Shown here: positions 1 through 5,560 of the stretch, piece by piece | How positions within the stretch are numbered: the stretch's first letter is position 1 | How the letters are laid out: each line of letters opens with the position of its first letter | DNA from: a virus | Taxonomy: Duplodnaviria > Heunggongvirae > Uroviricota > Caudoviricetes | DNA: 5,560 nt | IMG/VR virus record: IMGVR_UViG_2703718872_000024 | Reading direction: 5' to 3' (one strand) | Program-made: the position numbers and the translations under genes | The notes under the pieces: generated by a model | Databases searched by the model: none | Seen by the model: only the letters and a program-made list of their open reading frames with translations | What the model was told of the DNA's origin: nothing

Positions 1-3000
1 GGTACAGGCCCGCCTTGCCCGTGGCAACGCGCCGACGGCGGAGGAGCTTGTACGTTCACAGATGGCTGAAGGTGATGCCGGTCCGACAGCACAGGAGTTA
101 ACTGAGCGTCCGCGTCTGCCCGCCCCCGGCGATATTCATCCCGGACAGGGATATCCGTTACCGGGAGAAGTGGCGCGTACGCCGGATGAAAATCAGGCCG
201 GACGTGGTGGTCGTTTTACCACAACCGGTGAGGTGAAGGGCCAGAGTTTCCAGAAAGGACGTGCGCAGGCACCGGAAAATGCCGCTGGTCGCCAGGGGGA
301 AATTCTGGAGGGCGAACCGGTTCGTCGTGGTCTGCCGTCACCGGATGAGCAGAACGCCACAGCACCAGTGCGTGAAGGACTTCCTGCACCTGAAAGTCAG
401 CGTGGGGTTGATATGCCACAGCCTGAATCACTCCCTCGTATGGTTCGTGACTCCCTTCCGGAACTGGCACAGCAGGCAGAAGCACGCAGACAGACCGGGG
501 ATCGCCAGACCATAACCGATGTTCCGGATACTGAGGTGCCGGTAGATAAACCGAGCACTCACCAGCAGGCGCGTGGTGCGAAAATTGAAGACTTTGGCGA
601 GGAGATTAAGGGCGCGGCAAAACACCGTTATGCGCAGCTTGCTGAAGCTATGGGTAAAACGCTGGAGGATGGGGAGTACGCGACACAACCACTGAGCAAA
701 CTGTTTCCAAAGCCGGATTATGCTCGTCTGGAAAAAGAAGGTGTGGATAGTGACACGCTGGCAATGATGGCGTTGTATCGCAGTGAAATTCCCACCAGAA
801 CAAGCCGTAACATGCAGAAATGGATCAGCATTGTTAAAAGCGGTCGCGAAGCTACTGCCGGTATGCTGGAGGGGAAAATTCCGGCAGCGAAACTGGCTGA
901 TATGATGGACAGTAAGCCGGGGTTACGGAGCATGTCGGATACCTGGAAACTGCTCCGTACGCTTTCTGCATTGCAGATTGATAAAGCATCCGGCTATCGT
1001 GTCAGGTCCGGTGTTTATTCGTTTGTCGGGGGAAAACGTTACGATCCGCCGCAAATGATGTATTCGCTTCGTGATAGCAAGGGGCGCGACCTCTTTTTCT
1101 CGGAAAGCCGGGATGAGTTACTGAAAAAGGCGAAAGCATATTTCGATGAACAAGGCTCCAGAGAAAGGGAAACGCCAGCAACCTCTGCTGATGACAGAAT
1201 AACCTTTGACGTGTACCGGCATAAGGCCAGTGGCGACATTTTTATCGGTTATGGCAAAAACAGGCAGAAACTGAAGGGCGGTTTTGAGTCTGCCCGTGAT
1301 GCACATGATTATGTGCGCACACATCGTGATGAGCTGGTTAATCAGGTGAAGGCGCTGCGTGAAGTCTCGCGTGAGGAGCAGCGTAACGCCACCAACCGCG
1401 ATCGTACCGGACCAGAACGCCGCAAGGGGGATGTTTCGCCGGAGCAGTTCAGTGATGCGTTTGGTTTTCGTGGTGTGCAGTTTGGTAATTATGTGGAAAG
1501 TCCGCGTCGTCAGGCTGATTTGAACCGGGCTTATGACTCGCTGCATGACCTGGCTGACGTGCTGAACGTGCCGACAAAAGCGCTTTCTCTGAACGGTCGT
1601 CTTGGGCTTGCTTTTGGTGCCCGTGGTAAGGGTAAGGCGGCGGCACACTATGAGCCGGGTGAGGTGGCAATCAACCTGACAAAAGGTAACGGACCGGGGG
1701 CGCTGGCCCACGAATGGTTCCATTCACTGGATAATTATTTTGGTCGTTATGATGTTTCCACTGACGGGAAGATCACGTCAGGTGGCGACTATATGACGGA
1801 AGCACAGCGTGCCGGGCGCGTATTTAAAGACGGCAGGTATGTTGATGCGGAATATCCGGTACGTCAGGAGGTTTACGACGCGTTTAAAGGCGTGATGAAA
1901 GCCATTAACAGCAGTGACATGTTGCGTCGTTCTGAACGCCTGGATGGCGTTCGTTCAAAACCGTACTGGTCAACGGATGTTGAAATGGCGGCGCGAGCCT
2001 TTGAGCGTTATGTTCAGGATAAAGCGCGTATGGCTGGCGTGGAGAATGATTATCTGGTCAATATCCGTAAGGCGGATGACCATGGACAGCCGGACACCTA
2101 CGCTTATCCGACGAATGCAGAACTGGATGGCGGTATTCGTGAGGCATTCGATCACTTGTTCCGAACACTGAAAACCCGTGAGACGGACAAGGGAGTTGCG
2201 TTTTATTCCCGTAAGGGCGTGACCCGCACACCTGAAGGCAATCTGATTTCGGATGTTAACCGCAGTGCGGAAGCCAAAGGCAGTCCGGTCTCGCAGGTTG
2301 AAGCTGTTGCCCGTGGCGTGATGAGCGGCATTAAGGACAGTGACCTGAAGGTCCGTGTGGTGAAGTCACAGAAAGAGGCTGAAGCGCTGGCGGGTGAATC
2401 GTTCGACGGTTACGGCAGGGTGCACGCATTCTATCGTCCGGATAAACGAGAAATTGTCCTGGTGGCGGATAACATCCCTGACGGGCGGACCGTACGCGAG
2501 AAGTTGCGTCACGAGATTATCCACCATGCCATGGAGCATGTTGTCACGCCAGCGGAATATCAGACGATTATCAAAACCGTGCTGAAAACCCGCGACAGTG
2601 ATAACGCCACCATCCGTGAAGCATGGCGTAAGGTTGATGCGTCCTATGGTAAGGAATCTCCGGAAGTACAGGCGGGTGAATTTCTGGCACATATGGCGGA
2701 GAAACAGCCGAATAAATTCGTGGCGGCATGGGAGCGTGTTGTTGCTCTGGTCAAAGGGGTACTGCGTCGTACGGGGTTACTGAAGCCGACGGAACTGAAC
2801 GATATCAGACTTGTTCGCGAGACCATCCGTACGTTAGGCCAGCGTGTGCGGGAAGGTTACACGCCGCGTGAGGATGGCGTGGGCGCATCGTCTCAGTACT
2901 CCCGTAGTGGTAAGCCTGATCCGTTCAAAGTGCCGGAAGGTGAGGGTGAACGTTATCGTGATGACCTTGCCAGAATGATGAAGTCGTTACGTTCTGGTGC

Positions 3001-5560
3001 AATGACTGCAAACATTGGGCGTACGCCGCCGGTATTGCGCCACCTTGGCGCACCGGATTTGCCGCTGGTTATCTCCCGCGACACTGTACGGAAGGCAACC
3101 AATGGCGTGAAACATGTGGTGCCAATGGATGTTATCGAGAGACTCCCGGAACTGATGCATGATCCGGATGCAATTTACCGTTCCGCGACAGAAAGAAATG
3201 CAGTTGTGATGCTGCTTGATGCCGTGGATAAAAATGGCGATCCGGTGGTGTCGGCAGTGCACATGAAGGCGACAGGTAAACGTCTGGAAATTAACAAAGT
3301 GGCTTCTGTATATGGTACGGAAAACGGGAAAAAGCTGAAAAGCATGGAAATGGCTGGATTAACGCTTTACCGGAAGGAAAAATTAAGCCGCGATAACCCT
3401 CAGTACAGTGGGCTCCAATTGCCCAAAGAGGAGCGTTCTTATCGCGGCTCTGTAGATAAAATACTCTATCCTGAAGATATTCGCAAGGGGCCGTATTACT
3501 CCCGTACCAGCAGTCTGACACCGGAAGAGACAATTATATCGCGTTTTGTGCGCCAGATGCAGGATAAATTCCGGGTGCTGAAAGCTGTTCAGGAGAATAT
3601 CCGTAAAACTGGCGGAAAAATAGACGATAGTAACAACGCTTATATGGCGGAAGAACTCTTCCACGGGAAGGCGGAAAACGACCTGAACGTGATGAAGGAG
3701 CGCTACGTTCAGCCACTGGCTAAATTACTGGCGGACTACAAAATTGCGCAGGCCGATCTGGATGAGTACCTCTACGCCCGTCACGCGCCGGAACGTAACG
3801 CACATATCGCGAAAATCAACCCGAAAATGCCGGACGGCGGTTCGGGGATGACCAACGCGGAAGCGGCGGAAATCATGCAGCGTGTGCGTAACAGTGGCAA
3901 ACAGGCACAGTATGACCGTCTGGCTGGGATTGTTGACGATATGCTGGCCCGTCGCCGTGAGCTTATCCGTGAGGCCGGACTGGAAGAGAGCGGAGTGGTG
4001 GATGCCTGGCAGAACGCCTACCGTTACTACGTTCCCCTGAAAGGTCAGGATGTTGACGGTATGGTGTCACTGCCCCGTACAGGTAAGGGCTTCACCATCG
4101 GCGGACGTGAAAGCAGGCAGGCCATGGGGCGTGCATCCCGTGCACAGTCTCCGTCCACTCAGGCGATACAGGACCTGAGCGAATCGCTGATCCGCCATCG
4201 CAAAAACGAAGTGGGTAACGCCTTCCTGAAACTGGTGCAGGATAATCCTGACAAGGATTACTGGCAGGTCTTCACTGATGACAGACCTGATACCATGCGT
4301 GCGATTGCAGAGCGTGTTGATCCGGAAACCGGTGAAACCCGTCGCGAAGTTGTCGAACGCCCTGTACCGATGGCAATGATGGCAGACCGGTACTTCACCA
4401 CCAAAAAGAACGGCAAAACGTACTACATCAAACTCCATGATCCGCGCCTGATGCGTGCGATGAAGAGTATGGGACCGGAAACCAGCAATGCCTTTGTTCG
4501 TACGCTGGGGAAAGTTAACCGCTTCCTGGCAACGGTGAACACGTCGTATAACCCGGAATTCCTGGTCAGTAACTTCATCCGTGACGTGCAGACGGCGGTG
4601 ATGAACCTGAAGGCGGAGCAGGGAAGGAGCGACGGTAAACTGAAAGGGCTGGATAACTTATCCGCCCTGGCTGTAGCCAAAGACAGCCGTTCTGCCATGT
4701 CAGCCGTATACGCCAGTCTGCGTGGTAAAACCCTCACGGGAAAAGGTGCACAGTGGCAGAAGGTGTGGAAAGAGTTTGTTGAGGACGGAGGGAAAACCGG
4801 CTGGTTTAACATGGGTGACCTTGAAGGCCAGCAGAAGGAAATGGATCGCCTTGTCTCACTGGCGAAGGGGGGATGGAAAGGCCAGAGTATCGGTGCATGG
4901 AATTCGTTCCTTAACCTTGTCGAGGATGCCAACGGTGCGGTTGAAAACGCTCTGCGTCTTTCTGCCTATAAACATGCCCGTGATGCCGGTTTGTCACGCC
5001 AGCAGGCGGCGTCTCTTGCCAAAAATATGACGGTGAACTTTAACCGTCGTGGTGAGCAGGGGGCGCTGATGAATTCGCTGTACATGTTCGCCAACGCCAG
5101 CATTCAGGGAACGGCAAATCTGGTGAGAACGCTCGGACATCTTAATGGAGAGGGACCTTTACTGGAGCGCCTTCGCTGGAAGAATCTGAATGTTCCGCAG
5201 AAAATCGCGCTTGCCGCTGTGGGAGCGGGTTATCTGCTTGGCTCGCTTAACCGCAGCGTGGCGGGTGAGGATGATGACGGGGTTAACTGGTATGACAAGG
5301 TGCCGTCTCATGTGAAAGAGCGTAACCTCGTCATTATGAAATCGGTGTTCGGGGGCAAGGCCGGAGAGTACTGGAGTATTCCTCTGCCTTACGGGTACAA
5401 CGTTTTCTTCCTGCTTGGTCACACAGCCGAAGGGGTGGCAGCGGGCGACCTGACCGCTTCACGTGCTGCCGGTAATGTTGTTGGTGGTGTGCTTGGGGCA
5501 TTCAGTCCTGTGGGCAGTGAAACGTCGGAAACACTGTCCGGGGCATTGCTGAAAAATGCA
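1..5560 (+). CDS. Internal fragment (5' and 3' truncated by the window) of a giant multidomain protein of more than 1,853 aa; hypothetically a phage/conjugative-element 'polyvalent' protein with zincin-like HExxH modules. Codon phase: first complete codon at nt 2-4, last at nt 5558-5560.
   Basis: Manual translation of frame 2 gives 1,853 consecutive sense codons and no TAA/TAG/TGA. The chance of this in random sequence is about (61/64)^1853, roughly 1e-39. Codon choice is strongly biased toward CTG/CCG/CGT/GCG/AAA/GAA. All other frames and the minus strand are broken into short ORFs. No start or stop codon for this gene lies in the window. Confidence 0.9.
20..560 (+). other. Low-complexity, probably disordered N-terminal region of the encoded protein (Pro/Glu/Gly/Arg/Gln-rich)
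   Basis: The translation reads ...GDAGPTAQELTERPRLPAPGDIHPGQGYPLPGEVARTPDENQAGRGGRFTTTGEVKGQSFQKGRAQAPENAAGRQGEILEGEPVRRGLPSPDEQNATAPVREGLPAPESQRGVDMPQPESLPRMVRDSLPELAQQAEARRQTGDRQTITDVPDTEVPVDKPSTHQQARG... It has few hydrophobic residues and recurring LPxP(D/E) motifs. Confidence 0.55.
317..466 (+). repeat. Degenerate tandem peptide repeat (about 16 aa per unit) within the low-complexity region; repeated at protein level, diverged at DNA level
   Basis: Unit 1 at nt 317-364 encodes PVRRGLPSPDEQNATA. Unit 2 at nt 365-412 encodes PVREGLPAPESQRGVD. A looser third unit at nt 413-466 encodes MPQPESLPRMVRDSLPEL. A related motif YPLPGEVARTPDENQ lies upstream at nt 152-196. The two main units use different codons (for example ccggttcgtcgtggtctgccg versus ccagtgcgtgaaggacttcct). 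Confidence 0.5.
1440..1760 (+). other. Candidate zincin-like metallopeptidase module (HExxH motif HEWFH at nt 1709-1723)
   Basis: The translation reads ...SPEQFSDAFGFRGVQFGNYVESPRRQADLNRAYDSLHDLADVLNVPTKALSLNGRLGLAFGARGKGKAAAHYEPGEVAINLTKGNGPGALAHEWFHSLDNYFGRYD... The H-E-W-F-H codons are cac gaa tgg ttc cat at nt 1709-1723. The Gly-rich FGFRGVQFGNY segment lies at nt 1460-1492. The call rests on the motif only; the fold is not verified. Confidence 0.45.
2402..2560 (+). other. Second candidate HExxH metallopeptidase-like module (HEIIHHAMEH at nt 2510-2539)
   Basis: The translation reads ...FDGYGRVHAFYRPDKREIVLVADNIPDGRTVREKLRHEIIHHAMEHVVTPAEYQTIIKTV... The HExxH residues are encoded at nt 2510-2524, followed by H at 2525-2527 and E-H at 2534-2539 as possible extra ligands. 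The call rests on the motif only. Confidence 0.4.
5201..5560 (+). other. Gly/Ala-rich, partly hydrophobic segment of the encoded protein (possible membrane-interacting or flexible region)
   Basis: KIALAAVGAGYLLGSL is encoded at nt 5201-5248. Further on come ...YWSIPLPYGYNVFFLLGHTAEGVAAGDLTASRAAGNVVGGVLGAFSPVGSETSETLSGALLKNA. The hydrophobic runs are about 15 residues, short for a canonical transmembrane helix. Confidence 0.3.

Follow-up and report, generated by a model that had tools for sequence, protein, structure and literature searches.

A Stop-Free Window Inside a Giant Shiga Toxin Phage Gene, Probably Encoding a Virion-Carried Polyvalent Protein

Introduction

In the phages that spread Shiga toxin (Stx), one giant gene fills ∼13% of the genome. 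In phage Sp5, its product, ORF80, is essential for infectious particles; deletion of the gene gave no plaques and no lysogens. The ΔORF80 mutant produced DNA-filled heads that were unable to bind anti-tail-fibre antibody, and the authors viewed this phenotype as a role in tail assembly (PMC5155283). In phi24B, gp47 is abundant in purified virions and invisible in the symmetric cryo-EM map, and from these two observations it was proposed to be an ejection protein located inside the capsid (bioRxiv 10.64898/2026.04.10.717836). It is absent from the resolved phi24B portal, adaptor, nozzle, needle, and fibre structures. How such a protein is packaged and ejected, and the roles of its two peptidase domains and one RNase-like domain, bear on the host range of Stx phages and on the lysogenic conversion of new pathogenic strains.

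More distant relatives include the polyvalent proteins Bcep22 gp75/JC1 gp69, Vibrio D458 VPHD458_0021, Ralstonia Dimitile D1_00049, and coliphage PTXU04 gp25. All carry the same ∼915-aa LPD38-containing module as the protein described here, at 22–42% identity. Where tested, these relatives are virion-associated (JC1 gp69, 51 peptides) or essential (PTXU04 gp25). Three loci were inspected (Vibrio D458, Bcep22, and Dimitile); in these, a mid-sized gene (∼470–530 aa where complete) precedes the giant one, which lies at the end of the virion block.

Other described systems offer functional comparisons. The virion RNA polymerase of N4-like phages (N4 gp50/DEV gp71) is giant (3,400–3,500 aa), packaged in the capsid, and free of cysteine, and it contains a zincin-like motif. 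Its gene is the last of the ejection operon (gp52/73, then gp51/72, then gp50/71). The polymerase is encapsidated and binds the tunnel protein through its conserved C-terminal region. Suppression of cysteine is a hallmark of this small-to-medium-to-giant operon in N4-like phages (PMC11445570). The ejection proteins T7 gp14, gp15, and gp16 and P22 gp7, gp20, and gp16 reside inside the virion and, on leaving through the tail, build a conduit across the envelope; their genes have a similar order, with the large member last (PMC11445570). Phage P1 DarB is a large, head-packaged protein injected for early action, defined by N6-adenine methyltransferase and SF2 helicase domains, and is the source of the "DarB-like" label attached to some polyvalent relatives.

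Results

The Window Is the Middle of a 2,780-Codon Gene

The window, the whole 5,560-nt stretch of DNA analysed here, is open in frame 2 of the + strand from nt 2 to nt 5560, and translation gives 1,853 sense codons with no stop. The remaining five frames contain 157, 71, 25, 62, and 50 stops. With a stop-codon probability of 0.045 from base composition, the chance of finding no stop in 1,853 codons is ∼10^-37; in 300 shuffles of the window, the longest open run in any frame averaged 168 codons and never exceeded 352. GC contents at the three codon positions of frame 2 are 0.64, 0.44, and 0.55, as a real coding frame would show.

The window differs at 2 nt from CDS C7A04_RS22930 of NZ_CP027586.1. 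In the near-identical genome (2 nt differences), the frame starts at an ATG lying 2,103 nt before window nt 2 and closes with a stop 681 nt beyond the window end. The full gene therefore comprises 8,343 nt including the stop, or 2,780 codons (positions 17899–26241 of locus L001), and the window covers codons 702–2554, its middle two-thirds. The window is thus an internal part of a giant Stx-phage gene for a polyvalent protein (PHROG 616), whose product is already in RefSeq as "LPD38 domain-containing protein" (WP_106913417.1). Of 5,426 complete Escherichia coli genomes, 423 (∼8%) carry the intact gene, as do 186 phage records; an assembly artefact is thereby excluded.

The preliminary description had proposed an uninterrupted 1,853-codon frame belonging to a giant, nonrepetitive gene that runs past both window edges, and each of these points was borne out. 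Only four short tandem arrays (19–28 nt, 1.9–2.8 copies) are present, and self-BLAST of the 2,780-aa protein revealed no internal repeats. The further statement that the gene had been missed by the ORF track holds only in that the gene is absent from the track, which lists ORFs of 60–201 aa for the window. The track was restricted to stop-delimited ORFs lying entirely within the window, and its omission of the giant frame reflects that convention. The frame is real, but a RefSeq annotation and published work on orthologs mean that it is no new discovery.

Antisense ORFs of 102–200 aa were considered as genes and rejected as shadows of the coding frame, with no Pfam family above threshold. An Rfam scan of the window returned no RNA families, and promoter and terminator scans within the gene gave fewer sites than in shuffled sequence.

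The Gene Closes the Late Operon of a 933W-Like Prophage

A search with the full-length protein returned only near-identical E. coli orthologs. Sp5 ORF80 (ECs1242; H0150 in VT2-Sakai) is 92.7% identical over its full length, colinear and without frameshift, and the PHROG 616 profile matches end to end (residues 1–2780 versus 1–2793). By sequence, the gene is assigned as the ortholog of Sp5 ORF80/ECs1242 and as the predicted counterpart of 933W L0134 and phi24B gp47; the latter two equivalences are based on VT2-Sakai annotation notes and on the reported size and domain set of gp47. The protein lengths are 2,780 aa here, 2,793 aa for Sp5 ORF80, and 2,811 aa as reported for gp47.

The host prophage is 933W-like (Sepvirinae) and short-tailed. 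Its integration site is wrbA, and its genes include stx1a and a capsid gene of the N4-gp56 type; N4-like and Stx phages have in common an N4-type major capsid protein and a T=9 capsid. The giant gene is the final gene of the late (virion) operon, 3′ of the L0133 homolog and adjoining the prophage end at wrbA. Gene order is the same as in VT2-Sakai H0146–H0150 (L0130–L0133 homologs followed by the giant gene), and Sp5 ORF80 is alike in this last-late-gene position after the L0133 homolog and in lacking cysteine. The window's prophage is partly decayed, unlike Sp5, 933W, and phi24B, which are functional phages. In strain 2012EL-2448, the one host genome inspected, it bears insertions of IS1, and frameshifts affect its capsid and Q genes.

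Cysteine Is Avoided Across Five Consecutive Genes and Across the Family

The 2,780-aa protein contains no cysteine, a result with a probability of ∼4e-14 at 1.1% Cys. Among 150 family representatives, only 52 cysteines occur in 381,259 aa (0.014%), and 120 of the 150 lack the residue entirely. The giant gene and the four genes directly upstream, 3,657 aa in all, form an unbroken Cys-free run of five, whereas the portal, TerL, and fibre proteins of the same phage have 6, 9, and 5 cysteines, respectively. By our own count, N4 gp50 is also Cys-free.

These five genes encode proteins of 218, 148, 90, 421, and 2,780 aa in that order, which would fit a small-membrane, mid-sized, giant arrangement, and the giant gene is last, as in the N4/DEV operon. 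The 90-aa neighbour has a C-terminal glycine-zipper hydrophobic segment (KD 1.95). PHROG assigns the neighbours no known function, and a PDB sequence search with the 421-aa neighbour (the ORF79 homolog) returned nothing.

Predicted Enzymatic Cargo Domains Follow a Low-Complexity Linker

From the linker onward, the domain order is LPD5, a zincin with LPD1, a second zincin-fold domain, MuF-C/PBECR, and the ∼915-aa C-terminal module. All features described below lie on the + strand. The four Pfam "large polyvalent protein" domains score above their cutoffs of 27–27.6 bits (LPD5, 147; LPD1, 81; MuF_C, 65; LPD38, 164). The protein matches the phage-type polyvalent proteins of Iyer et al. (2017) in being large and late-encoded, with several unrelated domains, LPDs, and a zincin; transfer into the host during invasion, a further trait of that class, may apply to it as well.

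The window begins in the distal part (nt 2–598) of a low-complexity linker (aa ∼441–900) that is rich in Pro, Gly, Ala, Gln, and acidic residues by composition in 100-aa blocks. This linker is probably disordered. It has no Pfam match and is present in just 2 of the 150 family representatives; the first 500 nt of the window have a GC content of 0.62. It overlaps an allelic cassette (aa ∼800–1150, nt 296–1348) consisting of the linker end, the pre-LPD5 region, and most of LPD5. In 50-aa blocks, the cassette is just 46–84% identical to Sp5 ORF80, whereas nearly all other blocks are 88–100% identical. Across aa 901–1865, Stx phages form two allele groups, at ∼98% (30 records) and ∼85% (155 records) identity.

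LPD5 itself spans aa 1044–1187 (nt 1028–1459; PF18799, E=4.5e-43), with conserved residues R1162, R1169, G1171, and R1175, and is listed by Iyer et al. as possibly enzymatic (PMC5512222). It is followed by zincin Zn1 (aa 1191–1345) and LPD1 (aa 1348–1427; E=7e-23; conserved E1362), together at nt 1469–2179. Zincin-like metallopeptidase domains are marked by an HExxH helix and a Glu farther downstream, and those of phage-type polyvalent proteins also by a His on strand 2 and an Asp three residues past the motif (PMC5512222). Conserved residues of Zn1 fit this signature (H1250, H1271-E-W-F-H1275, and D1278, with the HEWFH..D motif at nt 1709–1732), identifying it as a phage-type zincin metallopeptidase with predicted activity. 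The Zn1–LPD1 segment also matched NCBIfam CLCA_X at 153.6 bits, under the cutoff of 260.

The second zincin-fold domain, Zn2 (aa 1465–1690, nt 2291–2968), shows an HExxxH...E pattern and has no Pfam model. Its family motif is HExxGHxG, ∼55 aa, then AEExxAH, represented here by H1538-E-I-I-H-H1543 (nt 2510–2527) and E1594 (nt 2678–2680). No other "cargo" domain of the family is as widespread as Zn2. MuF-C/PBECR (aa 1737–1828, nt 3107–3382; PF18819, E=7e-18) is predicted to adopt a metal-independent RNase fold. With the active site defined as in PMC5512222 section 19, the candidate catalytic residues are H1739 (nt 3113–3115, conservation 0.96) and S1803 (nt 3305–3307, conservation 0.94).

An AAA+ ATPase (COG1483), suggested for ORF80 in the Sp5 paper, was also considered. 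This assignment was rejected because Walker A and B motifs ([GA]xxxxGK[ST] and hhhhD[DE]) are absent from the 2,780 aa; no ATPase Pfam family matched.

The C-Terminal Module Is Shared by Thousands of Giant Proteins

The last ∼915 aa (aa 1866–2780) form a C-terminal module, of which the window holds the first 689 aa (nt 3494–5560) before its end clips the sequence. Moderately hydrophobic helices at aa 2430–2454 (nt 5186–5260) are weak, with KD values of 1.0–1.2. Pfam LPD38 (aa 2463–2668), which only starts within the window (nt 5285–5560), models just 189 aa of the ∼915-aa module.

A phmmer search with the module against 1.84 billion representatives matched 7,972 clusters at E≤1e-3, including 4,097 at E≤1e-30. 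Among the 150 representatives listed, 148–149 contain the module, and its tail segment was detected in 124, typically ending 2–5 residues short of the C terminus. By tblastn, the module was found in giant proteins of Vibrio, Ralstonia, Burkholderia, Bacteroides, Bacillus, and Methanosarcina viruses. The protein is modular: its C-terminal module, alone universal within the family, recurs at the C-terminal end of thousands of giant phage proteins, and the cargo upstream of it is exchangeable. Bcep22 gp75, for example, carries a lytic transglycosylase, a methylase, an SNF2 helicase, and LPD3 where the present protein has LPD5, two zincins, and PBECR.

No structure has been solved for the very large family built on this module. 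The AlphaFold2 model of the module is mainly helical, at moderate confidence (pLDDT 68.8). Similarity to known ejection proteins was sought by several routes, and none was detected: PDB searches by sequence (full protein) and by profile (module) were empty, Foldseek of the model against the PDB gave a best E of 0.3, and hhalign of the module profile with the C-terminal 1,400 aa of N4 gp50 gave 0.35% probability, that is, no homology. Against BFVD, Foldseek matched only uncharacterised polyvalent-protein C termini.

Discussion

We consider it likely that the gene to which the window belongs encodes a giant virion-carried polyvalent protein of 933W-like (Sepvirinae) Stx phages, acting both as an ejected effector and as part of the conduit. 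Most likely, the product is part of the phage particle and enters the bacterium together with the DNA. Translocation is suggested by the avoidance of cysteine throughout the family and by the swappable cargo. The resemblance to N4 gp50 probably lies in a way of working and not in a demonstrated ancestry; the present protein lacks an RNA polymerase domain, and C-terminal homology is undetectable. The T7 and P22 ejection proteins are proposed functional analogues; the present protein shares no sequence or predicted-fold similarity with them, is two to three times larger, and bears several enzymatic cargo domains.

In the mechanism that we propose, the conserved C-terminal module would serve to pack the protein into the capsid, probably alongside the 421-aa neighbour (ORF79). 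On release of the tail needle, the unfolded protein would be driven out by way of the tail and into the cell envelope, where avoidance of cysteine would keep it from being trapped by disulfides in the periplasm. The C-terminal module and the small glycine-zipper neighbours might then help to build or line a trans-envelope DNA conduit, while the upstream enzymatic domains would reach the cell and act early against host functions. These cargo domains may be freed by the protein's own zincin domains.

The most serious competitor holds that the protein never reaches the host cell and is primarily a tail-assembly or head-completion factor, with a structural or scaffolding role where portal and tail meet. 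The Sp5 ΔORF80 phenotype (heads filled with DNA yet not bound by anti-tail-fibre antibody, and neither plaques nor lysogens; PMC5155283) and the position of the giant gene at the close of the tail-gene block both argue for it. We nevertheless regard this explanation as unlikely, because phi24B gp47 is abundant in virions yet missing from every resolved tail and portal component, a 2,780-aa protein with two zincins and an RNase-like domain is hard to square with a scaffold, and the cysteine and cargo patterns indicate translocation. The two roles are also compatible, as stable attachment of the tail could depend on an internal protein that docks at the portal.

A second possibility is a DarB-like antirestriction or host-takeover effector and nothing more: neither the structure of the particle nor the entry of DNA would require the protein, which would serve solely to counter host defences. 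This proposal draws on a match of PHROG 10089 ("DarB-like antirestriction") to aa 2338–2668 and on the DarB-like annotation of Bcep22 gp75-type relatives, which bear methylase and SNF2 helicase domains. The match, however, is confined to the shared C-terminal module, and Pfam and NCBIfam scans found neither a methyltransferase nor a helicase domain, the defining domains of P1 DarB. PADLOC defence models gave no matches, and ORF80 was essential for both plaques and lysogenisation in the Sp5 assays, as PTXU04 gp25 is essential in its phage. We therefore judge an effector-only role improbable.

The preliminary description had listed adhesins, toxins, and phage or plasmid multidomain proteins as the usual enterobacterial proteins of this size. 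The phage multidomain option was correct: a check of the flanking genes found phage late (virion) genes upstream and the prophage end at wrbA alongside, and the four polyvalent-protein domains agree. A bacterial surface adhesin or secreted toxin has size alone in its favour and is effectively refuted, given the hydrophilic N terminus without a signal peptide, the lack of tandem or internal repeats and of adhesin, RTX, or autotransporter domains in Pfam, the place of the gene in a phage late operon, between tail genes and the prophage end, and the presence of an ortholog in virions. Although the prophage around the gene is degraded in 2012EL-2448, a fused assembly (raised earlier as grounds for doubt along with an in-frame stop) or a decaying pseudogene open by chance is refuted by comparative data, since the full-length frame recurs in the complete E. 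coli genomes, the phage genomes, and functional Sp5, 933W, and phi24B, its domains are colinear with those of orthologs without frameshift, and the chance probability is negligible.

A broader proposal goes beyond the preferred reading of a virion-carried effector and conduit protein, and we hold it tentatively, at somewhat less than an even chance. The ∼915-aa module may be a universal packaging-and-ejection adaptor that, with the Cys-free upstream genes, would form an ejectosome analogous to the T7 and N4 ones, though with no detectable homology. Through it, podoviruses, and apparently at least one archaeal virus, might deliver any effector fused at the N terminus. The divergent LPD5 cassette would then be an exchanged effector allele, and the HExxGH...EExxAH domain an undescribed self-processing peptidase family. 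If this is true, the allele of the LPD5 cassette could affect which E. coli strains are convertible by Stx phages.

Some observations speak against the preferred reading, among them the lack of similarity to known ejection proteins in sequence or fold, the moderate confidence of the module model, and the weakness of its hydrophobic helices. The ΔORF80 phenotype of Sp5 is likewise not obviously the one expected from a purely internal cargo protein. In 2012EL-2448, given the decayed state of the prophage, the giant gene may be out of use.

The open frame belongs to a known late gene of Stx prophages

Translation of the + strand yielded 1,853 sense codons without a stop (window nt 2–5560), while each of the five other frames held 25–157 stops, confirming the uninterrupted frame claimed in the preliminary description. 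From base composition, the chance of a stop-free run of this length is ~10^-37, and no frame stayed open for more than 352 codons in 300 shuffles of the sequence. By codon position, GC in this frame is 0.64/0.44/0.55, as in genuine coding sequence. The same description held that a giant gene had been missed by the ORF track. The gene is real and annotated, but the six-frame list contains only ORFs of 60–201 aa because those running off the sequence ends are left out by definition; the omission thus reflects how the track is built, not the gene.

Of 5,426 complete E. coli genomes, 426 gave a megablast match to the window, 423 of these with coverage of at least 80%, and the overlying CDS was always named "LPD38 domain-containing protein". 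Matches were also obtained in 186 phage records, nearly all of them Stx-converting phages. The E. coli 2012EL-2448 sequence (NZ_CP027586.1) differs from the window by 2 nt. Its CDS spans 8,343 nt including the stop (2,780 codons), of which the window covers codons 702–2554, and the gene thus reaches past both window edges, as had been anticipated. It closes the late operon of an stx1a-carrying, short-tailed prophage integrated at wrbA, whose major capsid gene is of the N4-gp56 type. The gene order is the same as that of VT2-Sakai H0146–H0150, which the VT2-Sakai record notes equate with 933W L0130–L0134, and the giant protein is 92.7% identical to Sp5 ORF80 (ECs1242).

Nine genes of previously unknown function are essential for infectious Sp5 particles, ORF80 (2,793 aa) among them; its deletion mutant makes heads that contain DNA but are no longer recognised by anti-tail-fibre antibody (PMC5155283). 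In phi24B, mass spectrometry shows abundant gp47 in purified virions, but the protein is missing from the cryo-EM model; the authors propose that gp47 is an ejection protein carried inside the capsid (bioRxiv 10.64898/2026.04.10.717836). A survey of "polyvalent proteins" from phages and conjugative elements is the source of the LPD domain definitions (PMC5512222). Given the annotated CDS and the published work on orthologs, the giant gene is an object already known, and the interpretation in the preliminary description was essentially right.

Domain anatomy of the giant protein

Window residues correspond to full-protein coordinates minus 701. An acidic, Pro/Gln-rich low-complexity linker (aa ~441–900) precedes four Pfam domains, all far above threshold: LPD5 (aa 1044–1187), LPD1 (aa 1348–1427), MuF_C (aa 1737–1828; window 3107–3382), and LPD38 (aa 2463–2668). 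A second zincin-fold domain (Zn2; aa 1465–1690, window 2291–2968), with the family motif HExxGHxG...AEExxAH, has no Pfam-A model; the spacing of its motif presumably resembles that of M49/DPP-III-type zincins. The first zincin (Zn1, aa 1191–1345) contains H1250, H1271-E-W-F-H1275, and D1278, all kept in relatives. These residues are the signature described by Iyer et al. for the widespread phage-type polyvalent metallopeptidase, with a His ending strand 2 and an Asp three residues past HExxH (PMC5512222).

Two published domain statements were not upheld. The phi24B preprint treats MuF-C as a metallopeptidase; this was rejected, as Pfam and Iyer et al. define a PBECR RNase-like fold. The His and Ser that define active PBECR domains are present (H1739 and S1803), and the real zincins of the protein lie upstream of MuF-C. 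The AAA+ ATPase (COG1483) hinted at in the Sp5 paper is unsupported because neither a Walker A nor a Walker B motif was found in the giant protein.

Upstream of the window lies a Gly/Ala-rich N-terminal domain (aa 161–440; nt 18379–19218 of L001, a locus of the 2012EL-2448 prophage), with a GxxxG run at aa 409–428 and, at aa 182–200, the one 19-mer in the protein that is clearly hydrophobic (KD 1.51). The domain is common to the giant proteins of Vibrio phages (29% identity) and 9 of the 150 representatives listed in the phmmer search below.

A widely shared C-terminal module with variable cargo

When the N-terminal, middle, and C-terminal parts were used separately in tblastn, only the last ~915 aa (aa 1866–2780; the C-module) proved widely shared. 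Matches occurred in giant proteins of 3,000–4,600 aa from Vibrio phages (41.7% identity), Ralstonia phages, Burkholderia Bcep22 (gp75, labelled "DarB-like"), and a Methanosarcina virus, as well as in Bacteroides and Bacillus phages. With the window portion of the C-module as query, phmmer run exhaustively against 1.84 billion cluster representatives matched 7,972 clusters at E ≤ 1e-3, and at E ≤ 1e-30 the number was 4,097. Among the 150 representatives listed, the C-module was found in 148–149 and its tail segment, which typically stops 2–5 residues before the C-terminus, in 124; each upstream segment was found in only 1–47. Zn2 was the commonest cargo domain immediately upstream of the C-module, and other cargo in relatives included lytic transglycosylase, methylases, SNF2 helicase, RadC, RelA/SpoT, and acetyltransferase. 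No relative of the C-module was found among solved structures by sequence, profile, or predicted fold; its predicted model is mostly helical (pLDDT 68.8), with a best Foldseek E-value of 0.3.

The Methanosarcina virus MetMV, whose recorded host is archaeal, encodes a 3,002-aa giant protein (L008 2584–11592) with only 3 Cys, and its C-terminal part is 27.7% identical to the C-module over 91%.

Among Stx phages, identity was 97–98% in the C-module and mostly 92–99% for a 484-aa N-terminal query. Relative to Sp5 ORF80, a cassette at aa ~800–1150 (window nt 296–1348), comprising the linker end, the pre-LPD5 region, and LPD5, showed only 46–84% identity, against 88–100% over almost all of the protein outside it. 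Across phage records, aa 901–1865 fell into two allele groups (~98% and ~85%). Such divergence suggests that one cargo domain has undergone mosaic exchange or diversifying selection.

Cysteine avoidance in a putative ejection operon

The giant protein has 0 Cys in 2,780 residues. Across the 150 listed representatives, Cys accounted for 52 of 381,259 residues (0.014%), and 120 of the proteins were Cys-free. Cys is also absent from the products of its four immediate upstream neighbours (218, 148, 90, and 421 aa), and the five-gene block (L001 15166–26241, with the window in the last gene) encodes 3,657 aa with 0 Cys; elsewhere in the prophage, virion proteins do contain Cys, among them the portal (6), TerL (9), and the tail fibre (5). 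The composition of this block suggests an ejection operon. The study of phage DEV describes Cys avoidance as conserved in the N4-like ejection operon and explains it by transit across the oxidising periplasm. That operon begins with a small outer-membrane pore protein, continues with a ~570-aa periplasmic tunnel protein, and ends with the giant virion RNA polymerase, whose conserved C-terminal region binds the tunnel protein in DEV (PMC11445570). By our own count, N4 gp50 is also Cys-free.

The 90-aa gene (L001 16281–16553) is a homolog of 933W L0132. The last 40 residues of its product make up a strongly hydrophobic glycine-zipper segment of Gly, Ala, and Val (KD 1.95), and PHROG profiles of tape-measure proteins and tail lysins match this segment through their C-terminal regions; the product is thus a candidate membrane-inserting ejection protein. 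Given the Cys-free block and this glycine-zipper neighbour, the layout appears to parallel that of the T7 and N4 ejection operons, a likeness taken as functional analogy and not as demonstrated membership; hhalign comparison of the C-module profile with the C-terminal 1,400 aa of N4 gp50 found no homology (0.35% probability).

Proposed mechanism and alternatives

Gene identity, modular architecture, and sequence signatures are shown here, virion association and essentiality come from published work, and the remainder of the mechanism is proposed. The C-module would direct the giant protein into the capsid and to the portal-proximal ejection machinery. At infection the protein would exit, unfolded, through the tail, and the C-module and small neighbours may help form a conduit that spans the envelope. 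LPD5, the zincins, and the PBECR domain, all upstream of the C-module, would work early inside the cell, the zincins possibly cleaving the giant protein itself before the cargo acts.

The chief fact at odds with this mechanism is the "tail-less" phenotype of the Sp5 ORF80 deletion, which keeps a structural role for the giant protein in play as a competing explanation. The phenotype is compatible with an internal protein that has to dock at the portal ahead of stable tail attachment. An antirestriction-only effector, an artefact or pseudogene, and an adhesin or toxin are poorly supported or refuted; Tandem Repeats Finder returned only four short arrays (19–28 nt, 1.9–2.8 copies) and self-BLAST no internal repeats in the giant protein, and the preliminary description was correct in seeing no adhesin-like repeat architecture.

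Modestly beyond the cited papers go the observation that the universal module spans ~915 aa and lies strictly at the C-terminus, Cys avoidance across family and gene neighbourhood, the zincin-fold domain lacking a Pfam model, the allelic LPD5 cassette, and the corrected MuF-C and AAA+ statements; these are leads rather than demonstrated functions.

State of the host prophage and start of the gene

The Stx1a prophage at wrbA in 2012EL-2448 (L001 1–27000 and L002 22000–43001) is visibly decayed: it contains three copies of IS1A, lacks most of its early region, and has frameshifts in the genes for the Q antiterminator and the major capsid protein; the 8.3-kb giant gene is intact despite this decay. 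Three places on the chromosome match the window. Outside the window, 37 to 18 nt 5' of the giant gene's ATG (L001 17862–17881), a terminator-like hairpin of 7 bp, including 6 G-C pairs, is followed by a run of 7 T; it lies in the gap after the 421-aa gene. The old VT2-Sakai annotation has 13 extra N-terminal residues, MPGHCAGFFYGVC, including 2 Cys, which are this hairpin translated as codons. A start at MAYSEEQ, with GGAG upstream, is more plausible than the VT2-Sakai start.

Follow-up and report, generated by a model that had tools for sequence, protein, structure and literature searches.

We interpret the two exactly adjacent 16-residue units encoded within the window (the whole stretch of 5,560 nt of phage DNA that was analysed; Table 1), with moderate confidence, as carrying proline-rich docking motifs that are under selection, lie in a predicted disordered hinge and descend from an old tandem duplication. 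The ancestral element would be a core of eight residues, (R)-x-(G/E)-L-P-x-P-(D/E), that was duplicated in tandem to give both units, and they appear to be part of a local cluster of five motifs of the form PhiPxP(G)(D/E), the oldest of which is probably the upstream RPRLPAPGD. Purifying selection would maintain the core as a peptide and not as DNA. The core is most likely a short linear motif, which may adopt a polyproline-II-like conformation and would dock onto a partner protein. Candidate partners are factors for phage assembly or encapsidation, host proteins encountered once the protein has been ejected, and domains of the protein itself. We know of no motif class that accommodates the L-P-x-P-(D/E) core.

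Table 1. Features of the repeat region and of the gene that contains it (positions in nt of the window)
Feature	Position	Strand	Remarks
Internal part of the gene for a giant polyvalent protein packaged in the virions of short-tailed Stx phages	2–5560	+	Frame +2
Block under strong constraint that precedes the repeats, VQARL...GEVKGQSFQKGR	2–262	+	dN/dS 0.08–0.10
RPRLPAPGD (R-x-x-L-P-x-P-G-D), probably the oldest motif copy	107–133	+	Conserved in every enterobacterial lineage, with synonymous changes
YPLPGE...TPDENQ, related element	152–196	+	PhiPxPG-E core at 152–169
Repeat unit 1, PVRRGLPSPDEQNATA	317–364	+	Core RRGLPSPD at 323–346; L, P, P and D/E invariant
Repeat unit 2, PVREGLPAPESQRGVD	365–412	+	Core REGLPAPE at 371–394
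MPQPES, degenerate out-of-register core	413–430	+	Fits PhiPxP[DE]; E. coli-type alleles only
LPRMVRDSLPELAQQAEARRQ, apparently a separate element, found only in E. coli phages	431–493	+	Predicted low-confidence helix
Hypervariable acidic/Thr/Pro spacer	494–580	+	Unalignable between allele classes (<50 % nt identity)
Next folded module, starting KIEDFGEE	581–1459	+	LPD5 at 1028–1459 (Pfam, aa 343–486)

The units lie at about aa 807–838 of the full-length protein and are identical at 8/16 residues (P, V, R, G, L, P, P and Q) and 24/48 nt. The identical nucleotides occupy 11/16 first, 10/16 second and 3/16 third codon positions, and six of the eight shared residues are encoded by different synonymous codons. 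A first-pass annotation had described a tandem repeat that is conserved in the protein, has diverged in the DNA and uses different codons for the same residues, and these figures bear it out. Neither Tandem Repeats Finder nor a second repeat search found a DNA repeat at nt 317–412; hence, the repeat exists at the protein level only. As, in addition, no Rfam family was found at the repeat site at the gathering threshold and the RNA fold of nt 300–480 was no better than those of shuffled sequences (z = −0.52), a nucleotide-level explanation was rejected. Inverted DNA repeats were also not detected at the site. The ORFs on the opposite strand are short and mechanical. The prolines at an 8-residue spacing (P106, P114, P122 and P130) were considered as the trace of a decayed 8-mer array, but the periodicity was not significant (P = 0.22 for any period of 4–20). 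The tail of unit 1, QNATA(PV), is a spacer of the E. coli lineage.

The whole window is one open frame of 1853 codons, open at both ends, and corresponds to about aa 702–2554 of a protein of ~2,783–2,811 aa, named versions of which are Sp5 ORF80, 933W L0134, phi86 orf35 and phi24B gp47. The window DNA matched 186 Stx-phage records, at 90–97 % nucleotide identity. The full-length CDS is 8.35–8.38 kb long and is the last of the late operon, following the tail-fibre genes and adjoining int/attR. Matches above the Pfam gathering cut-offs were to LPD5 (1.7e-43), LPD1 (4e-23), MuF_C (4.3e-18) and, on a full-length orthologue, LPD38 (4.7e-49), and there are two HExxH zincin-like motifs, HEWFH (nt 1709–1723) and HEIIH (nt 2510–2524). 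The module content of the family is mosaic, with insertions of 190–300 aa at differing points. PHROGs matched only whole-protein families of unknown function, the entire protein encoded by the window gave zero matches in a sequence search of the PDB, and the full-length protein includes no 19-mer with a Kyte–Doolittle hydropathy >1.4 that would indicate a transmembrane segment. With several LPD/effector domains, a late virion-gene position and packaging in the virion, this is a bona fide large polyvalent protein, a group of proteins of phages and conjugative elements described by Iyer, Burroughs, Anand, de Souza and Aravind in 2017 (PMC5512222). It is carried in the virion and probably ejected into the cell. 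The phi24B preprint reports that gp47 is among the most abundant proteins of the virion and invisible in the cryo-EM map; its authors propose that gp47 is an ejection protein and list its organisation and delivery among the open questions. In Sp5, ORF80 is essential for infectious phage and heads without ORF80 still package DNA. A 2016 paper on Sp5 was the only relevant literature found under the locus names ECs1242, L0134 and H0150, and the motif is not mentioned in it.

The segment that contains the units (about aa 735–895 of the ~2,790 aa protein) would be an intrinsically disordered hinge at the junction of the N-terminal third with the array of effector and peptidase modules. Its composition is biased towards Pro (12 %), Glu, Arg, Gly and Gln, and it has the highest TOP-IDP score and proline count within the first 1,200 aa. 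In AF2 predictions from two constructs, pLDDT was <50 over window aa 39–139, and both units were coil with pLDDT 25–45, compared to 80–90 for the neighbouring domain (window aa ~205–455). In the model of window aa 101–766, the units were coil (pLDDT 25–41) with no docking onto neighbouring domains; this model was built from a shallow alignment, and poor coverage left the zincin region unmodelled. Foldseek found no match to this model in the PDB at E ≤0.001. As no Pfam or NCBIfam model matches over window aa 1–340 and AF2 predicts coil, there is no sign of a structured repeat domain.

The cores were surveyed in 83 orthologous sequences, 74 of them of the E. coli type, and 14 distinct core 9-mers were found. 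None of the 83 departs from L, P, P and D/E at these four positions; variation is seen at −3, −2, x and +5. Between the E. coli and Salmonella-like lineages, synonymous sites are saturated (dS 1.8–2.5) and the core residues use different codons. YRELPAPE is the counterpart of the unit 1 core in both the Salmonella-like lineages and Citrobacter, and (R/H)(Q/K)(G/E)LPRPE is the orthologue of the unit 2 core. Over the nine codons of the unit 2 core (REGLPAPES), there are four synonymous and two nonsynonymous differences from 933W, the latter both outside REGLPAP. By comparison, dN/dS is 0.6–0.7 at dS >1 in the linker immediately upstream of the cores (flanking block B). The invariance of four positions at saturated dS, next to a linker that evolves nearly without constraint, supports the earlier proposal of selection on a short peptide motif. 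The segment combines predicted disorder with a few fixed positions that, judged from the alignments, are more conserved than their flanks, and this combination characterizes short linear motifs. Part of the conservation among the E. coli phages reflects recent shared ancestry, as nt 1–360 are 85–100 % identical among their alleles. Across nt 365–493 these phages fall into two allele classes (dS about 1, dN/dS 0.13).

Though core positions are conserved when orthologues are aligned, a check recommended in the first-pass annotation, the arrangement of the cores is not constant. All of the E. coli-type sequences (74/74) have two cores 16 aa apart, the Salmonella-like lineages have two that are 8 aa apart, and Citrobacter has one, unit 2 being absent. 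Hence, there are contexts in which the protein can do without the second copy. Orthologues without the motif, which had been named in advance as counter-evidence, were found in part: three with ~40 % identity (P0049–P0051) have zero tandem cores and retain the upstream RPRLPAPG copy only. As these keep that copy alone, the tandem pair appears from the sequence comparison to be a clade-specific elaboration and not a family-wide feature. The changes in spacing (16 to 8 aa) and in copy number (two to one to none), with the core remaining intact, fit a motif and not a folded repeat. An exhaustive phmmer search of 1.84 billion representatives gave only nine matches and a scan of genome contigs gave a single locus, in Citrobacter braakii; the tandem pair appears to be confined to a narrow clade of enterobacterial phages, beyond which the motif could not be traced.

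The remainder of the hinge includes further copies of the motif. The low dN/dS of the block upstream of the repeats was found relative to the Salmonella-like and Citrobacter orthologues, at dS 1.8–2.5, and AF2 gave a low-confidence prediction with little secondary structure for this block. RPRLPAPGD, which was not listed in the first-pass annotation, is the best-conserved relative of the tandem cores. The related motif that was listed is real and consists of YPLPGE plus TPDENQ; the Salmonella-like lineages and Citrobacter both have YP(L/M)PG(E/D) as its core, and distant orthologues have FPMPG or AMPGE. Of a looser third copy that had been placed at nt 413–466, the core survives scrutiny, as MPQPES includes PhiPxPES, but it lies at the start of the unit, whereas the cores of units 1 and 2 occupy residues 6–10. 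The rest (LPRMVRDSLPELAQQAE...) appears to belong to a distinct element that only the E. coli phages have, for which AF2 predicts helices at aa 146–150 and 152–164 with pLDDT of about 53–56. There are 11.5 synonymous and 1.5 nonsynonymous differences from 933W in nt 413–466, a segment that overlaps this element. The hypervariable spacer includes a (Val-Pro)n slippage tract (nt 533–547) of 1–5 copies among close relatives, and in one orthologue (P0034) a module of ~300 aa is inserted within it. The repeat hinge is directly upstream of the domain starting KIEDFGEE, and a tblastn search with aa 195–343 gave a match in the record of a Pseudoalteromonas phage, under a feature named 'DdrB-like ParB superfamily domain'. 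Overall, the motif PhiPxP(G)[DE] occurs five times in 130 aa (RPRLPAPGD, YPLPGE, GLPSPD, GLPAPE and MPQPES) and six times in the whole 2,783 aa protein; 0.07 occurrences were expected in the 130 aa and 0/20,000 shuffles reached five, though the motif was defined post hoc and the enrichment is therefore inflated.

It is possible, though in our view improbable, that the hinge is purely a spacer, namely a flexible or extended proline-rich tether in which only length, proline content and charge matter. Such a tether would serve packing in the head, threading through the tail channel or spanning of the periplasm, and the repeat would be a fossil of its growth. The predicted disorder and the top-ranking proline content and disorder propensity of the hinge suit this explanation, as do its plastic length, seen in the 8 aa indel between the cores, the (VP)n tract and the 190–300 aa module insertions, and the distant orthologues without tandem copies. 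However, a requirement for length and composition does not predict that Leu and the acidic residue are invariant by position across the 14 variants at saturated dS, adjacent to a linker with the dN/dS noted above, nor that the motif is 70-fold enriched over composition.

Cleavage at the cores, by one of the embedded zincin-like peptidases (HEWFH or HEIIH) or by another protease, is a doubtful explanation. Such a cut, made at maturation or after ejection, would separate the effector array from the N-terminal third, and the motifs do lie in an accessible, predicted disordered stretch at a domain boundary. Autoproteolysis of polyvalent proteins by embedded MPTase domains has been proposed, and P1 DdrB is processed before packaging, but the N4 vRNAP, also a giant virion protein with an MPTase, is packaged unprocessed (PMC5512222). 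The data for purified phi24B virions, in which gp47 is represented by 10,962 PSMs, bear on this directly; the peptide counts in the supplement are pooled over gel slices. Fully tryptic peptides were recovered throughout the region, with each core covered (GLPSPDAQNATAPVR, EGLPAPDIAR, MPQPESLPR and DSLPELAQQAEVR), and one, GLPSPDAQNATAPVREGLPAPDIAR (828–852), covers both cores. None of the virion peptides from the region has a non-tryptic end. The spectral counts for gp47 from the top gel slice down were 2188, 1686, 1187, 1260 and 663. With peptides that run across both cores and a gp47 maximum in the top slice, quantitative cleavage of the cores in virions does not occur, and the processing site that the first-pass annotation had offered as an alternative to a binding site is disfavoured for the virion stage. 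The counts that continue below the top slice leave room for some fragmentation, and gp47 may be cleaved partially, or after ejection. Several prolines around a scissile bond disfavour most zincins, and this also counts against processing.

That the likeness of the units is due to chance or low complexity in a proline-rich stretch, with neither a common origin nor selection, is very improbable. The compositional bias of the region would favour such a coincidence, and an unrelated secreted repeat protein (P0048, (APIRVGLPFPQPQDAGS)x6) matches the units, indicating that strings of this type can arise independently. However, the best 16-mer pair is exactly tandem and has a BLOSUM62 score of 47, which was found in only 2/2000 composition-preserving shuffles of window aa 1–200, 2/2000 of aa 31–170 and 0/2000 of aa 91–160, and each core is conserved individually in orthologues at saturated dS. 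A recent replication-slippage duplication (a VNTR-like tract) would account for units that are equal in length and exactly adjacent, but it is refuted, as had been concluded earlier, by the 50 % nucleotide identity with randomised third positions, the negative results of both repeat searches and the same two cores in 74/74 E. coli-type sequences, unlike the copy number of the genuine (VP)n tract.

A point-mutable motif under selection at this hinge offers an inexpensive experimental handle on the encapsidation, ejection or hand-over of a giant protein. In general, conserved proline-rich motifs are common in the disordered linkers of multidomain proteins, and this one is found in a narrow clade of enterobacterial phages; its value is therefore local and not general.

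Among known systems, the closest relatives of the whole protein are the large polyvalent proteins, with P1 DarB/DdrB and the N4 virion RNA polymerase as examples (PMC5512222). The protein shares with them LPD5, LPD1, MuF_C and LPD38, a position in the late operon, packaging in the virion, two HExxH motifs and mosaic modules. It differs in that the published catalogue is one of folded domains, whereas the LPxP(D/E) cluster lies outside every LPD model. The words 'linker', 'disordered' and 'low-complexity' are absent from the text of that paper (PMC5512222), which hence appears to be silent on inter-domain linkers and linear motifs.

The motif itself can be compared to proline-rich segments from other proteins. 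An SH3 class I or II ligand was considered and rejected, as the conserved prolines form L-P-x-P and no PxxP. Eukaryotic SH3, EVH1 and WW domains bind ligands of the forms RxxPxxP, PxxPxR, FPPPP and PPxY, with RxLPxxP as the class I SH3 form. A basic residue before Leu-Pro and a likely polyproline-II conformation are common to RxLPxxP and R-x-x-L-P-x-P; this resemblance is superficial, as the spacing is P-x-P and not P-x-x-P, an acidic residue follows and the host is bacterial. TonB includes a proline-rich spacer, (Glu-Pro)n(Lys-Pro)n, that spans the periplasm, and this is likewise a proline-rich, charged and probably extended segment between modules of a protein that crosses the envelope. The (Val-Pro)n tract is of the same dipeptide type. 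However, the tandem units are not dipeptide repeats, and they are conserved by position (L-P-x-P-acidic) and not by composition.

The TolB box and OmpF-binding sites of colicins are short linear motifs in unstructured translocation domains. They share with the LPxP(D/E) cores a short core with few fixed positions in a disordered stretch, conservation above that of the flanks, and variable copies and spacing, and in both cases the protein must cross a narrow conduit into a cell. The LPxP(D/E) sequence is unrelated to the TolB and TonB boxes, and the analogy would be one of function only. By this analogy the PhiPxP(G)(D/E) cluster could, though we think it unlikely, be a set of linear docking epitopes within a translocation segment that lacks structure. 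Following ejection via the short tail, a specific host protein of the envelope or cytoplasm would be captured by the motifs, or else the zincin domains of the protein itself would recognise them, and the effector modules would thereby be positioned or released. If true, podovirus ejection proteins would use an entry or hand-over step that has not been described before, and this would give a handle on the organisation and delivery of a 300 kDa protein.

The linker of this giant Stx-phage protein carries a proline motif, correctly observed in the first-pass annotation, that is real, selected and clade-restricted. Its 8-aa cores, each containing L-P-x-P-(D/E), lie in two adjacent repeat units (see table) and were compared among E. 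coli-type alleles and diverged orthologues sharing 54–66 % identity with a 190-aa query from the linker (fragments P0035 and P0041 from Salmonella, L009 from Citrobacter braakii and the IMG/VR contigs L054–L058), together with P0045/P0046 (52 %) and the most distant orthologues, P0049–P0051 (~40 %). The alignment pairs E. coli core 1, RRGLPSPD, with its orthologue YRELPAPE, and core 2, REGLPAPE, with (R/H)(Q/K)(G/E)LPRPE. Across 83 sequences (14 distinct core 9-mers), the L, both P and the acidic residue are invariant, with G or E at −1, mostly R at −3 and S, A or R at x. Copy number and spacing vary around these positions, as had been anticipated: the cores abut with an 8-aa period in Salmonella-like lineages, whereas 8 more residues (QNATAPV.) separate them in E. 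coli phages, giving a spacing of 16 aa, and Citrobacter has only core 1, after which a module of ~190 aa is inserted. Loss of the motif, which would have counted against the proposal, was seen only in the ~40 % orthologues, and then only in part, as these are missing the tandem cores and retain RPRLPAPG and a downstream Phi-P-M-P-G.

Sequence features of the window
Feature	Position (nt)	Strand	Description
Unit 1	317–364	+	encodes PVRRGLPSPDEQNATA
Unit 2	365–412	+	encodes PVREGLPAPESQRGVD
RPRLPAPGD	107–133	+	motif copy overlooked in the first-pass annotation
HEWFH	1709–1723	+	HExxH motif, zincin-type
HEIIH	2510–2524	+	HExxH motif, zincin-type

Synonymous sites have reached saturation (dS 1.8–2.5) when E. 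coli is compared with the Salmonella-like or Citrobacter lineages, and the codons of the invariant core residues differ between lineages (Leu CTG/TTG/CTT/CTA/TTA, Pro CCG/CCA/CCC/CCT). The dN/dS ratio is 0.6–0.7 in block B, the 20 residues directly upstream, and 0.08–0.10 in a block farther upstream that includes RPRLPAPGDIHPGQGYPLPGEV. The E. coli phages fall into two deep allele classes, and comparison with the 933W allele gave dS ~1.0 and dN/dS 0.13 for nt 365–493, with 3-nt spacing of nearly all mismatches in nt 367–466.

The window is a single open frame (+2, nt 2–5560, 1853 codons), open at both ends and starting at about codon 702 of the full gene. It is matched at 90–97 % nucleotide identity by 186 phage records, all of them short-tailed Shiga-toxin-converting phages of E. 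coli or Shigella (Sepvirinae: Traversvirus, Oslovirus). Annotated relatives carry a gene of 8.35–8.38 kb (2,783–2,793 aa) at the end of the late operon, adjoining int/attR; named counterparts are phi86 orf35, 933W L0134, VT2-Sakai H0150 and Sp5 ORF80. In phi191 (L004, NC_028660.1, locus nt ~1378–7051) it is annotated as overlapping shorter CDSs, and the translation breaks frame between GDIHP and DRDIRY..., regains it before QGETLEGEMVRRGLPSPD and includes more stops and one ambiguous base, reflecting either a pseudogene or sequencing errors.

The protein contains the Pfam domains LPD5, LPD1, MuF_C and LPD38, the defining domains of the 'large polyvalent proteins' (Iyer et al. 2017, PMC5512222), and is clearly a member of that class. 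Annotations of MuF_C conflict, the phi24B preprint (doi 10.64898/2026.04.10.717836) describing a metallopeptidase and Iyer et al. (PMC5512222) a PBECR RNase-like domain. Two zincin-type HExxH motifs occur within the one polypeptide, and NCBIfam CLCA_X matches full-length aa 1172–1427 below threshold (153.8 bits; cut-off 260). The 2,793-aa Sp5 orthologue is essential, heads of the deletion mutant still being filled with DNA, and was assigned in 2016 to the tail-assembly factors, a 'predicted AAA+ ATPase' (COG1483) domain being noted (PMC5155283); Pfam and NCBIfam scans found no ATPase domain. For the 2026 preprint, in contrast, the orthologue is an internal ejection protein: phi24B gp47 (2,811 aa) is abundant in purified virions and missing from the cryo-EM map, and the authors propose that it is encapsidated and ejected (doi 10.64898/2026.04.10.717836). 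The size of gp47 in that preprint differs between the Results (2,811 aa) and the Discussion ('>3,000 aa').

The repeats lie in predicted disorder. AlphaFold2 modelled aa 39–139 as coil with pLDDT <50 (window aa 1–343, 18-sequence alignment), and in a second model (aa 101–766) the units again had pLDDT of 25–41 and no contacts, the following module (aa ~205–455) reaching 80–90. The evidence fits a short linear motif, an 8-residue core that was duplicated long ago within a disordered hinge and retained through selection on the peptide. We infer, with evenly balanced confidence, that its most likely role is the docking of a partner, which could be a host protein, an assembly/encapsidation factor or a domain within the same protein. 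Disorder propensity and proline count within the first 1,200 aa are both highest in the 50-aa block bearing the repeats, which might be a proline spacer in which only composition matters; this is unlikely, as it leaves the position-specific invariance unexplained.

Still less probable is that the embedded zincins cleave at the cores. In the phi24B virion proteome, fully tryptic peptides extend over the entire repeat region (LPAPGDIHPGQGYPLPGEVAR, GLPSPDAQNATAPVR, EGLPAPDIAR, MPQPESLPR and DSLPELAQQAEVR), and a missed-cleavage peptide, GLPSPDAQNATAPVREGLPAPDIAR (828–852), joins both cores. The top gel slice gave the highest spectral count for gp47 (2188), with 1686, 1187, 1260 and 663 in those below it, the last being the peak slice of the 724-aa portal. 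Because of these spanning peptides and the top-slice peak, the cores are judged to be present in virions and to escape quantitative cleavage there, which disfavours cleavage at that stage; the data are pooled, and partial fragmentation of gp47 or cleavage after ejection may occur.

The claim that the repeat was kept in protein and diverged in DNA holds. The units share 8/16 residues and 24/48 nucleotides, with different codons at six of the eight conserved residues; matches number 11/16, 10/16 and 3/16 at the first, second and third codon positions, the third being randomised. They are the top-scoring 16-mer pair within the first 200 aa, a score equalled by 2/2000, 2/2000 and 0/2000 composition-preserving shuffles of three nested regions, and a chance resemblance is very improbable. 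Neither Tandem Repeats Finder nor a seed-based repeat finder detected a DNA-level repeat at the units, Rfam gave no match there, and RNA structure in the region was nothing unusual. The repeat is therefore real, old and confined to the peptide level, and recent slippage duplication can be dismissed as its origin.

The 'third copy' at nt 413–466 was upheld only in its PhiPxPES core (MPQPES, nt 413–430), which is out of register; the remainder (LPRMVRDSLPELAQQAE...), for which the model gives a low-confidence helix, appears to be a separate element. The window's 1853 aa contain R..LP.P three times, always inside aa 36–130. Five copies of Phi-P-x-P-(G)-(D/E) lie within 130 aa, where composition would predict 0.07 (0/20,000 shuffles, an optimistic P value because the pattern was defined after inspection of the data), and the full protein of 2,783 aa has six. 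The DNA of RPRLP (CGTCCGCGTCTGCC, nt 107–120) is 79 % identical to that of RRGLP in core 1 (CGTCGTGGTCTGCC, nt 323–336), nearer than core 2 is, over 14 nt, too short to exclude chance. An unrelated 231-aa protein (P0048) with a signal-peptide/lipoprotein-like N-terminus and six near-perfect tandem copies of APIRVGLPFPQPQDAGS matches window aa 105–136 (E = 1.3e-5), which looks like convergence on P-[VI]-R-x-G-L-P-x-P strings.

The surrounding linker is plastic. Unlike the ancient repeat of 16 aa that lies 120 nt upstream, a slippage-type (Val-Pro)n tract at nt 533–547 (EVPVD) has, in otherwise near-identical alleles (L003, L023 and L020 compared), one copy (window), two (most, including a VPMP variant), three or five (L020). 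There is a mosaic boundary at nt ~240–1400: identity to 933W-type alleles is 96–98 % over nt 1–240 and 73–80 % over nt 361–480, nt 481–600 are unalignable (<50 %), and beyond them, as far as nt ~1400, identity is by turns ~45 and ~90 %. In loci L005 and L008 the two allele classes have recombined at other points, and the repeat is at the margin of a recombining module. The position of an optional inserted module differs by lineage, ~190 aa lying immediately after YRELPAPEG in Citrobacter (L009/L054) and ~300 aa, with an extra second segment, after SLPELAQQAENRR... in E. coli P0034; they have ...ALASF...GEM.RKRAR.YLT...DGW.IREKDGTRRLEHPDGRF..EKDIGKTAMDYA.HLIEK... in common, and the hinge is a hot spot of module gain and loss. 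Upstream of the window (L003 nt ~11640–11990, full-length aa ~582–697), the versions from E. coli, Salmonella (P0035) and Citrobacter share a small segment, IYPTVRFRD...KKGENQYAVEMDNP..., that is missing from L055–L058, P0041 and P0045, where ...NTARRPLYDADNLDVPAFMRDPRFR comes directly; it is another optional module of the same disordered region.

No entry in Pfam, NCBIfam or PDB covers the motif, and no description of it was found in the polyvalent-protein or Sp5 literature (PMC5512222, PMC5155283). The motif is of an ordinary kind and offers a mildly useful experimental handle on a Stx-phage virion protein that is essential and poorly understood. It falls outside the P-x-x-P definition of SH3 ligands, differs from a TonB-like dipeptide repeat, and resembles colicin-type linear epitopes in concept only.

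Follow-up and report, generated by a model that had tools for sequence, protein, structure and literature searches.

A Predicted CLCA_X-Type Zincin-Like Domain Adjoining LPD5 in the Giant Polyvalent Protein Encoded by a Short-Tailed Stx Prophage

Genomic Setting and Domain Organization

The window, the 5,560-nt stretch of DNA analyzed here, is crossed from end to end by a single long reading frame, frame 2 of the plus strand, which is free of stop codons over all of its 1,853 codons. The sequence has a 100% identical counterpart in the chromosome of Escherichia coli 2012EL-2448, and the coding sequence found there (L001:12899-21241), together with the open frame, identifies nt 2-5560 as an internal part of a giant gene, encoding residues 702-2554 of a 2,780-residue protein. 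This gene is the last of the late (virion) operon in a short-tailed Stx prophage of the 933W/Sp5 type, adjoining chromosomal ymdF/rut. The window is 90-97% identical to 186 records of Stx-converting phages, and the domain containing the motif HEWFH, our main subject, shares 91.3% amino acid identity with the corresponding domains of 933W and VT2-Sakai (Sp5). In RefSeq, the full-length protein (WP_106913417.1) is annotated solely as an "LPD38 domain-containing protein"; PHROG 616 matches it over its full length. Two open reading frames on the minus strand, at nt 1118-1723 and nt 1449-1670, were not accepted as genes, since it is the plus-strand frame that shows conservation.

All features described below lie on the plus strand, and residues are numbered along the window's frame unless stated otherwise. 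The Pfam domain LPD5 (PF18799, E 1.7e-43) occupies nt 1028-1459 (residues 343-486) and is followed by a predicted zincin-like metallopeptidase domain of the CLCA_X type at nt 1403-2179 (residues 468-726), which was delimited by conserved alignment columns and an NCBIfam profile. The last part of the latter, nt 1940-2179 (residues 647-726), coincides with Pfam LPD1 (PF18796, E 4e-23), contains the conserved stretch YWS..EMAARAFE, and scores 81.7 bits against a gathering threshold of 27 bits. A second zincin-like domain extends over nt 2246-2974 (residues 749-991), contains the motif HEIIH (nt 2510-2524) and, at nt 2678-2680, the codon of an invariant glutamate, and precedes a MuF_C domain at nt 3107-3382 (residues 1036-1127; PF18819, E 4.3e-18). 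Finally, an LPD38 domain (PF18857) starts at nt 5285 and runs beyond the end of the window (nt 5285-5560, residues 1762-1841 in the window); in the full protein it spans residues 2463-2668 (E 6.7e-48). A match to the Pfam model Arm-DNA-bind_4 inside LPD5 (E 5e-4, under its cut-off) was set aside as spurious.

In the survey by Iyer et al. (2017; PMC5512222), LPD1 is counted among the domains of elusive function, LPD5 is regarded as possibly enzymatic, and MuF_C corresponds to PBECR, a predicted RNase-fold domain. By combining LPD5, CLCA_X/LPD1, a second zincin-like domain, MuF_C, and LPD38, the 2,780-residue protein has the makeup of a phage-type polyvalent protein as these authors define it, and both the LPD1 and the LPD5 models match strongly. 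The original prediction, made from the letters of the DNA alone, of a zincin-like domain within a polyvalent protein is borne out by the invariance of HExxH described below and by the presence of LPD5, LPD1, MuF_C, and LPD38.

Conservation of the HEWFH Motif and Extent of the Domain

HEWFH is encoded at nt 1709-1723 in plus-strand frame 2, within the peptide ALAHEWFHSLDNYFG (nt 1700-1744, same strand and frame), and the codon of its glutamate, E571, is at nt 1712-1714, as given in the original prediction, whose quoted peptides all lie in this frame. A search with residues 468-730 returned 395 homologs, many of them proteins of 330-460 residues that contain both LPD5 and LPD1, and conservation was counted in an alignment of 70 homologs whose identity to the query ranges from 33 to 86%. 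H570, E571, W572, and H574 are each present in 70 of 70 sequences and D577 in 69, so that the segment HEWFHSLD (nt 1709-1732), which conservation, structural model, and family consensus all mark as the predicted active-site helix, has the form HExxHxxxD.

Conservation is by no means confined to this helix. The zincin core's three-stranded sheet (nt 1613-1684) is formed by three motifs upstream of it, namely FGARG (nt 1613-1627), conserved as FGxRG, AHYE (nt 1643-1654), and INLTK (nt 1670-1684). All of their positions are retained in 67-70 of the 70 homologs except A540 (64/70) and K561 (63/70); F538, G539, R541, G542, A548, and I557 are invariant, and H549, E551, N558, L559, and T560 are each found in 69. 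In the alignment, the N-terminal edge of the domain carries a conserved Gly/aromatic motif, FGFRGVQFGN (nt 1460-1489; F487 61/65, G491 64/65, F494 and G495 both 66/66, N496 60/66). In the LPD1 part, Y655, E661 (codon nt 1982-1984), R665, and F667 occur in all 70 sequences and E668 in 66. Since the first conserved column is R468 and the last F720, the domain covers approximately nt 1403-2179, and the interval originally proposed, nt 1440-1760, is too small. The accompanying description of a conserved Gly/Arg-rich module needs revision in a similar way: conservation of the segment is confirmed, its glycine enrichment is mild (12%, compared with 8.8% across the reading frame), and the motifs, rather than making up a module of their own, are conserved loops and strands within the zincin-like domain.

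Could the pentapeptide HEWFH have arisen by chance, in a region without enzymatic function? About half of all HExxH occurrences lie outside known zincin domains (Lenart et al., PMC3650047), which lends the question some general weight. From the amino acid composition of the reading frame itself, however, 0.037 HExxH motifs are expected per 1,853 residues and two are observed; the motif does not vary among 70 divergent homologs, and it falls on a helix of a model with zincin topology. A coincidence is therefore vanishingly improbable, the motif's invariance among homologs refuting it, and the claim that the motif belongs to a real domain, for which conservation of HExxH among homologs had been named as one test, holds.

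Predicted Fold

An AlphaFold2 model of residues 335-735, built from the 70-sequence alignment and comprising LPD5 and the CLCA_X-type domain, has a mean pLDDT of 88.5 and a pTM of 0.81, with high pLDDT across the junction of the two domains. In the numbering of the model, LPD5 is followed by a long helix (166-187), strands at 201-204, 215-217, and 222-225, and the HExxH helix (234-251); after an insertion of about 70 residues, the next helix (325-343) starts at the invariant E661. As modeled, the HExxH domain adjoining LPD5 thus has a zincin core, consisting of an N-terminal helix, a three-stranded sheet, and two helices, in the order described for zincins by Iyer et al. (PMC5512222). The insertion between the two core helices distinguishes the domain from gluzincins of solved structure.

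A Foldseek comparison of the model with the PDB yielded no hit at E<=0.001 (best E 0.17), and PDB searches with the single sequence and with a 29-sequence profile found nothing relevant. Of the structure-based checks suggested at the outset, the prediction itself returned the zincin topology, and the PDB matches fell short of significance. The top of the Foldseek list is enriched in metalloproteases at probabilities of at most 0.5. The nearest folds, lethal factor, PPEP, MtfA, and BoNT, are cytoplasmic or toxin endopeptidases. The likeness to lethal factor/PPEP (M34), MtfA (M90), BoNT light chain (M27), and thermolysin (M4) is at the level of the fold only, at 8-14% identity.

These data also bear on whether the fold might serve something other than proteolysis, as another metal-dependent hydrolase or oxygenase, or as a structural zinc-binding or protein-binding module. 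Such a use of a zincin-like fold appears distinctly unlikely. The full set of putative active-site residues (H, E, H, and the downstream Glu) is invariant, and the helix bearing that Glu also carries a conserved Tyr and Arg; retention of the catalytic Glu in 70 of 70 homologs argues against a purely structural role, and the large majority of the structural neighbors are true endopeptidases.

Family Assignment

CLCA_X was described by Lenart et al. (2013; PMC3650047) as a predicted zincin family of phages, prophages, and plasmids, with the consensus HExxHxxxD and many members of more than 1,000 residues, and was found to be related to the N-terminal protease domain of CLCA proteins (HHalign E 3e-5). 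The NCBIfam profile for this family, NF041907, aligns with residues 468-723 at E 2.7e-45, from position 3 to position 245 of the 250 in the model. At 154.8 bits the match does not reach the curated cut-off of 260 bits, which explains why RefSeq does not apply the CLCA_X name to the giant protein; judged by sequence, homology to CLCA_X is clear, and membership in the strict subfamily is not. The domain shares with the family a length of some 250-260 residues, an HEWFHSLD segment that fits the consensus (D577 included), occurrence in phages, prophages, and plasmids, and frequent residence in proteins of more than 1,000 residues. Unlike founding members such as Maqu_3852, a solo protein of 260 residues, it forms part of a giant protein, where it is fused to LPD5. 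A tblastn search with the domain retrieved 426 plasmid records, of which 89 are conjugative and 94 mobilizable, and in RefSeq the matching plasmid proteins are named either "LPD1 domain-containing protein" or "CLCA_X family protein"; the domain is also present in Stx prophages and in 193 phage records.

In our reading, these overlapping names have a simple basis: Pfam LPD1 is the C-terminal helical third (about 80 residues) of the CLCA_X zincin domain, including the helix with the invariant Glu. This is a point of annotation and does not define a new kind of domain. The part that carries HExxH (residues 487-646) is covered by no Pfam model even at E<=10, and when the isolated domain and its HExxH core were scanned against Pfam at E up to 10, no peptidase family came up, only LPD1 and the tail of LPD5. 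Because Pfam lacks a model for this half, database records do not name the domain a peptidase. The original prediction had pointed to the polyvalent-protein metallopeptidase family (MPTase-PolyVal) and to ArdC; neither model matches at E<=10, which rules out membership, and CLCA_X takes their place. With MPTase-PolyVal and ArdC (R388, PDB 6sna) the domain has in common the zincin superfold and a setting in the invasion phase of mobile elements. The HEWFH domain thus belongs to a family described in 2013, within a protein class described in 2017, and represents no new type of system. The accessible literature yielded no biochemical study of a CLCA_X or LPD1 protein.

Genomic Context of Homologs

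LPD5 co-occurs with the zincin domain both in solo proteins of 330-460 residues and in giant proteins, and is its constant N-terminal partner, always preceding the CLCA_X-type domain. In phage contigs, the solo LPD5-CLCA_X proteins (about 335 residues) are encoded amid long runs of small open reading frames, downstream of a gene for an HTH protein and divergent from the terminase and portal genes, a position of the early type. One genome has the architecture split over neighboring genes that encode, in turn, LPD5, LPD1, a 544-residue protein, LPD38, and LPD1. On a conjugative Acinetobacter plasmid, a 552-residue LPD1 protein is encoded near DotA/TraY and an M23 peptidase. Solo forms in early regions and a plasmid relative next to DotA/TraY fit a function at the entry stage for which no polyprotein substrate is needed.

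A Second Zincin-Like Domain and the Question of Self-Processing

The HEIIH motif lies 267 codons downstream of HEWFH. A homolog search on the HEIIH region had given close fragments only, and relatives of the second domain were therefore collected by an exhaustive HMMER search, which found 398, mostly in proteins of 1,000-6,000 residues. Among 138 aligned segments, E838, H841, and E893 are invariant and H837 is retained in 136, and the core of the domain was modeled confidently by AlphaFold (pLDDT 85-97); Pfam had no match in the 20 members scanned. According to our own HMMs, 147 proteins (124 of them with at least 1,000 residues) contain the second domain: CLCA_X accompanies it in 29, invariably arranged as LPD5, CLCA_X, second zincin; in 96 it occurs alone; and more than 20 contain it two or three times. 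Such a domain is typical of giant polyvalent proteins. When the CLCA_X alignment was compared with it by hhalign, a strand and the HExxH helix were aligned, at a probability of 3% (E 0.015), and for this reason we claim no relationship between the two HExxH domains.

The two distributions are informative about another conceivable role for the HEWFH domain, that of a dedicated self-processing protease whose sole substrate is the 2,780-residue polyprotein, cut into its functional units either inside the capsid or once ejected. Self-processing is the general role that Iyer et al. (PMC5512222) proposed for the zincin-like domains of polyvalent proteins, and modules as unrelated as LPD5, CLCA_X, the second zincin, MuF_C/PBECR, and LPD38 might well need to be separated. 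Nevertheless, the solo LPD5-CLCA_X proteins of about 335 residues have no polyprotein to cut, so that this purpose cannot be the domain's only one, and CLCA_X is present in just 29 of the 147 proteins with the second-type domain. The second domain, which recurs in giant proteins and often in two or three copies, is for that reason the better candidate for processing. The sources consulted on gp47, the orthologous protein of phage phi24B, list no fragment sizes. Taken together, we regard an exclusive self-processing role of the HEWFH domain as unlikely.

Properties of Orthologous Proteins

The window's giant protein is the orthologue of Sp5 ORF80 (2,793 residues) and phi24B gp47 (2,811 residues), for both of which experimental information exists. 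Mass spectrometry showed gp47 to be abundant in purified virions, while it is invisible in the cryo-EM reconstruction, and the authors of the phi24B preprint propose that it is an encapsidated ejection protein. Deletion of ORF80 from Sp5 gave normal-looking, DNA-filled heads but neither plaques nor lysogens, and the mutant particles were not bound by a tail-fiber antibody; the authors take this phenotype as a defect in tail assembly and not in a step after entry (PMC5155283).

The phi24B preprint further attributes a metallopeptidase activity of gp47 to MuF_C and suggests that it degrades peptidoglycan during ejection. Transferred to the HEWFH domain, this proposal would have the domain degrade peptidoglycan or another envelope component, letting the ejected protein build a channel across the periplasm, and the essentiality of the Sp5 orthologue and the packaging of that in phi24B are in keeping with it. 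Yet the preprint's proposal is tied to MuF_C, a PBECR domain with a predicted RNase fold in the classification of Iyer et al., and the credible metallopeptidase sites of the protein are therefore the two HExxH domains. Moreover, neither Pfam nor NCBIfam matches the HEWFH domain to a cell-wall hydrolase family, its closest folds are not wall peptidases of the LAS, M23, or M15 types, and its solo homologs are encoded among early genes of a cytoplasmic type, without a secretion context. An envelope function of this domain is accordingly very improbable.

Discussion

Our analyses place HEWFH in a conserved domain of the CLCA_X family with a predicted zincin fold, in a protein whose orthologues are associated with the virion (phi24B) and essential (Sp5). 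From these properties we infer metal binding, proteolysis, the timing of action, and the substrates of the LPD5-CLCA_X module, and on balance we favor, with some reserve, the following model. HEWFH would be the metal-binding, catalytic helix of a gluzincin-type CLCA_X domain of about 260 residues, and the LPD5-CLCA_X module would act as an early protease that is delivered together with the DNA.

In this model, H570 and H574 would hold a zinc ion together with E661, at the start of the following core helix, the probable third metal ligand. E571 would serve as the general base that activates a water molecule, and D577 may be a second-shell residue or an alternative metal ligand. The AHYE and INLTK strands could line the substrate cleft and bind the backbone of the substrate. 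Tyrosine and arginine residues stabilize the transition state in other gluzincins, and Y655 and R665 could do so here. The protease would be supplied as the product of an early gene or, for the Stx phages, already packaged in the capsid, and in the newly infected cell it might cleave proteins of the host, other proteins of the phage, or the polyprotein itself.

It is conceivable that the module is more specialized than this. We speculate, as a tentative and rather doubtful extension of the model, that LPD5-CLCA_X is a self-contained early effector protease, specific for a target within the invaded cell, and is made as a solo early protein or, in the case of the Stx phages, delivered from the capsid. 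Its target could be a host defense or housekeeping protein, or else a virion protein; the unexplained processing of phi24B gp84 would be a candidate. If this were true, the essentiality of the giant gene would hinge on the HEWFH catalytic site, and LPD1 and LPD5, which are found on hundreds of plasmids and phages, would together be one enzyme with a definable substrate.

What is the relevance of a zincin-like domain in this setting? Short-tailed Stx phages spread Shiga toxin genes, and their largest gene, which takes up about 14% of the genome and is essential, carries two intact predicted zincin-type active sites, neither of them covered by Pfam. With the "metallopeptidase" MuF_C of the preprint classed elsewhere as an RNase-fold domain, the two HExxH sites provide concrete residues to mutate. 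Beyond the Stx phages, several hundred proteins of phages and plasmids would gain a better annotation if LPD1 were merged with the CLCA_X zincin family.

As giant, multi-domain proteins packaged in the capsid, DarB of phage P1 and the virion RNA polymerase of phage N4 are comparable to the Stx-phage protein, and the C-terminal LPD38 region of the latter matches a PHROG labeled as DarB-like antirestriction (E 6.9e-25). In contrast to DarB and the N4 polymerase, the Stx-phage protein has no methyltransferase, helicase, or RNA polymerase domain, and unlike DarB it is essential for infectivity.

Where does the conserved LPD5–CLCA_X module begin? On the + strand, residues 197–212 of the window (nt 590–640) form the motif KIEDFGEEIKGAAKHRY, which is similar to 'DFGxKIxGAxKD', a conserved N-terminal motif of the solo LPD5–CLCA_X proteins, the small homologs that lack a surrounding giant polyprotein. 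In the giant protein KIEDFGEEIKGAAKHRY sits approximately 145 residues upstream of LPD5, which suggests that the module begins before the Pfam boundaries and that the giant protein carries an insertion within it. The first 570 nt of the window (1–570, + strand) are GC-rich (GC 0.57–0.62) and encode 190 residues in which Pro, Ala, Gly, Arg, Glu, and Gln are abundant and for which no domain match was found; the segment is probably a disordered linker inside the giant protein.

The architecture of the giant protein also occurs as a row of separate genes in assembly GCA_000956365.1 (L005:5773–13596), encoding LPD5 (734 aa), LPD1 (395 aa), a 544-aa product, LPD38 (362 aa), and a second LPD1 (289 aa). 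Either the genes are naturally separate there, or frameshifts have disrupted what was a single giant gene. On a conjugative Acinetobacter baumannii plasmid (MOBP, MPF_I), a 552-aa LPD1/CLCA_X-type protein (L007:6215–7873) is encoded near DotA/TraY and an M23 metallopeptidase gene; the domain is present two or three times on many Acinetobacter plasmids.

In the E. coli 2012EL-2448 prophage, the late region around the window (L001:1–21400) places Lom, a YadA-like gene, and Hok/Gef genes upstream of the giant gene, with an IS1A inserted among the upstream tail-fiber genes. A Hok/Gef pseudogene lies directly downstream of the giant gene, which is the final prophage gene ahead of the chromosomal ymdF/rutG genes.

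The decoration protein gp84 of phi24B undergoes proteolytic processing after particle release, and the Sp5 study noted no recognizable phage protease (PMC5155283). The two zincin-like sites of the packaged giant protein, HEWFH (nt 1709–1723) and HEIIH (nt 2510–2524), are candidate agents of processing of this kind.

The giant protein also contains a MuF_C Pfam domain (window 3107–3382, + strand), for which two published classifications differ: a 2026 phi24B preprint labels it a metallopeptidase, with peptidoglycan degradation as its assigned role, whereas MuF-C is a PBECR (predicted RNase-fold) domain in the scheme of Iyer et al. 2017 (PMC5512222).

Follow-up and report, generated by a model that had tools for sequence, protein, structure and literature searches.

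Polyvalent proteins, whose hallmarks include LPD5, LPD1, MuF_C and LPD38 domains, were surveyed by Iyer et al., 2017 (J Bacteriol 199:e00245-17; PMC5512222), who class MuF-C as a PBECR domain (BECR-fold, RNase-like). The survey distinguishes 12 clades of metallopeptidase (MPTase) and finds that 36% of polyvalent proteins carry between one and five MPTase domains, about 8% of those having more than one copy. For the class as a whole, it proposes that MPTases process the polyprotein into functional units. Its HEXXXH MPTases lie, like the module that we describe here (module 2), in giant phage-type polyvalent proteins with LPD5, LPD1, MuF-C and LPD38. The two also share a three-stranded sheet, a helix carrying the HE motif, a distal Glu helix separated from it by inserts, and the presence of several MPTases in one polypeptide. 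Among well-studied peptidase families, only DPP III (M49) has a hexapeptide motif, HEXXGH. Natural HEXXH variants in this family leave the Zn site unchanged, a solved precedent for both spacings; some 55-60 residues downstream lies an E-E-x-(R/K)-A-(E/D) helix, whose second Glu serves as third ligand (PMC5805324). A third point of comparison is provided by the ATLF/MEROPS M34 zincins, including PPEP-1/2/3; the role of the edge strand has been described in the PPEPs (PMC12828418).

We analyzed a 5,560-nt stretch of phage DNA (the window). Frame 2 of the plus strand (nt 2-5560) runs for 1,853 codons without a stop and is open at both ends of the window. The open frame, DNA identity, annotated context and a full-length phrog_616 match identify it as an internal piece of the gene for a giant polyvalent virion protein of short-tailed Stx phages. 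The window DNA is 90-97% identical to 186 records of short-tailed Stx-converting phages of the genus Traversvirus, and its first residue corresponds to about aa 702 of orf35 (2,783 aa) of Stx2 phage 86. This gene, orf35 in Stx2 phage 86 and gp47 (2,811 aa) in phi24B, is the last and largest late gene, and in annotated phage records it has tail and Lom genes on one side and the integrase on the other. Residue numbers below are those of the window frame, and features lie on the plus strand unless otherwise stated. Pfam domains in this frame are LPD5 (aa 343-486, nt 1028-1459; PF18799, E=1.7e-43), LPD1 (aa 647-726, nt 1940-2179; E=4e-23), MuF_C (aa 1036-1127, nt 3107-3382; PF18819, E=4.3e-18), predicted to be RNase-like with a BECR fold, and the start of LPD38 (aa 1762-1841, nt 5285-5524; PF18857), which extends past the end of the window. 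Because these four domains share one ORF, the window protein is, by its domain content, a multi-effector "polyvalent" protein, in agreement with the original prediction; its BFVD matches are polyvalent proteins as well.

Several other features of the giant protein were recorded. Upstream of LPD5, a low-complexity stretch rich in Pro, Glu, Gly, Ala and Arg (nt 2-600, aa 1-200) is probably a long disordered linker joining the N-terminal third to the enzymatic modules. Residues 1-700 of orf35 (L001 6898-9000), which precede the window, are devoid of Pfam domains and include Gly/Ala-rich hydrophobic segments, such as LIGALVPDMVAGGVAKK and GGTLGAAMGAPFGAVAGY, that could be membrane-inserting parts of an ejection protein. 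Inside LPD5, an Arm-DNA-bind_4 match (nt 1250-1318, aa 417-439; E=4.9e-4) stays below threshold, at 20.1 bits against a cut-off of 22.3.

The frame contains exactly two HExxH motifs, HEWFH at aa 570 (nt 1709-1723) and HEIIH at aa 837-841 (nt 2510-2524). They lie 267 residues apart, close to the distance of about 270 given in the original prediction, whose quoted peptide is identical to the translation of nt 2402-2560, FDGYGRVHAFYRPDKREIVLVADNIPDGRTVREKLRHEIIHHAMEHVVTPAEY, and whose placement of the motif Glu at nt 2513-2515 corresponds to a GAG codon. HExxH is a short pattern and the region around the second motif lacks a curated family model, as would be the case if it were a chance pentapeptide without function. 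We give that reading almost no weight. For a protein of the window's composition 0.037 HExxH motifs are expected, and two or more occurred in 0.065% of 20,000 shuffles (P = 0.00065); the second motif lies in a predicted zincin fold and persists even in homologues with as little as 23% identity, which argues against chance.

The first motif belongs to a zincin-like MPTase module that, together with LPD1, spans aa 468-726 (nt 1403-2179). NCBIfam CLCA_X matches it with E=2.7e-45 and 154.8 bits, below the cut-off of 260. In 23/23 copies of this module H549, H570, E571, H574 and D577 (the hallmark Asp, nt 1730-1732) are invariant, hallmarks that fit the phage-type MPTase clade of Iyer et al., 2017. 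The module is always followed by LPD1, and in 25 homologues the pair directly precedes the module carrying the second motif. BLAST detected no similarity between modules 1 and 2, and a zincin fold is predicted for the latter, in keeping with the earlier view that the second motif sits in a different context, in a separate zincin-like module. The two are remote homologues: hhalign pairs strand 2, the edge strand and the motif helix of module 1 (aa ~490-646, HEWFHSLD) with those of module 2. The H549 and D577 hallmarks of module 1 are missing from module 2, which has instead an A-E-E helix, Y882 and W875.

Between LPD1 and MuF_C, no Pfam, NCBIfam or functionally named PHROG family was matched, and a word-indexed homologue search with module 2 returned only near-identical fragments from E. 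coli and Salmonella. An exhaustive HMMER search, in turn, recovered 382 homologues at E<=1e-3, with identity down to 23%. On the basis of these homologues, and with junction motifs as its bounds (see below), we delimit module 2 as a zincin-like MPTase at aa 734-965 (nt 2201-2896). Nearly all homologues are 1,000-6,000 aa long; in a few cases the module makes up a stand-alone protein of 210-270 aa. The sequences thus show module 2 to be a conserved domain family almost confined to giant phage polyvalent proteins. The clade is currently unannotated, with no public model (Pfam, NCBIfam, PHROG function) covering it. The original prediction held that two zincin modules in one polypeptide would be unusual. 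This did not stand up, as multiple MPTases are documented for the polyvalent class and module 2 itself is present twice, often in tandem, in 25/122 giant homologues. The two copies are usually one of HExxGHY type and one of HExxAHH type; homologues with two copies include P0017, P0019, P0020, P0021, P0029, P0031, P0035, P0051, P0080, P0091 and P0096.

Conservation was counted over 159 module 2 copies aligned with MAFFT, with identity to the window down to 23%. The check that had been suggested on the motif residues gave a clear answer: the first His is kept in 157/159 copies, and the Glu and the second His in 159/159 each. H837 and H841 are predicted to bind Zn, with E838 as the predicted general base. 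Downstream, E893 (nt 2678-2680) is present in all 159 copies and forms an invariant column in alignments A1 and A2. It lies in the AGEFLAHMAE helix (aa 891-900, nt 2672-2701; conservation and model), which corresponds to a conserved A-E-E-x-x-A-x-x-A-E helix of the family. Because this invariant Glu lies on a separate helix, 52 residues downstream of the motif, the arrangement is that of a gluzincin, with E893 predicted as the third Zn ligand; sequence and predicted secondary structure together place this ligand as expected for gluzincins. The original prediction had looked for the third ligand among the extra His and Glu residues directly after the motif (HAMEH, H842-H846, nt 2525-2539), an unlikely assignment according to the family alignment, where none of them is conserved family-wide: the H842 column holds Y, H, K or F, E845 is found in the Stx clade alone (10/10) and H846 varies even inside it. 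Further conserved positions are E900 (148/159; nt 2699-2701), Y882 (150/159), W875 (130/159), A822 (138/159) and N824 (112/159). Y882 (nt 2645-2647) is placed by the model at the end of the helix before the Glu helix and is a candidate transition-state (oxyanion) Tyr, a role that we infer by analogy with Tyr190/Glu197 of PPEP-3.

The modelled core of module 2 (aa 779-956, nt 2336-2869) has the order beta1-alpha-beta2-beta3, motif helix, two inserted helices, Glu helix and two further helices. In model numbering, strands 5-9, 31-34 and 39-43 are followed by helix 50-69, which carries the motif, and E893 falls on helix 109-122. A second model, of an HExxGH family member, has the same layout. A mixed beta-sheet with its edge strand directly before the active-site helix is present in both models; in the window, alignment and model place this predicted strand at EIVLVADN (aa 817-824, nt 2450-2473). 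The fold of module 2 is therefore predicted to be a zincin (metallopeptidase) fold, and a non-peptidase fold for the region, the outcome named beforehand as speaking against the second motif, is not what the models predict. PDB sequence and profile searches with module 2 gave chance helical matches only, and a Foldseek search of its model against the PDB gave no significant match.

Among known peptidases, the fold closest to that of module 2 is that of the M34 zincins, in which the layout of Y882 and E893 has an analogous counterpart. The spacings differ, with 11 residues from Tyr to Glu in module 2 against 7 in M34, and 52 against 40 from His to Glu. The M34 enzymes are secreted, whereas module 2 is intracellular and virion-borne, and no sequence-level match to M34 and no Pfam hit were obtained for module 2. 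The top M34-like fold matches are inactive, PA-binding copies. Module 2 could be an inert zincin-fold structural or binding element, like the N-terminal domain of lethal factor, perhaps aiding packaging or a trans-envelope conduit. We consider this improbable: inactive zincin domains lose the motif, and here the tetrad (H, E, H, distal E) is kept in ~159 copies, with the first His missing in 2. That purifying selection falls on precisely these catalytic residues speaks for chemistry rather than for an inert domain.

Compared with DPP III, the module 2 family has HExx[GAV]H or HExxH followed by A-E-E-x-x-A-x-x-A-E 49-52 residues downstream, and module 2 lacks the combination that defines M49, HEXXGH and EEXR(K)AE(D) in a two-lobe DPP III fold. 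The Pfam MPTase-PolyVal HMM (PF18818, ArdC-type) did not match module 2. Peptidase M76 (ATP23) matched 9/45 members with a best E of 0.035, and the window scored 13.1 bits, below the gathering cut-off of 25.2.

The spacing of the motif sets the window apart from the HEXXXH set. Family-wide, the motif is H-E-x-x-x-H in 147/159 copies, the additional residue being G (62), A (48) or V (29), so that four residues separate the two conserved His. This hallmark spacing is absent from the window, where a one-residue deletion has produced a canonical HExxH. HExxHH is restricted to the window and its nine closest relatives (>=46% identity), and HExxH alone occurs in 0/159 copies. Relative to its nearest outgroup, with HE[VI][IL]AHHG[LM] and 37-41% identity, the Stx clade is shorter by exactly one residue at each of four independent anchors further downstream, I856, W875, Y882 and E893. 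One single deletion, from HExxAHH to HExxHH, is the simplest history that these sequences suggest, making the Stx clade the derived one. With such a deletion, H841 is the family's second His and H842 the residue after it. An ungapped reading, in which H842 is the conserved His and H841 lineage-specific, was rejected on the basis of the anchor distances to the outgroup, which favor the deletion. The window copy is, by its sequence, a derived member of the HEXXXH-set family without the hallmark spacing. In an AlphaFold model of an HExxGH member the motif helix is continuous, as judged from the DSSP string alone. The ligand helix of the Stx clade reads AGE (or TAE) where the family has AEE, a change that accompanies the deletion and the clade-specific E845 (aa 841-845 and 891-893, nt 2522-2536 and 2672-2680). 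Together, the deletion, the AEE-to-AGE change and E845 may represent a compensatory remodelling of the metal site.

Short motifs mark the boundaries of the modules. The 1,853 residues contain just three matches to the pattern [FYW]-S-[RKQ] (aa 735, 966 and 1166), each at a module boundary: FYSR (aa 734-737, nt 2201-2212) at the N-terminal boundary of module 2, YSR within QYSR (aa 966-968, nt 2897-2905) between module 2 and MuF_C, and YSR within YYSR (aa 1166-1168, nt 3497-3505) between MuF_C and a large C-terminal module. The offsets of the first two are kept in homologues (P0015-P0162). In 68/134 homologous copies of module 2, the pattern stands 85-99 residues ahead of the first His (102 in the window), and it is nearly absent from the rest of the 150 residues preceding this His. 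At a fixed offset it precedes MuF_C in 20/25 copies and module 2 in 82/155, against a background of 10% per 80 residues. It precedes the next module after MuF_C in 9/25, where many copies have GFSIPDE instead. Stand-alone module 2 homologues start ~10 residues past the position of the junction motif. Neither a junction motif nor a cleavage motif is named in the text of Iyer et al., 2017.

We favor, at a probability of roughly 0.6, the reading that the second HExxH is the active-site signature of a second gluzincin-type module (aa 734-965), a post-ejection endopeptidase cutting the linkers between modules. One Zn2+ would be bound by H837, H841 and E893, E838 would activate the water as general base, and Y882 may help stabilize the transition state, while the substrate would pair with the edge strand EIVLVADN and extend the sheet by one strand. 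After ejection of the protein into the host, module 2 would cut the polyprotein in cis or in trans, and cuts at the inter-module linkers would set free MuF_C and other modules, with the conserved [FY]-S-[RKQ] junction motifs as candidate recognition sites. Alternatively, an equally active module 2 could be an injected effector that cleaves host proteins (defence, envelope or regulatory) instead of the polyprotein. We rate this distinctly lower, since self-processing accounts more simply for a junction motif fixed at module boundaries, and an effector of this kind has no known target and no hint of specificity in the sequence. A more specific proposal joins two parts, namely that [FY]-S-[RKQ] is an MPTase recognition or cleavage signal freeing stand-alone effectors after ejection, and that the change from HExxxH to HExxH, AEE to AGE and E845 in the Stx clade constitute a remodelled metal site; as a whole it is speculative and probably not correct in full. 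The text of the 2017 survey reports neither the junction motif nor the remodelling in the Stx clade.

Virion proteomics bears on where and when such a protease could act. In phi24B, gp47 was found in purified virions by proteomics, is absent from the cryo-EM map and was proposed to be an ejection protein (bioRxiv 10.64898/2026.04.10.717836). The supplement of this preprint holds tryptic peptides covering both HExxH motifs, HEIIHHAMEHVVTPAEYQTIIK with 34 PSMs, EIVLVADNIPDGR with 80 and GNGPGALAHEWFHSLDNYFGR with 7, and module 2 is thus physically present in virions. Together with the alignments, this shows module 2 to be part of a giant protein packaged by short-tailed Stx phages, with H837, E838, H841 and E893 invariant or nearly so among sequenced homologues. 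Most gp47 PSMs come from four gel slices above the 80 kDa portal (2188, 1686, 1187 and 1260, vs <=663 below). Intact virion peptides are present with ...FYSR, ...QYSR and ...YYSR at their C-termini, so the F-Y-S-R bonds are uncut, a cut after the Arg being indistinguishable from that of trypsin. Since the PSMs concentrate in the high slices and the junction peptides are intact, any cleavage of gp47 would be post-ejection or partial.

The presence of the protein in the virion and its early ejection would also suit a peptidoglycan-peptide hydrolase helping the ejected protein through the cell wall. The phi24B preprint labels MuF-C "a metallopeptidase domain" and suggests for it a role in peptidoglycan degradation, leaving the two HExxH modules of gp47 unmentioned (bioRxiv 10.64898/2026.04.10.717836). 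For module 2 we find this very improbable, as the metallopeptidase label of the preprint sits on MuF-C, a BECR-fold, RNase-like domain according to Iyer et al. For wall crossing, polyvalent proteins rely on domains of the lysozyme or DD-peptidase type. The metallopeptidases known to act on cell walls belong to the LAS/M15 or M23 groups, whose motifs differ, and neither group was matched in searches with module 2.

The giant protein is the largest, and among the most abundant, of the non-capsid parts of virions that spread Shiga-toxin genes. Recognizing its two peptidase modules corrects the current annotation, which is "hypothetical protein" in databases and a metallopeptidase label on MuF-C in the 2026 phi24B preprint. 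With E838, H837, H841, E893 and the candidate cleavage sites defined, the hypothesis that MPTases process polyvalent proteins becomes testable in a tractable E. coli phage. A second peptidase module is not a new kind of system, since repeated peptidase modules were already described for the class; the modest new details are the junction motif and, in the Stx clade, the return to a pentapeptide.

Two minor observations concern other reading frames of the giant gene. Its minus strand carries long antisense ORFs, for example at nt 1118-1723, 4067-4438 and 4423-4932 of the window, and three such ORFs are annotated as hypothetical in the phi24B record (vb_24B_50c/51c/52c; L003 3192-3515, 5667-6047 and 6398-6769). 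These are probably artefacts of the long ORF on the opposite strand. A 134 aa frame-3 product inside the gp47 range is listed in the proteome table with 2 PSMs only.

Follow-up and report, generated by a model that had tools for sequence, protein, structure and literature searches.

The 5,560-nucleotide stretch of phage DNA analysed here (the window) covers the middle two-thirds of the gene for a 2,780-residue internal virion protein of 933W/phi24B-type Stx prophages. On this giant protein we place two intact predicted zinc-protease domains (zincins) and an intact RNase-fold domain (PBECR), all three catalytic-looking domains retaining the residues invariant in their families, within a constant frame that carries variable cargo. 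Our preferred reading, to which we give a probability of about 0.55, is that the window holds the coding sequence for the middle and C-terminal portions of an internal ('pilot' or ejection) polyvalent protein that would deliver its cargo by cleaving itself; we infer self-processing, injection and an anti-defence role for it. A first-pass annotation of positions 1440–2560 had proposed a giant polyvalent, possibly injected, anti-defence or effector protein with self-processing peptidase modules. Its observations are in part confirmed, with corrections to coordinates and counts, and its interpretation is supported as largely right.

The gene and its packaged product

Frame +2 is open throughout nt 2–5560, with 1,853 codons and zero stops in a six-frame stop count that finds 25–157 stops in each remaining frame. 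This fragment (+ strand, as are all features below) is residues 702–2554 of the 2,780-residue open reading frame, an interior part of a giant gene from the late region of a short-tailed Stx prophage; 701 N-terminal and 226 C-terminal residues fall outside the window. The coding sequence WP_106913417.1 of Escherichia coli 2012EL-2448 matches the window at ∼100% DNA identity, RefSeq names the product 'LPD38 domain-containing protein', and phrog_616 matches the window protein at 4,068 bits. It is the orthologue of phi24B gp47 (vb_24B_48), with 89% amino acid identity over the window. At the N-terminus of the protein (MAYSEEQRPEAQ...) no hydrophobic signal core was found. The phi24B record carries a 'putative leader peptide' remark.

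The gene comes last among the late genes of its prophage, which adjoins the ymdF-rut genes and has a capsid protein of the N4-gp56 family, and it closes the block of capsid, tail-fibre and virion-protein genes. The same gene, last in the late region after four small virion-protein genes, occurs in phi24B (gp47, ADN68472.1), 933W, VT2-Sakai, Stx2-converting phage 86 and Min27. Searches of phage records and complete E. coli genomes found it in 186 phage records and in 426 of the 5,426 genomes (8%), confined to phages and prophages. The mobile-element setting that the first-pass annotation asked to have checked is thus present, and the prophage or phage context and 8% occurrence rule out a conserved chromosomal housekeeping locus.

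Virion proteomics, likewise suggested as a check, is available for phi24B (bioRxiv 10.64898/2026.04.10.717836): gp47 yielded 10,962 peptide-spectrum matches (PSMs), second only to the capsid protein and highest in the top gel slice, from peptides spanning residues 133 to 2701 with both zincin modules included, and it is invisible in the cryo-EM map. Thus phi24B gp47 is abundant in purified virions and is packaged essentially whole, with no prior trimming. Since virion gp47 is mostly of high mass with full-length peptide coverage, any zincin cleavage would come after packaging; and since most signal in stored virions is at high molecular weight, the zincins do not cleave themselves efficiently inside the capsid. 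The lower-mass tail of gp47 in the gel could be plain degradation over six months' storage. In the supplement, counts per gel slice are at protein level and peptide counts are pooled over all samples, so these fragments are not assignable to regions of the protein. A giant homologue in the Bcep22-like phage JC1 is also virion-associated. For the claim of possible injection, then, the packaging part is borne out, while ejection is what we infer from there on.

Domain architecture

The domains are, in order, a disordered linker, an LPD5 block, zincin module 1 (including LPD1), zincin module 2, PBECR, and a C-terminal module of ∼1,000 residues ending in LPD38; by composition scan all are set apart by long polar linkers. 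LPD5, LPD1, MuF_C and LPD38 each pass the curated Pfam cut-offs (27–27.6 bits), which bears out the assignment to polyvalent proteins.

The disorder-prone linker, rich in P, A, G, E, R and Q, occupies residues 1–195 of the window protein (nt 2–586). It carries short degenerate peptide repeats (PTA[E/Q]EL, EN.AGR and PVR[R/E]GLP[S/A]P, each twice), with 10 near-matching 7-mer pairs where shuffles give 0.85; a DNA tandem-repeat scan found no tandem repeats of substance. A disordered linker with repeats had been reported within 1440–2560; it exists, but lies upstream of that interval. The sole linker inside the interval is the polar one between the two zincin modules (residues 731–779, nt 2192–2338; composition scan), which is outside both modelled domains and is a candidate cleavage region.

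The next segment (nt 587–1459) comprises a pre-LPD5 portion and the LPD5 domain itself (Pfam match residues 343–486, nt 1028–1459; 148.8 bits in the window, E 1.7e-43). The orthologue phi24B gp47 has the same domain order; read by eye, the alignment is nearly identical except over residues ∼130–460 (nt ∼390–1380), where gp47 is much more divergent. On this sequence comparison the pre-LPD5 portion, LPD5 and the end of the linker form a mosaic block between Stx-phage lineages, for which gp47 carries a divergent allele. The phi24B preprint names only LPD5, LPD1, LPD38 and MuF-C for gp47, without the two zincin modules (bioRxiv 10.64898/2026.04.10.717836). Free-standing LPD5-zincin-LPD1 proteins of ∼330 residues are encoded on ∼60-kb phage contigs, which form one related group, within arrays of small genes transcribed divergently from the packaging genes; because of this setting we suggest a cytoplasmic, early-acting role for module 1.

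The window protein contains exactly two HExxH motifs, HEWFH and HEIIH, each in a conserved zincin fold, as the first-pass annotation's two peptidase modules implied. They are not a matter of chance, since the number expected from composition is only 0.037 and two or more appear in 0.04% of 5,000 shuffles. Module 1 (residues 487–730, nt 1460–2191) is confidently modelled as a zincin and is conserved. A three-stranded sheet precedes the active-site helix, which bears HEWFH (residues 570–574, nt 1709–1723; in full HEWFHSLD, residues 570–577, nt 1709–1732), and the third zinc ligand is a Glu on a later helix (E661/E668, nt 1982–2005). H549 was also marked in this module. The motif and Glu are invariant across 50 homologues, and Pfam LPD1 (residues 647–726, 81.7 bits) is the C-terminal half of the same fold. 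The module has the signature that Iyer et al. gave for its clade (PMC5512222), a His ending strand 2 and an Asp three residues past HExxH. The CLCA_X profile NF041907 aligns over positions 3–245 of 250, HExxHxxxD included (E 2.7e-45), at 154.8 bits against a cut-off of 260 set for whole proteins. By sequence, module 1 probably belongs to the described CLCA_X or phage-type MPTase clade and is a predicted zinc peptidase.

Module 2 (residues 780–960, nt 2339–2881) has a confident core at residues 767–905, the final ∼60 residues of the model being of low confidence. It too has a zincin fold with a helix-borne HExxH (HEIIH, residues 837–841, nt 2510–2524) and a downstream Glu helix (E893 and E900, nt 2678–2701), and is a candidate peptidase. 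The interval 1440–2560 thus holds both motifs but severs module 2, leaving the Glu helix and the remainder to about nt 2881 outside. Homologues were collected by an exhaustive search of representatives, word-indexed searches with module 2 and with MuF_C having given only short fragments of the same enterobacterial proteins. The family occurs in hundreds of giant phage proteins, and across 150 domains from 50%-identity representatives HExxH and E893 never vary. No Pfam model matched module 2, and a Pfam scan of 33 homologues gave no relevant family; a PDB sequence search with its profile gave only marginal, irrelevant matches, and one with the full protein gave nothing at E ≤ 1. Among the best structural matches of module 2 is the catalytically dead N-domain of lethal factor.

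The PBECR domain (residues 1010–1127, nt 3029–3382) is matched by Pfam MuF_C (E 4.3e-18; 65.8 bits in the window, cut-off 27.6) and has a predicted metal-independent endoRNase fold. The fold and active-site assignment are those of Iyer et al. 2017 (PMC5512222). The candidate catalytic residues are H1038 (nt 3113) and S1102 (nt 3305); in an alignment of 24 homologues S1102 is present in all, H1038 in 23 and H1087 in 22. Sequence features thus place the domain in PBECR/MuF-C as a predicted RNase. The phi24B preprint's assignment of a peptidase to MuF-C needs correcting, MuF-C having the BECR RNase fold.

The first-pass annotation had found no NTPase or methyltransferase signature, and Pfam agrees: neither family is matched at E ≤ 0.1 in the window or the full protein, and the Walker A pattern GxxxxGK[ST] is absent from the window protein. 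Its two GKT segments, TTKKNGKT and EDGGKT, indeed do not fit that pattern, but they are not the only ones; there are four, including AMGKT (residues 216–220) and LRGKT (residues 1573–1577), and none fits.

The conserved C-terminal 'chassis' (residues 1165–1761, nt 3494–5284; tblastn, phrog_14770 and phrog_10691) contains a hydrophobic Gly-rich segment (residues 1731–1753, nt 5192–5260) located by hydropathy scan. By tblastn it is 44% identical to Vibrio phage sequences and, over ∼540 residues, 29% identical to giant 'DarB-like' proteins of Burkholderia and Ralstonia podophages (E ∼5e-47). LPD38 begins at residue 1762 and runs past the end of the window (residues 1762–1853, nt 5285–5560; 54.8 bits, E 1.7e-14); on the full protein it scores 163.7 bits (E 6.7e-48) over profile positions 2–189 of 189. 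Among 110 long relatives the N-terminal module is found in 69 and the C-terminal module in 51. The length following module 2 has a median of 953 residues (793–1,170 from the 10th to the 90th percentile), independent of total length. In distant giant relatives, then, the N-terminal module, module 2 and the C-terminal module form a constant frame, and the domains between the first two differ.

Known systems compared

Polyvalent proteins, described from phages and from conjugative elements (Iyer, Burroughs, Anand, de Souza and Aravind 2017, PMC5512222) share with the Stx-phage protein a giant multi-domain form, a place in the virion gene block, LPD domains, more than one zincin MPTase, a PBECR RNase domain and the phage-only LPD38. 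Unlike many of them, the Stx-phage protein lacks the commonest effectors (ART, SNF2 ATPase with adenine methylase, ArdC-N, ParB and lysozyme). CLCA_X proteins were described as coming mostly from phages, prophages and plasmids, and as often lying within very long proteins (Lenart et al. 2013, PMC3650047); in the giant Stx-phage protein the CLCA_X-type zincin is a single domain among several and is fused to LPD5. The suggestion of something possibly undescribed is wrong for the kind of protein, since publications already cover the class, the CLCA_X zincin and the phi24B orthologue itself (PMC5512222, PMC3650047 and bioRxiv 10.64898/2026.04.10.717836). With polyvalent proteins and CLCA_X zincins already described, the present results refine existing knowledge and are no discovery.

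The 'DarB-like' proteins of Bcep22-like Burkholderia and Ralstonia podophages (BcepIL02, DC1 and JC1 gp69, the last of 4,515 residues and detected in virions) share the C-terminal module with the Stx-phage protein; their genes, too, close the virion block, and their phages have a related set of capsid, portal and nozzle proteins. They carry other cargo, the DC1 record listing lytic transglycosylase, helicase and methylase domains, none of which is in the Stx-phage protein. P1 DarB is likewise large, head-packaged and entry-acting, by analogy only. A P1 DarB-type anti-restriction protein was rejected, with no N6-adenine methyltransferase or helicase match at E ≤ 0.1 (Pfam and NCBIfam, window or full protein); nor did Pfam detect any known anti-restriction domain in the window or full protein.

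N4 gp50 is also a giant internal podovirus protein, with an MPTase domain, and is packaged unprocessed (PMC5512222). An N4-like virion RNA polymerase (vRNAP) was rejected: Pfam found no T7-like single-subunit RNA polymerase domain, and a phmmer search with the full protein and an hmmsearch with a profile of 150 module 2 sequences both left gp50 without a significant match. MuF and SPP1 gp7 head proteins fused to toxins share MuF-C, whose His and Ser are kept here; unlike them, the Stx-phage protein has no MuF N-terminal head-morphogenesis domain detectable by Pfam in the window or the full protein.

Proposed delivery and release of the cargo

We propose that the giant protein is kept unfolded or disordered within the T=9 capsid and would exit by way of the tail together with the DNA; packaging and passage across the envelope would be the task of the constant C-terminal module and its hydrophobic Gly-rich segment. 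Inside the cell, both zinc peptidases would cut the polar linkers, mainly in cis and possibly host proteins too, and so free the LPD5-zincin cassette and the RNase, the variable cargo, to act in the first minutes of infection. Such a cleavage-and-release scheme was proposed for phage polyvalent proteins by Iyer et al. (PMC5512222). The same work supplies counter-precedents to self-processing: N4 vRNAP, ArdC and TraC1 all have MPTase domains, yet the first is packaged uncleaved and the other two are transferred at full length.

The authors of the phi24B preprint, where the giant protein is an open question, see it as a structural ejection protein that lengthens the tail across the periplasm, with a metallopeptidase digesting peptidoglycan for the conduit. 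We consider this unlikely as a whole. Podoviruses do require a channel through the envelope; this abundant internal protein is unseen in the cryo-EM map, its conserved C-terminal module has the hydrophobic Gly-rich segment, and some Burkholderia-phage homologues are annotated with lytic transglycosylase, so that cell-wall enzymes do ride on the frame. Against it, the preprint's peptidase is the MuF-C domain corrected above. Both zincins resemble protein endopeptidases (lethal factor, Pro-Pro endopeptidase, CLCA_X and SprT), and the genes around the standalone module 1 cassette are small and non-structural. Searches of Pfam, NCBIfam and folds detected no lysozyme, transglycosylase or peptidoglycan-peptidase domain, and Pfam gave no lysozyme or SLT domain in the window or full protein. 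To our knowledge, modules 1 and 2 are also unlike the peptidoglycan peptidase families M15, M23 and NlpC/P60, which counts against this conduit. What is disfavoured is only the peptidoglycan target; a conduit role of the C-terminal module is compatible with our preferred scheme of self-cleaving delivery.

We likewise doubt, to a similar degree, that the giant protein stays whole and that one or both zincins are injected proteases cutting host proteins, for example those of defence or stress response. Iyer et al. list this option for MPTase domains (PMC5512222), and the nearest folds belong to toxins and regulators with specific protein substrates (lethal factor, botulinum light chain, IrrE/PprI, CapP and Spartan); the protein is largely intact in virions, and the standalone versions have nothing to process. 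The host target is postulated, however, every domain is flanked by long polar linkers, and module 2 is fixed at the border of variable and constant parts, where it resembles a processing site more than a free effector.

Far less probable is an inert scaffold, a structural protein filling the capsid or its core whose enzyme-like domains are decayed relics. The enzyme activities are indeed predicted ones, and phage Mu's own MuF-C is considered inactive (PMC5512222), but relics would not keep invariant residues, and here HExxH and Glu are invariant in 150 module 2 domains and 50 module 1 homologues, with the PBECR His and Ser conserved. A non-mobile chromosomal adhesin or secreted toxin, which the first-pass annotation named as its own refuting case and to which the large size, the disordered repeats and the leader-peptide remark might point, is refuted by the genomic context, the gene being found only in prophages and phages, and by the orthologue's presence inside virions; Pfam finds no adhesin or toxin-secretion domains, and the N-terminus has no signal core.

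Returning to self-cleaving delivery, we tentatively put forward a bolder version, rather speculative in its full extent: the N-terminal module, module 2 and the ∼1,000-residue LPD38 C-terminal module may be a self-cleaving translocation frame common to hundreds of giant podophage proteins, with module 2 as the release protease at the border of cargo and frame. The Stx-phage cargo would then be a diversifying LPD5-CLCA_X protease cassette and an active PBECR RNase, disabling host defence or gene expression in the first minutes of infection. Concrete residues for mutation (E571, E838, H1038 and S1102) and concrete linkers for cleavage tests are now available. The giant protein takes up ∼14% of the genome of short-tailed Stx phages (8.3 of ∼60 kb), which carry Shiga toxin genes between E. 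coli. If the modular delivery vehicle is real, medically important phages would be injecting new effectors as its cargo, and the module 2 family, which Pfam does not match, would represent a novel class of release protease.

The giant gene and its prophage setting

Only reading frame +2 is open across the window, running from nt 2 to nt 5560 as 1,853 codons without a stop, and a six-frame scan counts 25–157 stops in each of the remaining five frames. The DNA matches two complete Escherichia coli chromosomes at ∼100% and 186 phage records at 90–97%, with matches present in 426 of 5,426 complete E. coli genomes. In 2012EL-2448 the window is the part of an 8,343-nt gene encoding residues 702–2554 of WP_106913417.1 ('LPD38 domain-containing protein'), whose 2,780 aa confirm the very large size proposed by the first-pass annotation. 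This is the final late-block gene of a prophage, adjoining ymdF and the rut operon; the prophage also encodes an N4-gp56-type capsid protein, tail fibres and Lom. The phages matched are short-tailed Stx phages (933W-like, VT2-Sakai, Stx2 phage 86, Min27 and phi24B). Given this setting and these matches, the locus is a mobile element and not the conserved chromosomal housekeeping locus named as the contrary case by the first-pass annotation, whose suggested check of genomic context (prophage, plasmid or integrative element) thus comes out at the end of the late block of an Stx-type prophage.

In the chromosome that matches at ∼100%, the annotation marks a frameshift in the gene for the N4-gp56-type major capsid protein, and an IS1A lies among the tail-fibre genes (coordinates 411–1624 and 7254–7951 of the stretch retrieved), so that this prophage copy may be defective; the 8.3-kb giant ORF is intact there. 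Four genes upstream of it (15166–17829 in the same stretch) may encode co-packaged partners of the giant protein: the phi24B counterparts gp51, gp50 and gp48 (421 aa) are also found in virions, and a 90-aa protein among them has weak glycine-zipper matches, every one below Pfam cut-offs. On the minus strand, a 201-aa antisense ORF (nt 1118–1723) overlaps the first zincin module, and phi24B records annotate comparable ORFs within the giant gene; with 0–2 peptide-spectrum matches (PSMs) in six-frame phi24B proteomics, these are probably not genes. GC skew is positive in all 500-nt windows (+0.01 to +0.19, and at least +0.08 except at ∼nt 4000–4750), the coding strand therefore being G-rich throughout, and GC content is 47–50% at nt 3000–3750 versus 52–62% elsewhere.

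Two zincin modules in a frame-and-cargo protein

Of the two HExxH motifs noticed at first pass, one lies at aa 570 (nt 1709) and the other at aa 837 (nt 2510); 0.037 such motifs are expected from composition, and two or more occur in 0.04% of shuffles. Conserved catalytic residues and modelled folds establish that both mark real zincin domains, encoded like all domains below on the plus strand.

In module 1 (aa 487–730) the NCBIfam CLCA_X model aligns over positions 3–245 of 250 (E 2.7e-45), scoring under its curated whole-protein cut-off, and the HEWFHSLD of module 1 agrees with the HExxHxxxD consensus of that family, which is found mainly in phages and plasmids, often inside very long proteins (Lenart et al. 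2013, PMC3650047). A 50-sequence alignment shows E661 and R665 in every member and conservation of 90% or more at H549, H570, E571, H574, D577 and E668; the strand-2 His and the Asp three residues past HExxH are the signature of a widespread phage-type MPTase clade (Iyer et al., PMC5512222), which module 1 bears. The AlphaFold model is confident (pLDDT 90.9, pTM 0.90) and has the zincin order of long helix, three strands, HExxH helix and later Glu-bearing helix. Since the Pfam LPD1 match (aa 647–726) starts with this Glu helix, 'LPD1' makes up the C-terminal half of this peptidase and is no separate domain. Many of the 395 homologues found are free-standing proteins of ∼330 aa annotated as LPD5 plus LPD1.

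For module 2 (aa ∼780–960), a word-indexed search gave fragments only and was therefore replaced by an exhaustive search of 1.84 billion representative proteins, which returned 376 matches at E ≤ 1e-3, nearly all in proteins of 1,500–6,000 aa. All 150 aligned domains keep E838, H841 and E893, while H837 is found in 149 of them and E900 in 141. No relevant Pfam model matched in 33 diverse members, and the profile found nothing meaningful among PDB sequences. The structure model is confident over its residues 1–140 (pLDDT about 90 or higher) and poor beyond. The first-pass feature, drawn to end at nt 2560, truncates this module ahead of its Glu helix.

The remaining Pfam domains are LPD5 (aa 343–486), MuF_C (aa 1036–1127) and LPD38 (from aa 1762; the full protein has all of it). 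Iyer et al. place MuF-C among the PBECR domains, metal-independent RNases of the BECR fold that have a His in helix 1 and a Ser/Thr in a late strand (PMC5512222); with H1038 kept in 23 and S1102 in 24 of 24 homologues, this predicted RNase looks active. Scans of window and full protein with Pfam and NCBIfam found no NTPase or methyltransferase family, as first proposed. The window likewise lacks a Walker A motif, but the GKT strings number four, not two, none of which fits. The disordered linker with repeats exists, at aa 1–195 (nt 2–586) and not within nt 1440–2560; short stretches of peptide are duplicated in it in degenerate form (10 pairs of near-identical 7-mers, 0.85 in shuffles), and these are not DNA tandem repeats, which were looked for there.

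Segments of the giant protein were mapped on 147 fetched representative proteins, 110 of them at least 1,500 aa long. Among these 110, the N-terminal module stands at the N-terminus in 69 (median start residue 20) and the full C-terminal set (C1, C2, LPD38 and C-terminal end) occurs in about 50, while LPD5, module 1 or MuF_C occurs in only 15–23. A median of 953 residues (10th–90th percentile 793–1,170) follows module 2 regardless of total length. These counts and this bounded length indicate a constant frame of N-terminal module, module 2 and C-terminal module around a variable cargo region, with module 2 at the cargo/frame border.

Against phi24B gp47 (vb_24B_48), the orthologue of the giant protein, aa ∼130–460 (nt ∼390–1380, the linker end and LPD5 region) are clearly divergent with several indels, and over the other ∼1,500 residues the two proteins hardly differ. 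Plasmid-database matches (92% identity) fall into three aligned pieces, which together take in 93% of the query. Such a divergent block in a near-identical protein is typical of a conflict-facing or recombining segment, and the pattern suggests that LPD5 undergoes allelic exchange or diversifying selection.

Packaging in the virion

The virion proteomics sought at first pass exist for phi24B: purified virions contain abundant gp47 (2,811-aa frame), which is missing from cryo-EM and negative-stain reconstructions and is proposed to be an encapsidated ejection protein (bioRxiv 10.64898/2026.04.10.717836). Its 10,962 PSMs are exceeded only by the capsid protein (supplementary table of that preprint), and from its spectral counts in the batch sample, set against those of portal, nozzle, spike and needle, we roughly estimate ∼10–25 copies per virion, a figure that is indicative only. 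The gel slices are listed by falling mass, the portal peaking in the fifth and the capsid in the eleventh, and gp47 counts are highest at the top (2188, 1686, 1187, 1260, 663, 447 and so on), so most of its signal lies above 80 kDa. Its peptides, whose counts are not split by slice, span aa 133 to aa 2701 and include both zincin modules. The top-slice signal and this span show that gp47 is packaged whole or nearly so without trimming beforehand, unlike P1 DdrB, which is trimmed before packaging. The lower-mass tail could reflect partial cleavage or decay over six months' storage.

Only two stretches of the 2,780 residues are hydrophobic, both Gly-rich, one inside the N-terminal module (full-protein aa 182–208, outside the window) and the other directly before LPD38 (window aa 1731–1753, nt 5192–5260); they are candidates for membrane insertion at ejection.

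Relatives and proposed role

The giant protein belongs to the polyvalent proteins (PMC5512222), as the first-pass annotation supposed from its architecture, and has a CLCA_X zincin (PMC3650047); its phi24B orthologue is already on record as a virion protein, so that the kind, at least, is not the undescribed one thought possible there. Toward the C-terminus, aa 1165–1853 have 44% identity to Vibrio phage proteins and 29% (E about 5e-47) to giant 'DarB-like' proteins of Burkholderia and Ralstonia podophages, which this region resembles; the giant protein of Bcep22-like phage JC1 is virion-associated, and phi24B is similar to Ralstonia phage GP4 in its tail and portal. An N4-type vRNAP was rejected for lack of a polymerase domain and of any detectable similarity to gp50, and a DarB homologue was rejected because methylase and helicase domains are absent. 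The present analysis places and validates both zincin domains, assigns 'LPD1' to the module 1 peptidase, and adds a module 2 family without any matching Pfam model, the intact PBECR residues and the frame-and-cargo layout. These points refine a known kind.

The phi24B preprint labels MuF-C 'a metallopeptidase domain' and suggests peptidoglycan digestion (bioRxiv 10.64898/2026.04.10.717836). This assignment conflicts with the published BECR RNase fold (PMC5512222), and the two actual zincin modules go unmentioned. Three lines support a cytoplasmic, early role over cell-wall digestion: the zincin folds resemble protein endopeptidases; Pfam finds no cell-wall hydrolase domain in window or full protein; and free-standing module 1 cassettes lie, on ∼60-kb phage contigs, among strings of small genes transcribed divergently from terminase and portal. 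On one such metagenomic contig (59.9 kb), a 336-aa LPD5-zincin-LPD1 protein is encoded at 10001–11011 within a long run of 60–240-aa genes that lies downstream of an HTH gene and diverges from those for terminase, portal and S78 protease; a second, related phage contig has the same layout, and this setting looks like an early-gene one. The giant protein contains no recognizable anti-restriction domain.

Under the polyvalent-protein scheme, which we favour, this internal virion protein would leave with the DNA on ejection, its C-terminal module handling packaging and envelope passage. Inside the cell the zincins would cleave at polar linkers, and so free the LPD5-zincin cassette and the RNase.
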